From the NCBI RefSeq assembly GCF_046105845.1, contig NZ_CP151004.1: a stretch of 64,000 nucleotides of DNA; one strand, given 5' to 3'. The stretch comes from Escherichia coli. Its GTDB lineage: Bacteria > Pseudomonadota > Gammaproteobacteria > Enterobacterales > Enterobacteriaceae. Made by a program: the position numbers and the translations under genes. The notes beneath the pieces were generated by a model. The model ran no database searches. It was not told the origin of the DNA and saw only the letters and a program-made list of their open reading frames with translations. This document shows, one piece after another, positions 1 through 64,000 of this stretch; within the stretch, counting starts at the first letter, position 1, and every line of letters starts with the position of its first letter.

Positions 1-153
1 CAATGCTGTTTGGGCAATGGCTGGAACAGAAAGAGATCCCGGATCCCTATCGTAAAAGTCAGGACGCATTTGAACATGTCTACGGTATGTTGGAGCGCGC
101 CAGTCAGGAATGGGCGAAGCGCCTCAGCCGGTAATTTGAGTTTATAAAATACG

Positions 154-2334
154 ATGACAACTAAAAATATGAATACGCCACCAGGCAGCACTCAGGAAAA
201 TGAGATCGATCTGCTTCGTCTGGTCGGCGAGTTATGGGATCACCGTAAGTTTATTATCAGCGTGACCGCGTTGTTCACGCTGATCGCTGTCGCTTACTCG
301 CTGTTAAGCACGCCAATTTATCAGGCAGATACTCTGGTCCAGGTTGAGCAGAAACAGGGCAACGCCATTCTCAGCGGCCTGAGCGATATGATCCCTAACT
401 CATCGCCCGAGTCAGCACCGGAGATCCAACTGCTGCAATCGCGCATGATTCTCGGTAAAACCATTGCTGAACTGAATCTGCGCGACATAGTTGAGCAAAA
501 GTATTTTCCGATTGTGGGTCGCGGCTGGGCGAGATTAACCAAAGAGAAACCAGGTGAGCTGGCGATCAGCTGGATGCACATCCCACAACTGAATGGTCAG
601 GATCAGCAACTGACACTCACGGTTGGGGAAAACGGCCACTATACGCTGGAAGGTGAAGAGTTCACCGTCAATGGTATGGTCGGTCAGCGTCTGGAAAAAG
701 ATGGCGTTGCGCTGACTATCGCGGACATTAAGGCCAAACCAGGAACACAGTTTGTCCTGAGCCAGCGTACCGAACTGGAAGCGATTAACGCGTTGCAGGA
801 AACCTTTACCGTTAGCGAACGCAGTAAAGAAAGCGGGATGCTGGAACTTACCATGACCGGTGATGATCCCCAGTTGATTACCCGTATTCTGAACAGCATC
901 GCTAACAACTATTTGCAACAGAATATCGCTCGCCAGGCGGCGCAGGATTCACAAAGCCTTGAATTCTTACAGCGCCAGTTGCCTGAAGTGCGCAGCGAGC
1001 TGGACCAGGCGGAAGAAAAACTCAATGTTTATCGCCAGCAGCGCGATTCGGTTGACCTTAACCTGGAAGCCAAAGCCGTTCTTGAGCAGATTGTGAACGT
1101 TGATAATCAACTCAATGAGCTGACTTTCCGCGAGGCAGAGATCTCCCAGCTGTATAAGAAAGATCACCCAACTTATCGTGCGCTGCTGGAAAAACGCCAG
1201 ACGCTGGAGCAAGAACGCAAACGCCTGAATAAGCGGGTATCGGCAATGCCTTCCACCCAACAGGAAGTGTTGCGTTTAAGTCGTGACGTAGAAGCGGGCC
1301 GTGCGGTATATCTGCAATTACTTAACCGCCAGCAGGAGTTGAGTATTTCGAAATCCAGTGCGATTGGTAACGTGCGGATTATCGACCCGGCAGTCACTCA
1401 GCCGCAGCCAGTGAAACCGAAAAAAGCGTTGAATGTGGTGCTTGGTTTTATTCTTGGCCTGTTTATTTCGGTGGGTGCCGTGCTGGCGCGTGCGATGTTG
1501 CGTCGTGGTGTAGAAGCCCCGGAACAACTGGAAGAGCACGGCATCAGCGTTTATGCCACTATCCCGATGTCCGAGTGGCTGGATAAACGTACCCGTCTGC
1601 GTAAGAAAAATTTATTTTCTAATCAGCAGCGCCATCGTACTAAAAATATCCCCTTCCTGGCGGTGGATAACCCGGCGGATTCTGCTGTGGAAGCCGTACG
1701 TGCGCTACGAACCAGTCTGCACTTCGCTATGATGGAGACAGAGAATAACATTCTGATGATCACCGGTGCGACGCCAGACAGTGGTAAAACGTTCGTCAGT
1801 TCAACTCTGGCAGCGGTGATCGCCCAGTCCGATCAAAAAGTGTTATTTATTGATGCCGACTTACGCCGTGGTTATTCGCATAACCTGTTTACCGTGAGTA
1901 ATGAACATGGCTTGTCGGAATATCTGGCAGGTAAAGATGAGCTCAACAAAGTGATCCAGCATTTTGGCAAAGGAGGCTTTGATGTGATTACTCGCGGTCA
2001 GGTGCCACCTAACCCGTCTGAACTGCTGATGCGCGATCGGATGCGTCAATTACTGGAATGGGCGAACGACCATTACGATCTGGTGATTGTCGATACGCCG
2101 CCGATGCTGGCGGTGAGCGATGCTGCGGTCGTAGGGCGCTCTGTCGGCACCAGCCTGCTGGTTGCGCGTTTTGGCTTGAACACCGCCAAAGAGGTGAGCT
2201 TGTCAATGCAGCGTCTGGAACAGGCTGGCGTCAATATTAAAGGCGCAATCCTCAATGGTGTGATTAAACGCGCCAGCACCGCTTACAGTTACGGCTATAA
2301 CTATTACGGTTATAGTTACTCCGACAAAGAGTAA
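154..2334 (+). CDS. etk: Tyrosine-protein kinase Etk (Wzc-family BY-kinase, cryptic group 4 capsule locus)
   Basis: 726-aa ORF; Walker A GATPDSGKT; C-terminal tyrosine cluster YSYGYNYYGYSYS; recognised as E. coli Etk, same length as K-12. Confidence 0.95.
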   Translation: MTTKNMNTPPGSTQENEIDLLRLVGELWDHRKFIISVTALFTLIAVAYSLLSTPIYQADTLVQVEQKQGNAILSGLSDMIPNSSPESAPEIQLLQSRMILGKTIAELNLRDIVEQKYFPIVGRGWARLTKEKPGELAISWMHIPQLNGQDQQLTLTVGENGHYTLEGEEFTVNGMVGQRLEKDGVALTIADIKAKPGTQFVLSQRTELEAINALQETFTVSERSKESGMLELTMTGDDPQLITRILNSIANNYLQQNIARQAAQDSQSLEFLQRQLPEVRSELDQAEEKLNVYRQQRDSVDLNLEAKAVLEQIVNVDNQLNELTFREAEISQLYKKDHPTYRALLEKRQTLEQERKRLNKRVSAMPSTQQEVLRLSRDVEAGRAVYLQLLNRQQELSISKSSAIGNVRIIDPAVTQPQPVKPKKALNVVLGFILGLFISVGAVLARAMLRRGVEAPEQLEEHGISVYATIPMSEWLDKRTRLRKKNLFSNQQRHRTKNIPFLAVDNPADSAVEAVRALRTSLHFAMMETENNILMITGATPDSGKTFVSSTLAAVIAQSDQKVLFIDADLRRGYSHNLFTVSNEHGLSEYLAGKDELNKVIQHFGKGGFDVITRGQVPPNPSELLMRDRMRQLLEWANDHYDLVIVDTPPMLAVSDAAVVGRSVGTSLLVARFGLNTAKEVSLSMQRLEQAGVNIKGAILNGVIKRASTAYSYGYNYYGYSYSDKE

Positions 2335-2350
2335 AACTGAAGGTAAAGTG

Positions 2351-2384
2351 ACCGGATGCGGCGTGAACGCCTTTTCCGGCCTAC
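2351..2384. repeat. REP (repetitive extragenic palindromic) element
   Basis: ACCGGATGCGGCGTGAACGCCTTTTCCGGCCTAC matches the E. coli REP consensus GCCGGATGCGGCGTGAACGCCTTATCCGGCCTAC; lies between convergent etk and appA. Confidence 0.7.
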
Positions 2385-2417
2385 GCATCAGACAGTTCTT
2401 CGTTTGTCATCAGCTTC

Positions 2418-2449
2418 AGAGCATTCAGGTAACTGAATGCTCTTTTTTA
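2418..2449 (+). terminator. Rho-independent terminator downstream of etk
   Basis: Inverted repeat AGAGCATTCAG-gtaa-CTGAATGCTCT followed by TTTTTT. Confidence 0.65.
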
Positions 2450-2453
2450 TGCA

Positions 2454-3752
2454 TTACAAACTGCACGCCGGTATGCGTGCTTCATTCACGATTTGCGTAA
2501 AACTGGCCAACGAACACATGCCCTGCGCATTTCGCTCTTCACATCCTGCCAGGGTCAGTTTCACCTCTCCGGGCGGCGTATTTAATGATAGCGGCGTTTT
2601 ATCACGCATCTGCTGTAAAGTCTGGAAGACCAGCGAAACCTGAATCCAATGGCTGTTATCGCTTAGCCTACGCCAGCGTTCAAACACCAGTTCACCCCCT
2701 GGCGGTGTGTTATCCGGCTGACCTGGAAGCGTCCAGTTGAGCTCCAGTGCGCCGCCGAGATTTGCCAGATTAGTATCGTGTCCGGCGATAAACAGCACTG
2801 AAGTGGGTAATGTCACACCATACGCCTGTTTTTGCGGTGGATGGGGCGTCAACGCTGTCATGATCAAATCCAACAACGGGGTGGCGCGGCTGCGGGCAAC
2901 CTCTGGCGTGCGTTGTAGTAAATAAAATTGCGCGTTATGCAAACTTAGCAACGTGTTCCACTGGTGTGAATCAGTGATCCTTCCCCACCCCGGCTCCGGC
3001 ATTCCCTGTGCTTGTTGCAGGAGAAATATTTCCGTCAGCATTGATGCGAGGCTTACCGCACCGGTTAATGAGACATTGTCGGCGCTCACCTTGAGTTCCG
3101 ATGGTAATGCCTGCGTTAATGAACAGCTTTCGTCCTGTTTCTCACGGTTAAGGCACAAGTTTGATTGTGGAAAATTAAGCACCTGTTCCAGTTCGCGAAA
3201 CGCCGTTTGTCGATGCCCGGTAAAGTCAGCAATTGACCCTCCTGCCCTGCTGAGGATCGCGTCAGTCACATTCGCGTTATCCAGTTGGCAAACGCCAGTT
3301 TTTAGAGGATTAAATAACGGATCGGGACTGGACGTATCTGCCTGGGTATGTATGGTTATTGCACAGTCAGGTGCCAGCCCGGCGGCGAAGGCTTCGCCTG
3401 TTTTACGGGTACGCTCGTCGACATCAGCAATAATCGCGACCTGACCAGGCTGCGGGCAGCCCTTTTTCGCCAGCAATCCGTCAGCCACCAGACGCTGGCG
3501 TTGGTAATGTCCGAGATAAGCGATTAGCTCACCACCGCGCGGTGTCAGCCACCCCAGTTTTACCGGCCATGTTGGCCATGCGTCTGAGGTGACATCCTGC
3601 ATCAGTTGCGTGGCCTTGGTTGGGGCACGCACACCATGACGACTGACAATCACCACACTTTCCAGCTTCAGCTCCGGCTCACTCTGAGCGAATGCAGATT
3701 GCGGGGTGAACGGAATCAGAAGAGATAAGAATGGGATCAAGATCGCTTTCAT
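2454..3752 (-). CDS. appA: Periplasmic pH 2.5 acid phosphatase / phytase AppA
   Basis: ORF trimmed to MKAILIPFLSLLIPLTPQSAFA signal peptide (432 aa); histidine acid phosphatase motif RHGVRAP; recognised as AppA. Confidence 0.95.
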   Translation of the reverse strand: MKAILIPFLSLLIPFTPQSAFAQSEPELKLESVVIVSRHGVRAPTKATQLMQDVTSDAWPTWPVKLGWLTPRGGELIAYLGHYQRQRLVADGLLAKKGCPQPGQVAIIADVDERTRKTGEAFAAGLAPDCAITIHTQADTSSPDPLFNPLKTGVCQLDNANVTDAILSRAGGSIADFTGHRQTAFRELEQVLNFPQSNLCLNREKQDESCSLTQALPSELKVSADNVSLTGAVSLASMLTEIFLLQQAQGMPEPGWGRITDSHQWNTLLSLHNAQFYLLQRTPEVARSRATPLLDLIMTALTPHPPQKQAYGVTLPTSVLFIAGHDTNLANLGGALELNWTLPGQPDNTPPGGELVFERWRRLSDNSHWIQVSLVFQTLQQMRDKTPLSLNTPPGEVKLTLAGCEERNAQGMCSLASFTQIVNEARIPACSL

Positions 3753-3831
3753 CGATATGTTTCCGCTTTTCATATCCGACATTATTGATTGCCTGATGCG
3801 ACGCTAATGCGCCGCATCAGGCTTACGTTCG

Positions 3832-3924
3832 TTAACTTTTCAGACGCGGGTCCAGCCATACCAACACAAGGGTGGAGAGCGAACACATCAACAAAATGCC
3901 GACGAACCAAAGTAAATACCACAT
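3832..3924 (-). CDS. appX: Small membrane protein AppX (cytochrome bd-II accessory subunit, CydX paralogue)
   Basis: 30-codon ORF MWYLLWFVGILLMCSLSTLVLVWLDPRLKS read from the minus strand between appB and appA; absent from ORF track because below its size cut-off. Confidence 0.8.
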   Translation of the reverse strand: MWYLLWFVGILLMCSLSTLVLVWLDPRLKS

Positions 3925-3936
3925 TGTTCCTGCTCC

Positions 3937-5073
3937 TTAGTACAACTCGTTTTCGTTACGGCGGAGAGTTTCTGTTGTCATGCGCCCCCACATTTTGTAG
4001 TAGCTCCAGAGAGTGTAGAGCAACACAATGGGCAAAAATATCAGCACGATTACCAACATAATGCTCAGCGTCAGCTGACTGGAAGTACTGTCCCACAACG
4101 TCAGGCTGGAGATCGGACTCACGCTTGACGGCATGACAAAGGGGAACAGCGTGATGCCTGCCGTGAAAATCACGCCAAATTGCATCAATGACGCCATCAA
4201 AAATCCCCAACCCGGGCGACCACGATAAATCGCCATCACCGTCAGCAATGGGCAGAAGAACCCCAGCAGCGGGAAGATCCACAAAACGGGCGACTCGACA
4301 AAATTATTCATCCAGGCACCAGGTAGCACTGCCACCAGTTTCATTAACGGATTGGAAGGACCGTTAGCATCCTGGGCGAGCAGTACAAAGCCATCAATAC
4401 CGACCCACAGCCAGTAACCCGCCAGCAAAAAGCAGAGCATCACCAGCAGTGCGGCGCGTTTGGTCGCCAGCTGTGAACGCAGATGAATCGCACCAACAGT
4501 TTTTAGTTGTAACCAGACGCCACCTTGCAAAATCACCATCCCAAGGCTGAGCAATCCGCACAATAAAGGGAATGGCGTCAGCAGTTGCCAAAAGCTGCCG
4601 AGATACTCCACGCGTAATTGCGGTGTAAAGGCAAACGGCACGCCGAGCAACAAGTTGCCGAAGGCGATACCGAAGACTACCGGCGGCACCAGACTGCCGA
4701 TGACCAGACCGGCATCCCACATTTTACGCCAGCGTGCATCGGCAATTTTTCCGCGATAATCAAAGGCCAGCGGGCGAAAGAACAGCGAGCACAGCACCAG
4801 GATCATCGCCACATAAAAGCCGGAAAACGCCGCTGCATACACTCTGGGCCAGGCGGCAAATAATGCCCCACCTGCGAGGATCAACCAGACCTGATTGCCT
4901 TCCCAGTGCGCACCAACACTATTAATCACTATCCGGCGTTCATCATCATCACGCGCCACCAGCGGCAGCAAACAGCCAATCCCCATGTCAAATCCGTCGG
5001 AGATCATAAAGACCACCAGGATCACGCCAATCAGCAGCCACCAGATGAAGCGCAATGTTTCATAATCAAACAT
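3937..5073 (-). CDS. appB: Cytochrome bd-II ubiquinol oxidase subunit II
   Basis: 378-aa polytopic membrane protein; recognised as AppB/CbdB; 11 nt downstream of appC. Confidence 0.95.
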
Positions 5074-5084
5074 GATTTTCTCCT

Positions 5085-6629
5085 TTACCCCTGTTGCTGC
5101 GTCGGTTGTTCACTCTGCATCGCGCTCGGCCCCAGACGGGCATATTTCTGCATCAGGTAGACTTCGGCGATTAAGAACAGGGTGTAAAGCCCTACGATCA
5201 TGATCAGTGAGAAAGCCAGTTGTCCTGTGGTTAAGGCGGAGTGCGCGGAGTATGTCGGTAAGATGTCCTGTATCGCCCACGGCTGACGACCAAACTCGGT
5301 CATAAACCACCCGGCTTCAATCGCAATCCACGGCAGCGGCAAACTCCAGAGCGCCATTTTCAGCACCCAGCGATGCTGGTCGATTTTGCCACGCAGCGTC
5401 TGGACAAGCGCAATAAGCATCACCAGTAGCAGCAGAGAACCACAGCCCACCATGATGCGGAAACTCCAGAATACCGGCGCAACCTGAGGTATCGCACCAC
5501 GCATCGCCGCCTGGTACTGTGCAGCTGTGACATGGTTCATATCCGGCGCATAGCGGGAGAGCAACATGCCGTAACCAAGGTCGCCTTCCAGCTCCCGGAA
5601 TGCCTGCAACACATGCGGCTCTCGATTGCCTTGCGATATTTCCTGCATTAACAGCCAGGCCATACGTCCGCGTTGCAAGCGTGGGTAGGTTTCAGCCATC
5701 AAATTCTTCAGACCCGGCACGGGTTTATCTAATGAGTGAGTGGCGAGGATCCCTAGCAGCGCGGGAATTTTGATGGCAAAGGCGTTACGCTCTTGATCCT
5801 GTTCCGGCCAGGCAACCACATGGAACGGTGCAGGTGCAGGTTCCGTTTGCCACTCCCCTTCCATCGCCGCCAGTTTTACCGGTTGTACTTGCGCGACTTC
5901 ATACGCCGAACTGTCTCCGAGTTGCAGCGTACCGATAATCGCCAGAGTACCGAAGACGGAACCGATGGCAAACGAGCGTAATGCAACATCGCGCTCCCGT
6001 CCGCGCAGTAAATACCAGGCGCTGATCGCCATAATAAACATGGCCCCGGTCACGTAGCCCGCCATTACGGTGTGTACAAATTTCACCTGGCTGACCGGGT
6101 TAAAGACCAGCTCGCTGAAGCTGGTCATTTCCATGCGCAGGGTGTCGATATCAAAATGCGCACCGGTCGGGTATTGCATCCAACCGTTGGCATTCAATAT
6201 CCACAACGCAGAGAGATTTGAACCGAACGCCACCAGCCACGTCACCAGCAGGTGCTGGTATTTATTCAGCCGCTGCCAGCCGAAGAAGAACAGCCCGACA
6301 AAGGTGGATTCGAGGAAGAAGGCCATTAATGCTTCCATCGCCAGCGGTGCGCCAAAAATATCGCCCACATAGTTGGAATAGAATGACCAGTTAGTACCAA
6401 ACTGAAACTCCATGGTCAGGCCGGTAGCCACGCCAAGAGCAAAGTTGATACCGAAGAGCTTACCCCAGAAGCGCGTCATATCGCGGTAGATTGTTTTGCC
6501 GGTGACCACGTAAATGGTTTCCATGATAGCCAGCAAAAAAATCAGCCCCAGGGTAAGGGGTACAAATAAAAAGTGATACAGCGCGGTCAGAGCAAACTGC
6601 CAGCGCGATAAATCAATGACATCCCACAT
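5085..6629 (-). CDS. appC: Cytochrome bd-II ubiquinol oxidase subunit I
   Basis: ORF trimmed to [12 protein letters not shown] (514 aa); CydA-family; recognised as AppC/CbdA. Confidence 0.93.
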
Positions 6630-6762
6630 GCGCACTCCTGTAGGCGAAGAGAGAAAAATAACCCGTTAATGGTAGATCTCCCTCTTTATCCTGAAACTCT
6701 ACGACCAGAGGTATTCGCCGATTGCGATATTCATAAGCCTGAAAGCGATACTTACCGTCTTT

Positions 6763-7620
6763 TTACGTCGGTGCACCTTCCGCCAGCCACTGGCATACCT
6801 CGCTAAGCCGCTGCGCAGAGTCGACCAAATCTTCTGGCGCTGCCAGCACCACTTCCGGTATTGGGCAGATTTCATAACTTTCCATTAACGGGCCTTTTAA
6901 GGTGTCCGTACAGCGTAAATGCCAGACATGGCGTAACCCCGTGGCGTTGATATAGCTCTCGCCATAGCCAATGGTACGAATCTGAATATTTCCCGGCCCA
7001 CAGAGACGTGAGAGAAAAAGCCGGTCAGCTTCGCTGATGGGCAATTGCGTCAGATTAATGCTGTGCGGCTGCGCGTCGGGGTTACGTACATGTGCCAGTA
7101 ATTCATGGGCCAACGGTAGGCCATTCATCAGGCCATCAATGGGCGGCGGTAACAGCGAATCTGTCGGCAAGACGTTTTGCGTTGCCGCCTGCCACAATGC
7201 CAGCGGCGCGCAGCCAGCCTCCAGTTTGTCTTCCAGCAACTGTTCGCCGTGACGTCTGCGTACCCGCCATAATCCGCAGAAGATCGCCTCCTGAATTTCA
7301 CTTTCACTACCATCAGCCTGCTGAATGCGCACTGACACTTCCCCTTCCCCGAGAAGCGTATTGATAAAGTGACGATCGTCGGCGTTGAGATTTAACAGAT
7401 CGACTGCCAGTACCTCGCCCAGCGGCGGCTGGCGCTCGCTTAGTTGATGTTGTAACTCGTTTAATAGCGCAATCACCTGCGGGCTGTGAGCACATTGCTC
7501 CAGGGCCGCCATACTCGGTTCATCATTCACCTGACAGGTGATCGGCAGTGGATTCATGCTGAAACTGTCATCGTTCGGTTGCGTTCCTGGCCCCAGCAGA
7601 TGGAAAAAAGTTTCGCTCAT
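6763..7620 (-). CDS. hyaF: Hydrogenase-1 operon protein HyaF (HupH/HypC-like maturation factor)
   Basis: ORF trimmed to [12 protein letters not shown] (285 aa); start overlaps hyaE stop by 4 nt. Confidence 0.9.
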
Positions 7621-8015
7621 GAGGCACGCTCCTGCTGCGGTTCGACAAGCCCGCGCATCAGGTTTATCAGTTCCGCCCACGGGTGAATACCATTCAGCAC
7701 GCCGCGATAGTTTCCGCCGGTAAATACTAATGTGGCGGGAAAGCGAAAGACGCCAAAGCGATCGCCGATGGCTTCGCTTTGCTCAAGGTCAGCAATCGCC
7801 ACCTGCCATGTGTAGTCGGGAAACTCGCGCAGTAATTCGCCAATCATTACCGGATTATCGCTGACCTCTGGCGTGCGTTTCGGGTCACTGCTTAATAACA
7901 CCACGCCGTCTGGCGCTTGCGTAAGCCAGTCGTCAAGACGGGATTCACTGACCGGCGTCCAGCCACGCGCCAGCATTCGTTGCCACAACGCATCAAATGG
8001 CGTGTCGTTGTTCAT
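7617..8015 (-). CDS. hyaE: Hydrogenase-1 operon protein HyaE (Tat-signal chaperone)
   Basis: 132-aa ORF; 4-nt overlap with hyaD and hyaF. Confidence 0.93.
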
Positions 8016-8599
8016 CTCTGCTCCTCCAGCGTCATCCGGTACTGGCGCAAGCGAACGCCTTCGTAATTTTCCATCGACAGACAGTCATAATTGAGACAGC
8101 GCGATTCATTAGCCGGTTGCGGCACAATTCCCCACGCAGCCAGCTGCGCCAGCGCCGCCTGTTCCGCGACGGGCAGTTGCTCCCGCGCCAGTTCGCTCAG
8201 GCTGCCGCCGTAGTCGTCGAGCATCGCGGGTTGCAGACCGACGAGGGCAATATGTGCTGGCAGATGTCCGCGGATATCTGCCAGCGCCAGCACTTCGGAG
8301 AAGCTGTTCTGGTGCAGACTCATTTTCTTCGCGCTGAGATAAGCCGGAATGCGTTCTCCGGCATATGTTCGCAGCGTTCCGGGTTCCAGCCCGTAATCAA
8401 TGGCATCGAGGATCAACAAGTGACTGGCGCTTTCGACATACCCCAGCAAGTTCAGTCCCTGAGTACCGCCATCGACAATCTCGACTTCATCGGGCCAGTG
8501 GTAATGGGCATACAACCGTTCCGCCACCCGCACGCCGAAGCCTTCATCGGCCCACAGCAGGTTGCCCAGCCCCATTACCACCACGCGTTGCTCGCTCAT
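8012..8599 (-). CDS. hyaD: Hydrogenase-1 maturation endopeptidase HyaD
   Basis: 195-aa [25 protein letters not shown], HybD/HycI protease family. Confidence 0.95.
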
Positions 8600-9303
8600 G
8601 AACGCTCCTTGTTACTTATTTTGCCAAATTTGTGGCTACGGTAGCCGTTGACCATAGTGGAGATCACCGTGTCGTCGGACATGATGTCTTCACGCAGCGC
8701 CATGTAGACATGACCGATCACAAACGCGCCAATCAGCCACATCCCCAGCCGATGCCAGCTGTGAATGTCCATTGAGTTGCCGCCCGTCCAGTAGAAAAAT
8801 TCCACCACATAACGGAACGGCGCAAAAATAGCGTACTGGCTGTGTTCGCTGTACAGCGCAAAGCCGGTGATGATCATAAAAACTGACATCAGGAAATAGC
8901 CGAACATCGCCGCCTGTGCGATGGGGTTATGGCCTATATCGGCACTCGGACGTTTTGCCAGAAACAGATACCAGCGGATTTCATACCACACGCCCTGCCA
9001 CCAGCTTTTACGCCATACCGGCACGATAAACAGCTCGCGGGAGTAGCGATTGCCGACAAAAGCCCAGTAGATCCGCATCAGCAAGACCACGGTAAAAACC
9101 ATCCCGGCGCTGAAGTGAATCAACCTGATATAGCCCATGTAAAACAGATACGTCGCCTCGCCGCTGACGGAAGGTAGCGGCTTGCCGATAAAGTATCCGG
9201 TGACCATCAACACCGCCATGCATAACACCGTCAGCCAGTGCCAGATACGCACTGGCGCTTCAAAGACATAGTGGCTGACAACGTTGTCGCTTTTCTGTTG
9301 CAT
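8596..9303 (-). CDS. hyaC: Hydrogenase-1 b-type cytochrome subunit HyaC
   Basis: 235-aa membrane protein; recognised as HyaC. Confidence 0.95.
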
Positions 9304-9321
9304 GATGATTCTCCTTCGCTG

Positions 9322-11115
9322 TTAACGCACCTGCACGGAGATAAGCTCGCTACCGTCGTCGCCCAGCACATGTGTTGAACAGGCGAGGCACGGATCAAAG
9401 CTGTGCAGAGTACGCAGGATCTCCAACGGTTGCTCAGGGATCGCCATTTTGGTGTTCATCAGCGCCGCTTCATAAGCGCCAATCTGCCCTTTGGGATCGC
9501 GCGGGCTGGCGTTCCAGGTGGTCGGCACCACGCACTGGTAGAGATCAATCTTGCCATCGCGAATGGCGGCCCAGTGGCCTAACGCCCCGCGCGGCGCTTC
9601 GGTAAAGCCGACACCACGGCACTCTGTCGGCCAGGTTGCAGGTTCCCATTTTTCAGTGGAGGCGGTGGCAAGATTGCCGTTTTTCAGGTTGGTCATCAGC
9701 TTGTCGAAGAAATACTGCAACTTACCTGCGGCCCACTGCGCTTCGTGCGCGCGGCACAAAATGCGGCCCAACGTTGACTGGATGCCGGAAAGTGGCAGGT
9801 TCAACGCCGACATCATGCGATCGACCGACTCAACGGTCGCCGCATCGCCTTTGTGATAAGCGATTAACGTGCGTGCCAGCGGCCCCACTTCCATCGCGTT
9901 ACCGCGCCAGCGTGGCGCTTTGATCCACGAGTAGCGTTCCTGTTCATTCAGCTGCTGAATGTTGGTATCGCTGCCTTTGACATCGCCGGGGTTGTACCAC
10001 GGGTCGGTGATGCCATCGAACGGATGACGCCCAACCTGATCGTTGGGATAACGATACCAGGCGTGATCGACAAACTCCTGCACCTGCTGCGGATCAACCA
10101 AATCCACTGGCAGCACATTGTTGAAGTCGCCGTTAATCACCACGCCGCCAGGCATCAGCAGACTTTTCTCGCCAAAGTCGTTGGCGATATCCGGGAACGC
10201 GCCGTAACTGAGAACGCATTTATCCGAAAGGCCAGTGCCGATTTCGCTCCACGGTTTGTTGAACTGACCAATGGCTAAGGCGTCGGGGATCATCACGTTG
10301 TTAATGAAATCCGCCGTGCGGGTGATAATCGACTGCACCAGGTTCAGGCGTTCCATATTGACCGCCCCGACCGCGCCGCTTTCGTCAATGTTAATGGCGC
10401 AAGGCATCCCGCCGACAATCCAGTTTGGATGCGGGTTTTTACCGCCAAAGACCGCGTGGATTTTGACAATTTCACGCTGGAAATCGAGAGCTTCGAGATA
10501 GTGGGCAAAGCCCATCAGGTTGGCTTCTGGCGGCAGTTTGTACTGCGGGTGCCCCCAGTAGCCATTGCGGAAGATCCCCAACTGCCCACCTTCAACGAAT
10601 TTCTTCAGGCGGTTTTGTACGTCGAAGAAATAGCCAGGGGATGATTTCGGCCAAGAGGAGAGACTTTGCGCCAGTTCGGAGGTTTTCCGCGGATCGGCTT
10701 TCAGCGCATCTAACACATCGATCCAGTCCATCCCGGCAAGCTGATAGAAGTGCACCAGGTGATCGTGGCACCAGAGCGTTGCCAGCATAATGTTACGGAT
10801 GATATTGGCGTTGTCCGGCACTTTAATACCGATGGCATCTTCGATGGCGTAAACTGAAGCCAGGGCATGTACGCCAGTACAGACGCCGCAGATACGTTCA
10901 ACGAACGCCCACGCATCGCGCGGGTCGCGCCCTTGCAGGATGATCTCCAGCCCGCGAAACATGGTGCCGCAGGAGACGGCATTGGTGATCACATTCTGAT
11001 CGTTAATATTCACTTCGCAGCGCATGTGGCCTTCAATGCGCGTAATCGGGTCGACCACCAGGCGGCGTCCGGCATTATTGATGGTGTATCCCTGAGTTTC
11101 GTACTGAGTGCTCAT
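9322..11115 (-). CDS. hyaB: [NiFe] hydrogenase-1 large subunit HyaB
   Basis: 597 aa; N-terminal RICGVC and C-terminal DPCLACSTH Ni-binding motifs. Confidence 0.97.
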
Positions 11116-22638: not shown

Positions 22639-23230
22639 GAGAGTCAGCCCATTCTGCAAGCTCCTGGCGGCGTGCCACCGGGAGCGCAGCTTCATGAATG
22701 CCGATAATGGCCCCTTCAAGCATAAACAGAATCTTTTCTGTCACCAGACTGTTTTGCTGCCGCAGTCGCAACCAACACATTTTTGCCCCAAGTATACGTA
22801 ACGCCCGTACATCCTTAATCCCCACCTCCCCGAGAATCGCTTCCAGATGAAAAGACATATTGGGCAAATCTTTCAGTCTTTCCCGGGTATTGCGCGTGCT
22901 TTTCTCTTTCAGCGCTGCATCGAGAGAATATTTCGACAGACGCACCAGCTTCAGTTGATTTCGCCATAGACTTTCATCAACCCGATAGTAATTGAGGGTA
23001 ACGGATCGGCCACACTTTTTATATGTCAGCCAAACAGGCGGATGTTTTACACAGTACTGTGCACTTTGCTCACAAGCCCGAAGATACAACTCACCATCAG
23101 AAACCATCGCAAACACCGTGTCGTCAACGGTCAGGCTGTAACTGCCAAACAATGATCGGTATTCAATTGTGCCCAACGTTGCCAGGTATTCTTGTGATTT
23201 ATAGATCCGCTTATAGGAGAGGCTTTTCAT
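22601..23230 (-). CDS. sxy: Competence regulator Sxy/TfoX
   Basis: 209-aa ORF MKSLSYKRIYKSQEYLATLG; recognised as Sxy (TfoX). Confidence 0.95.
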   Translation of the reverse strand: MKSLSYKRIYKSQEYLATLGTIEYRSLFGSYSLTVDDTVFAMVSDGELYLRACEQSAQYCVKHPPVWLTYKKCGRSVTLNYYRVDESLWRNQLKLVRLSKYSLDAALKEKSTRNTRERLKDLPNMSFHLEAILGEVGIKDVRALRILGAKMCWLRLRQQNSLVTEKILFMLEGAIIGIHEAALPVARRQELAEWADSLTPKQEFPAELE

Positions 23231-23406
23231 AAAATTCCTTTTAAAATCATAACATAAAAGAATGATTCACATTAACGGATCCGTTAACTACGAAAATAGG
23301 CAACTTATTCTTAAGGGGCAAGATTAATTTATGTTTTCCCGTCACCAACGACAAAATTTGCGAGGCTCTTTCCGAAAATAGGGTTGATCTTTGTCGTCAC
23401 TGGATG

Positions 23407-23426
23407 TACTGTACATCCATACAGTA
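23407..23426. promoter_or_regulatory. LexA operator (SOS box) of sulA
   Basis: TACTGTACATCCATACAGTA fits CTGT-N8-ACAG consensus, immediately upstream of sulA. Confidence 0.85.
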
Positions 23427-23448
23427 ACTCACGGGGACTGGATTGATT

Positions 23449-23958
23449 ATGTACACTTCAGGCTATGCACATCGTTCTTCGTCGTTCTCATCCGCAGCAA
23501 GTAAAATTGCGCGTGTCTCTACGGAAAACACTACAGCCGGGCTTATCAGTGAAGTTGTCTATCGCGAAGATCAGCCCATGATGACGCAACTTCTACTGTT
23601 GCCATTGTTACAGCAACTCGGTCAGCAATCGCGCTGGCAACTCTGGTTAACACCGCAACAAAAACTGAGTCGGGAATGGGTTCAGGCATCTGGGCTACCC
23701 TTAACGAAAGTGATGCAGATTAGCCAGCTCTCCCCTTGCCACACTGTGGAGTCAATGGTTCGCGCTTTACGCACGGGCAATTACAGTGTGGTGATCGGTT
23801 GGTTGGCAGATGATTTGACTGAAGAAGAGCATGCTGAACTTGTTGATGCGGCAAATGAAGGTAACGCTATGGGGTTTATTATGCGTCCGGTAAGCGCATC
23901 CTCTCACGCAACGAGACAACTTTCCGGGCTAAAAATTCACTCTAATTTGTATCATTAA
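23449..23958 (+). CDS. sulA: SOS cell-division inhibitor SulA
   Basis: ORF trimmed to [19 protein letters not shown] (169 aa). Confidence 0.95.
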
Positions 23959-24181
23959 GTAAATTTAGGATTAATCCTGGAACTTTTTTTGTCGCCCAGC
24001 CAATGCTTTCAGTCGTGACTAATTTTCCTTGCGGAGGCTTGTCTGAAGCGGTTTCCGCGATTTTCTTCTGTAAATTGTCGCTGACAAAAAAGATTAAACG
24101 TACCTTATACAAGACTTTTTTTTCATATGCCTGACGGAGTTCACACTTGTAAGTTTTCAACTACGTTGTAGACTTTACATC

Positions 24182-24313
24182 GCCAGGGGTGCTCGGCATA
24201 AGCCGAAGATATCGGTAGAGTTAATATTGAGCAGATCCCCGGTGAAGGATTTAACCGTGTTATCTCGTTGGAGATATTCATGGCGTATTTTGGATGATAA
24301 CGAGGCGCAAAAA
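24182..24313 (+). promoter_or_regulatory. ompA long 5' UTR (Hfq/MicA-targeted leader)
   Basis: Leader begins GCCAGGGGTGCTCGGCATAAGCC as I recall the ompA mRNA 5' end; about 132 nt before the ATG; the ORF-track frame 24227.. starts inside this leader. Confidence 0.65.
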
Positions 24314-25354
24314 ATGAAAAAGACAGCTATCGCGATTGCAGTGGCACTGGCTGGTTTCGCTACCGTAGCGCAGGCCGCTCCGAAAGATAACACCTGGTAC
24401 ACTGGTGCTAAACTGGGCTGGTCCCAGTACCATGACACTGGTTTCATCAACAACAATGGTCCGACCCATGAAAACCAACTGGGCGCTGGTGCTTTTGGTG
24501 GTTACCAGGTTAACCCGTATGTTGGCTTTGAAATGGGTTATGACTGGTTAGGTCGTATGCCATACAAAGGCAGCGTTGAAAACGGTGCATATAAAGCTCA
24601 GGGCGTTCAGCTGACCGCTAAACTGGGTTACCCAATCACTGACGATCTGGACGTATACACTCGTCTGGGTGGTATGGTATGGCGTGCAGACACTAAATCC
24701 AACTTTGATGGTAAAAACCACGACACCGGCGTTTCTCCGGTCTTCGCTGGCGGTGTTGAGTACGCGATCACTCCTGAAATCGCTACCCGTCTGGAATACC
24801 AGTGGACCAACAACATCGGTGACGCACACACCATCGGTACTCGTCCGGACAACGGCATGCTGAGCCTGGGTGTTTCCTACCGTTTCGGTCAGGGCGAAGC
24901 AGCTCCAGTAGTTGCTCCGGCTCCAGCTCCGGCACCGGAAGTACAGACCAAGCACTTCACTCTGAAGTCTGACGTTCTGTTCACCTTCAACAAAGCAACC
25001 CTGAAACCGGAAGGTCAGGCTGCTCTGGATCAGCTGTACAGCCAGCTGAGCAACCTGGATCCGAAAGACGGTTCCGTAGTTGTTCTGGGTTACACCGACC
25101 GCATCGGTTCTGACGCTTACAACCAGGGTCTGTCCGAGCGCCGTGCTCAGTCTGTTGTTGATTACCTGATCTCTAAAGGTATCCCGGCAGACAAAATCTC
25201 CGCACGTGGCATGGGCGAATCCAACCCGGTTACTGGCAACACCTGTGACAACGTGAAACAGCGTGCTGCACTGATCGACTGCCTGGCTCCGGATCGTCGC
25301 GTAGAGATCGAAGTTAAAGGTATCAAAGACGTTGTAACTCAGCCGCAGGCTTAA
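24314..25354 (+). CDS. ompA: Outer membrane protein A
   Basis: [21 protein letters not shown] signal peptide, 346 aa, APAPAPAP hinge, C-terminal OmpA peptidoglycan-binding domain. Confidence 0.97.
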
Positions 25355-25369
25355 GTTCTCGTCTGGTAG

Positions 25370-25398
25370 AAAAACCCCGCTGCTGCGGGGTTTTTTTT
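25370..25398. terminator. Rho-independent terminator of ompA (shared with convergent matP)
   Basis: AAAAACCCCGC-tgct-GCGGGG followed by TTTTTTTT; A-tract on the other side. Confidence 0.8.
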
Positions 25399-25430
25399 CG
25401 CCTTGCGTAAATTGAACTGACTTTCGTCAG

Positions 25431-25883
25431 TTATTCCTTACCCAGCAATGCCTGCAGATCCTGCTTCAAAGAAGACATTTTATTCGCGTATTTCTCTTTG
25501 TTTTCCGCATCTTCAATCAGCTGAACAATCGTTTCAGAAAGCGTTTTACCGCGACGCTGCGCAAGACCAGCCAGACGTTGCCAGACAATAAATTCCAGAT
25601 CGATCGATTTTTTGCGCGTATGCTGGTGTTCCGCATTAAAATGGCGCTTCCGTCTGGCCCGAATGGTTTGCTTCATGCGATTGACCAGTTCCGGATTCAT
25701 ATGCTTGTCAATCCAGCCATTTACCAGCACGGGTTCATTTTCCAGCGAGAGCAACACATCGACGGCTTCCTGGGCGGCACTGGCTTCTATGTAACGGGTG
25801 ATTAACTCCCCTTCGCGATGCTTCTTCACCAGATACTTCCATTTCCAACCGCTTTCAAGATTTTCAAGTTGTTGATATTTCAT
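25431..25883 (-). CDS. matP: Macrodomain Ter protein MatP
   Basis: 150-aa [29 protein letters not shown]; recognised as MatP (YcbG). Confidence 0.95.
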
Positions 25884-26068
25884 AGCGATCTCAATGTTAC
25901 CGTGTAACTCTTTACAGAATATCAGCTTTTTAGGCCAGTGAAGAAAAGAATCTCCATCCTGTGAGCTTTAACGCCCATGCCAGGAGTATTGTCGGTGCTT
26001 TCTACGTGTGCTGCAGTGCCGGTTACGGTATAATCGCGGCTTTGACAACAGACTAAAAAACATCAACT

Positions 26069-27829
26069 TTGACCATTACGAAACTTGCATGGCGTGACCT
26101 GGTTCCTGATACCGATAGCTATCAGGAAATATTTGCTCAGCCACATTTGATTGACGAAAACGATCCTTTATTCAGTGATACTCAACAGCGACTGCAATTT
26201 GCGCTGGAGCAGTTGCTGCATACGCGAGCATCCTCCTCTTTTATGCTGGCGAAAGCCCCGGAAGAGTCTGAGTATCTGAATCTTATTGCCGATGCCGCGC
26301 GTACGCTACAAAGCGATGCAGGCCAACTTGTGGGCGGTCACTATGAGGTTTCCGGGCACACCATCCGCTTACGTAACGCAGTGAGTGCAGATGATAATTT
26401 TGCGACTTTAACGCAAGTTGTCGCTGCCGACTGGGTAGAAGCGGAACAACTCTTTGGCTGCCTGCGCCAGTTTAATGGCGACATTACCCTGCAGCCAGGT
26501 CTGGTGCATCAGGCAAATGGCGGTATTCTCATCATCTCTTTGCGTACACTGCTGGCGCAACCTCTGCTGTGGATGCGGCTGAAAAATATCGTTAACCGCG
26601 AGCGTTTTGACTGGGTTGCGTTTGATGAGTCGCGCCCTCTCCCCGTCACTGTGCCTTCGATGCCATTGAAGCTGAAAGTCATTCTGGTAGGCGAACGCGA
26701 ATCATTGGCTGATTTCCAGGAGATGGAACCAGAGCTTTCAGAGCAGGCTATTTATAGCGAATTTGAAGATACTCTGCAGATTGTCGATGCGGAGTCAGTA
26801 AGCCAGTGGTGTCGCTGGGTGACATTGACCGCCAGACATAATCACTTACCTGCACCAGGAGCGGATGCCTGGCCGGTACTTATCCGCGAAGCAGCCCGCT
26901 ACACCGGTGAACAAGAAACACTTCCGCTTAGCCCGCAGTGGATCCTCCGCCAGTGTAAAGAGGTCGCCTCCCTGTGCGATGGCGACACCTTCTCCGCCGA
27001 GCAGCTAAACTTAATGCTGCAGCAGCGTGAATGGCGTGAAGGTTTCCTCGCTGAACGCATGCAGGATGAGATCCTTCAGGAGCAAATCCTGATTGAAACC
27101 GAAGGCGAACGCATCGGGCAAATTAACGCCCTTTCGGTCATTGAATTTCCGGGTCATCCACGCGCTTTTGGCGAACCTTCTCGCATTAGCTGCGTTGTGC
27201 ATATTGGCGATGGTGAATTCACCGACATCGAACGCAAAGCGGAGCTTGGCGGCAATATCCATGCGAAAGGGATGATGATCATGCAGGCGTTCCTGATGTC
27301 GGAACTACAGCTTGAGCAACAGATCCCCTTCTCAGCATCGCTGACATTTGAGCAGTCATACAGTGAAGTGGATGGCGATAGTGCCTCGATGGCTGAACTC
27401 TGCGCCCTGATAAGCGCCCTCGCCGATGTGCCGGTGAATCAGAGTATCGCTATCACAGGTTCAGTCGATCAGTTCGGTCGTGCCCAGCCGGTCGGTGGTT
27501 TAAATGAGAAAATCGAAGGCTTCTTTGCTATTTGCCAGCAACGTGAGTTAACCGGGAAACAAGGTGTCATTATCCCCACTGCTAACATTCGCCATTTAAG
27601 TCTTCACAGTGAACTGGTGAAAGCGGTAGAAGAAGGCAAATTCACCATCTGGGCAGTAGACGATGTGACTGACGCACTGCCGTTATTATTAAATCTGGTG
27701 TGGGATGGCGAAGGCCAAACGACGCTGATGCAAACCATCCAGGAACGTATCGCGCAAGCATCGCAACAGGAAGGACGTCACCGTTTTCCATGGCCATTAC
27801 GTTGGCTGAACTGGTTTATTCCGAACTGA
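26069..27829 (+). CDS. ycbZ: Lon-like protease homologue YcbZ (no recognisable AAA+ Walker A motif)
   Basis: 586-aa ORF; Lon S16 protease domain with Ser in DGDSAS and Lys in GGLNEKIEG; recognised as YcbZ. Confidence 0.93.
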
Positions 27830-27859
27830 TCGGACTTGTTCAGCGTACACGTGTTAGCT
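27824..27859 (+). promoter_or_regulatory. fabA operators: FadR site (27824..27840) and FabR palindrome (27842..27859)
   Basis: AACTGATCGGACTTGTT resembles the FadR consensus AACTGGTCNGACCAGTT; AGCGTACACGTGTTAGCT matches the FabR operator as recalled; FadR site contains the ycbZ stop codon. Confidence 0.7.
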
Positions 27860-27897
27860 ATCCTGCGTGCTTCAATAAAATAAGGCTTACAGAGAAC

Positions 27898-28416
27898 ATG
27901 GTAGATAAACGCGAATCCTATACAAAAGAAGACCTTCTTGCCTCTGGTCGCGGTGAACTGTTTGGCGCTAAAGGCCCGCAATTGCCAGCACCAAACATGC
28001 TGATGATGGACCGTGTGGTCAAAATGACCGAAACGGGTGGTAACTTCGACAAAGGGTATGTTGAAGCAGAACTGGATATCAATCCGGATCTGTGGTTCTT
28101 CGGATGCCACTTCATTGGCGATCCGGTTATGCCGGGATGCCTGGGCCTGGACGCAATGTGGCAGCTGGTAGGGTTCTACCTCGGCTGGCTGGGCGGCGAA
28201 GGTAAAGGCCGCGCGCTGGGCGTTGGCGAAGTGAAATTCACTGGTCAGGTACTGCCGACAGCGAAAAAAGTGACCTACCGTATTCACTTTAAACGCATTG
28301 TTAACCGTCGTCTGATTATGGGCCTGGCGGATGGCGAAGTGCTGGTTGATGGTCGTTTGATCTATACCGCCAGCGACCTGAAAGTCGGTCTGTTCCAGGA
28401 TACGTCTGCCTTCTGA
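27898..28416 (+). CDS. fabA: 3-hydroxydecanoyl-ACP dehydratase/isomerase
   Basis: ORF trimmed to [23 protein letters not shown] (172 aa). Confidence 0.97.
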
Positions 28417-28443
28417 TTATAATCAGACAGAGTATCAAAAGGC

Positions 28444-28473
28444 GAAACCTCCGCAATGCGGAGGTTTCTTTTT
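28444..28473. terminator. Bidirectional terminator between convergent fabA and rmf
   Basis: GAAACCTCCGC-aat-GCGGAGGTTTC followed by TTTTT. Confidence 0.75.
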
Positions 28474-28485
28474 AAAGAGACAGAA

Positions 28486-28653
28486 TCAGGCCATTACTAC
28501 CCTGTCCGCCATGGCTTCTCGCCAGCCTCCCAGCCATTGTGACCTTTGATTCAGCGTCTGATAGGGACACATTTCTTTTGAGCGTCCGGCGATGCCGGCC
28601 TGATAACCACGTTGATGTGCCCGTTCCAGGCGATCTCGTTTTTGTCTCTTCAT
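28486..28653 (-). CDS. rmf: Ribosome modulation factor
   Basis: Minus-strand translation gives MKRQKRDRLERAHQRGYQAGIAGRSKEMCPYQTLNQRSQWLGGWREAMADRVVMA (55 aa); ORF track shows only a different-frame 65-aa ORF at 28472..28669. Confidence 0.93.
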   Translation of the reverse strand: MKRQKRDRLERAHQRGYQAGIAGRSKEMCPYQTLNQRSQWLGGWREAMADRVVMA

Positions 28654-28852
28654 GCCTCGTTTCCCTCATACTGGTTTCTGGTGGAAAAGAAAACAGTGAT
28701 TACTAAATGTGCAATCACAGTTAAGCAATACCGCGAATCATAACTGCCGTCAATGCGCAAAATTCACGCCACTGTCATATTTGTGAGCTACACGGGCATG
28801 TCGGTTGTACAAAAAATGTGAAGAGGAACAACTTTTTCCGCAAGTTAGAAAC

Positions 28853-28886
28853 AAAAAAACCGCCTCAGGCAACATACCGGAGACGG
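28853..28886 (-). terminator. Candidate terminator after pqiC
   Basis: CCGCCTC...GAGACGG stem with one G-U pair, followed on the minus strand by a U-tract. Confidence 0.45.
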
Positions 28887-28908
28887 TTATATTTACAAAT
28901 CTTTATGA

Positions 28909-29472
28909 TTACGGTAGACGCTTTATCTCTTGCGCAATAGAAGCGGCTTCCTGACTCCAGACACTGGCCAACACTTTAACCATTTCATCGTAACCATCCT
29001 GAGTTTGCACCCCTTCCAGACGGAACGGACGTTTGATCAGTTGTCCCTGGTGGTTCAACAGCCATTCACCACTGACGATGACCTTGCCATCATAGCGACC
29101 GTTAAACTCCGTTACGGTAACATTGAGCGTGTCCTGGGCGCTTCCCAGAGGCTGGGAGGCAACCACCCAGCCGGGCAGTTGCGTACTCAGGTTGGCAACC
29201 AGAGTGTTGCGCAACTGTTGATCCAACGGGCTGGCCCACAAGTTGTTGTTGGCAATCACATACTTCACATCACTGGTTTGATAAACCACACCATTTCCGG
29301 CCAGATAGTCAGGAACAGCGACCTGCTCTACCCATAACAGGCGATTACCCTGGCTGGCGGTACTTTGTGTACCGCTCTGCACCACAGGTAACTGGTAATA
29401 GTTTTTATTAATTTCGCCGGAGCTGCATCCGGCCAGCCACAGTGCTGCAATCGTCACTAGCCACTTTTTCAT
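28909..29472 (-). CDS. pqiC: Lipoprotein PqiC (YmbA) of the PqiABC lipid-transport system
   Basis: 187-aa ORF with lipoprotein signal MKKWLVTIAALWLAGC. Confidence 0.93.
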   Translation of the reverse strand: MKKWLVTIAALWLAGCSSGEINKNYYQLPVVQSGTQSTASQGNRLLWVEQVAVPDYLAGNGVVYQTSDVKYVIANNNLWASPLDQQLRNTLVANLSTQLPGWVVASQPLGSAQDTLNVTVTEFNGRYDGKVIVSGEWLLNHQGQLIKRPFRLEGVQTQDGYDEMVKVLASVWSQEAASIAQEIKRLP

Positions 29473-31109
29473 TGTTTCGCCCTCTTCGGCTCTGGATCTT
29501 TTTTGTCCTTCGCTTCAAATACCAGCGCGTTACTCTTCTCGTTGAGCGTTTTCAGCACCGGTTGCAGTTCTCGCAACACCTGATCAAGTCGCTGCATATC
29601 CGCCACCATCTTGTTGTAGGCTGCGGAGCCAGGCTGGAAGCCCTGCATGCTGCGATTCAATTCACGCAACGTTGACTGCATATCCGTCGGTAACTGCTGC
29701 ATCGACTGGCTGGCGAGGATCTTGTTCATGCTATCCAGCGTCGTTTGCAGGTTTTTCATTGTGCGCTGACTTTCAGAAAGCGTACTGGTTGCCTGTTCAA
29801 TCATCGGATTCAATGGCAGTTTGTTGATCTTATCCAACGCTTCCATCAGTCGTTGCTGGATTTGCGCCAGACCGCCGCTAACGGTCGGGATAATCTGATA
29901 ACCATTAAATTCACGAATACCGGTTATTGCAGGCGTATTTGGATAGAAATCGAGATCAACATACAGTGCGCCAGTGACCAGGTTTCCGGTTTTCAGCGAT
30001 CCGCGTAAACCACGTTTCAACAATTCGCCAAGGTGCTCAACAACATCCGCATTTTCGCCAAGCTGCATTTTCAGCCGCTCTGGCTCGATACGAATCAGTA
30101 CCGGAATACGGTAATCATCGTTAAATGTCTGACGCATATTCGGCGCAAAGAATGGCACTTTGCTTACGGTACCCAGGCGAATACCCCGGAATTCTACCGG
30201 AGCTCCCGGTTGCAGACCGCGTACCGAATCTTTAAAGAACATCAGATAATCAATGTGATCGGTGTACAACGAATCCTGAATGCTCTTCTGATCATCATAC
30301 AAAACGAAAGCTGTTTTCGGTGCCACTGGCTGCCCTAAATCCAGACCTTCCGGCACATCAAAGCTGACACCGCCACTAAGCAGCGTTGTCAATGAGCCCA
30401 TCTCCACACGCATTCCCGCTGACGTCAAATCAACCGCAATGCCACTATCTTTCCAGAAGCGAACATTGCTGGTCACCAGACGGTCATAAGGTGCATTGAT
30501 GAACAGTTGATAGCTGATATTGCGTTTTTGCGTATCGAAGGTGCTGGTTTCAACCGAACCTACCCGATAGCCACGGAACAGCACGGGATCTCCTGGCGAG
30601 AGCTGCCCGGCTTTTTTGCTATCGAGAATCACACGAATACCTTTCGCATCAGGCGGAGCCAACGGTGGCGAGTCCAGCAAATCGTATTTATCCATTTTGC
30701 TGCCTTTCGCGCCTGGCTGCAGTTCGATATAAACCCCAGACAGCAGCGTTCCCAGGCCGCTAATCCCTTCTCGACCAATCTGCGGTTTCACCACCCAAAA
30801 GACGGTATCTTTATGCAGCAATTTTTCCATACCGGAATTCAGCCGCGCTTTGATTTCAACGTGCGTCAAATCATCAGCCAGTGTGGCGCTTTCAACCACG
30901 CCGACGTCAACGCTACGGCTTTTAATGGTGGTTTTACCACCTTCTATTCCTTCCGCATTCGCGGTGATCAGGGTCACTTCCGGCCCCTGATGGCTGTAAT
31001 GATAAAAAAGAACCCAAGCCCCAATGAGCGCCGTGACGATAGGAAATATCCACACGGGAGACCAGTTCTTCACTTTCTGGATTTTGGCTTCCCCATTATT
31101 AGATTCCAT
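29469..31109 (-). CDS. pqiB: MCE-domain periplasmic protein PqiB
   Basis: ORF trimmed to MESNNGEAKIQKVKNWSPVWIFP (546 aa); three MCE domains; ATGA overlap with pqiC. Confidence 0.93.
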   Translation of the reverse strand: MESNNGEAKIQKVKNWSPVWIFPIVTALIGAWVLFYHYSHQGPEVTLITANAEGIEGGKTTIKSRSVDVGVVESATLADDLTHVEIKARLNSGMEKLLHKDTVFWVVKPQIGREGISGLGTLLSGVYIELQPGAKGSKMDKYDLLDSPPLAPPDAKGIRVILDSKKAGQLSPGDPVLFRGYRVGSVETSTFDTQKRNISYQLFINAPYDRLVTSNVRFWKDSGIAVDLTSAGMRVEMGSLTTLLSGGVSFDVPEGLDLGQPVAPKTAFVLYDDQKSIQDSLYTDHIDYLMFFKDSVRGLQPGAPVEFRGIRLGTVSKVPFFAPNMRQTFNDDYRIPVLIRIEPERLKMQLGENADVVEHLGELLKRGLRGSLKTGNLVTGALYVDLDFYPNTPAITGIREFNGYQIIPTVSGGLAQIQQRLMEALDKINKLPLNPMIEQATSTLSESQRTMKNLQTTLDSMNKILASQSMQQLPTDMQSTLRELNRSMQGFQPGSAAYNKMVADMQRLDQVLRELQPVLKTLNEKSNALVFEAKDKKDPEPKRAKQ

Positions 31110-31113
31110 ACTG

Positions 31114-32367
31114 TCAGGACTCCTCATGCTCTGATTCAGGTTGACGATCCCACGACAAACGCGGGTCAAACGTCATAGCAGAAAACATTGTCATTATGAC
31201 GACTAAAGCAAACATTAATGCACCCATTGCCGGATAAATACTCATTAAACCTCCCATACGCACCAGCGCCGAGAGCACCGCGATAACGAAAACGTCAATC
31301 ATCGACCAGCGGCCTACAAACTCAACAACTTCATAAATCAAATGCATTCTTTCACTGTCGCGCTTGCCATGCCCTTTAGCATCCCAACACAACCACGCTA
31401 TGGCGATCATCTTTAACGTTGGCACCATAATACTGGCCAGAAAGATAACCGCAGCGACGGGATAAGATCCTTCGCTCCATAACAGGATGACCCCAGCGAG
31501 AATCGTCGATGGCATCTTCGAGCCTAATAAATCCGTCACCATGATGGGCAAAATATTAGCCGGAAGATACAGCATGATGGACGTAACAAGCAGCGCGAGT
31601 GTCCATTGCAGGCTGTTTCTACGTCGAACGTACCCTTTGGTACTACAACGCGGGCACACGGGTTCGTCAGCAGGAAGGATTGCCGTACAACAGGAGCACG
31701 AACGCAGCCCCTGACGTATCCCCGTGACGCCAGGTTTTAGCGGCTGGCGCAGTTCTGGCATCGGGGCGATATCGTCCCATAACCAGCGACGATCAACGCA
31801 CTGAAAGGCGCGCAGTTGCAGGACACAAAATAAACACCAGGGGAGAAAGCTGCTGCCGACACCAATGCTGCCGTAAACCATCAGTTTAACGAAACTGACC
31901 AGCACACCCGCGAGGAAAATCTCCGCCATTCCCCAGGTTTTGAGTTGAAAAAGCACCCGTGCCAGTTGCTCTTTTAAACGGACCGGTAATTCCGCGCGAT
32001 TCACCAGTAACAGAATGGTTATCAGACAAAACGCGGGAACCAGTTGCACAAACAACAGGAAAAAGGTGCCGAGGCTGGCGTAGTCCTCAGAAAAAAGCAC
32101 GCCGGGAATTTCCAGTAATGTAATTTCACTGGTAACTCCTGCAACGTTCATATTCACAAAAGGAAACAAGTTGGACAGCAACAGCATGAACAGTGCAGCC
32201 AACGCATAGGCGGTGGGACGCTGCCGAGGGGCATCCCACGCCACGGTTAACGTTGTGCCACACCGGGGACATGCCGCTTTCTGACCATGCTCAAGGCGCG
32301 GTAACGCCACCAGCATGTCACACTGCGAGCACAGGATGTGCTTCGCGGCATGATGATGTTCGCACAT
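31114..32367 (-). CDS. pqiA: Paraquat-inducible membrane protein PqiA
   Basis: 417-aa ORF MCEHHHAAKHILCSQCDMLV with CxxC pairs. Confidence 0.95.
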   Translation of the reverse strand: MCEHHHAAKHILCSQCDMLVALPRLEHGQKAACPRCGTTLTVAWDAPRQRPTAYALAALFMLLLSNLFPFVNMNVAGVTSEITLLEIPGVLFSEDYASLGTFFLLFVQLVPAFCLITILLLVNRAELPVRLKEQLARVLFQLKTWGMAEIFLAGVLVSFVKLMVYGSIGVGSSFLPWCLFCVLQLRAFQCVDRRWLWDDIAPMPELRQPLKPGVTGIRQGLRSCSCCTAILPADEPVCPRCSTKGYVRRRNSLQWTLALLVTSIMLYLPANILPIMVTDLLGSKMPSTILAGVILLWSEGSYPVAAVIFLASIMVPTLKMIAIAWLCWDAKGHGKRDSERMHLIYEVVEFVGRWSMIDVFVIAVLSALVRMGGLMSIYPAMGALMFALVVIMTMFSAMTFDPRLSWDRQPESEHEES

Positions 32368-32496
32368 TGGTACTCCTTAATGATGCGCTATTTTACAGAT
32401 GACTAACAAAGTGTTGGTTTTCATGCCTGATAAACCCAGTTCATCAGGCAATTTTACCGTTGTCAGCTGTCTCTGTTTAAATCGACTATTTTGCGA

Positions 32497-34404
32497 TCAG
32501 CCACCATTTTTTAACGCTTCAAGATACTCCCAGCGTTCAAAGGCTTGCTCCAGCTCCTGCTCTGCAGCAGCCATATCGGCGAGCACTTTTTGCGTCTGCT
32601 CATGCGGCTGACTGAAGAAGGAAGCATCCGCCACCTGCGTCTGTAGGGCTTCCAGCTTCGCCTCCAGATCTTCGAGCAATTGCGGTAGCTGCTCCAGTTC
32701 GCGCTGCAATTTATAGCTTAGTTTGCTACTGCTGCGTTTTACAGTTTCTGCTTTTGGCGCGGCGGCTTCTTCGATTTTTTTCACCGCAGGCTGTTTGAGC
32801 GCCACATACTGTTCTTGCTGACCACGGGCATCATGATAACCGCCGACATAACGACCAATTTTACCGCCGCCTTCGAAGATCCAGCATTCTGTAACGGTGT
32901 TATCGACAAACTGACGATCGTGGCTCACCAGCAATACCGTGCCCTGGTAGCTGTCGATCAGTTCTTCCAGCAGTTCCAGCGTTTCAACATCAAGATCGTT
33001 GGTCGGTTCGTCAAGAATCAATAAGTTGCTTGGTTTGAGGAACAAACGCGCCAACAACAAGCGGTTACGCTCACCGCCAGAAAGCGCACGTACCGGCGTC
33101 ATCGCCCGTTTCGGATGGAACAGGAAGTCCTGCAAATAGCCCAAAACATGGCGTGGCTTGCCGTTAACCATCACCTCTTGCTTACCTTCAGCAAGGTTAT
33201 CCATCACCGTTTTATCGGGATCCAGTTCCGCACGGTGCTGATCGAAATAAGCCACTTCCAGTTTGGTGCCAACGTGAATACGCCCGCTGTCCGCCTGAAG
33301 CTGACCGAGCATCAGTTTCAGCAGCGTGGTTTTGCCGCATCCATTCGGACCAATCAGGGCAATTTTGTCGCCACGTAGAACCTGGGCAGAAAAATCTTTC
33401 ACCAGTTGCTTACCGTCGACCTGGTAGCAAACGTCTTCCATTTCGAAAACGATCTTACCGGAGCGGCTGGCCTCTTCCACCTGCATCTTTGCGGTACCCA
33501 TCACTTCGCGACGTTCGCCACGCTCGCGACGCATTGCTTTCAGGGCGCGTACGCGGCCTTCATTACGGGTACGGCGTGCTTTGATCCCCTGGCGGATCCA
33601 CACCTCTTCCTGCGCCAGTTTGCGATCGAACTCGGCATTTTGTAGTTCTTCCACACGCAGAGCTTCTTCTTTTTCCAGCAGGTACTGGTCGTAATTCCCT
33701 GGATAGGTAACAAGTTTGCCGCGATCGAGATCAACAATGCGCGTCGCCATATTGCGGATAAACGAACGGTCGTGGGAGATGAAAATTATCGTCCCATTGA
33801 AGGTTTTAAGGAATCCTTCCAGCCAGTCGATGGTTTCGATATCCAGGTGGTTAGTCGGTTCGTCGAGCAGCAATACGCGCGGATTGCTCACCAGCGCGCG
33901 TCCTAATGCCGCTTTACGCAACCAGCCGCCGGAAAGCGACGACAGCGCAACGTTAGGATCTAACCCCAGTTGCGCCAGCACTTCGTTAATGCGGTTTTCC
34001 AGCTGCCACAGGTTGTGGTGATCCAACTGTTCCTGAACCTTCGCCAGTTCGTTGAGATTTTTCTCGCTCGGGTCGTTCATCACCAGGCGCGAAATATCGT
34101 GATAGCGTTTCAGGTATTCCGCTTGTTCTTCAATGCCTTCGGCAACGAAATCATAAACACTCCCCTCAACGTTACGCGGCGGATCCTGTTGCAGACGAGC
34201 GACAATCAAATCTTGCTCGTAAATAATGCGACCGTCATCCAGCCCTTGTTCACGGTTGAGGATTTTCATTAACGTCGATTTGCCTGCGCCGTTGCGGCCC
34301 ACCAGACAAACACGTTCGTTATCTTCGATATGCAGTTCTGCGTTATCGAGAAGCGGCGCGTCGCTGAACGACAGCCATGCGCCATGCATACTGATTAATG
34401 ACAT
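32497..34404 (-). CDS. uup: ABC-F family ATPase Uup
   Basis: 635 aa; two ABC cassettes (GRNGAGKST, GPNGCGKTT) and C-terminal coiled coil. Confidence 0.95.
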   Translation of the reverse strand: MSLISMHGAWLSFSDAPLLDNAELHIEDNERVCLVGRNGAGKSTLMKILNREQGLDDGRIIYEQDLIVARLQQDPPRNVEGSVYDFVAEGIEEQAEYLKRYHDISRLVMNDPSEKNLNELAKVQEQLDHHNLWQLENRINEVLAQLGLDPNVALSSLSGGWLRKAALGRALVSNPRVLLLDEPTNHLDIETIDWLEGFLKTFNGTIIFISHDRSFIRNMATRIVDLDRGKLVTYPGNYDQYLLEKEEALRVEELQNAEFDRKLAQEEVWIRQGIKARRTRNEGRVRALKAMRRERGERREVMGTAKMQVEEASRSGKIVFEMEDVCYQVDGKQLVKDFSAQVLRGDKIALIGPNGCGKTTLLKLMLGQLQADSGRIHVGTKLEVAYFDQHRAELDPDKTVMDNLAEGKQEVMVNGKPRHVLGYLQDFLFHPKRAMTPVRALSGGERNRLLLARLFLKPSNLLILDEPTNDLDVETLELLEELIDSYQGTVLLVSHDRQFVDNTVTECWIFEGGGKIGRYVGGYHDARGQQEQYVALKQPAVKKIEEAAAPKAETVKRSSSKLSYKLQRELEQLPQLLEDLEAKLEALQTQVADASFFSQPHEQTQKVLADMAAAEQELEQAFERWEYLEALKNGG

Positions 34405-34415
34405 TACTATTCCTT

Positions 34416-36524
34416 TCAGGCTGCGGTAATCAGCCAGCAGTTGTGGATCTGGCGGTTACGGGCGAAATCCTGGGAGAGCGTTTTTTGCGTAATTTCTTGT
34501 GCTTTCAGTCCCAGTTTTGCCAGGCCGTCGAGATCCATACGGAAGCCACGTTTGTTGTTCGAGAACATGATCGTCCCACCTGCACGCAGCAGACGTTTCA
34601 AATCTTTCATCAGCGCCAGATGATCGCGCTGAACATCAAACGCATCTTCCATTCGTTTTGAGTTAGAGAAGGTTGGCGGATCGATAAAGATCAGATCGAA
34701 CTGTTCATTTGCCTCACGCAGCCACGCCAGGCAATCGGCTTGAATCAGGCGATGCGCACGCCCGGTTAGGCCATTCAGACGCAGGTTGCGTTCTGCCCAC
34801 TCCAGATAAGTACGTGACATATCCACGGTGGTGGTGCTGCGTGCACCGCCTAATCCCGCATGCACGGTGGCGCTGCCGGTATAAGAGAACAGGTTGAGGA
34901 AATCTTTGCCTTTGCTCATCTGACCGAGCATACGACGGGCGATACGGTGATCGAGGAACAGACCGGTATCGAGGTAATCCGTCAGGTTCACCCACAAGTG
35001 AGCGTTATATTCGGTGACTTCGAGAAACTCGCCCTTCTCGCCCAGTTTCTGGTACTGATTTTTGCCCTTCTGGCGTTCACGGGTTTTCAGCACCAGTTTG
35101 TTTGGCGCAATCCCCAGTACCGAAATGGTTGCAGCGATAATATCGAACAGACGCTGACGCGCTTTGTGCGCATCAATAGTTTTTGGCGGCGCATACTCCT
35201 GCACCACCACCCAATCGGCGTAGCGGTCAACTGCAACGTTGTATTCCGGTAGATCGGCGTCGTACAGGCGGTAGCATTCAATGCCTTCCTGACGCGCCCA
35301 CTTCTCGAATTTTTTGAGGTTCTTACGCAGACGGTTGGCGTAGTCTTCTGCCACCATTGCCGGTTTGCTGTCTGGTGTGCTTTCGGCAACGTGGTAATTT
35401 TTCTGCACGCAGTCTAATGGACCGTTTTTCGCTTTGTACTGTTTGTCTGCACGCAACTGCAGGCAACTTAACAGATCCGGCGAGGCACTGAATAAAGAGA
35501 GATTCCAGCCGCCGAACTGGTTTTTCATGATTCGGCCCAGCAGGCTATGCAGCGCAATCAGCGCCGGTTCGCTGTCCAGACGTTCGCCGTAAGGCGGGTT
35601 GCTCAACACTGTACCGTATGGCCCTTTCGGCAGCGGATTGGTCAGTTGCGCGACATCTTTCACTTCAAAAGTGATCAGTTCGCCAATCCCCGCAAGACGG
35701 GCGTTAGTGCGCGCACGTTGAATCACCCGTGCGTCGCTGTCCGAACCGTAAAAATGAGAGCTATACTCAGCCAGGCCTTTACGGGCGCGGGTTTGCGCTT
35801 CTGCTTTCACTTCCTGCCAGATGGCTTCATCATGCTGTGCCCAGCCGCTAAAGCCCCAACGTCCACGGTGCAAGCCTGGTGCGCGATCGGTCGCCAGCAT
35901 CGCCGCTTCAATCAACAACGTACCGGAACCACACATCGGATCGAGCAGCGGTGTTCCTGGCTGCCAGCCGGATCGCATAACAATCGCGGCTGCCAGGGTT
36001 TCTTTGATCGGCGCAATACCAGCACGATCGCGATAGCCACGCAGATGTAAACCATCACCACTGAGATCAAGGGCGATACTGGCGGTTTCTTTATGCAGCC
36101 AGACGTTAACGCGAATATCCGGCGCATCGCGATCAACATTTGGACGCGGCAGATTTTTCCGCGTGAAAGCATCGACAATCGCGTCTTTCACTTTCATCGC
36201 ACCGTACTGACTGTTGCGGATGGTGTCATTCAAACCACTGAAGTGGACAGCGAAGGTCGCGCCAGGATTAAACATCTCTGTCCAGTTGATCGCCTGAACA
36301 CCGAGATAGAGGTCTAAATCGCTGTAAACCTTACACTCGCCCAGCGGCAACATAATACGCGAGGCCAGGCGGCTCCACATCAGGCTCTGGTAAACAAGCC
36401 GTGTGTCGCCCTTGAAATGGACCCCACCCTGAACCACCTGGCATTCAACGGCCCCCAGGTTTTCCAGTTCAGTTTTTAACAGCTCTTCCAGCCCACGGGC
36501 CGTACTGGCAAACAGAGAATTCAT
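34416..36524 (-). CDS. rlmL: Bifunctional 23S rRNA methyltransferase RlmKL (m2G2445/m7G2069)
   Basis: 702-aa [28 protein letters not shown]; recognised as RlmL/YcbY. Confidence 0.95.
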
Positions 36525-36767
36525 ATCGTCACTTTTACTCTAAGAGCCTACCGCAGTAGGCGTAATTGTTGCAGTCAGTCTGGACATGGACAGCGCGGAG
36601 AAACCGGAGCGTACACAAGTACGTGAGGATTTCGAGCACTTCCCTGGGCCAAACTGACAAATAAAATAGCCTAATGGGACAGGCGCTAAGAAAATTGTTG
36701 CGCATTATAGCTAATAAGCGCGTCATGTCATAAAGTTGAGGGCTTATTTTCATTTGAGGACCGCACC

Positions 36768-37877
36768 GTGGCGACATTAACCCGGCTTTTTATTCATCCT
36801 GTTAAATCGATGCGCGGCATTGGTCTTACACATGCTCTGGCAGATGTCAGTGGTCTGGCCTTCGATCGCATCTTTATGATCACGGAACCTGACGGTACGT
36901 TTATTACCGCTCGCCAGTTTCCGCAAATGGTACGGTTTACTCCTTCACCTGTGCATGATGGCTTGCATCTCACCGCACCAGATGGCAGTAGCGCATATGT
37001 TCGTTTTGCTGATTTCGCCACACAAGACGCACCAACCGAAGTTTGGGGCACACATTTTACCGCGCGAATTGCGCCAGACGCGATCAACAAATGGCTAAGT
37101 GGATATTTCTCCCGCGAAGTGCAGTTGCGCTGGGTGGGGCCACAAATGACGCGGCGCGTGAAACGCCACAACACTGTACCCCTGTCATTTGCTGATGGCT
37201 ATCCTTACCTTCTTGCTAACGAAGCCTCGTTACGTGATCTCCAACAACGTTGTCCGGCCAGTGTAAAAATGGAGCAATTCCGCCCTAATCTGGTGGTTTC
37301 CGGCGCGTCAGCCTGGGAAGAAGATAGCTGGAAAGTGATTCGTATTGGTGATGTGGTGTTTGATGTGGTTAAACCTTGTAGCCGCTGTATTTTCACCACC
37401 GTCAGCCCAGAAAAAGGGCAAAAACATCCGGCAGGCGAACCATTAAAAACATTGCAATCTTTCCGCACTGCCCAGGATAACGGCGATGTCGATTTTGGCC
37501 AGAATTTAATTGCCCGTAATAGCGGCGTAATTCGCGTTGGCGATGAGGTGGAAATTCTGGCAACGGCTCCGGCTAAAATTTACGGCGCAGCCGCCGCTGA
37601 TGATACCGTCAACATCACGCAACAACCGGACGCAAATGTAGATATTGACTGGCAGGGACAGGCATTTCGTGGAAATAACCAACAGGTGTTGCTGGAGCAA
37701 TTAGAAAATCAGGGAATTCGTATCCCTTATTCTTGCCGCGCGGGCATTTGTGGAAGTTGCCGTGTTCAGCTTTTAGAAGGCGAAGTCACGCCGCTGAAAA
37801 AATCAGCAATGGGCGATGATGGCACCATTCTTTGCTGTAGCTGTGTACCGAAGACTGCGCTTAAGCTGACGCGTTAG
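36768..37877 (+). CDS. ycbX: MOSC-domain protein YcbX with C-terminal 2Fe-2S ferredoxin domain
   Basis: 369 aa, GTG start; C-terminal CRAGICGSC...CC cysteine motif. Confidence 0.93.
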
Positions 37878-38416
37878 ACTGCCTGTTCGAGGCTGAAGCT
37901 GTCAACATTAACCTGCGGTTTCAGCCTGTCGTTCATGATTTTGATGGCGTCGCCCAGCTGCATCGCGCGACCCGCAATAACAACGCAGGGTTGTGCCAGC
38001 AGGCATAATGCGGCATTTTCGCCAGATTCAACGACCAGCAAATTGACTTGCTCGTGAGTGTCGCTCAACCAAACGCAGGCCGTATCGCCTGGCATGGGCA
38101 CCCACATTTCACCATGGGAAACAAAATGCCAGCTTTTCGGCATTTGCGGTTTGAGATAACGAATTGCTACCAGTGCATTCAGCACTAACTCAGCTTTCTG
38201 TTCTTTGGATAACGGCAGGTCACGGCATTTTTCCTCAAAAGAAAAATAGAGCGCGGCATCATCAACACAAAAACCGGAGGGATTAAAGGCATCTGGCGTG
38301 AGCATTTTACGAGCAAAACGCGAGCGAAATAACATACCATTGGCTAAATCGAGCATCATTCGATCGTGCTCTTCATCATAATACCAGCGCCAGTTATCGT
38401 CAGGTTTAATTCGCAT
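37874..38416 (-). CDS. zapC: Cell division protein ZapC
   Basis: 180-aa [27 protein letters not shown]; recognised as ZapC (YcbW). Confidence 0.93.
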
Positions 38417-38589
38417 GCGGATTCTCCCACCTAAATCATTCTGCGCAACATTGTCCTTTGCCGCTTCGTTTATTGCCCTAAATAAGAAAAGACTAAAATG
38501 TATAAATAAGCAACAGGTAAGGAATATAAAACAACCAGGGCTGGAAATAAAGCCCCGGTTGTCTCATAACGTTAAAAAGGAGAAATTAA

Positions 38590-39600
38590 TCAGATATTGC
38601 TAACGATTTCTTTAATCAAAGGCGGACCTTTAAAAATAAAACCAGAATAAATTTGCACCAGTGAGGCCCCCGCAGCAATCTTTTCACGCGCAGCGATAAC
38701 CGAGTCAATGCCGCCAACACCGATGATCGGTAAGCGACCGTTTAATTCCTGTGACAAGCGGCGAATAATTTCTGTGCTTTTTAACTGAAGCGGACGACCA
38801 CTTAAGCCACCGGTTTGATCACAATTTTTCATTCCCTGAACCAGAGAACGATCGAGCGTGGTATTGGTTGCAATAACGCCATCAATATTATGGCGAACTA
38901 AACTATCGGCAACCTGGATCAATTCTTCTTCAGAAAGATCCGGCGCGATCTTCACTGCGATCGGCACATATTTATGGTGCATCGCTTGCAAATCATTTTG
39001 CTTATTTTTAATCGCGGTTAAGAGATCATCCAGCGCTTCGCCATATTGCAGAGTACGTAATCCCGGTGTATTCGGCGATGAAATATTGATGGCGATATAT
39101 CCCGCATAAGCATAGATTTTTTCCATACAAATCAGATAGTCATCTTTACCCTGCTCCACCGGCGTATCTTTATTTTTGCCGATGTTAATACCCAGGACGC
39201 CATCATAATGGGCTTTTTTTACGTTCTCTACGAGGTTATCAACGCCAAGATTATTAAAGCCCATACGGTTGATCAAACCTTCGGCATCTACCAGACGAAA
39301 GAGACGCGGCTTGTCATTACCTGGCTGTGGACGTGGCGTGACGGTACCGATCTCGATCGATCCAAATCCCATCGCGCCTAACGCGTCAATGCACTCCCCG
39401 TCTTTATCAAGACCGGCTGCCAGACCAAGCGGATTTTTAAACGTCAGGCCCATGCAGTTAACAGGTTTCGCAGGCACTTTCTGCCGCACCAGTGCTTCAA
39501 ACGGCGTTCCTGTAATACGGCGTAATTGCTGAAAAGTAAACTCATGAGCGCGCTCTGGATCGAGCTGGAAAAGGGCTTTACGAACGAAGGGGTAGTACAT
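38590..39600 (-). CDS. pyrD: Dihydroorotate dehydrogenase (quinone)
   Basis: ORF trimmed to [20 protein letters not shown] (336 aa). Confidence 0.95.
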
Positions 39601-39710
39601 GAACTCTCCTGGATTCCCGGTGTGCAAACCGGGGGCGTATTATGTGCGAGTTCGGACCAAAAGGGAATTGACCTGTGGCAAAAAAAGCGCAAACGTTTTC
39701 CGAGCCTGTT

Positions 39711-40421
39711 TCAGAGCAGATTTTGCTCCTTCTTTGCACTCAACCCGCCGTAATCATTTATCGTCCGCCAGGAGACATGACACGGTGCTATTGCCTGACA
39801 CCAGCTTGTCTGACGCTGGCTTTTAGGTGGCACAACTCCCGCATTACTTAACGCTTTACCATTTACGCTCACCTGAATCAGGTTAATGTAGTAAGGCGTT
39901 GGGTTAGTGAGTTGTACACCCTGCGAATTCCGTGTCCAGCGTAATTGTTGATAAGCTTCTAGCGGGTCGCCCGGCAAACCTTCGGGTCGCCAGAACAGTT
40001 TAAATACCGAGCGCATCGCCACTTTTACGCTCTGATTTTCAACTTTGCCGGATGGTACGCTGGCAATGCTTAACTCAAATAGCGTTTCGCGATCCACAGG
40101 CAAAATGCCGCTTTCCGTTCTCAGCAAGCGCAACGTGCCTGTAGTACCGGGCTTCAGGAGAATAAGTGGCGGAGCGGCCAGTAATGGTGCTGACCCTGTC
40201 GACGCTTCCCCCCCGGCCCAACGCGTTGGGCGATTGATTTTACTGTTAATAAGCCAGGATTCCTGACTGGTATTAGTCAGTGAAATAGATATCGATTCTC
40301 TGTCTGCCGGGAAGATAAATCGCGTTCCGCCAACCACCACTCCTGCCTGCAATTTCCCCGCCACCAGCAGCGATAAAACGGCAAAAATCGCGAGCGTCAA
40401 TCTGTTCCACGTATTAGTCAT
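39711..40421 (-). CDS. ycbF: Fimbrial periplasmic chaperone-like protein YcbF
   Basis: ORF trimmed to MTNTWNRLTLAIFAVLSLL (236 aa); PapD-like fold; last gene of elf operon. Confidence 0.85.
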   Translation of the reverse strand: MTNTWNRLTLAIFAVLSLLVAGKLQAGVVVGGTRFIFPADRESISISLTNTSQESWLINSKINRPTRWAGGEASTGSAPLLAAPPLILLKPGTTGTLRLLRTESGILPVDRETLFELSIASVPSGKVENQSVKVAMRSVFKLFWRPEGLPGDPLEAYQQLRWTRNSQGVQLTNPTPYYINLIQVSVNGKALSNAGVVPPKSQRQTSWCQAIAPCHVSWRTINDYGGLSAKKEQNLL

Positions 40422-40929
40422 AATGAAGTACAAATGTCGCGCTGGCATTCACTTTACCCGACTGCACATCGCTATTAACAGGTCGCAATTGCGCATAAAA
40501 AGTTAATGGCACCTTACTGCTATGTAGGCTGTAGTCTTTACTCGCCTGGTTAAGCGGAATCAATATTTTCGCATCATCCAGAATCGCAATTGCCAGCCCA
40601 CTGGCTGCATCCGTACCACTTTCAATGGACAGCATTTCGCTCTGCGTTCCGTCGGGTGTTCCTGAAAAGGTAACGTCAACCGTGCTGACATCTGTTCCGC
40701 AATCCTGCAAATTAATGATGAAAGATTTCTCCGGGCCATAGTTCCCATGAGAAAAACGTGTCAGCGAGACATCGCCTAACTGCACATTGATTTGCTTGCT
40801 ATCCTGTGCCAGCACGCATGTATTACGGCGAAACGATCCGCTAATGTTGACCGTGCCATCATGGGCAAATAGCTCACAACCCCCCGTTAATCCCAGTAAG
40901 AACAGAATCCAGATTATCCGTTTCAACAT
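40414..40929 (-). CDS. ycbV: Fimbrial-like protein YcbV
   Basis: ORF trimmed to signal peptide MLKRIIWILFLLGLTGG (171 aa); fimbrial subunit family. Confidence 0.85.
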   Translation of the reverse strand: MLKRIIWILFLLGLTGGCELFAHDGTVNISGSFRRNTCVLAQDSKQINVQLGDVSLTRFSHGNYGPEKSFIINLQDCGTDVSTVDVTFSGTPDGTQSEMLSIESGTDAASGLAIAILDDAKILIPLNQASKDYSLHSSKVPLTFYAQLRPVNSDVQSGKVNASATFVLHYD

Positions 40930-40936
40930 CACTCCT

Positions 40937-41479
40937 TCACTGGTAAACCAGATCAAAATAGAGAACCGCCGTCGCATTACCGCCCGTTGCTCCCGCCTTT
41001 GTGGACTTATAACGAAGTTGATATTTGAGTGTGTTATCCCCGGCTTTTAAGGGCGTAAGAGGCTGGACCTGATTGAGCGGGATTTCTTGCTGACTTTGCG
41101 CATCAAGAATTTGCACGGCAATCCCCGTTGCCATACCACCGCTTCCGCCTGTGTCAGTTAGTTTGAGCAGTGTCGGCGCAAGGGTGTCAGCCTCGCCGCT
41201 AAAAAGGACGTCCGCGCCAGTAATACCAGCGGCACAACCGGTGATATCGATATTCAAATCAGCAGCAGTGCTTACGGTATTCGCGGCCTGAAAATCACTG
41301 ATATTAAAATCACCAATATGAATATTTTGTAATGCACTTTTGGTGGCGACATCACAGCCCTGATCGACCACATTCCCATAAATATGCATACTAACTTGTT
41401 CAGGCCCAGCCATCCCGACATGGGTGTTAAGAAAGCTAAAGAACAAGATAACGTACTGAAATATTGTTTTTTTCTTCAT
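40937..41479 (-). CDS. ycbU: Fimbrial-like protein YcbU
   Basis: 180-aa ORF with signal peptide; fimbrial subunit-like. Confidence 0.88.
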   Translation of the reverse strand: MKKKTIFQYVILFFSFLNTHVGMAGPEQVSMHIYGNVVDQGCDVATKSALQNIHIGDFNISDFQAANTVSTAADLNIDITGCAAGITGADVLFSGEADTLAPTLLKLTDTGGSGGMATGIAVQILDAQSQQEIPLNQVQPLTPLKAGDNTLKYQLRYKSTKAGATGGNATAVLYFDLVYQ

Positions 41480-41490
41480 ACGTTCACGCG

Positions 41491-45152
<3,662 letters not shown>

Positions 45153-45176
45153 CTCGCTCTCTTAACTGAAGACGGC

Positions 45177-45878
45177 TTACGATTTACAGTTGAGTTGCGG
45201 CGTTTCCGCCCCGTAGTCATTGATGGTTCGGTACGTTACGCTACTGTTTTGAGCACCCTTTGGCAGAGGGAATTGGTATTTATCAAAGGGGGAAATCATT
45301 TGATTTTTAACTACTTTTCCACCTATTTTCAGGTCTGTCAGGGTAATGAAATAAGGTGTTGGGTTACTGACCGTAACCATGTCAGCTGACGAAGTGCAAC
45401 GCAGTTTCGCCGGAGCCTCGGCTAAGGGATATGCTAAACCTTTTGGTCGCCAAAAAAGTTTGATGACGCTTTGTGTGGCAATCTTCAGGGTATTGCCTTC
45501 TTCCCGCTTCGTTGTTGAAGGGACTGCCCGTACGCTGGTGAAGAAAAGAGTTTCTCTGTCTTTCGCCAACGGCGCACCAATATACATAATGCGTAACAGA
45601 TTCTCATTTGCCGGATTCAGCACAAATAGCGGTGGTGTAATAATAAAGTCCGCTGATTTTTTATTATCTGGTGTCATCACCCATGACTGAATAAGATAAG
45701 GAACATCCGGACTGGTGTTACGTACACCCAGTGAAATTTGCTCTTCACCTTCCGAATAAACAAGACGTGTTGCTGCAAGTCCAACCCCGCCTTTACCTGC
45801 CGCCCATGTGGACGAACAGCTGAGTAATATTGCCGTTAAACTTACGGTCACAATTCCCTTTGTTATGCAAGTTTTCAT
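45177..45878 (-). CDS. elfD: Fimbrial periplasmic chaperone ElfD (YcbR)
   Basis: 233-aa ORF, PapD-like chaperone. Confidence 0.93.
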   Translation of the reverse strand: MKTCITKGIVTVSLTAILLSCSSTWAAGKGGVGLAATRLVYSEGEEQISLGVRNTSPDVPYLIQSWVMTPDNKKSADFIITPPLFVLNPANENLLRIMYIGAPLAKDRETLFFTSVRAVPSTTKREEGNTLKIATQSVIKLFWRPKGLAYPLAEAPAKLRCTSSADMVTVSNPTPYFITLTDLKIGGKVVKNQMISPFDKYQFPLPKGAQNSSVTYRTINDYGAETPQLNCKS

Positions 45879-45960
45879 AAATAGTCACTCTTAAAAAATA
45901 TGGATATCCCCTCCAGAACACTGGAGGGGGACTAATTAATAAAACAATTAATGTGTTCTA

Positions 45961-46500
45961 TTAATAATAGTTAATATGGAAGTTTGTTACCGCATTAACA
46001 TTACCTGAAGTGGCTTTACCCGTAGCGATATAATCAACTTTAAAGGTCAACGTCTGATCTCCATTCTGCAACAAGATGTTCCCGGTTTCTGTGTCTGGCG
46101 TAATGGTCGTTGTGCCATCATTCATGTACATTTGCAGGGCCACGTTTGTAGCAGCATCAGTAGAGGCCTGATTAGCAAACGCTGTAATCTGCGTAGTATC
46201 CGCAGTGCCATTAAAGGTGAACGTTGCATTTTTTGTTACGGTAATATCACAATCTTTTAATTCAATTGGCACATCAGTTTGCACTCCAGAAACCTGGCCA
46301 TTACTTTGCAACTTCGTAGCACTAACATCTGGCAAAGTCACCACGGAATCTTTCGTCACAGCTACCAGCGAACAAGCTGGAGCAATGACTTTACCATTAA
46401 ATGTTACTTTGCCATCCGTGATAGCATTATCATCAGCCGCCATAGCACTGGACGTTGCACATACCACAGTTATAAACGCCGTCAATACACTTTTTTTCAT
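45961..46500 (-). CDS. elfA: Major fimbrial subunit ElfA (YcbQ)
   Basis: ORF trimmed to MKKSVLTAFITVVCATSSAMA (179 aa); AT-rich upstream region. Confidence 0.9.
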   Translation of the reverse strand: MKKSVLTAFITVVCATSSAMAADDNAITDGKVTFNGKVIAPACSLVAVTKDSVVTLPDVSATKLQSNGQVSGVQTDVPIELKDCDITVTKNATFTFNGTADTTQITAFANQASTDAATNVALQMYMNDGTTTITPDTETGNILLQNGDQTLTFKVDYIATGKATSGNVNAVTNFHINYY

Positions 46501-46855
46501 CGTTATCATCCTGATTTTTTCGTAAATATGATAATGCCTTTAAATGACATTGGACTTAATAATAACAACAATTGTCCGCCATTTAAATCAAGCATCCTTA
46601 ATCCAATAAGTGACAAATCTTTAATTTATAGATTTCATGAATATTTTCTTATTACCTGAATGAGTAATTCATTGATTCAACATCGACTGAATATCCAATA
46701 AATAAATACACGTGATACATATCCCTCAATCCTTAGTTCATTTTTAGAAAAAGATACACAAAATTTATATTTGGCATTTTCTTGTCTCTCCGACAGACTG
46801 ACCGAATTGTTATCAATGTTAACAAAACAAGAACAATTGGTTATAAGGAGAGAGT

Positions 46856-47431
46856 ATGCGTGTCATCACCCTGGCGGGTAGTCCTCGCTTTCCTTCTCGC
46901 TCCAGCTCCTTGCTGGAATATGCGCGGGAAAAACTGAATGGCCTGGATGTAGAGGTTTATCACTGGAATCTGCAAAACTTTGCCCCGGAAGATCTGCTTT
47001 ATGCTCGTTTCGATAGTCCGGCACTCAAGACCTTCACCGAACAGCTGCAACAGGCTGATGGACTGATAGTCGCTACACCTGTGTATAAAGCCGCCTATTC
47101 CGGTGCGCTGAAAACCCTGCTCGACCTGCTGCCAGAACGCGCTCTGCAAGGCAAAGTGGTGCTGCCGTTGGCGACGGGCGGCACGGTGGCTCATCTTTTG
47201 GCGGTCGATTACGCCCTTAAACCGGTTTTAAGCGCACTGAAAGCTCAGGAGATCCTGCACGGCGTGTTTGCCGATGACTCTCAGGTGATTGATTACCACC
47301 ACAAACCCCAGTTCACGCCAAATCTGCAAACCCGTCTTGATACCGCGCTGGAAACTTTCTGGCAGGCATTGCACCGTCGGGATGTTCAGGTTCCTGACCT
47401 TCTGTCTCTGCGAGGTAATGCCCATGCGTAA
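46856..47431 (+). CDS. ssuE: NAD(P)H-dependent FMN reductase SsuE
   Basis: 191-aa ORF MRVITLAGSPRFPSRSS; first gene of ssuEADCB. Confidence 0.95.
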   Translation: MRVITLAGSPRFPSRSSSLLEYAREKLNGLDVEVYHWNLQNFAPEDLLYARFDSPALKTFTEQLQQADGLIVATPVYKAAYSGALKTLLDLLPERALQGKVVLPLATGGTVAHLLAVDYALKPVLSALKAQEILHGVFADDSQVIDYHHKPQFTPNLQTRLDTALETFWQALHRRDVQVPDLLSLRGNAHA

Positions 47432-48383
47432 GATCATTAAACTGGCGCTGGCGGGCTTACTTAGCGTCTCTACACTTGCTGTTGCCGCGGAGTCTTCGCC
47501 AGAGGCGTTACGGATTGGCTATCAGAAAAGCAACATTAGTTCGGTGCTGGCGAAAAATTACCAAATGCTGGAAAAACGCTATCCGCAAACAAAAATCTCC
47601 TGGGTGGAGTTCCCCGCTGGCCCACAGATGCTGGAGGCGTTAAACGTCGGCAGTATCGATCTCGGCAGTACCGGGGATATTCCGCCAATCTTTGCCCAGG
47701 CTGCCGGGGCTGATTTGGTATACGTGGGCGTCGAGCCGCCGAAGCCCAAAGCCGAAGTGATTCTGGTGGCAGAAAACAGCCCGATCAAAACCGTAGCCGA
47801 TCTTAAAGGTCACAAAGTTGCCTTTCAGAAAGGTTCCAGTTCGCACAATCTTTTACTACGCGCACTACGCCAGGCCGGGCTTAAGTTTACCGATATACAA
47901 CCCACTTACCTGACACCCGCTGATGCCCGCGCCGCGTTCCAGCAAGCTAACGTCGACGCATGGGCTATCTGGGATCCCTACTACTCCGCTGCATTATTAC
48001 AGGGCGGCGTGCGGGTGCTAAAAGACGGCACCGATCTCAATCAGACCGGATCGTTTTATCTGGCTGCCCGTCCGTATGCAGAAAAAAACGGCGCATTTAT
48101 TCAGGGTGTACTGGCAACCTTTAGTGAGGCCGATGCGTTAACCCGCAGCCAGCGCGAGCAAAGCATCGCCTTATTGGCAAAAACGATGGGCTTACCGGCC
48201 CCGGTGATTGCCTCGTATCTGGATCATCGCCCTCCCACCACCATCAAACCGGTTAACGCCGAAGTTGCCGCCTTACAGCAGCAAACGGCAGATCTGTTTT
48301 ATGAAAACCGTCTGGTGCCGAAAAAAGTCGATATCCGCCAGCGTATCTGGCAGCCCACTCAACTGGAAGGAAAACAATTATGA
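47424..48383 (+). CDS. ssuA: Aliphatic sulfonate ABC transporter periplasmic binding protein SsuA
   Basis: ORF trimmed to [21 protein letters not shown] (319 aa); 8-nt overlap with ssuE. Confidence 0.93.
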
Positions 48384-49525
48384 GTCTGAATATGTTCTGG
48401 TTTTTACCGACCCACGGTGACGGGCATTATCTGGGAACGGAAGAAGGTTCACGCCCGGTTGATCACGGTTATCTGCAACAAATTGCGCAAGCGGCGGATC
48501 GCCTGGGCTATACCGGTGTGCTGATCCCAACGGGGCGCTCCTGCGAAGATGCGTGGCTGGTGGCGGCGTCGATGATCCCAGTGACGCAGCGGCTGAAGTT
48601 TCTTGTCGCCCTGCGCCCCAGTGTGACATCACCTACCGTTGCCGCCCGCCAGGCCGCCACGCTTGACCGTCTCTCGAATGGTCGTGCGTTGTTTAACCTG
48701 GTCACAGGCAGCGATCCACAAGAACTGGCAGGCGACGGCGTGTTCCTTGATCATAGCGAGCGCTACGAAGCCTCGGCGGAATTTACCCAGGTTTGGCGGC
48801 GTTTATTGCTGGGAGAAACCGTCGATTTCAACGGCAAACATATTCATGTGCGCGGAGCAAAACTGCTCTTCCCGCCGATTCAACAGCCGTATCCTCCACT
48901 TTACTTTGGCGGATCGTCAGATGTCGCCCAGGAGCTGGCGGCAGAACAAGTTGATCTCTACCTCACCTGGGGCGAACCGCCGGAACTGGTTAAAGAGAAA
49001 ATCGAACAAGTGCGGGCGAAAGCTGCCGCGCATGGACGCAAAATTCGTTTCGGTATTCGTCTGCATGTGATTGTTCGTGAAACCAACGACGAAGCGTGGC
49101 AGGCCGCCGAGCGGTTAATCTCGCATCTTGATGATGAGACTATCGCCAAAGCACAAGCCGCATTCGCCCGGACGGATTCCGTAGGACAACAGCGAATGGC
49201 GGCGCTACATAACGGCAAGCGCGACAATCTGGAGATCAGCCCCAATTTATGGGCGGGCGTTGGCTTAGTGCGCGGCGGTGCCGGGACGGCACTGGTGGGC
49301 GATGGTCCGACGGTCGCTGCGCGAATCAACGAATACGCCGCGCTTGGCATCGACAGCTTTGTGCTTTCGGGCTATCCGCATCTGGAAGAAGCGTATCGGG
49401 TCGGCGAGTTGCTGTTCCCGCATCTGGATGTCGCCATTCCGGAAATTCCCCAGCCGCAGCCGCTGAATCCGCAAGGCGAAGCGGTGGCAAATGATTTTAT
49501 CCCCCGTAAAGTCGCGCAAAGCTAA
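48380..49525 (+). CDS. ssuD: FMNH2-dependent alkanesulfonate monooxygenase SsuD
   Basis: 381-aa ORF, luciferase-like monooxygenase; 4-nt overlap with ssuA. Confidence 0.95.
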
Positions 49526-49535
49526 GGAAGAAATA

Positions 49536-50327
49536 ATGGCAACGCCAGTGAAGAAGTGGTTATTGCGCGTTGCCCCCTGGTTTTTACCGGTGGGCATCGT
49601 GGCGGTGTGGCAACTGGCCTCCTCAGTTGGCTGGCTGTCGACGCGTATTTTGCCCTCACCGGAAGGCGTAGTGATGGCGTTCTGGACGCTCTCCGCCAGC
49701 GGCGAATTGTGGCAGCATCTGGCGATCAGCTCCTGGCGGGCGCTCATTGGCTTTTCAATTGGCGGATCGCTGGGCTTGATTCTGGGACTGATTAGCGGGC
49801 TGTCGCGCTGGGGAGAACGGCTGCTGGATACCTCAATTCAGATGTTGCGCAACGTGCCGCATCTGGCGCTGATCCCGCTGGTGATTTTGTGGTTTGGCAT
49901 TGATGAATCCGCAAAAATCTTTCTGGTGGCGCTCGGCACGCTATTCCCCATTTATATCAACACCTGGCACGGCATCCGTAATATCGATCGCGGGTTGGTG
50001 GAAATGGCGCGTAGCTATGGATTATCCGGCATACCGCTGTTTATCCATGTGATCCTGCCTGGTGCCCTGCCCTCAATTATGGTCGGCGTGCGTTTTGCAT
50101 TGGGCCTGATGTGGCTGACGTTGATTGTTGCCGAAACCATTTCTGCCAATTCCGGCATTGGTTATCTGGCGATGAATGCGCGGGAGTTTTTGCAAACGGA
50201 CGTGGTGGTAGTCGCCATTATTCTTTACGCCCTGCTCGGCAAACTGGCTGACGTCAGCGCGCAGCTGTTAGAGCGCCTCTGGTTGCGCTGGAACCCGGCT
50301 TATCATTTGAAGGAGGCCACGGTATGA
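49536..50327 (+). CDS. ssuC: Aliphatic sulfonate ABC transporter permease SsuC
   Basis: ORF trimmed to [16 protein letters not shown] (263 aa). Confidence 0.93.
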
Positions 50328-51091
50328 ATACTGCTCGTCTGAACCAGGGCACACCATTGTTGCTCAATGCAGTAAGCAAACATTACGCGGAAAATATCGT
50401 CCTGAACCAACTGGATTTACATATTCCGGCTGGTCAGTTTGTGGCGGTGGTGGGCCGCAGCGGTGGTGGCAAAAGTACCCTGCTGCGCCTGCTGGCAGGT
50501 CTGGAAACGCCAACCGCTGGCGATGTGTTAGCGGGCACCACACCGCTGGCTGAGATTCAGGAAGACACGCGAATGATGTTTCAGGATGCGCGTCTGCTGC
50601 CGTGGAAATCGGTGATTGATAACGTTGGGTTAGGCCTTAAAGGCCAGTGGCGCGATGCCGCGCGTCGGGCGTTGGCTGCAGTAGGACTGGAGAATCGCGC
50701 AGGGGAATGGCCTGCCGCACTTTCAGGCGGGCAGAAACAGCGAGTGGCGCTGGCAAGAGCGTTGATTCATCGACCGGGTTTATTGTTGCTTGATGAACCG
50801 CTCGGGGCGCTGGACGCCTTAACGCGACTCGAGATGCAGGATTTGATTGTGTCACTTTGGCAGGAGCACGGCTTTACCGTACTGTTGGTGACGCATGATG
50901 TGAGCGAAGCGGTGGCAATGGCTGACCGGGTGTTGTTAATTGAAGAGGGAAAAATTGGTCTGGATTTGACGGTGGATATCCCCCGTCCGCGCCGGTTAGG
51001 GTCGGTGCGATTAGCGGAGCTGGAAGCGGAAGTGTTGCAACGGGTGATGCAGCGTGGTGAATCTGAAACTCGCCTGAGAAAACAGGGGTAA
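50324..51091 (+). CDS. ssuB: Aliphatic sulfonate ABC transporter ATPase SsuB
   Basis: 255 aa; Walker [10 protein letters not shown]; 4-nt overlap with ssuC. Confidence 0.95.
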
Positions 51092-51095
51092 ATTC

Positions 51096-51134
51096 CCGAA
51101 TGGCGGCGCTATTGCCGCCATTCGGTTATTTTTT
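51096..51134. terminator. Bidirectional terminator between convergent ssuB and pepN
   Basis: CCGAATGGCGGC-gctatt-GCCGCCATTCGG followed by TTATTTTTT; overlaps pepN stop. Confidence 0.75.
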
Positions 51135-53745
51135 AAGCCAGTGCTTTGGTGATCTTCTCGTACAGATCGCCAGAGAGATTTTCCAGCCCTTTCAACTGCT
51201 CCAGCGCCGCGCGCATTTTCTCCTGACGTTTGGCATCGTAACGTTTCAGGCGAATCAGCGGCTCAATCAGGCGTGAAGCCACCTGCGGGTTACGGCTGTT
51301 GAGGTCGGTAAGCATTTCCACCAGGAACTGGTAACCGCTGCCATCTTCGGCATGGAACGCTGCCGGATTGCTGCCCGCAAACGCGCCAATCAACGAACGA
51401 ATACGGTTCGGGTTGCTCATGGTAAATGAGCGATGCTGCAACAGACCGCGCACCGTCTCCAGCACATTCGCCGCCGGGCTGGTGGCTTGCAGGATAAACC
51501 ATTTATCCATCACCAGACCGTCCTGATGCCACTTGTCGTCGTACTCCTGCATCAGCGCGTCACGGCAAGGCAGCTGTGCAGCAACCGCCGCAGAAAGCGC
51601 TGCCAGCGCATCGGTCATATTGTTTGCTTCATGGTATTGCTTGCTCACCAGCACGTCAGCCAGATGCGTTTCACCAAAAGCAAGGAAGCGCAGGCAGGCA
51701 TTACGCAGAGTGCGTTTTGCAATATCTTCATGCTCAACACGGTACTCGCTCTGGTAATTCGCGTTGTAAATAGCCAGTAGCTCATCCGCCAGTTCAGTCG
51801 CCAGAGTACGAGTGAGTGCTTCGCGTACTTCAGCAATAGCAATCGGGTCGATGATATCGAACAGTTCTGCCATTTCATTGACGGAAGGCAGCGTCAGGAT
51901 TTCTGCCACCAGCGCCGGATCAATCTTCTCATCAAGCAGTACCGCGCGGAAAGCATCAGCCACATGCACCGGCAGAGACAGCGGCTGACCTTGTTGATGA
52001 CGCGCGACGTTCAGCTTGATGTAGGTTGCCAGCAGGCTTTGCGCCGCATCCCAGCGGGAGAAATCATTACGCGCATGACGCATCAGGAAGGTCAGTTGCT
52101 GATCGCTCCACTTATATTCCAGTTTCACTGGCGCAGAGAATTCGCACAACAGCGCAGGCACCGGCTGGAAGTAGACATTATCAAAGACAAAGGTCTGTTC
52201 CGCCTGGGTGACGTTCAGCACCGAATTGACCGGATGACCGCCTTTCTGCAACGGGATCACTTTGCCTTCGTTATCATACAGTTCGATGGCAAACGGAATA
52301 TGCAGCGGCTGTTTTTCTGCCTGATCCGGCGTAGCTGGCGTGCGCTGGCTGATGGTCAGGGTGTACTGCTCGGTTTCTGGATTGTAGTCGTCTTTGACGG
52401 TCACAATCGGCGTACCGGACTGGCTGTACCAACGGCGGAAATGGGAGAGATCGACATTCGACGCATCTTCCATCGCCTGCACAAAGTCGTCACAGGTCGC
52501 TGCACTACCATCATGACGCTCGAAATAGAGCTGCATCCCTTTCTGGAAGTTTTCTTCGCCCAGCAGGGTGTGGATCATGCGAATCACTTCCGCGCCCTTC
52601 TCGTAAACGGTCAGGGTGTAGAAGTTGTTCATTTCAATGACCATATCCGGGCGGATCGGGTGCGCCATCGGGCTGGCGTCTTCCGCAAACTGCAATCCGC
52701 GCATGGTGCGCACGTTGTTGATACGGTTTACCGCGCGGGAACCAAGGTCAGAGCTGAATTCCTGATCGCGGAACACGGTTAAACCTTCTTTCAGGCTGAG
52801 CTGGAACCAGTCGCGGCAGGTCACACGGTTACCGGTCCAGTTATGGAAATATTCATGGCCGATAACACGCTCAATATCGAGGTAATCTTTATCGGTGGCG
52901 GTGTCGGTACGGGCCAGCACATATTTGGAGTTAAAGATATTCAGACCTTTATTCTCCATTGCGCCCATATTGAAGAAATCCACCGCGACGATCATATAGA
53001 TGTCGAGGTCATACTCCAGGCCGAAGCGTTCTTCATCCCATTTCATGGAGTTTTTCAGCGAGGTCATCGCCCACGGCGCGCGGTCGAGGTTGCCGCGATC
53101 GACGTACAACTCCAGCGCCACTTCGCGACCAGAACGCGTGGTGAAGGTGTCGCGCAGCACGTCGAAGTCGCCTGCAACCAGCGCAAACAGGTAGCACGGT
53201 TTAGGGAACGGGTCCTGCCACTGTACCCAGTGACGTCCGTTTTCCAGTTCGCCTTGCGCAACGCGGTTACCGTTGGAAAGCAGGAAGGGATATTTGGTTT
53301 TATCGGCAATAATTTTGGTGGTAAAACGCGCCAGCACGTCCGGGCGGTCGAGATAATAGGTAATATGGCGGAAACCTTCGGCTTCACACTGGGTGCAAAG
53401 CGCATCGCCTGACTGATAAAGCCCTTCCAGCGCGGTATTCGTCGCCGGGCTAATTTCATTAACGATCTTAAGCGTAAAACGCTCCGGCAAATTACTGATG
53501 ACCAGTGCGCCCTCTTCTTCTTTCCAGGCGGTCCACGGCTCATCATTAATATGAACAGAAACCAGTTTAAGATCTTCGCCATCAAGACGAAGCGGAGCAT
53601 CTGATGCACCATGACGGACAGCCTGGCTGACCGCGGTAACGACCGTCTTTTGCGCGTCCAGGTCAAAGGTCAAGTCAATATCAGTAATCTGGTAATCCGG
53701 CGCACGATAATCGTGACGGTATTTGGCTTGTGGCTGTTGAGTCAT
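51133..53745 (-). CDS. pepN: Aminopeptidase N
   Basis: 870 aa; M1 zinc metallopeptidase with HEYFHNWTG and GAMEN motifs. Confidence 0.97.
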   Translation of the reverse strand: MTQQPQAKYRHDYRAPDYQITDIDLTFDLDAQKTVVTAVSQAVRHGASDAPLRLDGEDLKLVSVHINDEPWTAWKEEEGALVISNLPERFTLKIVNEISPATNTALEGLYQSGDALCTQCEAEGFRHITYYLDRPDVLARFTTKIIADKTKYPFLLSNGNRVAQGELENGRHWVQWQDPFPKPCYLFALVAGDFDVLRDTFTTRSGREVALELYVDRGNLDRAPWAMTSLKNSMKWDEERFGLEYDLDIYMIVAVDFFNMGAMENKGLNIFNSKYVLARTDTATDKDYLDIERVIGHEYFHNWTGNRVTCRDWFQLSLKEGLTVFRDQEFSSDLGSRAVNRINNVRTMRGLQFAEDASPMAHPIRPDMVIEMNNFYTLTVYEKGAEVIRMIHTLLGEENFQKGMQLYFERHDGSAATCDDFVQAMEDASNVDLSHFRRWYSQSGTPIVTVKDDYNPETEQYTLTISQRTPATPDQAEKQPLHIPFAIELYDNEGKVIPLQKGGHPVNSVLNVTQAEQTFVFDNVYFQPVPALLCEFSAPVKLEYKWSDQQLTFLMRHARNDFSRWDAAQSLLATYIKLNVARHQQGQPLSLPVHVADAFRAVLLDEKIDPALVAEILTLPSVNEMAELFDIIDPIAIAEVREALTRTLATELADELLAIYNANYQSEYRVEHEDIAKRTLRNACLRFLAFGETHLADVLVSKQYHEANNMTDALAALSAAVAAQLPCRDALMQEYDDKWHQDGLVMDKWFILQATSPAANVLETVRGLLQHRSFTMSNPNRIRSLIGAFAGSNPAAFHAEDGSGYQFLVEMLTDLNSRNPQVASRLIEPLIRLKRYDAKRQEKMRAALEQLKGLENLSGDLYEKITKALA

Positions 53746-53963
53746 AAATAACCTTTAGCATCTTTTATAGAGTCTGGTGTTCAGTCTATTCCTGTTGCGT
53801 AAATCTCGCTACGCAGAATCTTCATCTTTTCAGGTACAAACGCCTTTATTGCTACATTTTTATAACATACACCGCGTAATGCCATCGACCAGAAAGGTGG
53901 CATATGGTGTGATCGGGGTTCAATAAATTGCGAAACAAGGTATACTCCAGCAGTTCCTGAAGA

Positions 53964-53980
53964 TGTTTATTGTACTAAAC
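53964..53980. promoter_or_regulatory. Candidate NadR operator (NAD box) upstream of pncB
   Basis: TGTTTA-ttgtac-TAAACG resembles the TGTTTA-N6-TAAACA inverted repeat about 30 nt upstream of the pncB ATG; recalled consensus, one mismatch. Confidence 0.45.
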
Positions 53981-54010
53981 GCTCCTGTACGAGGACGCTA
54001 CTGCGCACCT

Positions 54011-55213
54011 ATGACACAATTCGCTTCTCCTGTTCTGCACTCGTTGCTGGATACAGATGCTTATAAGTTGCATATGCAGCAAGCCGTGTTTCATCACTAT
54101 TACGATGTGCATGTCGCGGCGGAGTTTCGTTGCCGAGGTGACGATCTGCTGGGTATTTATGCCGATGCTATTCGTGAACAGGTTCAGGCGATGCAGCACC
54201 TGCGCCTGCAGGATGATGAATATCAGTGGCTCTCTGCCCTGCCTTTCTTTAAGGCCGACTATCTTAACTGGCTACGCGAGTTCCGCTTTAACCCGGAACA
54301 AGTCACCGTGTCCAACGATAATGGCAAGCTGGATATTCGTTTAAGCGGCCCGTGGCGTGAAGTCATCCTCTGGGAAGTTCCTTTGCTGGCGGTTATCAGT
54401 GAAATGGTACATCGCTATCGCTCACCGCAGGCCGACGTTGCGCAAGCCCTCGACACGCTGGAAAGCAAATTAGCCGACTTCTCGGCATTAACCGCCGGTC
54501 TTGATATGTCGCGCTTCCATCTGATGGATTTTGGCACCCGCCGACGTTTTTCTCGTGAAGTACAAGAAACCATCGTGAAACGTCTGCAACAGGAATCCTG
54601 GTTCGTGGGCACCAGCAACTACGATCTGGCGCGTCGGCTTTCCCTCACGCCGATGGGAACACAGGCACACGAATGGTTCCAGGCGCATCAGCAAATCAGC
54701 CCGGATCTAGCCAACAGCCAGCGAGCTGCACTTGCTGCCTGGCTGGAAGAATATCCCGACCAACTTGGCATTGCATTAACCGACTGCATCACTATGGATG
54801 CTTTCCTGCGTGATTTCGGTGTCGAGTTCGCCAGTCGCTATCAGGGCCTGCGTCATGACTCCGGCGACCCGGTTGAATGGGGTGAAAAAGCCATTGCACA
54901 TTATGAGAAGCTGGGAATTGATCCACAGAGTAAAACGCTGGTTTTCTCTGACAATCTGGATTTACGCAAAGCGGTTGAGCTATACCGCCACTTCTCTTCC
55001 CGCGTGCAATTAAGTTTTGGTATTGGGACTCGCCTGACCTGCGATATCCCCCAGGTAAAACCCCTGAATATTGTCATTAAGTTGGTAGAGTGTAACGGTA
55101 AACCAGTGGCGAAACTTTCTGACAGCCCTGGCAAAACTATCTGCCACGATAAAGCGTTTGTTCGGGCGCTGCGCAAAGCGTTCGACCTTCCGCATATTAA
55201 AAAAGCCAGTTAA
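54011..55213 (+). CDS. pncB: Nicotinate phosphoribosyltransferase
   Basis: ORF trimmed to [19 protein letters not shown] (400 aa). Confidence 0.95.
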
Positions 55214-55220
55214 TATCATC

Positions 55221-55246
55221 AGGGAGCTAATCGGCTCCCTTTTTTT
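55221..55246 (+). terminator. Rho-independent terminator of pncB
   Basis: AGGGAGC-taatc-GGCTCCCT followed by TTTTTT. Confidence 0.75.
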
Positions 55247-55381
55247 ACCTTTAATTCCGAAATCTTTCGCTGCATTTGCGAATTCTGCTTGTCTGATTGC
55301 AGATGCCAGGTAACATAGGTATCCCCCCATTTACGGGTGGACAAGTGTTTATTTTTTCCGACTATTAACAGAGAGAATATT

Positions 55382-56782
55382 ATGAGCGTTGTGCCTGTAG
55401 CCGACGTACTCCAGGGCCGCGTAGCCGTTGACAGCGAAGTCACCGTGCGCGGATGGGTACGTACCCGCCGAGATTCAAAAGCTGGCATCTCCTTCCTCGC
55501 CGTTTATGACGGTTCCTGCTTTGATCCTGTACAGGCTGTCATCAATAATTCTCTGCCCAATTACAATGAAGACGTCCTGCGTCTGACCACCGGTTGCTCG
55601 GTCATTGTGACGGGTAAAGTCGTGGCATCGCCGGGCCAGGGGCAACAATTTGAAATTCAGGCCAGCAAGGTTGAAGTTGCTGGTTGGGTTGAAGATCCAG
55701 ACACTTACCCGATGGCGGCAAAACGCCACAGCATTGAGTATCTGCGTGAAGTCGCTCACCTGCGTCCGCGCACAAACCTGATTGGTGCCGTCGCGCGCGT
55801 TCGCCATACGCTGGCGCAGGCGCTGCATCGCTTCTTTAACGAGCAGGGATTCTTCTGGGTTTCAACGCCACTGATTACTGCGTCTGATACCGAAGGGGCT
55901 GGCGAAATGTTCCGCGTTTCTACGCTGGATCTGGAAAACCTGCCGCGTAACGATCAGGGCAAAGTGGATTTCGACAAAGACTTCTTTGGTAAAGAGTCTT
56001 TCCTGACCGTATCTGGCCAGTTGAACGGCGAAACCTACGCTTGCGCATTGTCCAAAATTTATACCTTCGGCCCGACTTTCCGTGCTGAAAACTCCAACAC
56101 CAGCCGTCACCTGGCGGAATTCTGGATGCTGGAGCCGGAAGTGGCGTTTGCTAACCTGAACGATATCGCGGGTCTGGCTGAAGCCATGCTGAAATATGTC
56201 TTCAAAGCGGTTCTCGAAGAACGCGCTGACGACATGAAATTCTTCGCTGAACGCGTAGATAAAGATGCCGTTTCACGTCTGGAACGCTTCATTGAAGCCG
56301 ATTTTGCGCAGGTGGATTACACCGACGCAGTGACCATTCTCGAAAACTGCGGCAGGAAGTTTGAAAACCCGGTTTACTGGGGCGTTGATCTCTCTTCTGA
56401 GCATGAGCGTTATCTGGCGGAAGAACACTTTAAAGCACCGGTAGTGGTTAAAAACTATCCGAAAGATATTAAAGCGTTCTATATGCGCCTTAACGAAGAC
56501 GGTAAAACCGTTGCGGCTATGGACGTTCTGGCTCCGGGCATCGGTGAGATCATTGGTGGCTCCCAGCGTGAAGAGCGTCTGGACGTGCTGGACGAGCGTA
56601 TGCTGGAAATGGGCCTGAACAAAGAAGATTACTGGTGGTATCGCGATCTGCGTCGCTACGGTACTGTTCCGCATTCCGGTTTCGGTCTTGGTTTTGAACG
56701 CCTGATTGCTTACGTAACTGGCGTGCAAAACGTGCGTGATGTGATTCCGTTCCCACGTACTCCGCGTAACGCCAGCTTCTAA
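55382..56782 (+). CDS. asnS: Asparagine--tRNA ligase
   Basis: ORF trimmed to [20 protein letters not shown] (466 aa); class II aaRS. Confidence 0.97.
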
Positions 56783-56796
56783 TTTAGCGTCTTCAA

Positions 56797-56824
56797 GAGC
56801 CAGCGCCCGCTGGCTCTTTTTTTA
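56797..56824 (+). terminator. Rho-independent terminator of asnS
   Basis: GAGCCAGC-gccc-GCTGGCTC followed by TTTTTTT. Confidence 0.75.
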
Positions 56825-57173
56825 TCCTTTCTGTCAAGTTATCTGTTTGTTAAGTCAAGCAATCTATTTGCAACCCCACCATAACGATCATCCTGTTACG
56901 GAATATTACACTGCAACATTTGCGCACAAAAAATAATCCGCATTCTTATTGCGGATTAGTTTTTTCTTAGCTGATAGCACAATTTTCATACTGTTTTTTG
57001 GCGTTCTGGATGTCTGAACGAGGATTTAGTGCCAGGTCGATAAAGTTTCCATCAGAAACAAAATTTCCGTTTAGTTAATTTAAATATAAGGAAATCATAT
57101 AAATAGATAAATATTGCTGTAAATATCATCACGCTTCTATGGAAATATGACGGTGTTCACAAAGTTCCTTAAA

Positions 57174-57240
57174 TTTTACTTTTTGTTACATATTTTTTCT
57201 TTTTGAAACCAAATCTTTATCTTTGTAGCACTTTCACGGT
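57174..57240 (+). promoter_or_regulatory. ompF promoter-proximal OmpR-binding region (F1-F3 boxes)
   Basis: TTTACTTTTTTGTTACATATTTTTTCTTTTTGAAACCAAATCTTTATCTTTGTAGCACTTTCACGG matches the ompF upstream OmpR box array as recalled; within a 600-bp AT-rich intergenic region. Confidence 0.7.
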
Positions 57241-57384
57241 AGCGAAACGTTAGTTTGAATGGAAAGATGCCTGCAGACACATAAAGACACCAAACTCTCA
57301 TCAATAGTTCCGTAAATTTTTATTGACAGAACTTATTGACGGCAGTGGCAGGTGTCATAAAAAAAACCATGAGGGTAATAAATA

Positions 57385-58458
57385 ATGATGAAGCGCAATA
57401 TTCTGGCAGTGATCGTCCCTGCTCTGTTAGTAGCAGGTACTGCAAACGCTGCAGAAATCTATAACAAAGATGGCAACAAAGTAGATCTGTACGGTAAAGC
57501 TGTCGGTCTGCATTATTTTTCTAAAGACAATGGTGTAAACAGTTACGGCGGAAACGGCGACAAAACTTATGCCCGTCTTGGTTTTAAAGGGGAAACACAA
57601 ATCAATTCCGATCTGACCGGCTACGGTCAGTGGGAATATAACTTCCAGGGTAACAACTCTGAAGGCGCTGATGCCCAGAAAGGTAACAAAACTCGTCTGG
57701 CATTCGCAGGTCTGAAATTCGCTGATGCGGGTTCTATCGACTACGGTCGTAACTACGGTGTGGTTTACGACGCACTGGGTTACACCGATATGCTGCCTGA
57801 GTTTGGCGGTGACACGGCATACAGCGATGACTTCTTCGTTGGTCGTGTAGGCGGCGTTGCTACCTATCGTAACTCCAACTTCTTCGGTCTGGTTGACGGC
57901 CTGAACTTTGCCGTTCAGTACTTGGGCAAAAACGAACGTGCTGGTATTCCTGAGCGTTCCAACGGCGACGGCGTCGGTGGCTCTATCAGCTACGAATTCG
58001 AAGGCTTTGGTATCGTAGGTGCTTACGGTGCAGCAGACCGTACCGACGCCCAGGAAGCCGAATTCCGCGGTCAGGGTAAAAAAGCTGAACAGTGGGCAAC
58101 TGGTCTGAAGTATGACGCGAACAACATCTACCTGGCAGCGAACTACGGTGAAACCCGTAACGCTACGCCAATTGAAGGCGGCTTCGCCAACAAAACGCAA
58201 GACGTTCTGTTAGTTGCGCAATACCAGTTCGATTTCGGTCTGCGTCCGTCCATCGCTTACACCAAATCTAAAGCGAAAGACGTAGAAGGTATCGGTGATG
58301 TTGATCTGGTGAATTACTTTGAAGTGGGCGCAACCTACTACTTCAACAAAAACATGTCCACCTATGTTGACTACATCATCAACCAGATCGATTCTGACAA
58401 CAAACTGGGCGTAGGTTCTGACGACACCGTTGCTGTGGGTATCGTTTACCAGTTCTAA
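57385..58458 (+). CDS. ompF: Outer membrane porin OmpF (divergent loop allele)
   Basis: [22 protein letters not shown] signal peptide, C-terminal VGIVYQF; 357 aa versus 362 aa recalled for K-12. Confidence 0.95.
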
Positions 58459-58484
58459 TAGCACACCTCTTTGTTAAATGCCGA

Positions 58485-58513
58485 AAAAACAGGACTTTGG
58501 TCCTGTTTTTTTT
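58485..58513 (+). terminator. Rho-independent terminator of ompF
   Basis: AAAAAACAGGAC-tttgg-TCCTGTTTTTTTT. Confidence 0.8.
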
Positions 58514-58642
58514 ATGCCTTCCAGAGCAATCTCACGTCTTGCAAAAACAGCCTGCGTTTTCATCAGTAATAGTTGGAATTTTGTAAATCTCCCGTTACCC
58601 TGATAGCGGACTTCCCTTCTGTAACCATAATGGAACCTCGTC

Positions 58643-59833
58643 ATGTTTGAGAACATTACCGCCGCTCCTGCCGACCCGATTCTGGGCCTGGCCGATCTGT
58701 TTCGTGCCGATGAACGTCCCGGCAAAATTAACCTCGGGATTGGTGTCTATAAAGATGAGACGGGCAAAACCCCGGTACTGACCAGCGTGAAAAAGGCTGA
58801 ACAGTATCTGCTCGAAAATGAAACCACCAAAAATTACCTCGGCATTGACGGCATCCCTGAATTTGGTCGCTGCACTCAGGAACTGCTGTTTGGTAAAGGT
58901 AGCGCCCTGATCAATGACAAACGTGCTCGCACGGCACAGACTCCGGGTGGCACTGGCGCACTACGCGTGGCTGCCGATTTCCTGGCAAAAAATACCAGCG
59001 TTAAGCGTGTGTGGGTGAGCAACCCAAGCTGGCCAAACCATAAGAGCGTCTTTAACTCTGCAGGTCTGGAAGTTCGTGAATACGCTTATTATGATGCGGA
59101 AAATCACACCCTTGACTTCGATGCACTGATTAACAGCCTGAACGAAGCTCAGGCTGGCGACGTAGTGCTGTTCCATGGCTGCTGCCATAACCCAACCGGT
59201 ATCGACCCTACGCTGGAACAATGGCAGACACTGGCACAACTTTCCGTTGAGAAAGGCTGGTTACCGCTGTTTGACTTCGCTTACCAGGGGTTTGCCCGTG
59301 GTCTGGAAGAAGATGCTGAAGGACTGCGCGCTTTCGCAGCTATGCATAAAGAGCTGATTGTTGCCAGTTCCTACTCTAAAAACTTTGGCCTGTACAACGA
59401 GCGTGTTGGCGCTTGTACTCTGGTTGCTGCTAACAGTGAAACTGTTGATCGCGCATTCAGCCAAATGAAAGCGGCGATTCGCGCTAACTACTCTAACCCA
59501 CCAGCACACGGCGCTTCTGTTGTTGCCACCATCCTGAGCAACGATGCATTACGTGCGATTTGGGAACAAGAGCTGACTGATATGCGCCAGCGTATTCAGC
59601 GTATGCGTCAGTTGTTCGTCAATACGCTGCAGGAAAAAGGCGCAAACCGCGACTTCAGCTTTATCATCAAACAGAACGGCATGTTCTCCTTCAGTGGTCT
59701 GACAAAAGAACAAGTGCTGCGTCTGCGCGAAGAGTTTGGCGTGTATGCTGTTGCTTCTGGTCGTGTGAACGTAGCCGGGATGACACCAGATAATATGGCT
59801 CCGCTGTGCGAAGCGATTGTGGCAGTGCTGTAA
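58643..59833 (+). CDS. aspC: Aspartate aminotransferase
   Basis: 396-aa [42 protein letters not shown] lysine in SYSKNFGLY. Confidence 0.97.
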
Positions 59834-59848
59834 GCGTTAAAAACAATG

Positions 59849-59875
59849 AAGCCCGCTGAAAAGCGGGCTTTTTTA
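59849..59875. terminator. Bidirectional terminator between convergent aspC and ycbL
   Basis: AAGCCCGC-tgaaaa-GCGGGCTT followed by TTTT. Confidence 0.8.
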
Positions 59876-59882
59876 TGCGCCT

Positions 59883-60530
59883 TTACCAGACGGGCATTTC
59901 GTCTTGCAGGAAGGGATTGTGCAGGCGCTCATAACCAAGAGTGGATAATGGTCCGTGACCCGGAATAAATGTCACGTCATCCCCCAGTGGCAGCAATTTA
60001 TCTTTGATTGAAGAAATCAGTTGATTATGATCGCCACGCGGGAAGTCACTGCGCCCTACTCCACCTTTGAAAATAACATCGCCAGAAATCAGCAGCTTTG
60101 CCCGATCATCAAAAAACACGACATGACCCGGCGTATGCCCAGGGCAATGTAACACCTGTAAAGTCACATTCCCTATGCTGATGGTATCGCCTTCGTTCAG
60201 CCAACGATCTGGCGTCAGCGGCTGGCACTCTTCCAGACCAAACATACGACTTTGCGCAGGCAAGCCTTGCAGCCAGAACTCATCTTCTTTTTCCGGACCA
60301 AAAACCGGCACGCCGTAATGTTGCGCCAGTTCCGCCGCTGCGCCAACGTGGTCCAGATGACCATGCGTCAGCAGGATCTGCATCAGTGTCAGGCCGCTGG
60401 CGTCAACTTCCTGTTTGATTTTTTCCGCATCGCCGCCAGGATCGACCAGTGCGGCCAGACGGGTTTGTTCACACCAGATCAATGAACAGTTCTGGGAGAA
60501 TGCGGTGACCGGAATAATACGATAGTTCAT
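59883..60530 (-). CDS. ycbL: Metallo-beta-lactamase-fold hydrolase YcbL (glyoxalase II family)
   Basis: 215-aa ORF with THGHLDHVG metal-binding motif. Confidence 0.93.
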
Positions 60531-60556
60531 ACTGCCCCTGTTTCGTTAAGCGATTG

Positions 60557-61105
60557 CTACCAGTGCCGTGCTGGCCCGGTATCAATATGCACAAAGTTAC
60601 TACGTGGGTAATATCCTACACCACCTGCGCGCATAGATAACGCGGCTTTGCGAATATTGCTTAACGCGATACCTTCAATATGGAAATCCATCGCCTGCCC
60701 TTTCGTGTGATAGCTTTTCTTCGCTACTCCACGGCTGCGGGCGCGTAGTTCATTGTTGGTATCAATAGAGCGATAACCGGAAATGAGTTGCACCGGTTTG
60801 CGGGTACCTAATAACCCTTGCAGGCGATACAACTGATCGAATAATCCTGGGTCGATGGACTTTATTTTGTTCGCGCGGTAATCGCGGAAAAAATGGTTAA
60901 GTTTTGCCAATTCTTCCTGAATATAGCCTCTGCCATCGAAAAACTCCGCTTTGATTGACTCTCCGGTATGAAGATTATTGAGTGTCAAAATGCGCGGGCG
61001 TGGGGTAGAGAGTGTTGCAAACGCAGGGGTCGGCAGGATGGCGGCACCGAGTGCAACGCCACCAAGCGCCAGCAGTTTGCGGCGATTAGCGTCGAATTTG
61101 TCCAT
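60557..61105 (-). CDS. ycbK: Peptidoglycan L,D-endopeptidase YcbK (MepK), Tat-exported
   Basis: ORF trimmed to MDKFDANRRKLLALGGVALGAAILPTPAFA (182 aa); twin-arginine signal. Confidence 0.9.
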   Translation of the reverse strand: MDKFDANRRKLLALGGVALGAAILPTPAFATLSTPRPRILTLNNLHTGESIKAEFFDGRGYIQEELAKLNHFFRDYRANKIKSIDPGLFDQLYRLQGLLGTRKPVQLISGYRSIDTNNELRARSRGVAKKSYHTKGQAMDFHIEGIALSNIRKAALSMRAGGVGYYPRSNFVHIDTGPARHW

Positions 61106-61285
61106 GATAATCAAGTCTACAGGTCAATGTTATCGTTTATATGCACTTCTGGCGCACAAGAGGCACCTTAACCGCCCGTAAAGCAGACGTCAAGATGACT
61201 CAACCCCAGCAGTGACGGGGGCTGCAGAGAATCGCCCCCTATCATGCTAATTATTACGACAACTGATTTCCCCGAACTGCTTCAT

Positions 61286-63133
61286 TTACCTGATTAATTG
61301 TTCCGCTTTCGATACGATTTGCGAGCTGGATCGCGCAGGCAGATCATAATTGTAAATATCTGTACGATACTGGGTGCGACCATCTGCACCAACAAAGGCC
61401 GTCAGGTAGTAGAGATTCACCGGAATCGACTGCCGAATATTGACGTAACGCGTATCGCCCTGCTTCAGCGCATCAGAAATACGTTTGTCATTCCATCCTG
61501 CATCCTGCAACAGCATATTCGCCAGATCGGAAGCTTTATTCACTCGTACACAGCCTGAGCTCAATGCGCGTGTATCACGCTTGAACAGATTGTGGTTCGG
61601 CGTGTCATGCAAATAAATGGCCTCTGAACTCGGCATATTGAATTTATAGCGCCCCAGCGAGTTCCGTGGGCCTGGAGCCTGCTGGAATCGAAACGGTAAA
61701 TTCGAGTCCGTGATTGTAGACCAGTCAACCTGCCATGGGTCAATCGCTTCTCTGCTGTTCCAGCCGCGCATCACCGTATAGCCATGGCTTTCGAGATATC
61801 CCGGATCGTTGCGCACTTTCGGCAGAATATCTTTGCGTGCCAGAGTTGGTGGTACGTTCCACGGCGGGTTTACCACTACGTTGTTAAGTGCACTGCTCAT
61901 CATCGGCGTTTTGCGATCGGGGCGACCGACAATGACTCGCGAATCCAGCACCTGATTGCCGTTCTGATAGTAGACCAGCGAATAGGCCGGAATGTTAACC
62001 ATGATCCCGGTAGAAAGCTCTGTTGGCAGCAAGCGCAATCGCTGGATATTGAGTGCCAACACGCCAGCACGCTGGGCGGGCGTTACGTTTAACCAGTCAC
62101 GCGTTGCCGGGCCAATAGCGCCATCTGCTCCCAATCCTTGCCATGCCTGAAAACGTTTAACGGCTTCCACCAGTTCATTATCGTAGGCGGCACGAACGGC
62201 AGGCGCAGGTTTACTACGAGACGTCGTTTGCTTGTCCATCGGCTTAGTTTCTGCTGTTTCAACAGTAACAGCGGATGGGCTGACTACCGCGTCAGTTGGC
62301 GTGTCATCGCCAGGTAGAGTAATTTTCGGCCCCCCGTCCAGCATGCCTGTACGCTGCAATATTTCGCGCAACGCAGGTACGTCGTTACTCCACTGTCCCG
62401 GGCGCAACGTTGCTTTGCCGGTCAGTTGGGGCCACGGTTTAGTGTCACTGAGTAAGGCCAGTAAAGATTCATGCATCGCCGCATATTGCGGATGCTGCGG
62501 TGCCAGTCCTGCAACAAACGTCGGCAATTGACCTTTATCCAGCGCCAGCTGCCATTGGTTAATCACCGAGAGCGGCGGCGTTGCAAGCGCATAAGGTTTA
62601 CTGCTATATAGCCAGCGAGTGCCTTTGACCGGAATATTTGCAATGAAATGGAGATAGCCCATCATTGCATCAGAGAGCACCACGTCGCGTGCCATCCCGT
62701 TAACACCAGGATCGGTCAGTAACTCTACCCATTTATTAAACTGCGGCTGGAAACCGGCAATCGCCACCTCTGCCAGCTGTTGCTGGAAGGCTTTAACAGC
62801 ATCACGGTTTTCCCACATGGGTTGCATATCGCGTGCGGCATACAACAGTTGAAGCTGGTTAAGATAAACCGGCTTATAACCTGCGGGTAATTGAGATTCG
62901 ATTTGCGTGCGGGCTTTTTCTGCCGCACCTTCAGGCAATGGCTGGATCCCCGCCATAATTGCCGTGGCTTGCGCCTGCGGCAGTGCCTCGCCCTGTTCAC
63001 TGACAGCCACCGGGCTGTCGCCAGGGATTACTTCAGGCTCATCGGCCTGCGCATTGAACAGTGGAGCGAATGTTACGGCCAGGCACAAACTGATTGCCGA
63101 CAGCCGACGACCACACATCATATTAAGCAACAT
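61286..63133 (-). CDS. ldtD: L,D-transpeptidase LdtD (YcbB)
   Basis: 615-aa ORF with signal peptide and YkuD-type catalytic region (LSSGCVRV). Confidence 0.95.
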
Positions 63134-63367
63134 CCCTTGCCCCCTGTTTTTATCATACTCTGAATAGCCAGGCTGTTATTTTACGACTTGCCTGTACAAC
63201 GCCAATACTCACGAAAGTATGACGAGCAAGCCTGTTACTCATCAGGCTTATCTTCAGTATATAAACGCCGATACGTTTTTACATAACCTAATGTAAAGAA
63301 GTTTAAAGAAAAGCGCGCCGTAATGTGCCACTTTTTTAGTGCAGCAACGGAGTTTTCGGAAAAAGAA

Positions 63368-63389
63368 AAGGCGGCATCGCTGCCGCCTT
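63368..63389 (-). terminator. Rho-independent terminator after mukB
   Basis: AAGGCGGCA-tcgc-TGCCGCCTT followed on the minus strand by TTTTCTTTTTCC. Confidence 0.6.
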
Positions 63390-63393
63390 AAAC

Positions 63394-64000
63394 CTAGCTC
63401 GCCTGGGAAGGCGCTTCGTCAGTTCCTGGAAGCGTTTCAGGGAGTTGCGGCGCAAATCCTCGCAGGCCGACGACGTGAACGTGTTCGGTATTCTGGAAGA
63501 CTTTACGCACCAGTTTATAGGTGGTGCCTTTTTCCGGGCTGATATTTTCCGGCGCTGCGATGATGAGCTGCATTTGCAAACGTTCACACAATTCAAACAG
63601 CGTGGCGATAGAACGAGCATCCAGTCGCGCTGCTTCATCGAGGAACAGCAGGCGGCAAGGAGAGATATCTTTACCGCGCAGGCGGCGAGATTCATCCTCC
63701 CAGCTTTGTACCACCATCACCAGAATCGACATACCGGTACCAATCGCCTCACCGGTGGACAATGCACCAGACTCTGCGCGCAGCCAGCCATCGGAACCAC
63801 GATTAACCTCAACTTCCATTTCCAGATAGTTGCGGTAATCCAGCAGTTCTTCGCCAATGGTCTGCGGCGTGCGCTGCCCCATATCAATCTGCGGATTAAG
63901 ACGCTGATACAATTTCGCCAGCGCTTCTGAGAAGGTCAGACGGTTGCTGTTAAACAGATCCTGATGTTGCTCATGCTGTTCAGAGAGCACATCCAGCAGC
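63394..64000 (-). CDS. mukB: Chromosome partition protein MukB, C-terminal fragment (gene continues beyond window end)
   Basis: Minus-strand frame open to the window edge, ending ...[25 protein letters not shown]; recognised as MukB C-terminal head domain. Confidence 0.93.

Follow-up and report, generated by a model that had tools for sequence, protein, structure and literature searches.

Two independent solitary REP elements next to appA in Escherichia coli: the REP89 orthologue inside the appCBXA operon and a second copy in the etk 3' UTR

The region around appA in Escherichia coli carries two REP elements that are genuine copies of the common repeat of this species, and that are independent of each other. 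The copy between appX and appA (REP2) is the orthologue of REP89 of MG1655 and lies in the appCBXA mRNA, while the copy downstream of etk (REP1) lies in the etk 3' UTR. We assign a probability of about 0.6 to the reading in which REP89 works at the RNA level, as a stabiliser or attenuator within appCBXA, REP1 is a unit of the etk 3' UTR, and the two form no functional pair. The coordinates used throughout are those of the window, by which we mean the whole 64,000-nt stretch of E. coli DNA that was analysed, and the features are collected in Table 1.

Table 1. Features of the etk-appA-appX region in the window.
Feature	Position	Strand	Basis or remark
etk (tyrosine-protein kinase) CDS	154..2334	+	ORF list; RefSeq (K-12 and matching E. 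coli genomes)
etk 3' UTR	2335..2448	+	contains REP1 and the terminator
REP1, solitary Y-type REP unit	2351..2384	+	consensus half-sites, fold, naRNA4 match
Bidirectional terminator hairpin of the convergent etk and appA transcripts	stem 2418..2443, T-run to 2448 (etk strand)	both	
appA (periplasmic acid phosphatase/phytase) CDS, annotated start	2454..3752	-	ORF list; K-12 annotation via alignment
REP2, REP89 orthologue, solitary Z2-type unit in the appCBXA mRNA	3791..3826	-	
appX/cbdX (cytochrome bd-II accessory subunit, 30 aa)	3832..3924	-	ORF list; annotation
appB	3937..5073	-	annotation
appC	ends at 5085	-	annotation

Both palindromes were found at the positions and with the sequences that the original prediction had given, the first reading ACCGGATGCGGCGTGAACGCCTTTTCCGGCCTAC and the second, over 3791..3822, GCCTGATGCGACGCTAATGCGCCGCATCAGGC, with a tail that extends the REP to 3826. 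In a half-site scan against the consensus GCCKGATGCG / ATCMGGCCTAC, REP1 showed one mismatch per half-site, in agreement with its earlier description as a canonical REP, and REP2 showed 0 and 1 mismatches. The pattern GCCKGATGCGRCGY, which represents the REP 5' arm, matched the window four times when at most one mismatch was allowed, against 0.30 matches expected; none of 100 shuffles reached four, and three of the four matches are arms of REP1 or REP2. The search of the window for REP consensus copies, which had been proposed as a check, returned exactly two elements: the two-half-site scan of the 64 kb recovered just REP1 and REP2, in identical orientation and about 1.4 kb apart, both scoring far better than the shuffle matches, which averaged 0.47 at a loose threshold. 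These were also the sole two matches in the window to the Rfam family naRNA4, derived from REP325, both under the gathering score. A chance origin of the palindromes is thus excluded, and both are genuine copies of the common REP repeat of E. coli.

As with the E. coli REP/BIME units of the Y and Z2 types (Stern 1984; Bachellier/Gilson; Ton-Hoang 2012; consensus in PMC11208160), the two elements are made of REP half-sites arranged as an imperfect palindrome in an extragenic position, with a GTAG/CTAC tail in REP1 and in the K-12 copy of REP2. Unlike the BIME clusters, REP1 and REP89 are single units. Each lies 3' of a gene, REP1 between the convergent etk and appA and REP2 between the tandem appX and appA, and convergent and tandem gene pairs are the two common REP contexts in the literature, which counts 697 REP units in MG1655; 355 REP elements are annotated in that strain. 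REP1 and REP2 are independent solitary copies that fall inside the known REP repertoire, real but ordinary. The RefSeq feature tables carry no REP features, with nothing in the yaaX-yaaA gap. That gap is presumably where the element named REP1 in the MG1655 annotation is located; here, the name REP1 is used for the copy downstream of etk.

REP1 starts 16 nt past the etk stop codon and folds into 5 bp, a 3x3 internal loop and 4 bp, the internal loop being the mismatched bulge conserved in the REP family. The fold has an energy of -15.8 kcal/mol when read on the etk strand, and the opposite strand reaches -19.8. Read on the + strand the element ends with CTAC (2381..2384), and on the - strand it begins with GTAG, GTAG/CTAC being the tetranucleotide that the REP-associated transposase recognises and cleaves. 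The K-12 copy differs from REP1 by three substitutions and has a spacer 5 nt shorter, the distance from the etk stop to REP1 (2335..2350 in the window) being 16 nt here and 11 nt in K-12. In both the window and K-12 the outermost stem pair is broken, each time by a different substitution. A further copy of the REP 5' arm with one mismatch, GTCTGATGCG at 2384..2393 (-), abuts the GTAG of REP1 and could be what is left of a further palindromic unit that was truncated.

The second palindrome, which the original prediction had called REP-like, proved to be more than a look-alike. The supplement of Harris et al. 2026 (bioRxiv 10.64898/2026.03.23.713779) contains, from the MG1655 annotation, the entry 'REP89 Tandem 1040579 1040544 appX appA', and alignment with K-12 maps MG1655 REP89 (1040544..1040579) to window 3790..3825; the second palindrome is therefore a true REP, the orthologue of a catalogued one. 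The MG1655 and window copies have the same orthologous position, length and orientation. The appX-appA spacer is equally long in K-12 and the window, and the 106-column alignment shows three differences between them, of which two fall within the REP. The window copy has, at an inner position of the stem, a G where K-12 has an A, which gives an unbroken 14-bp RNA stem in the window and a C-A mismatch in K-12. The K-12 copy reads ATCAGGCCTAC, the canonical REP tail, whereas the window allele reads ATCAGGCTTAC: here the tail is TTAC, with GTAA on the - strand at 3826..3823, in contrast to the CTAC (GTAG) of K-12, and GTAG is also found in EBJ001 and in loci L006 and L007.

The arms of REP2 (3791..3804 and 3809..3822) include 10 bp of perfect pairing, and each arm of the inverted repeat reaches 14 nt, at 93% complementarity and with a 4-nt loop. 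On the app mRNA strand the stem comprises 14 bp with no bulge and one G-U pair, with a folding energy of -29.5 kcal/mol (z-score -7.9), and is more stable than the fold of the Z2 consensus (-20.5 kcal/mol); on the + strand the hairpin reaches -25.3 kcal/mol (z-score -5.8). REP2 lacks the conserved mismatched bulge of the family, its 3' arm reading CGCATC, which pairs fully with GATGCG and closes the bulge, where the E. coli Z2 consensus has CTTATC. Since the mismatch at the bulge position (pair 20-35) is retained in the orthologues of ST131, L007 and L008, the absence of the bulge looks like a derived closure and not like the mark of another family.

The REP identity of REP89 is confirmed independently by insertions of IS621. 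The natural target of this IS110-family element is the 11-nt REP tail ATCAGGCCTAC, with a CT core (PMC11208160). In strain EC01 an IS621 is present between appA and cbdX, exactly in the ATCAGGC-CT-AC of REP89 and with the CT core at both junctions (...CGCATCAGGC-CT/TGTATT... and ...ACAGTAT-CT/ACGTTCG...), and the O103 strain RM8385 carries an identical insertion. With a 161-nt junction query, IS621 was located in REP89 in 17 genomes, O103 and O111:H11 strains among them, out of the 5426 complete E. coli genomes searched. While the K-12-type REP89 tail matches the IS621 target exactly, the window allele has a TT core and is unoccupied. IS621 spans 1536..2870 in locus L005 and 2501..3830 in locus L017, the insertion point is orthologous to window 3822/3823, and the insertion puts about 1.3 kb between appA and appCBX. 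No app gene names appear in the supplements of the IS621 bridge-RNA paper.

The original prediction was to be given up if the second palindrome were absent from related genomes and had no transcript 3' ends. This refutation falls at its first part, since the palindrome turned out to be near-universal, the 96-nt REP89 region being present at an identity of at least 95% in 5411 of the 5426 complete E. coli genomes, with 0 to 2 stem mismatches in the alleles sampled. Outside E. coli, four further Escherichia lineages, E. whittamii and Escherichia sp. E1V33 among them, likewise have a REP hairpin between appX and appA, with different loops and some altered stem pairs. These non-coli loci came from an AppA search of genome contigs, which gave four informative loci plus one 317-bp contaminant-like contig (L010, NZ_VUJW01000157.1). 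The latter, labelled Nocardioides antri, encodes part of an AppA with 98% identity to that of E. coli and is most likely E. coli contamination of the Nocardioides antri assembly.

In an alignment of ten sequences, 92% of the REP89 stem cells are paired and the mismatches cluster at the bulge position. Three double-sided changes were seen in the stem: C-G to U-A via U-G, U-A to G-C, and G-C to A-U via G-U. The covariation measures of the stem were reached by 15 to 32 of 500 shuffles, and together these comparisons provide modest evidence that a hairpin is maintained at this site. Part of the covariation may reflect the exchange of REP types and not stepwise compensation. We also considered a wobble bias as a sign of selection at the RNA level, with three changes compatible with pairing on the mRNA strand and one with pairing on the antisense strand; this is too weak to support such a claim.

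REP1 has a different distribution. Its region is present in 3835 of the 5426 E. coli genomes, and about 29% of them lack it along with the entire gfc-etk block. ST131 (B2) and the four non-coli Escherichia lineages carry neither gfc-etp-etk nor REP1 nor the terminator; they have one identical junction, in which appA leads directly into the convergent and overlapping cspH. Because this junction is common to ST131 and the outgroups, the capsule block with REP1 resembles an insertion into the remaining E. coli lineages, or else a deletion that was spread by recombination. The corresponding positions are 2335..2463 in the window, 2980..3000 in L003 and about 5290..5320 in L006 to L009. The C-terminus of AppA differs in ST131 and the four outgroups, the ST131 protein being annotated with 436 aa. 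Strain EC12 (L004 2980..4480) has a rearrangement of another kind: appC, appB, appX and REP89 are missing and a 1368-nt 'AppA family phytase' gene adjoins hyaF, a deletion having replaced the 5' end of appA.

The hairpin terminator that had been noted after the first REP is a real one. It consists of a perfect 11-bp stem with a 4-nt loop followed by a T-run, and in K-12 a Term-seq 3' end at 1041921(-), seen in two conditions (Adams et al., PMC7815308 supplement), coincides with the final T of this run, at about window 2448. In addition, the SEnd-seq-derived set reused by Harris et al. 2026 contains a convergent overlap at 1041920..1041954 (entry 76, cbdA:appA:cbdB:cbdX:etk), detected in both log and stationary phase. 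The stem, the T-run and the mapped K-12 3' end identify this hairpin as an intrinsic terminator, and by the SEnd-seq-derived entry it is bidirectional and common to etk and appA. It differs from other SEnd-seq bidirectional terminators of convergent genes in having a U-tract on the etk side only, the appA side having an A-tract before the stem and GAAGC after it. The convergent overlap ends just beyond the hairpin, at about window 2415, and therefore the mature appA mRNA stops about 30 nt short of REP1. By the transcript ends mapped in K-12, REP1 thus belongs to the etk 3' UTR and is outside the mature appA mRNA.

These results bear on the suggestion in the original prediction that REP1 and REP89 jointly bracket appA and function as a single arrangement. 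REP89 is genus-wide, REP1 is tied to the gfc-etk block, and the two are on different transcripts, REP1 lying beyond the end of the appA transcript; they have therefore separate histories. Neither the K-12 transcript ends nor the genome distribution supports REP1 and REP89 as a functional pair that brackets appA.

From its position, its stability and the expression of the neighbouring genes we infer that REP89 may act as a stabiliser or attenuator in its operon. REP89 is an old Z2 unit fixed between appX and appA across Escherichia, whose closed bulge makes an unusually stable hairpin, and in the mechanism that we propose it would be transcribed within the appCBXA mRNA and act as RNA. The hairpin would block 3'-to-5' exonucleases, so that the appCBX segment would outlive appA, and it may also slow or partly terminate the polymerase, keeping read-through into appA somewhat below appCB. 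Since the hairpin base is only 9 nt beyond the appX stop codon, termination of AppX translation could be damped as well. REP1 would be at most a second exonuclease barrier for the etk mRNA. Liang, Rudd and Deutscher are said to have found, in 2015, that REPs within 15 nt of a stop codon, a range that takes in the 9 nt seen here, impede translation termination, and Newbury and colleagues reportedly proposed in 1987, for malE-malF, that a REP inside an operon shields the mRNA ahead of it and lowers expression of the gene that follows.

A close precedent is REP325 of the yjdMN operon, an intra-operon REP between tandem genes with which REP89 can be compared in position, and which is both a stabiliser and a partial Rho-dependent terminator, with a proposed protection of the upstream gene's mRNA and attenuation of the downstream gene (Harris et al. 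2026). REP325 is made of 12 units and has direct experimental support, whereas REP89 is one unit with indirect polarity data. It is plausible that REP89 protects the appCBX mRNA and mildly attenuates the read-through into appA. REPs are known to shield the mRNA upstream of them against 3' exonucleases and to terminate transcription in part, often through Rho. More generally, the ratio of upstream to downstream expression is raised in tandem gene pairs with a REP, although the variance is large and mRNA half-lives are not generally affected by REPs (Harris et al. 2026), and stable stem-loops, REPs included, define and protect 3' ends (PMC6061677).

How do the expression data of the operon fit with this? 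In RNA-seq, the log2 fold changes were -3.29 for appC, -3.19 for appB, -3.04 for appX and -2.83 for appA. The four genes change together, and there is therefore substantial read-through across REP89. Normalised counts per nucleotide were about 3.7 for appC, 2.7 for appB, 1.0 for appX and 1.6 for appA; as appX is below appA, there is no sharp drop across REP89, which counts against attenuation. In RT-qPCR with YdeO, appC was induced 10^2.64 and appA 10^1.72 (PMC4222967). These polarity data fit a mild attenuation or a differential stability, and fit equally a separate basal promoter of appA. An independent appA promoter, reportedly described in the older literature, would likewise account for appA being induced less strongly; a sigma-70 promoter scan of window 2200..4100 found none. 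The Term-seq tables of Adams et al. contain no 3' end at REP89, and none anywhere in the hya-app region from 1031625 to 1041921, so the operon was probably silent in that dataset and the negative result at REP89 is weak.

It is possible, although we consider it rather doubtful, that both REPs are selfish or neutral relics spread by RAYT, tolerated between genes and without measurable influence on how app or etk are expressed. REP1 is dispensable, its region being absent from about 29% of the complete genomes and from the outgroups; the REP89 alleles differ in their stem mismatches, so that a perfect hairpin is not strictly selected for, and the site tolerates the 1.3-kb IS621 in 17 genomes. 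The GTAG required by the transposase has decayed to GTAA in the window strain and in several others, no listed Term-seq 3' end falls on REP89 (in a hya-app region that has none at all), and on genome-wide average mRNA half-lives are unchanged by REPs. However, a strong hairpin persists at the REP89 site across Escherichia despite substitutions, among them the three double-sided changes; its stem, at -29.5 kcal/mol, is well beyond the -20.5 of the family consensus, and appA is less induced than appC.

REP89 might also be a domesticated REP, kept at the appX-appA site since before E. coli split from the other Escherichia because its hairpin sets the AppCBX:AppA ratio and perhaps influences AppX termination, a proposal that we regard as unlikely at present. 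This reading takes in the closed bulge, the extra-stable hairpin, and a tail for transposase and IS621 that has decayed in many lineages. If REP89 were domesticated, wobble or compensatory substitutions preserving the stem on the mRNA strand would be the signature of selection.

REP89 could act, instead, mainly on the + strand, as a protective stem-loop just 5' of a Rho-utilisation site at which antisense transcripts from appA would end. The tables of Harris et al. contain Rho-site regions, with and without NusG, at K-12 1040403..1040527 (minus), which run antisense to cbdB/cbdX at a distance of 17 to 31 nt from REP89 (window 3842..3966 (+)); Rho-dependent 3' ends have been described as a stem-loop with a rut site immediately after it (PMC6061677), and the + strand hairpin is stable too, at -25.3 kcal/mol. 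Even so, we hold this to be very improbable: it is the app mRNA strand that forms the more stable hairpin, neither an antisense 3' end (in the Term-seq tables) nor an antisense promoter (in the sigma-70 scan) was seen at the locus, and the Rho-site tables appear to stem from in vitro selection. Least probable of all, and disfavoured by the present data, is that the REPs insulate appA as a DNA-level pair (by binding gyrase or HU, as a domain boundary or as recombination substrates): the 64 kb hold no other REPs, and the two have appA between them, share one orientation and are separated by about 1.4 kb, but one is genus-wide and the other linked to the gfc-etk indel, REP1 is outside the appA transcript, and Harris et al. 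2026 found neither contacts between REPs on the chromosome nor compaction.

REPs have been known since 1984 and the intra-operon copy was already catalogued as REP89, and in this respect our results have little import beyond correct annotation. REP89 has a modest value as a clean test case for current views of REPs as local 3'-UTR regulators, being single, unusually stable, conserved in the genus and located in a well-studied stress operon. Natural REP89 alleles with differing stem strength are available for this purpose, as are the 17 natural IS621 insertions that split appA from appCBX.

Some other observations were made in the region. An in-frame ATG at 3782 lies 10 codons 5' of the annotated appA start. 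Between this upstream ATG and the annotated start at 3752 there is an inverted repeat, GATATG ... CATATC (3753..3786 (-)), which surrounds the appA ribosome-binding region; its pairing is predicted in E. coli and in L009, and in none of L006 to L008. Over window 2200..4000 the identity with the K-12-derived strains W3110 and MC4100 is 97.3%, and 111 genomes are at least 99% identical to the window over that stretch. For window 1..12000 the top match among the 5426 complete E. coli genomes reaches just 98.3% over the 12 kb, while shorter stretches reach 100% in some strains, indicating that the window is a mosaic or comes from a lineage outside that genome set, possibly Shigella or one represented by draft assemblies alone. 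Elsewhere in the window, the Rfam matches above threshold were a PyrD leader (39595..39668 (-), 97.9 bits) and a tRNA (12656..12740 (+)), neither of them related to REPs.

Follow-up and report, generated by a model that had tools for sequence, protein, structure and literature searches.

The short minus-strand reading frame between appB and appA (3832-3924) is appX, also called cbdX, the gene for the small subunit of cytochrome bd-II; its product is a paralogue of CydX and not CydX itself, and it is almost certainly the 30-residue third subunit of the bd-II quinol oxidase AppC-AppB-AppX. The gene is already known, being annotated in E. coli, described by a curated family model of its own and represented in two cryo-EM structures. 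As a discovery, its recovery from the window (the whole stretch of 64,000 nucleotides analysed here) thus carries little weight, AppX having been both annotated and structurally characterised as a structural subunit of bd-II. The case does illustrate that ORF tracks with a length threshold hide real small-protein genes, and that a reading of the sequence alone recovered appX correctly, from its position after appB together with a CydX-like N-terminus. The usual thresholds for listing ORFs (a default of 60 aa, for example) exceed the 30 aa of appX, and it is because the frame falls below such ordinary limits that the gene was missing from the ORF track. A mechanical list of all ORFs of at least 20 aa does include it (3832..3924, minus strand, 30 aa, ATG), as one of 130 such ORFs in 9 kb.

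The frame comprises an ATG start, 30 codons and a TAA stop, running ATG TGG TAT ... AAA AGT TAA on the minus strand. Its translation, MWYLLWFVGILLMCSLSTLVLVWLDPRLKS, matches exactly the one claimed in the preliminary description, and residues 2-24 make up an unbroken hydrophobic stretch. Between the stop codon of appB (TAA, 3939-3937) and the ATG lies a 12-nt spacer (3936-3925); the distance had been given earlier as 13 nt after the appB stop, which is correct when the count runs up to and includes the A of the ATG. It had also been proposed that a Shine-Dalgarno sequence be looked for upstream of 3924, and one is present, UAAGGAG at 3939-3933 (Table 1). Its placement before the ATG is the canonical Shine-Dalgarno arrangement, and UAAGGAG is also the sequence given for appX in an earlier study (PMC9841429, its Table 1).

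Table 1. Features of the appC-appB-appX-appA region, with positions in the window and the evidence for each.
Feature	Position	Strand	Evidence
appX (cbdX, formerly yccB), CDS	3832..3924	-	ORF and translation; NF011333; PF08173; RefSeq cbdX; PDB identity
Shine-Dalgarno UAAGGAG for appX	3933..3939	-	Overlaps appB TAA stop (3939-3937); 8 nt from last G to ATG
REP-like palindrome, 14-nt arms, 4-nt loop	3791..3822		Inverted repeat GCCTGATGCGACGC / GCGCCGCATCAGGC; sub-threshold match to Rfam naRNA4
appB, cytochrome bd-II subunit II, 378 aa	3937..5073	-	NF011602, 830.1 bits vs 681; PF02322; RefSeq appB
appC, cytochrome bd-II subunit I, 514 aa	5085..6629	-	NF011609, 1201.5 bits vs 1025; RefSeq appC mapped from NZ_CP026723.1
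appA, acid phosphatase/phytase, last gene of the cluster	2454..3752	-	NF007552, 839.2 bits vs 585; RefSeq start maps to 3752

The identity of the product is carried by family models and by solved structures. Against the NCBIfam equivalog NF011333 (CbdX) AppX scored 80.8 bits, the curated cut-off being 57 (E=4.2e-23), with an alignment over 1-30 of 30, and residues 1-25 scored 45.4 bits against the Pfam family PF08173 (YbgT_YccB; gathering cut-off 26.2), whereas the equivalog of the bd-I subunit CydX (TIGR02106) gave 18.9 bits, below its curated cut-off of 31.6. Over its full length (30/30) the protein is identical to chain C of 7OSE and chain X of 7OY2, both named ‘cytochrome bd-II ubiquinol oxidase subunit AppX’; it is thus the same protein as the AppX of E. 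coli K-12, whose gene occupies the same position between appB and appA. In both structures this sequence was resolved as one transmembrane helix (PMC8585947), in agreement with the single transmembrane segment ascribed to the product in the preliminary description; the scores and the identity likewise bear out the name AppX and the role, a CydX-like accessory subunit of bd-II, that were proposed there. RefSeq places ‘cbdX: cytochrome bd-II oxidase subunit CbdX’ at the equivalent coordinates in E. coli, again between appB and appA. A query of 601 bases spanning the ORF found matches in 5418/5426 complete E. coli genomes and none in the other 8, and a stretch of 221 bases (the end of appB, appX itself and some of the spacer towards appA) was 1-5% divergent from most E. 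coli genomes.

Within one E. coli genome, NZ_CP193497.1, the match was limited to the appB part of the query (58% of it) and occurred in two places, a pattern suggestive of an interrupted appB-appX junction in the strain concerned.

The gene lies directly downstream of the subunit II gene in an operon of the bd-II type (appCB) and not of the bd-I type (cydAB). Both large subunits pass the bd-II equivalogs (Table 1) and fail those of bd-I, with AppC scoring 796.2 against a cut-off of 968 and AppB 500.4 against one of 718. The mechanical appC ORF is longer by two codons at its upstream end, where it starts with a GTG at 6635, and the NF011609 alignment begins at ORF residue 3; the open frame of appA continues upstream as well, to an ATG at 3782. 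On the minus strand the gene order is appC-appB-appX-appA, appC is preceded by the hydrogenase-1 genes hyaD and hyaE of the hya group, and appA faces a convergent tyrosine kinase gene, surroundings which fit the hya-app chromosomal region of E. coli. The app genes are induced in stationary phase, by phosphate starvation or under anaerobiosis.

An open frame of only 30 codons might have arisen by chance in a non-coding appB-appA spacer and give no protein at all, short ORFs being as abundant as the count above indicates. The conservation of the frame bears directly on this point. One genome per bacterial species was searched with a degenerate DNA pattern for M-W-Y-L-L-W-F-x-G; as the pattern fixes codons 1-9, those codons are no evidence, and the sample is one of close homologues (14 species representatives). 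The scan yielded 14 loci in five genera, from six Escherichia, four Citrobacter, Salmonella enterica subsp. arizonae, three Edwardsiella and Candidatus Schmidhempelia bombi, a bee-gut symbiont of the Orbaceae. The small ORF was intact, with 29-34 codons, in 13/13 loci that hold its full length, the 14th being truncated where the locus ends. Most of the 14 also carry a GGAG-type core that adjoins or overlaps the appB stop and is spaced about 8 nt from the ATG. Over codons 10-29, with Schmidhempelia left aside, the alignment columns that vary numbered 9/20 at the first, 2/20 at the second and 16/21 at the third codon position, and synonymous codon differences from the appX of the window outnumbered the non-synonymous ones in 11/12 comparisons with Enterobacterales loci (10 vs 3 in Citrobacter sp. 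On2M and 7 vs 2 in Edwardsiella, for example). This substitution pattern is characteristic of a frame that is translated and under purifying selection. The preliminary description had made its proposal depend on the reading frame being conserved among related bacteria, and the frame is indeed kept across the Enterobacterales in every complete locus. A chance frame is rejected on the family scores, the identity to a solved chain and the conservation across genera, and its probability is close to nil: AppX exceeds the curated cut-offs in two family libraries, its sequence is that of a chain which two solved structures contain and mass spectrometry has detected (PMC8585947), and the frame is kept in five genera with substitutions of the coding type and a conserved Shine-Dalgarno sequence.

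The same loci show with which genes appX is associated. An appB homologue ended 12-26 nt upstream of the small ORF in 14/14 loci, and appC preceded this homologue wherever the locus DNA reached that far. An appA homologue followed appX in Escherichia only, among the 14 loci; none was found after appX in the Citrobacter, Salmonella arizonae and Edwardsiella loci, three of which (L006, L011 and L015) have little downstream DNA. Since appB always adjoins the small ORF and appA does so only in Escherichia, it is the oxidase genes that the small ORF accompanies, rather than the gene for the phytase, and the distribution suggests that the cluster acquired appA in the Escherichia lineage.

Across these loci the C-terminal tail of AppX, comprising the last five codons, was the variable part and the transmembrane core was nearly invariant. 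The tail reads DPRLKS in the window and in K-12, D/EPRLKG in other Escherichia, EPRLK in Edwardsiella and ESRQK or ESRQQ in Citrobacter and Salmonella, with an overall length of 29 or 30 aa across these variants. The homologue in Candidatus Schmidhempelia bombi (L004, 2396-2500) has 34 aa, MWYLLWFVGVLLACSLAVLTGLWIDKKSDDKPSQ, and its gene follows a subunit II gene whose product is 53% identical to AppB.

By virtue of its 30/30 identity to a chain that has been both resolved and detected by mass spectrometry, the AppX of the window is predicted to be a physical subunit of the AppC-AppB complex. The cryo-EM study of E. coli bd-II describes the enzyme as an AppC-AppB-AppX heterotrimer, in which AppX, detected at about 4 kDa with its identity established by mass spectrometry, is a single helix of 30 residues that lies within the membrane and contacts TM1, TM5 and TM6 of AppC (PMC8585947), a description with which a review agrees (PMC8951039). 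Leucine contacts between two AppX chains form the main interface of the bd-II dimer in amphipol preparations, although whether the dimer exists in the membrane was left open by the authors (PMC8585947). According to the same study, bd-II serves respiration at low oxygen and is important for colonisation of the gut by Enterobacteriaceae (PMC8585947). Translation of the gene, the lack of any signal for which would have told against it according to the preliminary description, is documented by TIS-profiling, in which coverage of ‘the known small protein AppX’ has been published (PMC11188072).

AppX and its paralogue CydX have several features in common and differ in others. CydX (YbgT; 6RKO chain X; TIGR02106), the small subunit of E. 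coli bd-I, also belongs to PF08173, also consists of a single transmembrane helix and is also encoded after the subunit II gene. The two proteins have in common an N-terminal MWYxxW...G.LL.CS motif, the MWYLLW of AppX aligning with the MWYFAW of 6RKO_X, as well as the same binding site on subunit I; they can be aligned over 24 residues and their positions in the structures overlap completely (PMC8585947). These likenesses, namely the common motif, the 24 aligned residues and the overlapping positions, lend some substance to the idea that AppX is mainly a spare CydX which services cytochrome bd-I, and not a dedicated subunit of bd-II. Over-expressed AppX, moreover, is said to have partly complemented a cydX mutant in work by VanOrsdel et al. 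from 2013, which we counted in favour of the same idea. We nevertheless consider it very unlikely. Mutagenesis of CydX, in a study that treats AppX as a paralogue, saw no phenotype of cydX point mutants unmasked by deletion of appX (PMC6005532); purification of AppCB brings AppX with it, and the structures of that complex resolve it; the gene is linked to an appB homologue in 14/14 loci; and NCBIfam splits CbdX from CydX, with the 80.8 vs 18.9 bits reported above. CydX, at 37 aa, is 7 residues longer than AppX and has a charged C-terminal tail, and Phe, Ala or Ile stands in CydX at several positions where AppX has Leu; these residue changes, it has been suggested, may prevent bd-I from dimerising (PMC8585947). 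A further parallel is offered by CydS of the Geobacillus thermodenitrificans cytochrome bd, which like AppX is a single-helix accessory subunit alongside CydA and has been treated as functionally equivalent to the small subunits, but which, compared with CydX and AppX, sits at a tilt of 4-5 A and lacks the contact with TM4 (PMC8951039). No sequence match between CydS of this organism and AppX was found in our analysis.

With AppX regarded as the dedicated third subunit of bd-II, the following course of expression and assembly may be proposed. In this strain appX would share a transcript with appC and appB; its translation would begin at an AUG of its own, served by the UAAGGAG that overlaps the appB stop codon, and this overlap might also couple its translation to that of appB. 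The product would then enter the inner membrane as one transmembrane helix and pack on TM1, TM5 and TM6 of AppC, where it would stabilise the helix bundle with hemes b595 and d; it may further bridge two bd-II heterotrimers, as it does in one cryo-EM preparation. The small subunits of proteobacteria are described as crucial to assembly, stability and activity (PMC8951039), and, on the strength of this statement and by analogy with CydX, bd-II probably needs AppX for all three. The preliminary description had spoken of co-translation in an appCBXA operon. The gene order and the Shine-Dalgarno sequence at the appB stop uphold the operon part of this claim; the wording is better changed to co-transcription with possible translational coupling, both being deduced for this strain. 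No promoter-like site was found in 3600-4100, and the sole terminator-like hairpin is a weak one with a 5-bp stem inside appB (4065-4078), a single match being no more than was obtained from shuffles. The lack of a promoter-like site between appB and appA, together with a weak hairpin only, is compatible with co-transcription but is no proof of it.

The start of appX deserves separate consideration. The gene begins ATGTGG, and a 46-codon ORF with a GTG start (3782-3922, minus strand) begins 2 nt into the ATG, so that initiation at the GUG (3922) of the AUGUG could give a 46-codon product in the +2 frame, either as the real product of the locus or as a second functional one. Some AUGUG sites do initiate in both frames, and appX is among the AUGUG genes (PMC9841429); the same study, however, predicts no start-site ambiguity for appX. 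The +2 frame, moreover, is 13, 23, 31, 36, 74, 81, 133 or 490 codons long among the related loci, without a common end (23 codons in Salmonella, Edwardsiella and most Citrobacter), and in the window passes through the REP-like palindrome; its product (VVFTLVRRHFVDVF...) is not membrane-like and has no family match. We thus rejected the GTG ORF as a gene, its frame length being unconserved and no ambiguity being predicted (PMC9841429), and regard its product as having practically no chance of being a functional one. In the Escherichia loci the +2 frame is open for 31 codons or more. A narrower proposal, restricted to Escherichia, would be that the AUGUG of appX also initiates at the overlapping GUG and so yields a further peptide, out of frame and about 31-46 aa long, whose coding stretch crosses the palindrome, and this we hold to be extremely improbable.

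The palindrome itself is near-perfect and lies within the 79-nt appX-appA spacer, outside appX. It scored 28.7 and 24.3 bits against Rfam naRNA4, below the gathering score of 59.5. We take it to be a REP (repetitive extragenic palindrome), on the basis of the REP consensus, and naRNA4 is a REP-derived RNA. Situated between the oxidase genes and appA, the element could act as a stabiliser of the mRNA or as a partial terminator. A permissive Rfam scan of 2300-7000 returned only sub-threshold naRNA4 matches (24-32 bits vs 59.5) and none on appX; a structured RNA instead of, or besides, the appX ORF was thus rejected.

The scan also gave a second naRNA4-like match at 2308-2381 (32.1 bits, E=0.005, sub-threshold), in the gap that separates the convergent tyrosine kinase gene (154-2334, plus strand) from the end of appA (2454, minus strand). 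This is probably another REP-type element, and the 14-mer of the 3791-3822 palindrome did not recur there within 2 mismatches.

Further observations concern the flanks of the cluster. Upstream of appC, an ORF of 305 codons (6763-7680, minus strand) in the position of hyaF had no NCBIfam match at E<=1e-5, and RefSeq places hyaF (‘hydrogenase expression/formation protein’) at this position in NZ_CP026723.1, the E. coli genome with the best match to the appX region. Downstream of appA, the tyrosine kinase gene of the window encodes 726 aa and scores 1594.6 bits against NF007350. In NZ_CP026723.1 it is instead cspH that follows directly after a slightly longer appA, which it overlaps; with a kinase gene in the one and cspH in the other, strains therefore differ in what lies downstream of appA.

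Follow-up and report, generated by a model that had tools for sequence, protein, structure and literature searches.

What does a perfectly symmetric 16-mer do in the spacer between the divergent genes sxy (tfoX) and sulA of Escherichia coli? The described controls of sxy are autoactivation by CRP-Sxy and proteolysis by Lon. The species carries a complete Sxy-inducible DNA-uptake regulon, and the condition that induces sxy in nature is given as not known in PMC3330819. An earlier note on this DNA had placed the 16-mer about 40-55 nt from the sxy start codon in a 218-bp divergent spacer and had left two readings side by side, a site for a dimeric regulator and an RNA stem in the sxy leader. In the following, the position of the element relative to the sxy promoter and its conservation are described, after which these and further readings are weighed.

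A dyad on the transcription start of sxy

The window, that is, the whole 64,000-nucleotide stretch that was analyzed, is E. coli-type DNA that agrees with the K-12 annotation (yccS, sxy, sulA, and ompA). A sequence check verified TTAACGGATCCGTTAA at 23272-23287 as a perfect 16-bp palindrome, 42-57 nt upstream of the sxy ATG (whose A is 23230) and inside a spacer of 218 bp (23231-23448), which confirms the observation of the note. There is only weak truth in the remark that palindromes of this kind are uncommon: three perfect ones of 16 bp or more occur in the window, when 1.18 are expected from 100 first-order Markov simulations. The 16-bp length by itself is thus unremarkable, and it is conservation, not length, that exceeds chance. 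The two other 16-bp palindromes are TCTGATTATAATCAGA and GCCCAACGCGTTGGGC (28412-28427 and 40216-40231, respectively), and a 14-mer palindrome, ATCGCGATCGCGAT, lies at 15258-15271.

TTAACGGATCCGTTAA is present as a single copy in the 64-kb window, even when two mismatches are allowed, and a second full copy of the dyad motif was not found there. Partial copies with at most three mismatches occur at chance rate, as 23 of 100 shuffles give at least three such matches; one of them, TAACGGATCGGCCA, sits with three mismatches in the sxy coding sequence on the opposite strand (22999-23012). In viral contigs the 14-mer gave 75 scattered matches as a raw count. The features of the locus are as follows.

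20476-22638, plus strand: yccS (window ORF)
22601-23230, minus strand: sxy (tfoX) coding sequence, 209 amino acids (ORF, annotated orthologues, and Pfam TfoX_N and TfoX_C)
23236-23240, minus strand: sxy Shine-Dalgarno AAGGA (sequence and place before the ATG at 23228-23230)
23272-23287, unstranded: 16-bp palindrome TTAACGGATCCGTTAA, spanning -2 to +14 of the sxy promoter (sequence and start-site maps)
23273-23286, unstranded: 14-bp dyad core TAnCGGATCCGnTA, -1 to +13 (column identity, mirrored pattern, and metagenome sample)
23285, minus strand: sxy transcription start, +1 = A, leader of 55 nt (three genome-wide start-site maps)
23293-23298, minus strand: -10 hexamer TATTTT, with TGCC before it (spacing from the start and conserved block CCTATTTTC)
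23316-23321, minus strand: -35 hexamer TTGCCC, 17-bp spacer to the -10 (block ATCTTGCC, kept in all genera)
23359-23374, unstranded: CRP-S core TGCGA-N6-TTCCG, TGCGA promoter-proximal (half-sites of PMC6728893; conserved in the alignment)
23449-23958, plus strand: sulA (window ORF)

The transcription start of sxy is observed in three independent maps. The supplement of Kim et al. 2012 lists a start for b0959 at 1020306 (NC_000913.2; 124 reads) with an untranslated region of 55 nt, and the upstream sequence given there ends in ...CGTAGTTA / ...TTGCCTATTTTCGTAGTTA. Cappable-seq reports the same position (score 58.6) together with a weak site at 1020352, and SMRT-Cappable-seq reports 1021082 in version-3 coordinates. 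The +1 is the third base of the palindrome, namely the first A of TTAACGG on the minus strand. A TTGCCC-N17-TATTTT promoter, conserved across genera, fits this mapped +1; a consensus promoter scanner made no call for the TATTTT -10. The CRP-S site is centered at -81.5 relative to the mapped start, which agrees with the class-I-like, AR1-dependent activation of sxy described in Sondberg et al. 2019 (PMC6728893), where the half-sites TGCGA and TTCCG are given with their orientation. In the comparison with mapped start and CRP-S that the earlier note had proposed, +1 lies inside the palindrome and CRP-S is a separate element about 80 bp upstream of the start.

A different start had been published: Sinha and Redfield 2012 (PMC3330819) name a G 115 bp upstream of the ATG, the data not being displayed. 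This G corresponds to window position 23345, where none of the three maps has a start and from where CRP-S would fall at about -21; for these two reasons, it is not the main sxy start. The promoter anatomy is now fixed, with +1 at 23285, a 55-nt leader, and CRP-S at -81.5.

Several other elements of the locus deserve mention in their own right. Just upstream of the Shine-Dalgarno sequence, a block ATGATTT(T)AAAAGG (23227-23250, minus strand) is conserved across genera. In E. coli it opens a seven-codon upstream reading frame (ATG ATT TTA AAA GGA ATT TTA TGA), whose stop overlaps the sxy ATG, and in Salmonella and Citrobacter the same position reads ATG ATT TAA. The block also supplies the 3' strand of a small hairpin, GAAUCAU/AUGAUUU; over 19 sequences this hairpin is 95% paired, with one-sided changes only. 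Overlapping the right arm of the palindrome, GTTAATGTGAATCATTCTT (23258-23276, minus strand, +10 to +28) agrees by eye with the Fur-box consensus GATAATGATAATCATTATC at 14 of 19 positions; the match drops to about 12 of 19 in Citrobacter, is absent in Lelliottia, and may be due to chance as the region is A+T-rich. On the sulA side, Cappable-seq shows several plus-strand starts antisense to sulA-ompA and pointing to sxy (K-12 1019427-1019721, U00096.2), the strongest at 1019427 with a score of 39, and a stationary-phase antisense unit over sulA is mentioned in Conway 2014.

Conservation of the dyad

Of 5426 complete E. coli genomes, 5425 contain the spacer. A segment of 60 nt around the palindrome shows 100% identity in 5060 of 5424 such genomes, and K-12, O157, and others share the identical 16-mer. 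The spacer of the window at its full length is identical to that of 0 of the 5426 genomes (best 99.1%, most 98.2-98.6%); its differences from four aligned E. coli spacers are located at sxy-sense positions 12, 16, and 54 (1 being the base adjoining sulA), on the sulA side and not in the sxy promoter.

Conservation outside the strain had been named as a check on the element, and it was found to extend far: the 14-bp core persists in no fewer than 10 enterobacterial genera, whose sxy loci were collected through a protein-anchored scan of species genomes and exact-protein look-ups. TAACGGATCCGTTA occurs as a perfect 14-mer in E. coli, E. albertii, E. fergusonii, Salmonella, Leclercia, and Yokenella, as well as in Enterobacter sp., where the 16-mer is also perfect with C/G ends, and in Trabulsiella, where the 16-mer is the same as in E. 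coli. One or two arm mismatches are present in Citrobacter, Lelliottia, Intestinirhabdus, Pseudenterobacter, and Superficieibacter. In the Citrobacter freundii group the right arm is degenerate, and in Pseudescherichia, which keeps the left arm and the center, it is lost. In the taxa compared, the Sxy protein is only 58-76% identical to that of E. coli and the adjacent leader has diverged.

Across 22 lineages, column identity averages 0.92 over the 14-mer, compared with 0.75 over the 12 nt upstream (including the -10) and 0.65 over the 14 nt downstream, so that conservation falls off at both edges of the dyad. The identity of each half-site position in the 22 lineages is listed below.

Half-site position 1: left arm 0.73, right arm 0.32
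Half-site position 2: left arm 0.95, right arm 1.00
Half-site position 3: left arm 1.00, right arm 0.86
Half-site position 4: left arm 0.86, right arm 0.59
Half-site position 5: left arm 1.00, right arm 0.95
Half-site position 6: left arm 1.00, right arm 0.73
Half-site position 7: left arm 1.00, right arm 0.95
Half-site position 8: left arm 1.00, right arm 0.95

On each arm, positions 1 and 4 belong to the least conserved and positions 2, 3, and 5-8 are high; the left arm is better conserved than the right. The A at position 15 of the palindrome is invariant; it mirrors the T at position 2, which is -1 and hence outside the transcript. An independent sample was obtained by scanning metagenome contigs with AAAGATCAACCTCATTTTC, a block covering the sulA -35 and CRP-S about 80 bp upstream, instead of the palindrome itself. 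The 43 distinct sxy promoters found in this manner display the same conservation pattern. The commonest element, CTAACGGATCCGTTAG, is perfect and occurs in 10 promoters, followed by a form ending in ...CGCTAG in eight; forms ending in ...CGGTAG and ...CGATAG are also among the 43. All four bases occur at position 13 and three at position 4, in no case with compensation, and positions 2, 3, 5-10, 12, 14, and 15 are nearly invariant.

In a more distant clade (proteins beginning MKIISYKRIY), the central CGGATCCG has been lost and TTA-N10-TAA is kept in place. The loci concerned (L118, L154, L164, L179, L186, and L191) form a Klebsiella-like clade in which unrelated sequence replaces CGGATCCG; TTA is kept at the start site, with (T)TAA following 10 nt later, and the ends of the dyad thus outlast its center.

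Operator, leader helix, and other readings

We tentatively interpret the palindrome as an operator-like dyad for a dimeric protein, most likely read as duplex DNA, an interpretation that we rate as the leading one yet somewhat short of an even chance. It is drawn from four observations: the conservation of the two arms is mirrored, the same positions are free on both arms without compensating each other, the conserved block ends where the dyad ends, and A15 mirrors a T at -1 that is not transcribed, a correspondence that no RNA model explains. Inverted half-sites with symmetric, position-specific conservation are what is expected of an operator, and so is a placement that interferes with RNA polymerase, here with the start at 23285 inside the dyad. 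A dimeric protein on TAnCGGATCCGnTA (-1 to +13) would overlap RNA polymerase at initiation. As the dyad lies on +1, repression or gating of sxy transcription would be the simplest effect of such a protein, and this gating would act independently of the CRP-Sxy site 80 bp upstream. The central GGATCC, which contains a conserved Dam site, may serve a second role in the mRNA, where +4 to +9 can pair with codons 8-10. The dimeric-site option of the earlier note thereby gains mirrored arms, edges that coincide with the dyad, and a -2 to +14 placement; from the observed start site, dyad, and symmetric conservation, we infer binding of a protein as well as repression.

Some observations weigh against an operator. 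The left arm is better kept than the right, which is partly attributable to the T-1/A+1 context of the start; the right arm is degenerate or lost in the Citrobacter freundii group and Pseudescherichia, respectively, and the distant clade has lost CGGATCCG. Furthermore, the start is strong in ordinary cultures (124 reads; score 58.6), so that any repressor would not fully occupy the dyad under those conditions, which favors post-transcriptional control. It speaks for the operator, as background from the literature, that no laboratory condition is known to induce sxy naturally (PMC3330819).

A protein that binds the dyad was not found in the literature, and the 14-mer string was not found in a search of paper texts. 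To our knowledge, none of the E. coli operator consensus sequences agrees with the dyad. A narrower claim, which we consider rather unlikely, is that a dedicated regulator uses the dyad as its operator and gates sxy at its start site. Candidates for such a regulator would be an orphan dimeric transcription factor, possibly sensitive to GATC methylation, or Sxy itself through its TfoX_C domain. To name YeiL, an orphan from the CRP/FNR family, from the 5-4-5 layout TAACG-N4-CGTTA is pure conjecture; its binding motif was not found in the accessible literature. CRP, including CRP-S binding, was rejected for the palindrome because it contains no TGTGA or TGCGA half-site and the true CRP-S lies at 23359-23374. 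The only extra binder reported for the spacer is the TetR-type protein RcdA (YbjK), for which genomic SELEX recovered the sulA/sxy spacer (PMC3535384). RcdA was also rejected: its box TTGTnnACA differs, and it was footprinted on the sulA side, away from the dyad. According to the same source, that footprint lies near or within sulA beside the LexA box (window 23407-23426 and the sulA side), and sulA mRNA was unchanged in an rcdA mutant. A literature search for ChIP-exo or SELEX at sxy returned nothing relevant.

The main rival to the operator is an RNA-level role for the 5' GGAUCC, which we consider possible but doubtful. Here, the 5' end of the mRNA, GGAUCCGUU, would pair with AGCGGAUCU in codons 7-9 and limit translation in the manner of Stem 1 in Haemophilus influenzae, or it would be a site for a GGA-type protein, and the palindrome would be a by-product of the self-complementary GGAUCC core. 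A 9-bp helix of this kind is predicted between +4 to +12 and +75 to +83 of the mRNA.

23274-23282, minus strand: 5' strand of the predicted helix, GGAUCCGUU, RNA +4 to +12 (E. coli minimum-free-energy and centroid structures)
23203-23211, minus strand: 3' strand of the predicted helix, AGCGGAUCU, codons 7-9, RNA +75 to +83 (E. coli minimum-free-energy and centroid structures)

In the model, the helix would close a domain holding the Shine-Dalgarno sequence and the AUG, for which the predicted unpaired probabilities in E. coli are about 0.5 and about 0.8, respectively, with a wide spread among species. The helix is also part of the minimum-free-energy structure of E. fergusonii; its pairing probability reaches about 1.0 in Escherichia, exceeds 0.5 in 15 of 23 species, and stays below 0.2 in 7 of 23. 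It measures 9 bp in Escherichia, Leclercia, and Enterobacter sp., and most other genera have 6-7 bp or fewer. As in H. influenzae, the early sxy coding region is matched by a complementary 5' end of the mRNA; the H. influenzae leader of 51 nt pairs by its 5' end with coding nucleotides 94-111, which limits translation (PMC2248739). The E. coli sxy mRNA was predicted to fold similarly by Sinha and Redfield (PMC3330819). A strongly transcribed gene with a silent competence regulon also points to post-transcriptional control.

The comparative record gives the helix poor support. RNAalifold gave no consensus structure for the leader and early coding region, folding energies are ordinary relative to shuffles (z of -0.6 to +0.4), double changes occur in one cell only, and 7-14 of 19 sequences cannot form pairs 16-86, 17-85, and 18-84; a helix preserved among relatives by compensatory changes is thus not seen. 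Trabulsiella keeps the perfect 16-mer with a coding partner changed to AGG ATA, and the right-arm TTA with the invariant A15 has no coding partner in Salmonella, Yokenella, and Trabulsiella. As modeled, the helix is Stem-1-like but shows no covariation, and it leaves the conserved arms unexplained.

Codons 6-10 of sxy bear on this rival as well, as their synonymous sites are strongly constrained. Codon 8, an arginine, is CGG in 14, AGG in 12, CGA in two, and AGA in one of 29 sequences; CGT or CGC is found in 0 of 29, when these make up 50% of the other arginine codons of the same genes. At Ile9, ATC is used in 20 of 23, and at Tyr6 and Tyr10, TAT in 22-23 of 23, whereas later tyrosine codons are mixed. 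The resulting pattern in window 23201-23215 is TAT-nnn-NGG-ATC-TAT. Judged from these codons, the coding-region GGATCTAT is under selection at the nucleotide level. The codon-8 NGG bias persists, however, in the clade that has lost the leader GGATCC; leader pairing can therefore not be its whole cause and was rejected as the explanation of the bias. Other possibilities are a GGA-type motif for an mRNA-binding protein, an effect of rare codons close to the start, and a second DNA site or GATC. In the GGA variant of the RNA-level rival, the conserved 5'-terminal A-C-GGA-U, the Shine-Dalgarno AAGGA, and the NGG-A of codons 8/9 would be candidate CsrA-type sites, whose likeness to the CsrA motif we presume.

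It is improbable, though less so than the readings that follow, that the element is intrinsic to the promoter, i.e., that start-site context and initial transcribed sequence are conserved for start-site choice, promoter escape, or sensing of the initiating NTP and that the dyad symmetry is incidental. The best kept bases are indeed those of the left arm and the center (T-1 A+1 A C G G A T, mostly 1.00), they survive the loss of the right arm in Pseudescherichia, and the distant clade retains TTA at the start site. A mirrored right arm, an invariant T14-A15, and the sharp drop after position 15 are not predicted by it, and we know of no downstream contacts of RNA polymerase that are sequence-specific in such a way.

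Still less probable is control by Dam, in which methylation of the GATC at +6 to +9 would modulate sxy initiation or binding to the dyad and would couple sxy to replication or give epigenetic heterogeneity. This GATC, lying within a promoter element, is kept in 21 of 22 lineages. Two further GATCs are conserved, one upstream in AAAGATCAAC and one at codons 8/9 that is held by synonymous sites, and the leader and coding GATCs have been lost together in the Citrobacter Awk4/NCU1 lineage. On the other hand, the conserved CG and TA flanks are not accounted for by GATC alone, the upstream copy is simply the sulA -35 (TTGATC), and Trabulsiella and some Enterobacter keep the dyad without the coding GATC. 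A literature search on methylomes and unmethylated GATCs gave nothing relevant for the sxy locus.

A 5'-terminal mRNA hairpin formed by the palindrome itself, protecting the transcript or blocking the ribosome, is the least credible of all and already close to refuted. Dyad symmetry and the change of the outermost pair from T/A to C/G in the Enterobacter clade would suit it, but with +1 at the third base, inside the left arm, only 4 bp are left, and the folding energy declines from -3.2 kcal/mol for the full 16-mer to -1.6 kcal/mol for the transcribed part, neither being better than that of shuffled sequences. In RNA ensembles of +1 to +130, the local C3-G10 pair has a probability of at most 0.02 in all 23 species. 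In the alignment, hairpin pair 8-17 fails to form in 11 of 19 distinct sequences and is never compensated, pair 5-20 fails in 10 of 19, and the share of paired cells does not exceed that of shuffles; at arm position 4/13, too, the variation is uncompensated, and the bases of the loop are invariant. The RNA stem of the earlier note does not hold up in the form proposed there: the folding of the 5' untranslated region that it had called for leaves a negligible self-stem and predicts another, long-range helix in E. coli. A stabilizing terminal hairpin of the ompA type was rejected on the same energy and a pairing probability of about 0 in context. No terminator- or attenuator-like site was found in 23150-23520, and an intrinsic terminator or attenuator was rejected since the stem is A/U-rich and no U run follows. 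A known RNA family was likewise rejected, the only match in Rfam 15 being a snoRNA below the gathering score and due to chance.

Known systems and silent competence

The operator-like dyad has its closest counterpart in repressor operators overlapping a transcription start, such as lacO1. The lacO1 operator is centered at +11 and the CRP site of lac lies at -61.5. Both systems have a perfect or near-perfect dyad of 14-16 bp with symmetrically conserved half-sites on +1 to about +14 of a sigma-70-type promoter and a separate CRP-family site upstream in a class-I-like position (-81.5 in sxy, -61.5 in lac). The sxy dyad differs in that it comes without a known cognate protein, its promoter is active in standard cultures, and its right arm is weaker. 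The CRP-S site, which shares the spacer with the palindrome, is the only cis element of the sxy promoter described in the literature found; it is asymmetric (TGCGA-N6-TTCCG) and 80 bp upstream, and the palindrome is unlike a CRP half-site.

Within the sxy family, the leader of H. influenzae (Cameron et al. 2008, PMC2248739) is similar in length (51 versus 55 nt) and in having its extreme 5' end complementary to the early coding sequence, thus enclosing the Shine-Dalgarno sequence and the AUG. Stem 1, however, comprises about 18 bp with a partner around codons 15-20, whereas the predicted E. coli helix comprises 9 bp with codons 7-9 and lacks covariation or a consensus fold. The tfoX 5' untranslated region of Vibrio cholerae also contains an inverted repeat in the leader of a tfoX/sxy gene with a proposed limit on translation. 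The Vibrio stem hides the Shine-Dalgarno sequence and is opened by the sRNA TfoR; the E. coli self-stem is too weak, 40 nt from the Shine-Dalgarno sequence, and cut by the transcription start. Strong inverted repeats upstream of E. coli sxy are mentioned in Sinha and Redfield 2012 (PMC3330819), as a general remark only.

The dyad fits the class of operators placed over a start site with a CRP-family site upstream; it falls under no named regulator and overturns nothing. A 14-bp dyad on the sxy start offers a cheap and concrete handle on the silent competence of E. coli, as a short dyad probe could fish out its binding partner and few point mutations could separate a function at the DNA level from one at the RNA level. 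If it exists, a dedicated regulator would reveal the natural signal for the silent competence regulon in E. coli and its relatives.

Follow-up and report, generated by a model that had tools for sequence, protein, structure and literature searches.

An intact ompA gene of the natural allele class (IV, beta) in a non-K-12 Escherichia coli

OmpA allele classes and their known phenotypes

The natural variants of OmpA in E. coli were sorted by Liao et al. (2017) into allele classes defined from ten variable positions (PMC5413513). Class (IV, beta), cloned from isolate 111, carries N, SVE, V93, SNFDGKN, Y129, H, M161, A175, T203, and G251 (Table 5 of PMC5413513), and pattern IV was recorded in 7.7% of 78 environmental isolates (PMC5413513). 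Liao et al. (2022) equated (IV, beta) with the "D" N-terminal pattern, "D3," of Nielsen et al. (2020) and placed it mostly in phylogroup F (PMC9560509); according to Nielsen et al. (2020), the D pattern also occurs in B2 and D isolates.

Several of these variable positions bear on recognition at the cell surface. In PMC6499177, which cites Morona et al., OmpA positions 25, 70, 110, and 154 are listed as affecting phage-receptor function in K-12. Experiments with MG1655 expressing ECOR OmpA variants are described in PMC12032242; natural loop-3 variants decided infection by narrow-host-range Gp38 phages, and Gp38 phages with a broad host range infected cells with any of the eight variants. The nanobody Nb01 binds the NVYG motif of OmpA on live cells and contacts the entire motif in a crystal structure; NFDG variants escape its detection, and in a survey of 85,680 genomes the OmpA-short form with NFDG in place of NVYG was the commonest variant undetected by Nb01 (PMC12259851). 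For conjugation, the defective OmpA change is G154D, in loop 4 (PMC10516633).

Other phenotypes have been compared with alleles placed in MG1655 delta-ompA. In this background, attachment to corn stover was altered with (IV, beta) relative to (I, alpha) (P = 0.0058; PMC5413513), and N versus T at position 203 was correlated with hydrophobicity and biofilm formation (PMC9560509). None of the four surface properties measured (elastase sensitivity, surface charge, biofilm formation, and hydrophobicity) correlated significantly with the N-terminal loop variants in the work of Liao et al. (2022; PMC9560509); for this reason, the loop-3 change may have only small effects on some phenotypes.

The ompA gene and its differences from K-12

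In the window, that is, the whole 64,000-nt stretch of E. coli DNA analyzed here, ompA forms an uninterrupted ORF of 1041 nt (24314-25354, +), the translation of which is an OmpA precursor of 346 amino acids with a mature protein beginning APKDNT. The NCBIfam equivalog NF008071 ("porin OmpA") matched with 672.8 bits (cut-off, 277), aligning residues 1-346 with profile positions 1-358, and the Pfam domains PF01389 (residues 23-195, 266.6 bits) and PF00691 (residues 222-317, 84.2 bits) were both detected. The protein has the two-domain architecture of an N-terminal OmpA-like transmembrane barrel and a C-terminal OmpA/MotB peptidoglycan-associating domain, and it is 98-99% identical to the solved barrel and C-terminal domain chains. 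The gene order, sulA (23449-23958, +), ompA, matP (25431-25883, -), and ycbZ (26069-27829, +), is that of MG1655, so that ompA occupies its orthologous chromosomal slot between sulA and matP. Five further ORFs overlap the gene, four of them on the minus strand (93, 66, 135, and 76 amino acids) and one in a different plus-strand frame (64 amino acids); given the strong support for ompA, they were put down to chance. The pN/pS of ompA relative to MG1655 (0.107) is consistent with purifying selection on a conserved functional gene. We concluded with high confidence that this is a normal, intact chromosomal ompA of a wild-type, non-K-12 E. coli, belonging to the catalogued class (IV, beta). The product would be expected to work as any OmpA does, with an eight-stranded outer-membrane barrel, four surface loops, and a periplasmic peptidoglycan-associating domain.

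We compared the gene base by base with MG1655 ompA (b0957, NC_000913 1019013-1020053). The two differ at 16 of 1041 bases (98.46% identity), with no insertions or deletions. At the protein level, 342 of 346 residues are identical, and exactly four are changed: I93V, V110F, Y111D, and N203T in mature numbering, corresponding to codons 114 (ATC to GTA), 131 (GTT to TTT), 132 (TAT to GAT), and 224 (AAC to ACC). Within these codons, the differing bases are at 24653, 24655, 24704, 24707, and 24984; beside the four nonsynonymous changes there are 11 synonymous differences (12 in the count used for pN/pS). The preliminary description, which had reported a few substitutions relative to K-12 OmpA, was accurate: its window peptides occur in the translation exactly as quoted, the K-12 sequence it gave agrees with that of MG1655 b0957, and the alignment with K-12 OmpA that it proposed gave four differences, rather than identity, with no substitution that it had missed.

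Two of the four changes were put in context by an alignment of 40 Enterobacteriaceae OmpA homologues. Position 93 interchanges among V, I, and L, with V as the majority residue, and I93V is a conservative change within the membrane. The N/T alternation at position 203 recurs in the homologues of Cronobacter, Kosakonia, Pantoea, and Erwinia.

The sequences flanking the gene are close to those of K-12. The 5' leader was delimited from the transcription start of K-12 ompA, which is presumed to hold here as well. Its sole difference from K-12 is a C run shortened by 1 nt near 24237, the ribosome-binding region being the same; in an even sample of 40 complete genomes, about 9 have this exact 134-nt sequence. 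Besides the C run, the region upstream of ompA shows two substitutions relative to K-12. Downstream, three changes were found, all of them outside a terminator-like hairpin that lies between ompA and the convergent matP; its form suggests that it may act as an intrinsic terminator. A regulatory explanation was rejected, as these were the only differences from K-12 around the gene and the C-run polymorphism is common. The features of the locus are listed in table 1.

Table 1. Features of the ompA locus, with positions in the window
Feature	Position	Strand	Basis
ompA 5' untranslated leader, 132 nt (133 nt in K-12)	24182..24313	+	Start presumed from the homologous K-12 leader (GCCAGGGGTGC...)
ompA CDS (346 codons and stop); allele (IV, beta), protein WP_001314606.1	24314..25354	+	ORF and translation, profiles, comparison with MG1655
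Signal peptide, 21 residues	24314..24376	+	Same as K-12; cleavage site according to PMC9560509
Eight-stranded beta-barrel domain, mature residues 1-171	24377..24889	+	PF01389 at residues 23-195; 98-99% identical to 1BXW, 1QJP, and 9FZC; AF2
Codon 114, GTA, V93 (K-12 ATC, I93), in strand beta5 near its periplasmic end	24653..24655	+	Comparison with K-12; AF2 strand 112-129
Loop 3 variable motif SNFDGKN, mature residues 108-114 (K-12 SNVYGKN)	24698..24718	+	Translation; pattern IV of PMC5413513
Codons 131-132, TTT GAT, F110 and D111 (K-12 GTT TAT, V110 and Y111), tip of the loop-3 hairpin	24704..24709	+	Comparison with K-12; AF2
Periplasmic OmpA-like (peptidoglycan-associating) C-terminal domain core	24977..25264	+	PF00691 at residues 222-317; high identity to 2MQE and 4ERH
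Codon 224, ACC, T203 (K-12 AAC, N203), start of the C-terminal domain	24983..24985	+	Comparison with MG1655
Putative intrinsic terminator hairpin CCCCGC-TGCT-GCGGGG followed by a T run	25375..25398	+	Read from the sequence; identical to K-12

Allele class, frequency, and strain background

The comparison with known ompA allele classes that had also been suggested in the preliminary description led to (IV, beta) of Liao et al. (2017), which the window protein matches throughout. For the N-terminal pattern IV, residue 25 is N, residues 66-68 are SVE, residues 108-114 are SNFDGKN, and loop 4 contains GDAHT, the His of which is residue 151 by our count and is listed as 149 by Liao et al. For the C-terminal pattern beta, A175, T203, and G251 are present, and the transmembrane positions of the exemplar, V93, Y129, and M161, are also found. 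The allele is therefore an already known, catalogued natural variant, not a new one. Its protein is identical to RefSeq WP_001314606.1 ("MULTISPECIES: porin OmpA [Escherichia]"), which occurs on at least 1000 public contigs and is annotated in the complete genomes of ETEC1738, Z1323HEC0462, 104, and C4, which are pig, human, chicken, and cow isolates.

Among 5,426 complete E. coli genomes, ompA is at least 99% identical to that of the window in 299 (5.5%); the gene is 95-99% identical in 3,945, a band that includes K-12 (98.46%), and 90-95% identical in 1,182, a band that probably represents the class with a long loop 3. DNA identical to the window ompA was found in none of the 5,426, the best matches being 3-7 synonymous sites away. 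When a 62-nt segment covering loop 3 was used as the query, only 4 of the 5,426 genomes matched exactly, with a few hundred off by one base. We rejected the idea that the loop-3 variant itself is rare, as a linked synonymous site, D116 (GAC/GAT), sets the window apart from most pattern-IV alleles. Because this site skews the 62-nt count, our frequency of ~5% rests on the whole-gene band of at least 99% identity and on an evenly sampled listing.

A non-K-12 background with distinct outer-membrane receptor alleles had been proposed in the preliminary description, and this proposal proved sound, mainly on evidence from the rest of the window. Over its full length, the window lines up collinearly with MG1655 980180-1044363 (reverse complement), with an identity of 97.4-98.0%. 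Among the 57 K-12 genes compared, rmf alone has identical DNA; leaving ompA aside, 55 of 56 differ. The second receptor gene, ompF (57385-58458), is strongly divergent, with 90.3% DNA identity to K-12 and 357 instead of 362 amino acids, and the OmpF differences are grouped in discrete patches that include a six-residue deletion. The collinear divergence, the differing genes, and the OmpF patches thus support both the background and the distinct alleles, OmpA (IV, beta) and OmpF. The sulA-ompA-matP region is 98.5-99.7% identical to K-12, above the window average of 97.4%. Over 25 kb, the nearest complete genomes are 99.0-99.2% identical (a sediment isolate, C4, HYM1, PCN033, an O7:H15 ST70 strain, and others); as these are the best relatives and no identical ompA DNA was found, the lineage appears to be unrepresented among the 5,426 complete genomes. 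These relatives, together with the published association of allele and phylogroup, suggest that the strain may belong to phylogroup D or F.

C4, a close relative, has the same OmpA protein as the window. Over the 25 kb around ompA, PCN033 is 99.1% identical to the window; per 500 nt, 0-8 positions differ in the flanks and 22 in the ompA barrel region. Its ompA is the 350-amino-acid allele with a long loop 3 (WP_000750418.1) of the pattern II/III class. Because closely related backgrounds differ in ompA class, we proposed that the ompA allele moves by homologous recombination; because the PCN033 flanks are nearly identical and the ompA class is different, the allele taken by itself marks lineage only weakly. 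On this reading, the allele is old and widespread, has been swapped between lineages by homologous recombination, and did not arise by fresh mutation in the present strain. The window agrees with K-12 in having C at both of the synonymous sites 411 and 450, where T is found in those sampled pattern-IV alleles that depart from it; these K-12-like bases may reflect either a short conversion tract or ancestral polymorphism.

Loop 3, receptor specificity, and alternative explanations

The placement of the SNFDGKN patch in an external loop, as the preliminary description had it, agrees with the structural model, with the alignment, and with Nb01 (whole-cell binding and crystal structure). The AlphaFold2 (AF2) model, built on the alignment of the 40 Enterobacteriaceae homologues, is of moderate quality, with a mean pLDDT of 64.8, values mostly of 70-90 in the barrel blocks, and poor values of about 40-75 in the C-terminal domain; because this domain is poorly modeled, the model gives nothing reliable on residue 203. 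In this model, eight long strands within residues 27-190 form the barrel with its four external loops, and the strands 112-129 and 133-151 (precursor numbering) are joined by the turn N130-F131-D132, which is the tip of the beta5-beta6 hairpin. In the alignment, the loop-3 block between the invariant RAD and HDTGVSP is the part of OmpA most variable in length and sequence, and this hypervariable segment has F110 and D111 at its center. Since Nb01 contacts NVYG and fails on NFDG, residues 110-111 are both exposed and decisive for molecular recognition.

V110F and Y111D turn a hydrophobic/aromatic pair at the tip of loop 3 into an aromatic/acidic pair, which places one extra negative charge on the epitope of OmpA that is both the most variable and the most exposed. 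Such a change could alter the docking of ligands, that is, of OmpA-dependent phage adhesins, of antibodies, and possibly of colicins or TraN, and would be expected to leave the folding and structural role of OmpA unaffected. N203T falls where the periplasmic domain begins, and its position has been reported to correlate with cell-surface hydrophobicity and biofilm formation. The suggestion of the preliminary description that phages use this loop is borne out by two reports, in which residue 110 is a receptor determinant (PMC6499177) and loop-3 variants bear on the host range of Gp38 phages (PMC12032242). As for conjugation, which the preliminary description also connected with this loop, G154D is absent from the window OmpA, in which G70 and G154 are the same as in K-12, and loop 3 may plausibly take part in F/TraN-gamma mating. 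We infer that (IV, beta) may change the susceptibility of the cell to particular OmpA-dependent phages, colicins, or antibodies; this effect on receptor specificity is extrapolated from the nanobody, from the K-12 residue-110 mutants as cited second-hand, and from the Gp38 loop-3 classes. The literature searched yielded no phage, colicin, or F conjugation experiments on this strain or on the exact (IV, beta) allele.

Other explanations of the four differences were weighed against an old natural allele. We give next to no credence to sequencing or assembly errors in a K-12-like gene. The lack of identical DNA in all 5,426 complete genomes is a weak hint of error, but the nearest alleles at the DNA level are set apart from that of the window by synonymous sites only, the 64-kb window is 2-3% divergent from K-12 throughout, and the same residues appear in three independent publications (PMC5413513, PMC12259851, and Nielsen et al. 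2020). Because the identical WP_001314606.1 was annotated independently in several complete genomes and stands on at least 1000 contigs, we regard sequencing error as excluded. It is also very improbable, if slightly less so, that V110F and Y111D are a recent strain-specific phage-resistance mutation like those of laboratory K-12 OmpA receptor mutants. Such an origin would suit the two changes, each a first-position transversion, in neighboring codons at the tip of the loop, one of them at residue 110, a classic K-12 phage-resistance site (PMC6499177); however, the FD pair is combined with V93 and T203 in ~5% of complete genomes, which come from a wide range of hosts and countries, has been recorded in phylogroup F as well as in B2 and D, and is accompanied by 11 synonymous differences from K-12. 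From this frequency, phylogroup spread, and synonymous divergence, we concluded that the allele is old and does not represent a new mutation.

The two remaining explanations concern the meaning and the history of the old allele. That the variant is a neutral polymorphism with no meaningful receptor effect, a lineage marker inherited only vertically, seems unlikely to us, though far from negligible. The low pN/pS fits it, two nonsynonymous loop changes being too few for a test of positive selection, as do the absence of a significant surface-property trend among the loop variants of Liao et al. 2022 (PMC9560509) and the infection of all eight ECOR variants by broad-host-range Gp38 phages (PMC12032242). 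Against neutrality stand the abolished detection of NFDG by an NVYG-contacting nanobody (PMC12259851), the attachment difference between (IV, beta) and (I, alpha), obtained in one background (PMC5413513), and the position of loop 3 as the hypervariable hot spot of the family, such variability being what diversifying pressure on an exposed epitope usually leaves behind; PCN033, with its nearly identical flanks and other ompA class, contradicts a strictly vertical descent. Somewhat more credible, but still doubtful, is a mosaic origin of the window ompA from pattern-IV and K-12-like alleles through a short gene-conversion tract. The K-12 bases at sites 411 and 450, the four exact matches and few hundred one-base-off matches of the 62-nt loop-3 segment, the greater closeness of sulA-ompA-matP to K-12 than the window average, and a patchy density of mismatches against the relatives all point in this direction; yet two or three synonymous sites are explained equally well by ancestral polymorphism within the pattern-IV clade, and AR_0077, which carries (IV, delta), also has C at site 411.

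A tentative proposal, to which we assign a similarly modest likelihood, joins receptor specificity with this history. The NFDG tip would be kept in ~5% of E. coli by frequency-dependent selection, blocking a subset of OmpA phages (narrow-range Gp38 or K3/Ox2-type) and perhaps weakening TraN-gamma (F-type) mating-pair stabilization, and the haplotype of the window would be a fresh intragenic recombinant of pattern-IV and K-12-like alleles. If both parts were true, they would extend the well-described theme of loop-3 allele classes as determinants of receptor specificity.

Beyond its correct annotation, an ordinary catalogued allele of a well-understood gene has little significance. It does show both major outer-membrane receptors, OmpA and OmpF, as non-laboratory alleles in a wild E. 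coli, which bears on the prediction of phage host range and on the reading of conjugation and adhesion phenotypes. The allele also matters for the choice of OmpA-targeting antibodies and nanobodies, NFDG being the main escape variant of Nb01, and the shuffling of ompA alleles among closely related backgrounds makes them unsuited, on their own, to lineage assignment.

Taken together, the window OmpA can be placed among the described forms as follows. With K-12 OmpA (b0957, P0A910, allele (I, alpha)) it shares gene, locus, length, and domain architecture, as well as loops 1, 2, and 4 and residues 129, 161, 175, and 251, whereas its loop 3 has acquired an acidic residue and lost Tyr111. From (IV, beta), which is (I, alpha) plus the four changes, the protein does not differ at all. 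The (IV, delta) protein WP_001313715.1 (found, for example, in AR_0077, DS566-2, and E15) shares T203 and the N-terminal domain, with its V93 and SNFDGKN, with the window OmpA, and is set apart by A251 in place of G251; in the data set of Liao et al. (2022), (IV, delta) is confined to phylogroup B2 (PMC9560509). OmpA-ND#1, the "NFDG" OmpA-short of PMC12259851, is a short loop-3 isoform with NFDG, as is the window OmpA, and since variants are classified there by loop sequences only, it pools (IV, beta) with (IV, delta). In contrast, OmpA-long/ompA2 (patterns II and III, with the loop 3 ANVPGGASFKD) has a loop 3 longer by four residues and different loops 1 and 2, and the window OmpA belongs to the short class.

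The ompA allele in a close relative

The ompA gene of the window was compared with that of E. coli PCN033, a close relative carrying an ompA of a different class (NZ_CP006632.1, 1104434-1129445, against window positions 12000-36999). The two sequences were 99.1% identical across 25 kb, with nearly identical flanks of ompA; the PCN033 gene, however, comprises 1053 nt encoding 350 aa (WP_000750418.1), and the mismatches were concentrated in the barrel-coding portion of ompA. The combination of near-identical flanks, a different ompA class and mismatches in the barrel-coding part suggests that the ompA allele was replaced through homologous recombination between close relatives.

The same 25-kb segment (12000-36999) reached a top identity of 99.2% among the 5,426 complete RefSeq E. 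coli genomes, just 27 of which showed at least 99% identity, and the closest strains were of sediment, bovine, duck, porcine, or human origin. The source lineage of the window is absent from the 5,426 complete genomes.

DNA haplotype and leader of ompA

Identical ompA DNA was found in none of the 5,426 complete E. coli genomes, and the 62-nt loop-3 segment had an exact match in only four of them. At synonymous sites 411 and 450, the window ompA has C at each, the same as K-12, and five of the six sampled ompA alleles of pattern IV, the N-terminal class of the window allele, have T at both. The haplotype could be a mosaic within the gene, or it could retain an ancestral polymorphism. Across the collection, five ompA matches were located on plasmid-labelled records, and a single genome of the 5,426 was without any ompA match.

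Upstream of the gene, the C run of the 5' leader is shortened relative to K-12. In an even sample of 40 complete genomes, approximately 9 had the exact 134-nt leader, among them the ST131 strain EC958; therefore, this difference is a common polymorphism.

Divergence from K-12 across the window

Features of the window that differ from K-12
Feature	Window position	Strand	Difference from K-12
C run in ompA 5' leader	~24237-24240		CCCC; CCCCC in K-12
zapC	37874-38416		high divergence
elfA, elfC	42552-46500		high divergence; elfA, 10 aa changes
ssuA	47424-48383		high divergence; 12 aa changes
ompF	57385-58458	+	strongly divergent allele

The divergence of the window from K-12 is patchy, with a mosaic profile. 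In the gene-by-gene comparison, ssuA, zapC, elfA, and elfC showed only 92.1-94.3% nucleotide identity, compared with a window average of 97.4%, and sulA, sxy, hspQ, csgI, fabA, and rmf were 99.4-100% identical. At window positions 59859-59869, the K-12 alignment splits into two pieces, and the window lacks a collinear equivalent of approximately 150 bp that K-12 carries between aspC and gloC (roughly 984320-984483); thus, the two differ by a small indel or rearrangement in this intergenic region.

In pairwise comparison, the ompF DNA was 90.3% identical to that of K-12, with 21 gap positions. The encoded protein has 357 aa, compared with 362 aa in K-12, and 336 residues are identical. Its changes are grouped in a few discrete patches, which we assume to be putative surface loops and which include a 6-residue deletion (TNKFTN of K-12) and a 1-residue insertion, and the remainder of OmpF is identical to the K-12 protein.

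Follow-up and report, generated by a model that had tools for sequence, protein, structure and literature searches.

The ycbZ-fabA locus

The window, meaning the whole 64,000-nucleotide stretch of DNA that was analysed, is part of an E. coli chromosome, and its positions 27780-27900 are identical to K-12 MG1655. Window coordinates (x) were converted to K-12 coordinates as 1044368 - x. According to the RefSeq annotation of an identical E. coli record and of K-12, the gene order is ompA, matP, ycbZ, fabA, rmf, pqiC, pqiB. The product of ycbZ ends in WFIPN, followed by a TGA stop codon, and a gap of 68 bp separates this gene from the ATG of fabA. The balance between unsaturated and saturated membrane fatty acids is set by fabA, whose promoter is a textbook case of an activator that is released by its ligand. 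The features of the locus are collected in Table 1.

Table 1. Genes and control elements at the ycbZ-fabA junction, in window coordinates
Feature	Position	Strand	Basis
ycbZ CDS, Lon-like AAA ATPase, 586 aa	26069..27829	+	ORF list; RefSeq annotation (identical E. coli record, K-12); codon-position conservation up to the stop
Published CpxR footprint for fabA, -287 to -255 from the ATG	27611..27643	+	Coordinates converted from Xu et al. 2020
Published third fabA start, S3, 203 bp upstream of the ATG	~27695	+	Xu et al. 2020
FadR operator AACTGATCGGACTTGTT, 17 bp, activator site	27824..27840	+	Inside the published fabA EMSA probe; conservation
ycbZ stop TGA, positions 4-6 of the FadR box	27827..27829	+	Sequence
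Putative -35-like hexamer TTGTTC of the FadR-dependent promoter	27836..27841	+	17 bp upstream of the conserved -10
FabR operator AGCGTACACGTGTTAGCT, 18-bp imperfect palindrome, repressor site in the promoter spacer	27842..27859	+	Repeat search, motif match, conservation
Putative -10 hexamer TATCCT	27859..27864	+	TAnnnT pattern; 5 nt upstream of the deduced start
Main (annotated) fabA start, within ~2 nt	27870	+	Deduced; K-12 1016498
Conserved block A.TAAAATAAGGCTTA of the fabA 5' UTR, with likely ribosome-binding AAGG	27874..27889	+	Column conservation; putative function
fabA CDS, 3-hydroxydecanoyl-ACP dehydratase/isomerase	27898..28416	+	ORF list; RefSeq annotation
Bidirectional intrinsic terminator of fabA and convergent rmf; first terminator downstream of ycbZ	28444..28468	both	Terminator scan and Term-seq

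A 501-bp query around the junction found a match in 5,425 of 5,426 complete E. coli genomes, with at least 99% identity in 5,413, and both ycbZ and fabA were annotated beneath the match. One genome in this collection had no match, and four matches lay on records labelled as plasmids. Over positions 27815-27897, 56 of the genomes differed by at least one base; one of the variants carries a synonymous G-to-A change at 27823, outside both operator boxes. An Rfam scan of the whole window reported only a PyrD leader (97.9 bits) and one tRNA, at 39595-39668 (-) and 12656-12740 (+); judged by its K-12 position, the tRNA is probably serT.

Side-by-side FadR and FabR operators upstream of fabA

The sequence-only reading of this DNA had proposed that a FadR-like site includes the ycbZ stop codon, that a FabR palindrome follows one base later and that about 40 bp remain before the fabA ATG. 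The positions in Table 1 bear out this layout: the TGA lies inside the FadR box, a single C (27841) separates the two boxes, and 38 bp were counted from the end of the FabR box to the ATG. The proposed identity of the two operators also agrees with published probes and motifs. The published FadR gel-shift oligonucleotide 'fabA-F' is an exact 56-mer from the window, starting at 27815, and both boxes fall inside the published fabA gel-shift probe. Within the FabR box, which the repeat search also reported as a palindrome, 14 of 18 positions are self-complementary, and 17 of 18 match AGCGTACACGTGTTCGCT, the E. coli FabR motif as quoted from Feng and Cronan (2011). FabR occupancy of the fabA promoter was reported by ChIP-qPCR in Salmonella, and a suppressor mutation, PfabA(-19G>A), which raises expression, was reported inside the FabR site.

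How far the boxes stand out in the window depended on the search. When up to three mismatches were allowed, AACTGATCGGACTTGTT and AGCGTACACGTGTTAGCT each occurred once in the 64 kb (expected, 0.13 and 0.05 occurrences, respectively). A mismatch search with these sequences themselves is circular, and we therefore built an independent FadR weight matrix. Among 127,968 positions, 27824 came first when the matrix comprised six other published sites, fabB included, and sixth when it was restricted to the five sites of fad genes, with a score then near the top of the background. Because of this sixth rank, sequence alone is weak evidence for the fabA FadR site and would not single it out. With the FabR box of fabB as the query, the best match in the window was at 27842, tied at four mismatches with 36608. 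A 7-bp inverted repeat, GCTGAAC...GTTCAGC (27805-27811 and 27838-27844), brackets the FadR box; we rejected it as a real element, and it is probably due to chance, its left arm being variable coding sequence in other genera.

Conservation was determined as column identity to E. coli, using one sequence per genus from 38 genera. Identity was 0.95 in the FadR box, 0.98 in its core and 0.93 in the FabR box, as compared to 0.69 in the last 124 nt of ycbZ, where codon positions 1 and 2 scored 0.80 and third positions scored 0.47.

The same module is found at two other promoters. In fabB, the FadR and FabR boxes stand in the same order with the same 1-bp gap. The 13-bp FadR core, CTGATCGGACTTG, is identical in the two promoters, and only 2 of the 17 positions of the FadR site differ. 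The boxes share 16 identical bases, CTGATCGGACTTGTTC, followed by one variable base and then by GCGTACA in the FabR box, and GCTAT begins the -10 region in both promoters. Unlike fabA, fabB has its module in a divergent intergenic region beside mnmC, with no coding overlap, and the distance from the start of the box to the ATG is 81 nt rather than the 72 nt of fabA. In Shewanella oneidensis, which belongs to a different bacterial order, both boxes recur in the fabA promoter at unchanged spacing (AGCTGATCGGAGTTGTT, T, AGCTTACACGTGTTCGCT), and binding to these sites was documented by gel shift and SPR.

It might be argued that the boxes resemble FadR and FabR motifs by chance and do not function as operators. 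The sixth rank with the fad-only matrix and the failure of a consensus scan to find a promoter (see below) would fit this possibility. Against it, the published gel shifts were carried out with probes of exactly this sequence, FabR is found on the Salmonella fabA promoter, conservation of the boxes is far above that of the flanking coding sequence, and the same module is present at fabB. The published binding data refute a chance origin, which we regard as having next to no probability. The decisive evidence for the operators is the exact identity to published probes together with the cross-species conservation. Thus, it appears, with a probability of approximately 93%, that the junction is the canonical E. 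coli fabA control region with side-by-side FadR and FabR operators. It is the same locus as the E. coli fabA promoter described previously (Henry and Cronan 1991/1992; Zhang, Marrakchi and Rock 2002; Feng and Cronan 2009, 2011), from which nothing differs.

Promoter elements and transcription starts

A consensus sigma-70 scan over 27300-28700 found no promoter; for this reason the -35 and -10 elements of fabA in Table 1 are inferred. The lack of a match is consistent with an activator-dependent promoter. The putative -35, TTGTTC, is a weak match to the consensus (3 of 6 positions) and is overlapped by the FadR box; its TTG (27836-27838) has an identity of 0.97-1.00 across genera. T27859, A27860 and T27864 are invariant in the 38 genera, giving the TAnnnT signature of the putative -10, and the first base of this signature is the end of the FabR box.

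The coordinate of the main start was deduced from a published reporter that spans -432 to +27, whose primers lie at window 27436-27896, rather than taken from a table of start sites. The base at -19 must be G, and 27851 would accordingly be -19. Relative to this deduced start, the FadR box extends from approximately -46 to -30, which would place it upstream of or over the -35, as required for activation. A review describes FadR, as an activator, to bind upstream of the -35 and to help RNA polymerase. Two overlapping fabA starts have been published, S1, which is activated by FadR, and S2, which is repressed by FabR; upon deletion of fadR, transcription moves to a promoter inside the FabR site.

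Downstream of the start, column identity over the 38 genera is mostly 0.84-1.00 in the A.TAAAATAAGGCTTA block, with 0.16 at 27875 only. The block is almost as conserved as the operators, which is more than an AAGG located 12 nt from the ATG seems to need.

A third start, S3, was described as acid- and CpxR-dependent (Xu et al. 2020), and its -10 could plausibly be TATTAT at 27684-27689. Both S3 and the published CpxR footprint lie within the ycbZ coding sequence, and part of fabA regulation is therefore located there. The earlier suggestion that the fabA promoter is packed into the 3' end of ycbZ was correct to this extent, and also for 6 bp of the FadR box, which are the last Asn codon and the stop codon of ycbZ. 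For the core promoter it went too far, as the 68-bp gap holds the main start and the -10 along with the FabR box and the -35-like hexamer.

In the mechanism that we propose, a FadR dimer would occupy the 17-bp box, whose centre lies some 38-40 bp upstream from the main start and which overlaps a poor -35, and would help RNA polymerase to initiate there. Binding of long-chain acyl-CoA would release FadR, and fabA expression would fall. One base downstream, the TetR-family protein FabR would bind the 18-bp palindrome, which takes up the spacer and reaches the -10, and FabR that is bound by unsaturated acyl thioesters would repress fabA. FabR would also control the weaker, overlapping promoter, which would become dominant when FadR is absent. 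The ycbZ reading frame would run into this module and end at a TGA that is intrinsic to the fab-type FadR box (CTGATCGG), and transcripts that begin at the ycbZ promoter or inside ycbZ would pass the operators into fabA, providing a FadR-independent component of its expression.

The ycbZ stop codon lies in the FadR box in most Enterobacterales

We surveyed the junction in Enterobacterales, using one genome per species. Loci were found with a degenerate pattern for the FabA N-terminus, which is independent of the operator sequence, and the ycbZ frame was set by tblastn. The survey gave at least 120 loci, of which 118 were usable. Among the usable loci listed, ycbZ was upstream of fabA on the same strand in 117 of 118, and in 109 of 118 (approximately 92%; 105 TGA and 4 TAA) the gene ended within a recognisable FadR box, at the position of the TGA. 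Two Erwinia species have the stop at the homologous place, with a degraded FadR box. In six of the listed loci (three Photorhabdus, Providencia, Kosakonia cowanii and Serratia symbiotica), ycbZ stops 10-28 nt earlier, and a FadR box at or close to the consensus is kept in these species. The distance from the stop to the ATG among the loci listed was 71 nt in 76 cases, 72 nt in 28 and 70 nt in 3, which together are 107 of the 109 with the stop inside the box.

Two Budvicia loci have an insertion of approximately 30 nt in the fabA 5' UTR, between the -10 and the ATG. This genus is the sole exception to the 70-72 nt distance among the sampled genera, and the inserted sequence can form a hairpin, GGGCAGAATACC...GGTATACTGCCC. 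The TAA cases are three Tatumella loci and Yersinia similis, in which the box is further changed; with so few independent events, they make no case for selection on the stop codon.

The arrangement is present in Enterobacteriaceae, Erwiniaceae, Yersiniaceae, Hafniaceae and Budviciaceae, and is absent from the sampled Morganellaceae. Since it is conserved in 109 of the 118 Enterobacterales loci listed, the overlap with the stop codon is an old layout.

Whether the TGA is kept for the sake of the operator or for the sake of ycbZ can be judged from the boxes in which it occurs. If the TGA were retained as the stop codon that ycbZ needs, the upstream gene would shape the operator beyond the demands of FadR. 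Two observations point in this direction: fab-type boxes read CTGATC where the boxes of fad genes read CTGGTC, and in the four loci in which the G has changed it has changed to A, such that TAA retains the stop. However, this explanation is largely refuted by fabB, in which CTGATCGGACTTG is identical though no gene ends there, and Shewanella fabA also carries CTGATCGG. G-to-A is the sole transition available, and the four TAA cases amount to about two independent events. Furthermore, the six species that end ycbZ earlier retain the box nonetheless, and loss of the TGA would add only a short tail to the protein, up to the next in-frame stop. We therefore consider a dual-coding role of the TGA to be highly improbable. 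The simplest reading of these alignments is that the TGA belongs to the operator, because the same TGA is in the fabB box, where no gene ends, and that ycbZ would end at the first in-frame stop that it meets. The overlap reads as a by-product of a compact gene junction and not as a separate device.

Within operons, promoters that adjoin or overlap the end of the preceding gene are common in compact bacterial genomes (Conway et al. 2014); only the stop codon inside the activator site is particular to ycbZ-fabA. Neither the presence of the ycbZ stop codon in the FadR box nor its occurrence there in approximately 92% of the sampled Enterobacterales species is mentioned in the literature examined; this is a positional detail rather than a new element.

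Transcription from ycbZ into fabA

The sequence-only reading had also held that ycbZ read-through and fabA regulation are physically coupled, and had pointed to Term-seq for evidence of termination before fabA. We found no terminator-like site on the + strand between ycbZ and fabA (27830-27897). The gap contains no G+C-rich hairpin with a T run behind it, no T run comes after the FabR palindrome, and RNA folding of 27800-27900 gave no significant structure (z = -1.19). The terminator shared by fabA and rmf has a perfect hairpin with an 11-bp stem and T runs on both strands, and published Term-seq 3' ends fall there, at K-12 1015897 (-) and 1015926/7 (+). The Term-seq tables of Adams et al. (2021), with curated 3' ends from three growth conditions, assign none to ycbZ or to the fabA 5' region, which could reflect low expression of ycbZ, and fabA is named in them solely for lying antisense to the rmf terminator. 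In the RNA-seq map of Conway et al. (2014), ycbZ and fabA form an operon with primary, internal and secondary promoters. Because no terminator separates the two genes, transcripts should continue from ycbZ into fabA, and the same strand, the short gap and the terminator-free junction together are a co-transcription layout. Thus, read-through in the sense of co-transcription is supported by the operon map, the Term-seq data and the terminator scan, and this part of the earlier claim stands.

A published Rho-dependent termination region lies antisense to ycbZ, at window position ~27812 (-), which is K-12 1016556 (+) (Rho score, 3.4; p = 6e-5). It is presumably the end of rmf read-through that runs antisense across fabA and its promoter, and the coordinate is coarse, being derived from 800-nt windows. 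A transcription-factor roadblock as its origin was considered and rejected, both because the coordinate is coarse and because a polymerase arriving from rmf would already have passed the two operators there.

For an estimate of how much fabA mRNA might come from ycbZ, we calculated read densities from published counts per million, over 1761 nt for ycbZ and 519 nt for fabA. In the wild type, the counts were ~471 for ycbZ (0.27 per nt) and ~683 for fabA (1.32 per nt); in a yhdP fadR double mutant they were ~384 (0.22 per nt) and ~155 (0.30 per nt), respectively. Without FadR, the density of fabA was thus only about 1.4 times that of ycbZ, in a comparison that ignores mRNA stability and the internal S3 promoter. 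At this ratio, the residual fabA mRNA could in principle be largely read-through.

It is possible that the coupling goes beyond co-transcription: read-through might displace FadR and FabR or occlude the fabA promoter, or bound FadR and FabR might block read-through, such that transcription of ycbZ would influence fatty-acid sensing and be influenced by it, with read-through making up much of the FadR-independent fabA mRNA. The terminator-free junction in a published operon, the ratio of about 1.4 and the rigidly conserved geometry of the junction are all compatible with such coupling. In contrast, residual FadR-independent expression has already been assigned to the mapped promoter inside the FabR site, where a point mutation raises expression. 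Within ycbZ, no roadblock-type 3' ends appear in the Term-seq tables, and the limits on the read densities apply here as well. Conservation of the operators and of the ycbZ C-terminus explains the geometry well enough. Functional coupling of this kind is therefore unlikely in our judgement, and so is a significant share of read-through in the residual FadR-independent fabA mRNA, for which the odds are, if anything, slightly lower. The stronger proposal, that ycbZ read-through supplies a large share of this mRNA and that FadR and FabR at the junction modulate it, is more doubtful still.

Discussion

The operators and the co-transcription of ycbZ and fabA were already known, and the sequence-only reading was essentially right about both. 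In our analysis, the sequence, the positions of the elements, their conservation and the lack of a terminator were determined directly, and protein binding, start sites and the operon map were taken from published work; the exact -35 and -10 and the size of the read-through contribution were inferred.

The layout has a practical consequence: if a clean deletion of ycbZ extended to its last six bases, the FadR site would be damaged, which could matter for deleting ycbZ or for engineering fabA expression. Our analysis makes two modest additions. Published read counts leave room for noticeable read-through from ycbZ into fabA when FadR is off; if a large share of the FadR-independent fabA mRNA did arise in this way, and FadR or FabR modulated it, the rigid geometry of a stop codon within the operator would reflect selection on a shared transcription unit. 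Furthermore, the activator box of fabA has held the stop codon of ycbZ across most Enterobacterales, with exceptions in Photorhabdus, Providencia and a few single species.

Follow-up and report, generated by a model that had tools for sequence, protein, structure and literature searches.

The Escherichia coli YcbZ (LonH) protein is predicted to be an unusually reduced member of the ATP-independent LonC group of Lon proteases

The closest known system to YcbZ (LonH) of E. coli is LonC (MEROPS S16.007), represented by MtaLonC of Meiothermus taiwanensis and TTC1975 of Thermus (PDB 4fw9, 4fwd, 7ev4 and 8k8v). LonC was described in 2012 as the third Lon clade, in which the active site resembles that of LonB and the AAA+ consensus motifs are missing; homologs from Klebsiella, Salmonella, Vibrio and Yersinia were named in the same study, as was the presence of more than one Lon subfamily in E. 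coli (PMC3391209). MtaLonC has no ATPase activity, its sensor-1, Arg finger and sensor-2 are replaced or disrupted, and without ATP it degrades proteins only if they are unfolded (PMC3391209). Degradation of this kind by a ring oligomer, independent of ATP and directed at unfolded substrates, has been shown for both MtaLonC and TTC1975 (PMC3391209, PMC13069640). MtaLonC was reported to bind ATPγS by isothermal titration calorimetry (ITC) (PMC3391209), and in 2024 its P-loop was found by cryo-EM to bind phosphate only (PMC13069640). The latter study also described a chaperone mode of the heptamer, together with the position of a helical-hairpin extension and its role as a basket in chaperone activity and substrate handling (PMC13069640). 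This extension is treated in the LonC literature as the type-specific insertion and the substrate-recognition/chaperone element.

The two other Lon groups differ more strongly from YcbZ. In archaeal LonB, represented by TonLonB of Thermococcus onnurineus (PDB 3k1j; TIGR00764), both Walker A and Walker B are intact, the enzyme is an active ATPase and an insertion anchors it in the membrane; YcbZ lacks both motifs and the insertion and is predicted to lack the activity. LonA (E. coli Lon, or La) is also unlike YcbZ, with its large N-terminal substrate-binding domain, functional AAA+ motor and Pro before the catalytic Ser.

YcbZ is among the few E. coli K-12 proteases without a known substrate or biochemical description. 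The analyzed window is a 64000-nt stretch of an E. coli genome, in which the ycbZ (lonH) ORF occupies positions 26069–27829 (+ strand) and encodes 586 aa between a TTG start and a TGA stop codon. Its product is 100% identical to the RefSeq protein ycbZ (accession no. WP_001558926.1), and among 5426 complete E. coli genomes 5425 carry the gene, which makes it a core gene. The annotated gene order is sulA, ompA, matP (−), ycbZ (+), fabA (+), rmf (−) and pqiCBA (−); both the protein length and the position between matP and fabA given in the initial annotation agree with the ORF list and the genome annotation. The description of ycbZ as one of the less characterised genes also holds, as its function was still termed uncharacterised in publications of 2022 (PMC8848927, PMC9697503) and 2026 (PMC13232886).

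A search of 1.84 billion cluster representatives identified 3104 relatives of YcbZ, which fall into length classes of approximately 540–610, 640–730 and 780–845 aa. Only members of the short class align from residue 1 of YcbZ, which supports the TTG codon as the start. An alignment of 140 of the 3104 relatives (A1), with YcbZ as the first sequence, was used to build an AlphaFold2 single-chain model (mean pLDDT 95.5, pTM 0.91; lower confidence over approximately the last 20 residues).

Foldseek comparison of this model with the PDB placed MtaLonC protomers first (E 1e-44, whole-chain TM 0.82–0.83), the extension being unresolved in those crystals. The TM value for TonLonB was 0.72 and the whole-chain TM for LonA only 0.3–0.4. 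MtaLonC (“TTC1975 peptidase”) was likewise the best phmmer match among PDB sequences (E 6e-58); this match is limited to YcbZ residues 140–547 and MtaLonC residues 296–691, and sequence identity between the two proteins is only 25–28%. Two Pfam families, AAA_32 and Lon_C, matched YcbZ above the cutoff, whereas every NCBIfam Lon equivalog scored far below it (LonB TIGR00764, 88.3 vs 516.6 bits; LonA NF008053, 28.7 vs 891 bits). A search for transmembrane-like segments in YcbZ found none, the maximum Kyte-Doolittle 19-residue mean being 1.54, in buried core elements. Membership in LonB or LonA was rejected on the grounds of the sub-cutoff NCBIfam scores, the lack of transmembrane segments and the low whole-chain TM to LonA. 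A link with BrxL (a Lon-like BREX protein) or RadA was also rejected, with marginal sequence matches only (E 0.26 and 0.039, respectively) and a likeness of fold at the domain level.

The N-terminal 340 residues form a degenerate AAA+ module, composed of the following parts:

26486–26743, + strand: residues 140–225, second half of the AAA-like alpha/beta subdomain (Pfam AAA_32, ‘LonB-like AAA domain’, E 5.8e-14)
26069–26485, + strand: residues 1–139, first half of the degenerate AAA+ alpha/beta subdomain (AlphaFold2 model, superposition and alignment)
26765–27088, + strand: residues 233–340, alpha subdomain forming the helical lid (from alignment with MtaLonC and TonLonB)
26255–26275, + strand: Walker A/P-loop remnant A63-P-E-E-S-E-Y69 (column counts in alignment A1)
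26525–26542, + strand: Walker B remnant I153-L-I-I-S157-L158 (alignment and column counts; strand 153–157 is beta3 in the model)

The AAA_32 score of YcbZ (52.7 bits) is low compared with the 136–186 bits of long relatives. Residues 1–139, when searched alone, gave no sequence match to the PDB or Pfam; in the model they contain beta1 (58–62), the remodelled P-loop, a helix (67–80) and then a beta-rich segment (pLDDT approximately 89–98). Their interpretation as a novel domain was rejected, as model and alignment identify them as the first half of the AAA-like alpha/beta subdomain. The helices of the lid span residues 241–336. The degenerate region is still conserved, with 29–47% mean identity across short forms, compared with 63% for the protease domain.

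The initial annotation had noted the absence of a Walker A motif from the N-terminal 350 residues, and a pattern scan of the whole protein agrees with this: neither GxxxxGK[ST] nor [AG]xxxxGK[ST] nor a GK[ST] tripeptide occurs anywhere in YcbZ. The alignment indicates that this is more than a chance absence, since the homologous P-loop column is replaced by APEESEY, while the strand and the helix that flank the site are kept. In long relatives the same column reads G-x-x-G-x-G-[K/R] (each Gly in 54–55 of 62 sequences, Lys in 31 and Arg in 25), and the motif is missing from all 42 short-form relatives in this column. The canonical AAA+ Walker B motif is hhhh-D-E. At this site, GGYLILDA of MtaLonC aligns to GGILIISL of YcbZ, where the Asp is lost and Ser157 stands instead; long forms have hhhh-[D/E]-A (Asp in 42, Glu in 12), and short forms Ser, Pro or Gly. 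The sole hhhhDE string of YcbZ, WVAFDE (182–187), was considered as a cryptic Walker B motif and rejected: in the model it lies in a segment that is mostly coil (strand only at 179–180), and the true beta3 is formed by residues 153–157.

The HMM search and structure prediction that had been proposed as checks on the initial annotation thus give a consistent picture. Lon_C scored above the cutoff and AAA_32 matched residues 140–225, with no canonical intact AAA+ module; in the model the AAA+ alpha/beta and lid fold is present, both Walker motifs are gone and the fold of the Lon protease domain is intact.

The protease domain is the best-conserved part of the protein, and it carries the residues on which the assignment to LonC depends:

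27089–27709, + strand: Lon (S16) protease domain, residues 341–547 (63% mean identity among short forms)
27380–27382, + strand: codon of catalytic Ser438, in the LonB/LonC-type motif D-G-D-S-A-S (aligns to MtaLonC Ser582; invariant in 140 sequences)
27509–27511, + strand: codon of catalytic Lys481 (aligns to MtaLonC Lys625; invariant in 140 sequences)
27533–27556, + strand: LonC-specific insertion 1 (consensus CX3GLX[G/E]), in YcbZ C489-QQR-E-L-T-G496 (signature from PMC3391209)

Pfam Lon_C (PF05362) matched YcbZ residues 435–539 (40.0 bits, cutoff 21.1) and all 36 of 36 short-form relatives. The Ser-Lys dyad proposed earlier was recovered, with the quoted motifs DGDSAS and GGLNEKIEG at residues 435–440 and 476–484, respectively. 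Ser438, Lys481, Gly436, Asp437 and nine further positions are invariant in A1 (140 homologs), and the residues of MtaLonC aligned to the dyad are those mutated in its published inactive variants. The residue preceding Ser438 is Asp437, not Pro, which identifies an active-site motif of the LonB/LonC type (criterion from PMC9569914). Both LonC-specific signatures of the protease domain (defined in PMC3391209) were found. Insertion 1 shows one deviation, Glu493 where most sequences have Gly, and its other positions are well kept (C489 in 135, Leu in 119 and G496 in 125 of 140 sequences). The second insertion is represented by LVKAV at 516–520 (L516-V-K-A519-V), which fits the pattern, with A519 present in 136/140.

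YcbZ also differs from MtaLonC in the helical-hairpin extension, which it lacks:

26303–26314, + strand: site of the absent LonC helical-hairpin extension, residues 79–82 (insertion mapping on A1)

In long forms, inserts with median lengths of 38, 139 and 27 residues follow residues 79, 81 and 96 of YcbZ, respectively, and the extension comprises approximately 180–200 residues; YcbZ has none of these inserts; mid-length forms have inserts of 38 and 29 residues. Pfam LonC_helical (PF20437) gave no match to YcbZ at E ≤ 1, and it matched 0/36 short forms compared with 7/8 long forms. The Pfam LonB AAA-lid family was matched by 3/36 short and 8/8 long forms.

Taken together, YcbZ shares with LonC the active-site motif, the protease-domain insertions and an AAA-like module without ATPase motifs, and it lacks the extension, the residual P-loop (the phosphate-binding Walker A-like GxxxxGK loop, GPPSLGKHE in MtaLonC) and the Walker B Asp. 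It is also smaller (586 aa, compared with 719 aa for MtaLonC). Judged by its sequence, YcbZ is an unusually reduced member of the ATP-independent LonC group. It is a known gene of an already described class, that of Lon-like proteases without ATPase motifs (LonC, 2012).

The reading preferred here is that YcbZ is probably a LonC-type, ATP-independent, chamber-forming Ser-Lys protease; confidence in the structural part of this statement is higher than in the whole. By homology, YcbZ would form a ring whose inactive AAA+ tier would act as scaffold and axial gate above a proteolytic chamber. The substrates would be polypeptides unfolded beforehand or disordered by nature; these would enter passively, without ATP-driven translocation, and would be cut there by Ser438 and Lys481 without ATP, as shown for MtaLonC. 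These predictions, on oligomeric state and peptidase activity as well as on the absence of nucleotide binding, follow from homology and motifs. Since the basket extension is absent, substrate choice would have to depend on something else; the determinant may be the pore, a partner or the Trp-rich tail at the C-terminus. Caution is needed in transferring the chaperone/basket mechanism of MtaLonC to a protein that lacks the basket element, and, as MtaLonC is a heat-shock protein of a thermophile that relies on its extension, its rule of acting on unfolded proteins transfers to YcbZ with some uncertainty.

The distribution of the reduced form was analyzed in a genome scan (one genome per species), in which the gene was rebuilt at each of 79 loci and FabA, Rmf and MatP were searched. 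The motif GxxGxG[KR] is absent from all forms of 545–676 aa. In 44 of the 47 full-length P-loop-less loci, fabA follows on the same strand after 21–211 nt; the remaining three are a contig end, an insect symbiont and Aliidiomarina. On the far side of fabA, most P-loop-less loci carry rmf in convergent orientation, and in Enterobacterales, Vibrionaceae and Pasteurellaceae a divergent matP is located upstream of the protease gene. The ycbZ-fabA/rmf locus is conserved for YcbZ and not for long forms (786–889 aa, mostly with a P-loop), 29/29 of which are without these neighbours. Independent look-ups in metagenomic data agreed with this view of the neighbourhood.

In a neighbour-joining tree calculated without support values, all 47 proteins lacking the P-loop fall into a single clade, which lies within the long forms of Gammaproteobacteria; the first-branching members of this clade, in the same tree without support values, are the proteins of 650–676 aa from Aeromonas, Idiomarina and Oceanisphaera. 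A short fabA-linked copy and a long one are present together in several genomes of Vibrio and Photobacterium, and the long paralog of Vibrio bears a P-loop. Duplication followed by stepwise reduction of one copy is the simplest reading of these observations. In a limited literature search, neither the reduced architecture nor the origin in one clade was found to have been stated before, and the same holds for the co-occurrence of two paralogs in Vibrio and for the conserved linkage to fabA/rmf. These refinements are useful, but they do not make YcbZ categorically new.

A more far-reaching proposal, which is considered doubtful, is that YcbZ-type proteins form a functionally distinct, undescribed Lon branch of nucleotide-free minimal chamber proteases. 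These would have arisen by duplication in Gammaproteobacteria (because Vibrio keeps both copies), with P-loop and basket lost stepwise and the product fixed in the ycbZ-fabA/rmf locus. They might act on small disordered substrates linked to translation (RMF, stalled nascent chains or a termination factor), with the Trp-rich C-terminal arrest/tail segment serving in regulation or targeting.

A further difference from LonC is located at the C-terminus, where YcbZ has a Trp-rich basic tail with a ribosome-arrest site. The relevant features of this region and the adjacent DNA are as follows:

27710–27826, + strand: C-terminal helix and Trp-rich basic tail, residues 548–586 (model and tail alignment)
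27821–27826, + strand: ribosome stall site Pro585/Asn586 (PMC8848927)
27815–27870, + strand: FadR-bound fabA promoter probe (identical over 56 nt to the fabA EMSA probe of PMC4259882)
27898–28416, + strand: fabA, directly downstream and co-transcribed (annotation; ycbZ-fabA operon by RNA-seq, PMC4161252)

The tail has the highest interfacial hydrophobicity in YcbZ. Strong ribosome stalling at Pro585/Asn586, just before the stop codon, has been demonstrated by ribosome profiling, reporter assays and cryo-EM (7CPJ) (PMC8848927). The FadR probe overlaps the last four sense codons of ycbZ, the stall site and the stop codon. A search of the ycbZ-fabA junction revealed no terminator, a sigma-70 consensus scan of positions 25800–28750 no promoter-like site, and an Rfam scan of positions 25000–29500 no match.

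Published phenotypes of ycbZ mutants have to be considered together with this arrangement. Erythromycin selection repeatedly yielded SNVs, indels and structural variants in ycbZ (PMC4079197), and a strain rebuilt with an inactivated ycbZ showed resistance to erythromycin, N-methyl-N-octylamine, EDTA, norvaline and 5-FOA (PMC7686311; for a further source of ycbZ phenotypes see PMC6657729). The mutants also show increased stop-codon readthrough, rescued by a plasmid, according to Gagarinova 2016 as cited in PMC9508795 and PMC8848927. As far as these citing articles present it, the published genetics, with stop-codon readthrough and erythromycin resistance, place the role of YcbZ near translation.

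As the 3′ end of ycbZ contains the fabA promoter, part of the antibiotic phenotypes may reflect polarity on fabA. Taken further, this leads to a reading in which ycbZ matters mostly in cis, its frame and arrest peptide tuning fabA and the antibiotic phenotypes being polar effects on fabA and membrane lipids. Such a role would account for the operon without an intervening terminator (PMC4161252), for the overlap of FadR-bound fabA promoter DNA with the last ycbZ codons and the validated stall site (PMC8848927), for the adjacency of fabA in 44/47 loci of the clade although other neighbours vary, and for a resistance spectrum in which EDTA and amphiphiles suggest an envelope effect (PMC7686311). 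It leaves unexplained, however, the catalytic invariance and the purifying selection over 586 codons; moreover, fabA has its own promoters, and only close relatives conserve Pro585 and Asn586 well (tail alignment; PMC8848927). It is regarded as rather improbable. In practical terms, given the promoter overlap, ycbZ knockouts may act polarly on fabA.

Interaction data bear on another alternative, namely that YcbZ is mainly a non-degradative scaffold, holdase or adaptor (e.g. for RNase E or the ribosome), in which proteolysis is vestigial or limited to self-processing. RNase E was found in two-hybrid assays to interact with full-length YcbZ and with its 22-residue fragment 565–586 (PMC13232886), LonH of Salmonella was recovered with YjiS, a small protein, by co-immunoprecipitation (PMC11707872), and a precedent is offered by the chaperone mode of the MtaLonC heptamer (PMC13069640). 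These YcbZ interactions come from screens, without pull-down validation, and the chaperone activity of MtaLonC maps to the extension that YcbZ lacks. The invariant dyad with its active-site neighbourhood, in a protease domain that is the most conserved part of the protein, argues for selection on catalysis, and a mainly non-degradative function is quite improbable.

The idea that YcbZ is a genuine ATP-dependent AAA+ protease handling ATP through non-canonical residues would fit its RefSeq product name, the AAA_32 match, the AAA+ fold and the ITC result for MtaLonC and ATPγS (PMC3391209), but is very hard to credit, as YcbZ has neither the Lys of Walker A nor a loop rich in Gly, phosphate would be repelled by the acidic E65, E66 and E68, the Walker B acid is missing, the NCBIfam Lon equivalogs score far below cutoff (LonB 88 vs 516), and even the P-loop-bearing MtaLonC is without ATPase activity (PMC3391209), with phosphate only seen by cryo-EM (PMC13069640). 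On the evidence of its motifs, the RefSeq name “AAA family ATPase” appears misleading, and the label “putative ATP-dependent protease” is not supported.

Two minor observations concern the wider locus and the distribution of the gene. ycbZ is also kept in insect symbionts with reduced genomes. In the window, the gene encoding RMF is located in the same locus as ycbZ in convergent orientation, and it is separated from fabA by the following element:

28444–28468, both strands: bidirectional intrinsic terminator between fabA and rmf (11-bp stem, 7 GC pairs, T-runs on both strands)

The gene order matP(-)/ycbZ(+)-fabA(+)/rmf(-) (window 25431-28653) is kept throughout Enterobacterales and Vibrionaceae, as revealed by a comparison of this region with the homolog loci L011-L060 and L073. 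Pasteurellaceae retain matP-ycbZ-fabA, with rmf not nearby, Aeromonas and Idiomarina retain ycbZ-fabA-rmf, with matP not nearby, and only the pair ycbZ-fabA is retained in Orbaceae and Oceanisphaera. The neighbours beyond these four genes differ between loci. fabA is the next gene for 44 of the 47 P-loop-less homologs.

Two LonC-type copies per genome were identified in Vibrio hepatarius (loci L038/L061), V. bivalvicida (L042/L057) and Photobacterium aquimaris (L050/L086). In these genomes, one copy is a short P-loop-less YcbZ linked to fabA, and the other a long LonC paralog of approximately 790 aa, containing the motif GxNGLGK. The presence of short and long copies in single genomes indicates an old duplication.

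An intact ycbZ homolog is also kept in insect symbionts with reduced genomes, namely Candidatus Dasytiphilus stammeri (approximately 585 kb), Candidatus Pantoea edessiphila and Pantoea sp. Brub (homolog cluster member P0123; loci L035 and L046). This retention suggests that ycbZ is not easily dispensable.

The RefSeq product name of 26069-27829, "AAA family ATPase", probably stems from a match to Pfam AAA_32. The name is at odds with YcbZ, which contains neither a Walker A nor a Walker B motif, and may need correcting in the annotation.

sulA is located three genes upstream of ycbZ (sulA, ompA, matP, ycbZ), at approximately 23436-23945 (converted from positions 3368-3877 of locus L001). SulA is the classic substrate of canonical Lon protease. 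The proximity of its gene to a Lon homolog is probably coincidental, without any functional link between them.

The start codon of ycbZ is TTG, and no obvious Shine-Dalgarno sequence was found at this start (window 26029-26071). No terminator was detected between ycbZ and fabA. The convergent genes fabA and rmf are separated by the following element:

28444-28468, both strands: strong intrinsic terminator, bidirectional, with a stem of 11 bp and T-runs on either strand

The 3' end of ycbZ overlaps DNA of the fabA promoter bound by FadR (PMC4259882):

27815-27870: FadR-bound fabA promoter probe (exact match to the 56-nt probe)

The last four sense codons of ycbZ (Phe583 to Asn586) and its stop codon TGA fall inside this probe. 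The ribosome stall site Pro585/Asn586 (PMC8848927), which precedes the fabA start codon ATG (27898) by 68 nt, therefore shares nucleotides with it.

The same codons belong to the C-terminal tail of YcbZ:

27776-27826: C-terminal tail, residues 570-586 (17 residues)

The Wimley-White interfacial hydrophobicity of YcbZ peaks, by far, in this tail, and a basic and aromatic tail is also present in distant short forms. In composition it resembles the Lon beta20 degron core WRFAWFPA, which served as a substrate of MtaLonC, the Meiothermus taiwanensis prototype. A fragment comprising residues 565-586 was by itself an RNase E two-hybrid prey (PMC13232886).

Follow-up and report, generated by a model that had tools for sequence, protein, structure and literature searches.

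The minus-strand frame running from position 28653 to position 28486 of the window (the whole 64,000-nucleotide stretch of Escherichia coli DNA that was analyzed) is, almost beyond doubt, the E. coli rmf gene, which encodes the 55-aa ribosome modulation factor (RMF), a small basic protein. Judged by its substitutions across species, this frame evolves as a protein-coding frame, and the longer open reading frame (ORF) of 65 aa that overlaps it on the same strand is, by the same comparisons, a chance open frame and an artefact. The locus is already known and annotated with respect to its protein, frame, neighbours, promoter region and terminator, and nothing new follows for biology from its identification, since rmf encodes one of the best-characterized small proteins of E. 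coli. What the case does illustrate is the way in which an ORF filter set at 60 aa conceals genuine small genes and may put a longer, out-of-frame ORF in their stead. The coding features concerned are these:

28486..28653, minus strand: rmf coding sequence (55 codons plus TGA), ribosome modulation factor, from translation, PDB, Pfam and RefSeq.
28472..28669, minus strand: spurious 65-aa ORF (MRETRHEETK...), in frame +2 relative to rmf, from Pfam, orthologue stops and pN/pS.
27898..28416, plus strand: fabA, the convergent neighbour, which shares a hairpin with rmf, from RefSeq (L001 2599..3117) and ORF translation.

The original prediction held that translation from the ATG at 28653 gives RMF exactly, and re-translation bears this out. 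The minus strand from 28653 to 28486 reads from ATG to TGA with no internal stop or frameshift and specifies MKRQKRDRLERAHQRGYQAGIAGRSKEMCPYQTLNQRSQWLGGWREAMADRVVMA, followed by the stop; the coordinates predicted for the gene and for the overlapping ORF were both exact. All 55 of its 55 residues (100%) agree with the chains called "Ribosome modulation factor" in PDB entries 6H4N, 6H58 and 9IOT, which are structures of the E. coli 100S ribosome, and in 4V8G, among them chains 6h4n_v and 4v8g_AV, and the same sequence bears the name RMF_ECOLI in a protein-cluster look-up. No evidence spoke against this identity. The Pfam family PF04957 (RMF) matches it over profile positions 1-52 of 53 with a score of 79.6 bits, where the curated cut-off is 27.9 (E = 1.7e-22). 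In a 100% identical E. coli genome, the RefSeq rmf coding sequence at L001 3187..3354 corresponds to window positions 28486..28653, and the genes lie in the order pqiC-rmf-fabA-ycbZ, with pqiC, fabA, ycbZ, matP and ompA annotated in the flanks. The orthologous position, pqiABC-rmf-fabA, is occupied by rmf in the RefSeq annotation of both the identical locus and K-12.

Comparison with E. coli K-12 rmf (b0953; UniProt RMF_ECOLI) revealed no difference in the gene itself: the protein is the same at 55 of 55 residues, the DNA of the coding sequence, leader, promoter core and terminator is the same, and so are the neighbours pqiC, fabA and ycbZ. Relative to K-12 MG1655, the proximal ~190 nt upstream of rmf are identical, and the only changes are six substitutions, located in the terminal part of pqiC and in the distal spacer. 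A 701-base stretch enclosing the locus is present in 5425 of 5426 complete E. coli genomes. As a separate observation, the 701-bp segment of the window from 28300 to 29000 reaches at least 99% identity in only 462 of those 5425 genomes, and yet rmf and its proximal control region in the window are identical to K-12.

In stationary phase, RMF binds the 30S subunit near the anti-Shine-Dalgarno sequence and, together with HPF, turns 70S ribosomes into inactive 100S dimers (PMC10746276, PMC8778775). Given its identity with the protein seen in the 100S structures, the RMF encoded in the window would be expected to bind the 30S subunit and induce 90S/100S dimers in stationary phase. The gene is a single-gene operon (PMC10746276, Table 1); its regulation by ppGpp, CRP and polyamines is described in the literature, and CsrA reportedly influences rmf at the level of transcription and by an indirect route (PMC10746276).

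For comparisons beyond E. coli, orthologues were collected by running one degenerate DNA pattern (CPY-N24-WLGGW) against a species-level genome collection, which returned 120 loci, of which 119 encode an RMF orthologue. All 119 orthologues retrieved share with the Pfam family (for example, Vibrio RMF, PDB 2JRM) the CPY and WLGGW motifs and an N-terminal MKRQKRDR. The proteins of other orders differ in the length of the C-terminal tail, which gives products of 52-60 aa, the Enterobacterales having the short 55-aa form. The sole match that is not a typical RMF lies in the alphaproteobacterium Roseovarius amoyensis (L059, 7899-7946); it belongs to an acidic protein of 65 aa that has only the CPY...WLGGW core in common with the family and lacks the basic MKRQKRDR N-terminus. 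In several genomes, rmf is present as a pair of diverged paralogues that lie on separate contigs (L015/L016, L030/L031, L055/L056 (Colwellia spp.) and L110/L111 (Alteromonadaceae MAG)). Two features of codon choice also emerged from the collection. Nearly all of the 117 gammaproteobacterial orthologues use the rare codon AGA for Arg3 of RMF (AUGAARAGACA; 28643..28653 on the minus strand of the window, loci L003-L122), and synonymous sites in the first ~15 rmf codons are nearly invariant within the Enterobacteriaceae.

The absence of rmf from the ORF track, which the original prediction had pointed out, is real and is purely a length effect, because 55 aa falls below the 60-aa listing threshold. 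At the default setting, only the 65-aa ORF (28472..28669, minus strand) is listed between 28420 and 28900; when the minimum is lowered to 20 aa, the 55-aa ORF at 28486..28653 appears beside it. The two ATGs lie 16 nt apart, so that, relative to rmf, the 65-aa ORF is read in frame +2, and this ORF is the longer of the two because it extends beyond the gene by 16 nt on the upstream side and by 14 nt on the downstream side. A different discrepancy of the ORF track was seen nearby, where the pqiB ORF (29469..31169, minus strand) is listed from a TTG start with 566 aa, compared with 1641 nt and 546 aa in RefSeq, so that its N-terminus is over-extended.

Codon statistics alone discriminate poorly between the two frames. 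The comparison of codon periodicity suggested with the original prediction was run as a codon-usage log-likelihood model, with the 27 long ORFs in the window as its training set, and the rmf frame did come out ahead, but the frames were barely separated: the rmf frame scored -12.3 bits, the 65-aa frame -17.6 and the best plus-strand frame -14.4. Codon statistics are weak here because rmf is rich in rare Arg and Gly codons (AGA, AGG, CGA and GGA). The codon score being too weak to decide, cross-species substitution analysis was used instead. Over the first 50 codons of 115 distinct orthologue sequences, nucleotide diversity at rmf codon positions 1, 2 and 3 was 0.24, 0.16 and 0.57, respectively, and the third position of the 65-aa frame falls on rmf position 2, the least variable of the three. 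Pooled pN/pS (Nei-Gojobori, against 15 Enterobacteriaceae) was 0.16 for the rmf frame, compared with 2.03 for the 65-aa frame and 1.5 for the third frame.

The 65-aa frame, which had been predicted to be spurious, indeed behaves as one that selection does not see as protein. At least one stop interrupts it in 98 of the 117 complete orthologues, and even within the Enterobacteriaceae the codons at which they occur differ from genus to genus. Its amino-acid identity in that family (0.61-0.91) is always lower than the nucleotide identity (0.82-0.96). A Pfam search found no match (E <= 1) for the 65-aa ORF, nor for a 55-aa ORF on the plus strand. Its ATG (28669..28667) is preceded by CCACCAGAAACCAGU, which contains no Shine-Dalgarno sequence, and the G of this ATG is itself the first base of the distal Shine-Dalgarno element of rmf, GAGGG. 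We considered whether the 65-aa ORF could nonetheless be a genuine gene in its own right, lying across rmf in another frame in a dual-coding arrangement. Its 65 codons are open in the window, its ATG is invariant in 17 Enterobacteriaceae, the first ~15 codons of the frame are conserved in the same 17, the frame is open throughout the coding sequence in 19 of the 117 orthologues, and a handful of GenBank entries give it as a protein. The conservation of the ATG and of the first ~15 codons is attributable to a nucleotide-level constraint on the translation-initiation region, the stops occurring later and at various places. With the family match and ribosome-binding site missing, the stops scattered and pN/pS at 2.03, we give a second, dual-coding gene practically no chance, and the reading of this ORF as a chance open frame stands.

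The public databases contain the out-of-frame sequence all the same. It was deposited as ACT70914.1 from E. coli O157:H7 TW14359, under the name "ribosome modulation factor", and as a hypothetical protein from three HMP E. coli strains (EFJ93212.1, EFU50567.1 and EGB79092.1). These deposits are a recurrent gene-caller error. The protein cluster of the 65-aa ORF has 4 members, whereas that of the true RMF has 417 members and is found on at least 1000 contigs.

The upstream AUG might matter in another way, namely as a decoy start at 28669 on which ribosomes occasionally initiate, producing a non-conserved out-of-frame peptide and lowering rmf translation, so that it would act as a regulatory upstream ORF. 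Its position has to be read against the two Shine-Dalgarno-like elements of rmf:

28663..28667, minus strand: SD1, GAGGG at -14..-10, the distal Shine-Dalgarno of rmf, from sequence; invariant in 17 Enterobacteriaceae.
28655..28658, minus strand: SD2, GAGG at -5..-2, the proximal Shine-Dalgarno-like element, from sequence and PMC7177335.

A ribosome docked on SD1 cannot place the AUG adjoining it on the 5' side in the P site, owing to Shine-Dalgarno spacing. The AUG also has no Shine-Dalgarno of its own, and its frame relative to rmf is not kept, the offset being -16 in E. coli and -14 in Vibrio. What speaks for a decoy is that AUGAGGG is invariant in the Enterobacteriaceae while the bases immediately 5' of it vary, and that NUGAGG (AUG, GUG or UUG adjoining GAGG) recurs in Vibrio, Shewanella, Colwellia, Pseudoalteromonas and Rheinheimera. 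This conservation is equally well explained by the published structured initiation region, in which SD1, ~11 nt upstream of the AUG, lies in a bulged-out region and SD2, 2 nt upstream of the AUG, lies in double-stranded RNA (PMC7177335). A literature search that included retapamulin profiling found no paper tying rmf to an out-of-frame start. A decoy function for the upstream AUG appears very unlikely. With its distal, bulged SD1 and its duplexed SD2, rmf belongs to the polyamine modulon (PMC7177335).

The region upstream of rmf divides into a short leader and a longer stretch of control DNA:

28654..28718, minus strand: untranslated leader of rmf, 58 nt according to published work (start at 28711) or ~65 nt by comparative evidence (start near 28718).
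28725..28753, minus strand: core promoter, with -35 TTGACG (28753..28748), a 17-bp variable spacer and -10 TATTGC (28730..28725), from conservation.
28754..28847, minus strand: upstream regulatory DNA of rmf, not leader, with the block ATGACAnTGGCGTGAATTTTGCGCA conserved in a 32-Enterobacterales alignment.
28848..28873, minus strand: terminator-like hairpin and T-run downstream of pqiC, with stem 28873..28859 and tail TTTTTTTGTTT; the pqiC coding sequence ends at 28909.

The original prediction had described all of 28654..28850 as a long upstream leader. A transcribed leader does exist, but it comprises only the proximal ~58-65 nt, in keeping with the published start at -58 and the conserved promoter, and the rest (28712/28719..28850) is promoter and transcription-factor-binding DNA. 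Yoshida et al. (PMC6134199) used the 256-bp pqiC-rmf spacer as a promoter probe, placed a single RpoD start 58 nt upstream of the initiation codon and reported that the spacer binds transcription factors; Fig. S1 of that paper gives the probe sequence with no start-site mark. In our alignment of 32 Enterobacterales, a conserved TTGAC(G), a 17-bp free spacer and a conserved TATTNN are followed by an invariant GTG at 28718..28716, at the base of a hairpin. This conservation suggests that the rmf start may lie at about -65. A scan of 28250..29050 with the sigma-70 consensus reported no promoter because the -10 element lacks the final T.

Could 28654..28850 instead be transcribed as one long leader, for example from a start farther upstream or by read-through from pqiABC? 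A 255-bp intergenic spacer is unusual in its length for a gene of only 55 codons, and a conserved block lies upstream of the -35 element. Against this reading stand the single RpoD start at -58 and the binding of transcription factors to the upstream spacer (PMC6134199), the conserved TTGAC-17-TATT promoter at 28753..28725, the terminator-like hairpin with its T7 run after pqiC (28873..28848) and the single-gene status of the rmf operon (PMC10746276, Table 1). Taken together, these points make a long leader extremely unlikely. In the arrangement that we prefer, rmf is monocistronic, with a sigma-70 promoter ~60-100 nt upstream of the ATG; its leader of 58-65 nt contains a 5' hairpin as well as a pyrimidine tract that could base-pair with both Shine-Dalgarno-like elements; and transcription would end at the hairpin that also serves the convergent fabA.

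Two elements of this leader can be placed on the sequence:

28696..28718, minus strand: hairpin GUGAUUGC-N7-GUAAUCAC, located at, or close to, the 5' end of rmf mRNA; flagged as terminator-like by the scan and supported by covariation.
28683..28695, minus strand: pyrimidine tract UGUUUUCUUUUCC, predicted partner of the SD1-SD2 region (28655..28667), from minimum-free-energy folds.

For the 5' hairpin there is good evidence of a selected RNA stem, as read from its pattern of covariation. Compensatory double changes occur in 6 of its 8 pairs among 32 Enterobacterales, and 91% of the alignment cells are paired. None, or at most 1, of 500 shuffles reached the observed counts, and all slid registers scored far lower. 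Moreover, the hairpin begins exactly at the +1 position predicted from the conserved TTGAC-17-TATT promoter, and therefore would be a 5'-terminal stem-loop. With the published start at -58 (28711; PMC6134199), the transcript would lack the 5' arm of this covarying stem. In the passage of a review that cites Aiso et al. 2005, the rmf mRNA half-life of 24-120 min is attributed to a hairpin in the 5' UTR (PMC6060826). As described in that passage, the published hairpin could be either the one at 28696..28718, part of whose stem the -58 start excludes, or one that sequesters the Shine-Dalgarno elements. The likeness to 5'-terminal stabilizing stem-loops, for which the ompA 5' UTR is the paradigm, lies in the fact that rmf in the window too has a covarying stem-loop at the very start of its predicted transcript and that rmf mRNA is reported to be long-lived. 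The element at 28696..28718 is probably the mRNA-stabilizing 5'-UTR hairpin.

Covariation is silent on the second element. The pyrimidine tract is nearly invariant in the Enterobacterales, as is the Shine-Dalgarno region opposite it, and zero double changes were seen between the two sides, which speaks neither for nor against the predicted pairing. The predicted pairing of tract and Shine-Dalgarno region nonetheless fits the published picture of a bulged SD1 and a duplexed SD2.

At the other end of the gene, the original prediction placed a hairpin terminator shared with fabA at 28444..28473, coordinates that correspond to the stem-loop plus the plus-strand TTTTT. The hairpin is indeed common to both genes, terminator-like on both strands and conserved in 26 Enterobacterales:

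28444..28468, both strands: hairpin GAAACCTCCGC-AWT-GCGGAGGTTTC (loop here AAT), between convergent fabA (plus strand) and rmf (minus strand), from the terminator scan.

The scan returned 5 terminator-like sites in the region, compared with 0.7 +/- 0.7 expected from shuffles. The fabA/rmf hairpin has 11 pairs, 7 of them G-C, and a 3-nt loop, and is followed by a T-run on both strands, with the tail TTTTTAAAGA on the plus strand and a weaker one, GCCTTTTGAT, on the minus strand. In bidirectional intrinsic terminators, the same G+C-rich stem-loop lies between an A-run and a T-run, and the transcripts arriving from both directions therefore finish with a hairpin followed by a U-tract. The element at 28444..28468 has the anatomy of such a terminator and, as far as its tails allow a prediction, would be stronger for fabA than for rmf. 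It differs from the general type in having an interrupted U-tract on the rmf side (GCCUUUUGAU) and a stem core that is invariant across the order. Among the 26 Enterobacterales, this core (CCTCCGC/GCGGAGG) never changes and the loop varies freely, and one basal pair shows a compensatory change from A-U to G-C in 4 of the 26 species. PMC1636475 mentions published sequencing of cDNA for the 3' ends of rmf. We also observed that the invariant core amounts to a pair of anti-Shine-Dalgarno-like and Shine-Dalgarno-like sequences and that, the flanks and loop being variable, its conservation goes beyond what a terminator needs.

Between the rmf stop codon and the terminator lies one further conserved element:

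28473..28482, minus strand: 3'-UTR motif UGUCUCUUUA, an invariant island in 16 Enterobacteriaceae.

In these 16 species the island, which reads (U)GUCUCUUUA in the transcript, is set between variable flanks that carry indels. It is complementary to UGAAGAGACA (28643..28652, minus strand), that is, to the U and G of the start codon and to codons 2-4. The predicted duplex between island and start region has an energy of -12 to -17 kcal/mol, with z-scores of -2.3 to -4.6 against shuffled 3' UTRs. The apparent support is inflated by the shared ancestry of the species, and the 5' partner is fixed by other constraints. The same duplex is present in the predicted fold of the whole transcript, which is more stable than its shuffles (z = -3.6). 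Outside the Enterobacteriaceae sensu stricto, the 5'-3' complementarity was absent from Hafnia, Photorhabdus, Providencia, Xenorhabdus and Rosenbergiella (z ~0), and it is therefore a family-level feature at most. We regard the predicted pairing of the 3' UTR with the start region as a lead, not a finding. It is conceivable, though in our estimation rather unlikely, that rmf mRNA in the Enterobacteriaceae is closed end to end by pairing of the 3'-UTR island with the start codon and codons 2-4, and that it carries in addition a 5'-terminal covarying hairpin implying a start near 28718 and not 28711. If this were true, end-to-end closure and the 5' hairpin could explain the unusually long life of rmf mRNA and its translational silence until the structure is opened by polyamines or stationary-phase signals. 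Both the comparative support for the 5' hairpin and the 3'-UTR motif bear on a known but mechanistically thin story of rmf mRNA stability.

A search of Rfam returned nothing at gathering score near the rmf locus. Under permissive settings, only sub-threshold matches appeared, on the two terminator hairpins, with 18-24 bits compared with gathering scores of 40-60. Elsewhere in the window, Rfam matches at gathering level were found for a PyrD leader (39595..39668, minus strand; 97.9 bits) and for an 85-nt tRNA (12656..12740, plus strand).

Follow-up and report, generated by a model that had tools for sequence, protein, structure and literature searches.

The 602 bp that separate asnS from ompF in the Escherichia coli contig NZ_CP151004.1 are best read as the cis-regulatory region of ompF, which lies behind the asnS terminator and contains no separate functional gene; we assign this reading a probability of roughly three in four. 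The region was analysed within a stretch of 64,000 nucleotides, referred to below as the window, and all positions are those of the window unless another genome is named (Table 1). It is an already known and ordinary region, among the best-studied bacterial promoters, and its only unannotated transcript was reported in 2002 and 2011.

Table 1. Positions of the features discussed in the text
Feature	Position	Strand	Description and basis
asnS-ompF intergenic gap	56783-57384	asnS and ompF both +	602 bp
asnS intrinsic terminator T1	56795-56825	+	stem 56795-56818, then T7
Two tandem repeats	56829-56873		TTCTGTCAAGTTATCTGTTTGTTA / TTAAGTCAAGCAATCTATTTGCAA, 21-bp spacing; weak resemblance to the F1 region
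Putative distal OmpR site F4 (approximate)	56894-56917	+	TGTTAC-GGAATATTAC-ACTGCAAC; distance given in the literature
Hairpin 2, terminator-like inverted repeat	56928-56964	reads the same on both	beside F4
Hairpin 2, core stem	56934-56942 / 56950-56958		7-nt loop; 5′ A-run, 3′ T-run
Moderately conserved block	56973-56985		ATAGCACAATTTT
Moderately conserved block	57003-57018		GC..TCyrGAyGkCyAAA
Opposite-strand ORF remnant	57026-57052	-	ATG 57052-57050; 8 codons here, 39 aa in K-12
Ancient conserved A/T block	57080-57106		TTAAATATAAGgAAaTCATATAaATA; -195 to -169 from the TSS; conservation
Sigma-70-like site	57123-57094	-	TTTACA-18-TATGAT; 10/12 match; predicted start near 57087
CRP-like site	57146-57168		TATGA-N6-TCACA plus near-invariant TCACAAAGTTCC; conservation, upstream of F1
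OmpR activation sites F1, F2, F3	57175-57194, 57195-57214, 57217-57236	+	PWM and critical bases
ompF -10 hexamer; TSS	57263-57268; 57275	+	AAAGAT; TSS table of Kim et al. 2012
ompF 5′ leader	57275-57384	+	MicF pairing site 57368-57395

The intergenic gap and the ompF promoter

The gap opens behind the asnS stop codon (56780-56782) and ends before the ompF ATG at 57385; it is flanked 5′ by the gene of asparaginyl-tRNA synthetase (466 aa) and 3′ by that of the OmpF porin (57385-58458, 357 aa), and the RefSeq annotation places no feature beneath it. Its GC content is 34.7%, compared with 51.0% window-wide, and the 600-bp stretch of the window with the lowest GC content is 56814-57413. The sequence-only reading had recognized an AT-rich asnS-ompF gap of about 600 bp and had called it the longest non-coding stretch of the window. 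Both statements hold: the runners-up measure 426, 356 and 355 bp, a ranking based on the RefSeq annotation of E. coli strain 7/2, which is colinear with window positions 2463-63995 at 98.3% identity, and the non-colinear first 2.4 kb are occupied by an ORF of the Wzc/Etk type.

This ORF (726 aa) lies in positions 1-2462, the only stretch of the window where colinearity with strain 7/2 breaks down. It encodes an Etk-like tyrosine kinase of the Wzz/GNVR/Wzc type, which we take to be the group 4 capsule gene located behind appA in K-12; the annotation of strain 7/2 shows no such gene at the matching place. In that strain, the closest genome, ompF (locus L082, 5539-6616) is annotated as a frameshifted pseudogene. 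The OmpF encoded in the window presumably differs at many positions from that of K-12. Across the whole window, only a PyrD leader and one tRNA (39595-39668, minus strand, and 12656-12740, plus strand) exceed the Rfam gathering score. In the E. albertii locus (L002), a match to the sRNA ES036 (CssrF) was found on the minus strand at 8529-8571, more than 1.4 kb downstream of ompF and approximately at the expected far end of aspC.

Of the 5,426 complete E. coli genomes, 5,424 gave a match to the region, for the most part with 95-99% identity (97.2% in K-12 MG1655; window 56700-57400 corresponds to about 986,970-987,670 of K-12 U00096.3). The region is single-copy (median, one place in each genome), and on this ground the idea that hairpin 2 is a copy of a repeated element was rejected. 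The locus is that of the regulatory region of ompF in E. coli K-12: the sites F1-F3, the transcription start site (TSS), the leader length and the position of F4 agree with the literature, and K-12 differs merely by substitutions at the strain level, such as one base in a flank of hairpin 2 and the stop in the opposite-strand ORF.

The region was scored with a position weight matrix (PWM) derived from the F1-F3 orthologues in 13 genera, and F1, F2 and F3 gave the three highest scores in it (18.3, 14.1 and 12.6 bits). The critical bases A4C5, A14C15, A34C35 and C53 fall within these sites exactly as published, the placement of the critical AC dinucleotides in OmpR sites being taken from the Delihas paper. 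The region accordingly shows the organization of the OmpR-controlled ompF promoter class, namely, three tandem 20-bp sites that end near -40 and carry AC at positions 4-5 and 14-15, and the OmpR box array that had been proposed at 57174-57240 is recovered as F1-F3 at 57175-57236. Farther upstream, the core of the CRP-like site agrees by inspection with TGTGA-N6-TCACA at 9 of 10 positions, which makes it a putative CRP site.

For K-12, the supplement of Kim et al. 2012 lists an ompF 5′ UTR of 110 nt and an upstream sequence ending in ...GGAAAGATGCCTGCA, which together place the TSS at 57275. Term-seq 3′ ends published by Adams et al. 2021 lie on the plus strand at 57317, in the ompF leader 68 nt before the ATG, and at 57397, 12 nt into the ompF ORF. 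Positions 57369-57387 are invariant in 13 Enterobacteriaceae genera and near-invariant in the remaining Enterobacterales. The predicted duplex of MicF with 57368-57395 has an energy of -27.4 kcal/mol and covers the Shine-Dalgarno sequence and the AUG, in agreement with the earlier description of the ompF leader as a target of MicF. A 15-nt direct repeat, AGTTCC(T/G)TAAATTTT, was also observed, the two copies of which (57163-57177 and 57306-57320; 93% identical and 143 bp apart) are located just before F1 and within the ompF leader, both inside blocks conserved across genera.

The distal half, F4 and the A/T block

The first element behind asnS, T1, forms 10 pairs (6 GC) with an energy of -17.8 kcal/mol (z -5.7). 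Each of the 13 genera compared retains this hairpin with conserved GCCAGC/GCTGGC arms, and its energies range from -14.7 to -19.2 kcal/mol in those whose aligned segments can be compared. It is followed by the two tandem repeats (71% identity), which occupy the part of the region with the lowest cross-genus conservation and have low OmpR PWM scores (1.1-2.5 bits). An origin of the distal half as a degenerate copy of the proximal OmpR region, which would make F4 a relic of F1-F3, was rejected: the alignment did not exceed that of shuffles in 10 of 14 sequences, and for E. coli, the local alignment of the distal with the proximal part had a z of about -0.6.

The literature describes F4 as a weak OmpR site that lies 260 bp upstream of F1-F2-F3 and closes a loop for repression. 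The putative F4 of the window consists of half-sites ending in AC (GTTAC, ATTAC and GCAAC) spaced by approximately 10 bp, and its TGTTAC and ATTwC show conservation among the genera of Enterobacteriaceae. The PWM derived from F1-F3 gives no score on 56894-56917, the best distal matches being on the minus strand at 56918-56937 and 57110-57129, and the borders of F4 therefore rest on the literature. We assume that F4 spans -380 to -350 relative to the TSS at 57275, and 56894-56917 fits this interval.

The gap measures approximately 544-618 bp in 12 Enterobacteriaceae (786 bp in one genus) and 248-306 bp in 10 other Enterobacterales, and F4 is absent from Y. pestis; the distal 250-300 bp are thus an addition specific to Enterobacteriaceae. 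Across 13 genera, mean column identity ranges from 0.39 to 0.73 in the distal half and from 0.85 to 0.94 from 57155 onward. Among eight diverse E. coli, variable sites amount to 33 of 350 in the distal half, 8 of 66 at asnS third-codon positions and 3 of 150 in the promoter and leader. The variation of the distal half is comparable to that of the third-codon positions of asnS, which indicates evolution close to neutral. Thus, the conservation analysis that had been recommended for this region reveals no behaviour of a conserved gene in its distal half. The asnS-ompF intergenic region is also a published SNP marker for host and source tracking of E. coli and for 'naturalized' wastewater strains, and its near-neutral polymorphism may help explain this use.

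A few short islands stand out from this background. For the two moderately conserved blocks, known regulatory sites were compared by inspection: in 56973-56985, the first half fits a mar-box half-site and the second does not, and neither a sigma-54 promoter nor a mar-box was accepted in 56973-56985 or 57003-57018, since critical positions misfit or are unconserved.

The top conservation island of the distal half among the 13 genera is the A/T block. Pantoea, Erwinia, Brenneria, Pectobacterium and Acerihabitans possess the block as well, at a fixed distance of 61-62 bp from TTCAC. Its position coincides with what we take to be the IHF footprint between F4 and F1-F3, and by inspection, it has two mismatches to the IHF consensus WATCAANNNNTTR. 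The block is probably a DNA-bending site, presumably for IHF. According to the sequence-only reading, the distal half was featureless except for probable OmpR and IHF sites. The location of F4 fits this description and a conserved block does stand at the presumed IHF footprint, although with the two mismatches mentioned, but T1, hairpin 2 and the A/T block itself are features that the description lacked.

In Pantoea, Erwinia, Brenneria, Pectobacterium and Acerihabitans, the A/T block directly follows the asnS stop codon and the terminator lies between the block and the CRP-like element; in Enterobacteriaceae, the block TTAAATATAAGnAAnTCATATAnATA is located approximately 260 bp 3′ of the orthologous asnS terminator, with the 61-62 bp spacing to the promoter unchanged. 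The order of the A/T block and the asnS terminator is swapped between Enterobacteriaceae and the other Enterobacterales. The constancy of the spacing argues that the block acts on the DNA level in the ompF promoter architecture, not as RNA. In several Erwiniaceae and Pectobacteriaceae (loci L013-L017, L021 and L022, at about 5399-5480), the TTAAATATAAGnAAnTCATATAnATA stretch (cf. window 57080-57143) stands after the asnS stop codon and before the asnS terminator, and the 35-bp spacer found in place of this terminator in Enterobacteriaceae resembles a decayed hairpin in some of them, for example GAGCGATCGCTC followed by ATTTATT in Kluyvera.

Hairpin 2 and the opposite strand

Beside F4 lies a second hairpin, which forms 9 pairs (4 GC), is followed by T6 on both strands and scores as an intrinsic terminator in both directions (-14.0 and -13.7 kcal/mol on the two strands; z -5.6 and -5.1). 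It thus possesses the GC-containing stem, the short loop and the U-run of an intrinsic terminator. With the bidirectional intrinsic terminators treated by Ju et al. 2019, it shares the A-run, the symmetric stem, the T-run and the terminator score on two strands; such terminators are usually situated between convergent genes, whereas hairpin 2 is situated in a regulatory region between co-oriented genes.

An important question is whether hairpin 2 is a selected working element, either a fail-safe terminator for asnS read-through or opposite-strand transcripts or a palindromic protein-binding site next to F4. This possibility overlaps with the cis-regulatory reading, and we regard it as rather unlikely, with a probability of about one in four. 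The canonical order of A-run, stem and T-run on both strands speaks for selection, as do the direct vicinity of F4 and the perfect 15-bp arms of the K-12 hairpin (-20.1 kcal/mol). The insertion of an IS200C element right behind the hairpin in one isolate points in the same direction, as the family of this element inserts beside hairpins. Against selection, the hairpin lacks conservation beyond E. coli: on the plus strand, its energy is only -3.8 kcal/mol in E. albertii, where the minus strand retains -11.0 kcal/mol through G-U pairs, and ranges from 0 to -5.5 kcal/mol in 11 other genera. Among the eight E. coli, 2 of the 18 core stem positions vary without compensation, which is about the neutral rate; O157 keeps the pairing on the minus strand only, and ST131 and RIVM keep it on the plus strand only. 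Hairpin 2 is therefore not maintained in evolution as T1 is, and T1 already provides a strong and universally conserved terminator.

Data on transcript ends bear on the same point. The Term-seq lists of Adams et al. 2021 contain no 3′ end at hairpin 2 (K-12 987,40x-987,44x), which is weak evidence, as these lists also omit the asnS terminator. They do contain a low-intensity 3′ end on the opposite strand at K-12 987,644, corresponding to window position 56723, 60 nt inside asnS, where it follows ...GUUUUGCAC. This end lies past hairpin 2, so termination at the hairpin would be partial at best. The SMRT-Cappable-seq tables contain no entry for the interval.

In the isolate with the insertion (NZ_OZ121091.1, locus L084, from urine, Cambodia), the IS200C transposase gene directly follows hairpin 2, at approximately window position 56968, and ompF is wholly missing; asnS, IS200C and aspC are adjacent, which constitutes a natural porin-loss allele. 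Two resemblances of hairpin 2 to known RNAs were rejected. A minus-strand match to STnc240 over the hairpin stayed at 22 bits (E = 3.1; gathering score, 55), has a counterpart neither in the Citrobacter gap nor in any of 12 related loci and reflects resemblance to the terminator only. A Thr-leader-like attenuator (Rfam E = 2.1), for which a plus-strand ORF of 29 codons starting with TTG and ending at hairpin 2 could be considered, is contradicted by the lack of an ATG, by differences at 5 of 29 amino acids between K-12 and the window and by the absence of the ORF from the protein collection.

The sequence-only reading had seen no convincing promoter-plus-terminator pair in the distal half. Such a pair does exist on the minus strand: the sigma-70-like site and the terminator-like hairpin at 56958-56934 with its T6 tail predict an RNA of approximately 160 nt, from about 57087 to about 56926. 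A transcript on this strand is known from K-12, where Stead et al. 2011 detected candidate 62, opposite to ompF and asnS, on tiling arrays, labelled it a putative small ORF and equated it with C0240 of Tjaden et al. 2002. Strand and interval match, and from this we infer that C0240 is the product of the promoter-like site and hairpin 2.

Could the distal half then encode an Escherichia-specific sRNA (C0240) that diverges from ompF, runs from about 57087 to hairpin 2 over some 160 nt and has a layout like that of micF? We consider this unlikely, and less probable than a selected role for the hairpin. The own promoter and terminator of an sRNA may be represented by the minus-strand sequence pair, whose hairpin carries a U6 tail, together with the reported array transcript, the ends being predicted from sequence. 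Both promoter hexamers are invariant in the eight E. coli and E. albertii while the spacer varies, yet the -35 box is missing in the genera outside Escherichia, and promoter-like sites occur in this AT-rich region at chance frequency (2 found against 2.4 expected in shuffled sequence). An OmpR-PWM match of 8.7 bits overlaps the candidate -35 box. The minus-strand hairpin that E. albertii retains through G-U pairs favours an sRNA, and the K-12 inverted repeat, which is unlikely as pure chance, keeps this explanation alive; the stem variants of ST131 and RIVM, however, disrupt the minus-strand pairing, and the Term-seq lists, with the omission noted above, show no 3′ end at the hairpin.

The body of the candidate RNA also speaks against such a gene. 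Its 5′ two-thirds diverge heavily between E. coli and E. albertii, the region is unconserved in other genera, and as a whole, the RNA folds no better than shuffles (z -1.27). Pairing in trans with the leaders of ompF, ompA and asnS showed no excess over shuffles (z -0.5, +0.3 and +1.8), and Rfam gave no match better than E = 2 in the region and none in 12 related loci. The candidate therefore lacks the conserved sequence or seed, or the curated family, of a trans-acting (Hfq-type) sRNA. With micF and ompC, it shares the divergent layout from a porin promoter and the OmpR-like match near the -35 box, but micF is conserved across enterobacteria, forms an Rfam family and has a defined target, whereas the candidate has neither conservation nor an Rfam match nor detectable pairing.

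That the opposite-strand transcript is instead the mRNA of a small protein, the 39-aa ORF of K-12 (METLSTWHKIFF...), is close to excluded: the putative small ORF label of Stead et al., the frame that stays open over 39 aa in K-12 and over 47 aa in ST131 and E. albertii and the 'hypothetical protein' calls of some GenBank pipelines are outweighed by a stop or frameshift in four of the eight E. coli lineages, the window included (8 codons in the window and strain 98203, frameshifts in O157 and RIVM), by the lack of a Shine-Dalgarno sequence before the ORF, by its absence from RefSeq annotation and from the novel-sORF (Ribo-seq) table of Stringer et al., and by database records that are restricted to E. 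coli 'hypothetical proteins' with unrelated cluster mates. The ORF thus combines neither a preserved open frame among strains nor a ribosome-binding site with its start, and in the present strain, which cuts it to 8 codons, the small-ORF interpretation of C0240 fails. The gap had been singled out as the most plausible place in the window for an unannotated small RNA or small ORF; an opposite-strand transcript has indeed been reported there, but it corresponds to no conserved gene and to no Rfam match.

Proposed architecture of the region

In the cis-regulatory reading, the region is ordered, from 5′ to 3′, as T1, 250-300 bp restricted to Enterobacteriaceae with the weak site F4, the A/T block, the CRP-like site, F1-F3, the promoter and the MicF-paired leader. 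According to the established model, high levels of OmpR-P bridge F4 with F1-F3 and thereby form a loop that represses ompF. The distal half would then be a spacer that holds F4 and F1-F3 approximately 260 bp apart, with a bendable A/T block in between; repression by looping would be the sole need for it, and outside a few short islands, it would drift almost neutrally. Drift of AT-rich sequence in E. coli may have yielded the two-strand terminator-like hairpin and the opposite-strand promoter-like site, which plausibly give rise to the low-level opposite-strand transcript C0240, part of which would read on into the 3′ end of asnS. The most that hairpin 2 would do is to insulate asnS from the ompF control region; the opposite-strand RNA would be a by-product.

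Several observations do not sit easily with a purely cis-regulatory region. The opposite-strand transcript was detected experimentally, and an opposite-strand 3′ end lies in asnS; the hexamers are invariant across Escherichia while their spacer varies; E. albertii pairs on the minus strand only (-11.0 versus -3.8 kcal/mol); the perfect 15-bp inverted repeat of K-12 is unlikely by chance alone; and the moderately conserved distal blocks 56973-56985 and 57003-57018 fall outside the elements of this reading.

The outcome is negative in that the longest non-coding stretch of the window hides no conserved sRNA or small protein. In the improbable event that E. coli and its closest relatives do possess here a recently evolved sRNA of approximately 160 nt, with a promoter overlapping the OmpR-like site and the A/T block, its expression would be tied to the regulation of porins in the manner of micF/ompC, and its read-through would act as antisense RNA on the 3′ end of asnS.

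Follow-up and report, generated by a model that had tools for sequence, protein, structure and literature searches.

A mosaic minority allele class of the porin gene ompF in Escherichia coli, differing from K-12 mainly in its surface loops

The question raised by the ompF gene in the window (that is, the whole 64,000-nucleotide stretch of Escherichia coli DNA analysed here, from contig NZ_CP151004.1) is how a chromosomal porin gene comes to differ from its K-12 counterpart in a series of tight patches, and whether these differences speak of recent selection, of an older history or of a change in drug entry. A sequence-only reading had described the gene as an OmpF allele diverged from that of K-12 in putative surface loops, and regarded the pattern as typical of diversifying selection on extracellular loops that serve as phage and colicin receptors and affect antibiotic permeation.

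The ompF locus and its product

The gene is an intact open reading frame of 357 codons plus a stop in the program-made list of open reading frames, and it is delineated by asnS (which ends at 56782) and aspC (58643-59833), in the order and orientation of the asnS-ompF-aspC segment of E. coli K-12. The product scores 751.9 bits against the NCBIfam OmpF equivalog NF007446 (cut-off 583), and remains under the respective cut-offs of the models for the paralogues PhoE (486 versus 599) and OmpC (465 versus 484); it also matches Pfam PF00267 (Porin_1) with 456.9 bits. The antisense open reading frames inside ompF have nothing in their support and are treated as chance occurrences. An AlphaFold2 model of the protein, calculated with an input alignment of 40 homologues (pLDDT 77), has 16 predicted strands according to DSSP and presents the long, in-folded loop L3; the best Foldseek matches of this model are crystal structures of OmpF (TM 0.89-0.93, rmsd 2.0 Å). 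No solved structure of the window allele was found among the OmpF entries, all of those with 340-341 residues being of K-12 length (with 7FDY, 'OmpF1', and 7FF7, 'OmpF2', looked over in outline).

At the N-terminus, the Sec signal peptide (residues 1-22) is unchanged relative to K-12 in the BLASTP alignment; the cleavage site is assigned after residue 22 in line with mature K-12 OmpF, which begins AEIYNK. The C-terminus reads ...VYQF, and thus the C-terminal Phe, a beta-barrel assembly signal, is kept. The 200 nt preceding the ATG show no difference from K-12 in an alignment of the asnS-ompF intergenic region from six strains, and position 57184, which adjoins this identical stretch, is tri-allelic among the six aligned sequences. 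From what is known of K-12 ompF, we take these 200 nt to hold the OmpR-dependent promoter sites and the 5' UTR that is targeted by the MicF small RNA. Beyond the stop codon, a hairpin followed by a T run is likely to be the intrinsic terminator of ompF; a consensus promoter/terminator scan had neither an ompF promoter nor an ompF terminator among its calls. The features of the locus are collected in Table 1.

Table 1. Features of the ompF locus, with positions in the window
Feature	Position	Strand	Basis
Upstream 200 nt (presumed promoter, proximal OmpR sites, 5' UTR, ribosome-binding site)	57185..57384	+	six-strain asnS-ompF intergenic alignment
ompF coding sequence, protein identical to WP_000977905.1	57385..58458	+	open reading frame, NF007446, Porin_1
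Signal peptide, codons 1-22, same as K-12	57385..57450	+	alignment; cleavage site as in K-12 OmpF
Central divergent block, ~676 bp, bounded by the outermost differences from K-12 in codons 40-265	57504..58177	+	codon table, dS, tree
L1, codons 47-57, with G26D and E29V	57523..57555	+	DSSP on AF2 model, substitution map
M38K, codon 60, directly past L1, top of β2	57562-57564	+	DSSP on AF2 model
L2, codons 89-101, with T77K	57649..57687	+	DSSP, substitution map
Periplasmic-end patch Y90F, V93A, F96I, codons 112-118, not an extracellular loop	57718..57738	+	DSSP
Constriction loop L3, codons 121-158, 0 amino-acid and 9 synonymous changes versus K-12	57745..57858	+	codon table
L4, codons 180-195; AGIPE (57940-57954) replaces K-12 DTAR, giving +1 residue and R167E	57922..57969	+	codon table, DSSP
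L5, codons 219-232, six substitutions within K-12 NLQEAQPLGN	58039..58080	+	codon table, DSSP
L6, codons 259-269; 18-bp length difference between 58173 and 58174 (TNKFTN absent), then TS>EG	58159..58191	+	codon table, outgroup alignment
3' quarter of ompF, E. coli-typical, 2 synonymous differences from K-12, dS 0.035	58178..58458	+	codon table, tree
Hairpin then T run beyond the stop codon, AAAAAACAGGAC TTTG GTCCTGTTTTTTTT	58484..58513	+	seen in the sequence itself

Far from being new, the allele is a known and widespread natural variant of OmpF that has already been catalogued. Over all 357 aa the protein matches WP_000977905.1 with 100% identity; this is the OmpF annotated in IAI39 and in strain 50579417, and the ompF gene in the window has 2-3 synonymous nucleotide differences from the genes of these two strains. 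Relative to ompF of IAI39 and CE10, the DNA is 99.8% identical and the chromosomal position is the same; what sets the window gene apart from those of the WP_000977905.1 class is a pair of synonymous singletons (CDS positions 538 and 930) and a different base at 57184. At least 1,000 public contigs encode the exact protein, which UniRef records under E. coli only, as entry C9E711 (C9E711_ECOLX) in a 90%-identity cluster of its own with 544 members. Among 5,426 complete E. coli genomes, 484 (~9%, or about one in eleven), IAI39 and CE10 included, have an allele that is at least 99% identical at the DNA level. The carrier strains IAI39 and CE10 belong to phylogroup F and 50579417 is ST405-like and of phylogroup D; the carriers differ from one another by only 0.2-0.6%. 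The isolates that harbour the allele come from sources including wild bird, poultry, pig and dog, and some carriers, for example ST405-like ones, are multidrug-resistant clinical strains.

Amino-acid differences from K-12 OmpF

The reference for the comparison was K-12 OmpF, b0929, taken from NC_000913 (P02931), and substitutions are given in mature numbering. BLASTP aligns the two proteins with 336 of 363 identities and 7 gap columns (~93% protein identity); the window protein has 357 aa (335 residues in the mature form) and K-12 OmpF 362 aa. These lengths had been given correctly by the sequence-only reading, and all seven of the patches that it quoted are exact. The codon table yields 20 substitutions, namely, G26D, E29V, M38K, T77K, Y90F, V93A, F96I, D164G, T165I, A166P, R167E, Y182F, N198D, L199A, Q203E, P204F, L205R, N207Q, T247E and S248G, so the quoted patches were an incomplete list, Y182F having been missed. 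There are also two indels: relative to K-12, L4 is one residue longer (an inserted Ala) and L6 is six residues shorter (TNKFTN, mature 241-246), with a net change of −5.

The changes lie mainly in extracellular loops, as had been supposed. The loop borders were assigned by DSSP on the AF2 model, which superposes on OmpF crystal structures, and follow precursor numbering (L1 to L6 as in Table 1; L8 334-347). The five loops L1, L2, L4, L5 and L6, which make up 65 of the 335 mature residues, hold 15 of the 20 substitutions and both indels (binomial P = 1.2e-7), and L3, L7 and L8 are free of amino-acid changes relative to K-12. The remaining five substitutions fall outside the loops: M38K lies in the uppermost part of β2; the trio Y90F, V93A and F96I runs from the end of β4 through the periplasmic turn T2 into the start of β5; and Y182F is at the periplasmic end of β8. 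The impression that the beta-barrel segments are unchanged is, therefore, only approximately true. E51V and M60K (precursor numbering) are among the positions at which natural OmpF is variable (Camprubí-Font et al., PMC6691688). Moreover, Chen et al. (bioRxiv 10.1101/2021.09.21.461324) describe a hypervariable region of OmpF that faces the inside of the barrel, and the Y90F/V93A/F96I patch fits this description.

Within the pore, 26 residues were compared with K-12, comprising a published permeability list (PMC4690030, Table 1), the residues of the constriction zone and L3, and the L2-L3 latch pair. The sole change is R167E, located in L4 at the pore mouth; the constriction and pore-lining set is kept, including K16, R42, R82, R132, D113 and E117, as well as PEFGGD in L3. 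The comparison suggests that any effect of this allele on antibiotic permeation would rest on that one listed residue.

The polarity of several differences can be judged from related sequences. The short form of L6, that is, the form without TNKFTN, is also seen in E. albertii, Escherichia sp. SCPM-O-B-8794 and three Citrobacter species in the outgroup alignment, and it is the consensus of the 40 homologues; consequently, the K-12-type L6 is most parsimoniously explained by an insertion. The '5-residue deletion' reported earlier is thus correct as a net figure, but combines the L6 gap with the extra residue in L4, and TNKFTN is most likely an insertion on the K-12 side rather than a loss from the window allele. 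Long forms of L6 do occur in other lineages of the wider family, indicating that this loop is prone to indels. Likewise, Phe90, Ala93 and Phe182 are the family consensus residues, and so it is K-12 that is derived at these positions. The L4 motif AGIPE, together with Asp26 and Val29 of L1, is confined to the window allele class among the sequences compared; Lys38 is also derived, yet one related metagenome sequence has it too.

The central block and the history of the allele class

The ompF gene in the window is a mosaic, its segments differing both in divergence and in phylogenetic placement. In a sliding comparison with K-12, the flanks are 97-99.6% identical and ompF is 90-92% identical, and from about 58350 the identity is back at 99.6%. 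A central block, with ~87% DNA identity to K-12, contains every amino-acid difference and both indels: within codons 40-265, 86 of the 675 aligned nucleotides are different, compared with 2 of 393 in the remainder (Fisher P = 6e-16). Synonymous differences number about 60 and are scattered over codons 40-262, those of L3 and the strands included. By the pairwise Nei-Gojobori method, codons 23-269 have a dS of 0.47 and a dN/dS of 0.11 versus K-12; the variable loops (L1/L2/L4/L5/L6) have a dN of 0.16 with an omega of 0.16, and in the strands dN is roughly tenfold lower, at 0.017.

The divergence of this block is unusual within the species and comparable with that between species. The other E. 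coli alleles sampled (K-12, O157, two of B2 type and one from ETEC) are all 362 aa long and share 96.7-99.3% identity with one another, as compared with 91-93% with the window allele. Over the block, the window and K-12 are 87.3% identical (98.3% for the flanking aspC and 98.9% for asnS), whereas K-12 is 92.1% identical to Escherichia sp. SCPM-O-B-8794 and 89.5% identical to E. albertii. The corresponding values for the window are 86.1% with SCPM-O-B-8794 (aspC 91.5%, asnS 93.4%) and 84.7% with E. albertii (aspC 90.8%, asnS 92.8%). In neighbour-joining trees, the ends of ompF group with K-12 at 100% bootstrap (the 3' part with K-12 and a B2 allele), whereas the central block branches outside E. 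albertii and E. coli, with a bootstrap of only 56-64%. When synonymous distances are taken from the strands only, the window and K-12 are separated by 0.32, similar to the 0.34 between K-12 and SCPM-O-B-8794 and below the 0.46 between K-12 and E. albertii, so that a description of the block as 'older than the species' would not be secure. The safe statement is that its divergence appears to be as deep as divergence between species.

Recombination between the allele classes is directly evidenced by strain 67-1, the ompF of which is of K-12 type except for the L1 patch of the window allele class. Furthermore, when a strain of phylogroup D is compared with one of phylogroup F, the pncB-asnS-ompF segment is 98.8-100% identical, a nearly identical flank of ~5 kb, as compared with 94-98% for the neighbouring DNA of the same pair. 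The presence of a divergent block inside ordinary E. coli gene ends and flanks points to homologous recombination with intragenic breakpoints, and, in combination with the high dS, these breakpoints argue for an old allele class with intragenic recombination rather than a recent burst of loop substitutions.

Overall, we consider it very probable that the window carries the chromosomal ompF gene in the form of a minority, 357-aa allele class, mosaic in its make-up and predicted to encode a functional porin, and that this class persists most plausibly through frequency-dependent pressure. The product would be a general-diffusion porin. The signal peptide, predicted 16-strand barrel, L3, listed pore residues (R167E apart), upstream 200 nt and terminator hairpin are K-12-like, and the outer surface is altered in L1, L2, L4, L5 and L6. 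The central block of ~676 bp would stem from a lineage whose distance from the common E. coli allele equals or exceeds that of the ompF of other Escherichia species, and it would have recombined into ordinary E. coli ompF backbones, leaving gene ends and flanking genes of ordinary E. coli type. This structure implies that two allele classes have persisted for long within the species, most plausibly under frequency-dependent pressure from whatever binds the loops of OmpF, presumably T-even-like phages, colicins, CDI effectors and antibodies. That loop variation is linked to phage and colicin receptors, as the sequence-only reading had it, agrees with the accepted view, which extends to CDI (PMC5056734; bioRxiv 10.1101/2021.09.21.461324). 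The identity and frequency of the allele, its mosaic structure, the location of the changes in loops and the conservation of the pore are what the comparisons show. Selection on the loops is deduced from the clustering of the changes, pairwise dN/dS lying far under 1 in the loops as elsewhere. It may be selection on receptor function that maintains the polymorphism, and phage and colicin specificity may differ between the alleles. A literature search for balancing selection on ompF in natural E. coli returned nothing relevant.

A bolder form of this proposal, which we put forward only tentatively, is that the central block represents a truly ancient polymorphism, at least as old as the split of E. 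coli from its sister Escherichia and possibly trans-specific. Its frequency of ~9% would then be held by frequency-dependent selection on the phage/colicin/CDI receptor, recombination would have homogenised the gene ends and flanks, and the K-12 type would be the derived one at TNKFTN, Tyr90, Val93 and Tyr182.

Alternatively, the block could be a relatively recent introgression, imported by homologous recombination from an unsampled Escherichia or other close enterobacterial species and then spread in E. coli. This is conceivable, although we think it rather unlikely. The block is more diverged from K-12 than is the ompF of two other Escherichia species and lies outside them in the tree, and the slight mutual difference of the carriers, together with the near-identical ~5 kb flank shared by D and F strains, would fit a young spread. 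However, no donor has come to light: among the 19 other species' ompF listed, none is nearer to the block than K-12 (at most 86% identity), and every non-E. coli ompF in that listing is <87% identical. E. fergusonii, E. marmotae, E. ruysiae and E. whittamii, which do not appear by name among the loci listed, could include a recent donor. Additionally, a degenerate pattern for the L4 motif matched a single contig in a search of metagenome contigs, and that contig is E. coli-like; the restriction of the exact protein to E. coli in UniRef also tells against import.

Recent diversifying selection, acting through point mutations on the loops of an otherwise K-12-like gene, is improbable. Its appeal lies in the clustering, which is real: the loop concentration of 15 in 20 (P = 1e-7) and the excess of variable-loop dN, about ten times that of the strands, are what it would predict, and earlier genome scans reported ompF as positively selected (Petersen 2007 and Chen 2006, as cited in bioRxiv 10.1101/2021.09.21.461324). 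Nevertheless, a pairwise dN/dS above 1, as diversifying selection would lead one to look for, is not seen either overall or in the variable loops (omega 0.11-0.16), although individual codons may still be under selection, and even the ratio of loop dN to strand dS is only ~0.5. The accompanying synonymous differences, in L3 and the strands as elsewhere, the sharp breakpoints to K-12-identical sequence on both sides, and the occurrence of the allele at 99.8% identity in strains of both phylogroups D and F likewise run counter to a recent origin by point mutation.

It is very improbable that the allele is an antibiotic-driven porin alteration that lowers drug entry in clinical lineages. Arg167, the mutation of which alters antibiotic permeation (PMC4690030, Table 1), is indeed replaced by Glu, and the ST405-like carriers are among the multidrug-resistant clinical strains. 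Yet all of the other listed permeability residues and the whole of L3 are unchanged, the published R167S substitution raises permeability rather than lowering it (PMC4690030), and what has been described for ompF in producers of carbapenemases is resistance-associated inactivation and promoter mutation, not the window allele (PMC6970295). The isolates from wild bird, poultry, pig and dog also speak against a clinical origin, and the divergence far predates antibiotics. Finally, a decaying or non-functional copy, or an assembly artefact, has practically no likelihood, having nothing in its favour except the difference in length from K-12, and it is ruled out by the intact frame, signal peptide, C-terminal Phe, ribosome-binding site and conserved upstream 200 nt, by the dN/dS of 0.11, and by the identical protein on at least 1,000 independent contigs.

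The window allele among known porin systems

In practice, the K-12 protein should not be taken as 'the' OmpF of E. coli: in about one in eleven complete genomes the surfaces of L1, L2, L4, L5 and L6 are different and the charge at Arg167 is reversed. Caution is warranted when results from K-12 are extrapolated to clinical lineages of phylogroups D and F, be it for the host range of phages, sensitivity to colicins or CDI, vaccine epitopes or antibiotic docking. For discovery as such there is little practical consequence, given that RefSeq and UniProt already contain the allele and that its class is on record in the literature. Were the polymorphism truly ancient and balanced, it would provide a clean bacterial case of long-term receptor polymorphism; this would be an evolutionary footnote and not a new kind of system.

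Next to the identical WP_000977905.1, a close known system is K-12 OmpF (b0929, P02931; crystal structures 2OMF, 1OPF and others), with which the window allele shares the locus, signal peptide, fold, L3, L7 and L8, the listed pore residues and the upstream 200 nt. It departs from K-12 OmpF in its 20 substitutions, in the additional residue in L4 and the six fewer in L6, in the surfaces of L1, L2, L4, L5 and L6, in having Glu at the position of Arg167, and in the central 676 bp with ~87% DNA identity.

The allele also conforms to a broader pattern among E. coli outer membrane proteins. According to Chen et al. (bioRxiv 10.1101/2021.09.21.461324), ompC, ompA, lamB, fhuA and ompF are mosaics with a conserved barrel, hypervariable loop tips, shuffling by local recombination and allele clusters that do not follow the phylogroups; for OmpF, five groups are distinguished in E. 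coli, arising from mosaic recombination of hypervariable regions, and CE10 OmpF is illustrated. The loop polymorphism of OmpC is similar, with a conserved barrel and hypervariability at the loop tips, and the loops of OmpF and OmpC vary among isolates under pressure from phage and immunity (Beck et al., PMC5056734). The diversity and evolution of ompF in Yersinia, the subject of Stenkova et al. (PMC3105102) by its title and abstract, concern the same major porin gene in a different enterobacterial genus. Chen et al. work at the level of protein, and their text, in the part available, does not state how deep the synonymous divergence runs, where the gene has internal breakpoints or in which direction L6 changed in length; these are additions made here. 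We would regard as mildly novel only how deeply the central block has diverged and that the L6 indel runs opposite to the direction first supposed.

Placement of the window among E. coli genomes

The gene order of the window is wholly E. coli-like (etk-hya-app ... elf-ssu-pepN-pncB-asnS-ompF-aspC-mukB). When its full length (1-64000) was compared by thirds with 5,426 complete RefSeq E. coli genomes, the best matches lay at 98.4-99.0% identity, and none was higher; the source strain is from a lineage that is sparsely covered by complete genomes.

Local divergence and exchange of the ompF segment

Across the pncB-asnS-ompF segment, IAI39 (phylogroup F) and strain 50579417 (phylogroup D), both of which encode a protein identical to the OmpF of the window, are 98.8-100% identical, and the DNA adjoining this segment is 94-98% identical between the same two strains. 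This pattern of identity suggests that the allele of ompF has crossed from one phylogroup to another, taking ~5 kb of flank along with it. A second stretch of local divergence is seen in the elfA-ssuEAD region: identity to K-12 is 90-97% here, and that to the best phylogroup D match is just 94-97%, as against 98-100% farther along; judged by these values, it looks like another recombination patch.

Further features of the window
Coordinates	Feature	Location	Reading
~45400-48400	locally divergent stretch	elfA-ssuEAD	
~53400-58850	segment shared by IAI39 and 50579417	pncB-asnS-ompF	
56795-56818	hairpin + T run	asnS-ompF intergenic region	likely the asnS terminator
56934-56958	hairpin + T run	asnS-ompF intergenic region	terminator, on both strands
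57184	tri-allelic site	~200 nt 5' of the ompF start codon	

Within the intergenic alignment, the tri-allelic site upstream of ompF is occupied by T in the window, by G in K-12 and strain 67-1, and by A in IAI39 and O157; additionally, the B2 strain U12A carries two more changes, 3 and 7 nt downstream. The site lies within a T-rich stretch, which we take to be the distal OmpR-binding box.

Other forms of ompF

The protein P0031 (E. coli, 385 aa; a single record) is an OmpF of the K-12 type in which 23 residues, covering the end of strand β11 and surface loop L6, are tandemly duplicated. In strain FDAARGOS_1281 (NZ_CP070134.1, 4770000-4771077), which carries an ompF of the same allele class as the window, 1,078 bp were aligned to the 1,074-bp query at 99.4% identity; the difference in aligned length suggests a 4-bp indel, by which the gene may possibly be inactivated.

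The ompF of E. coli strain 67-1 (NZ_CP035826; 1501-2589 of the extracted locus) is an intragenic recombinant: the window-type patch in loop L1 (D48, V51 and K60, precursor numbering) is set, together with V115I, in a gene that is otherwise K-12-type and encodes 362 aa. P0037, a 348-aa protein from a metagenome contig, joins an OmpC-like N-terminal region of ~100 residues to a window-type OmpF remainder, with AGIPE in L4 and a short L6; such a chimera could have arisen naturally between ompC and ompF, or else during assembly.
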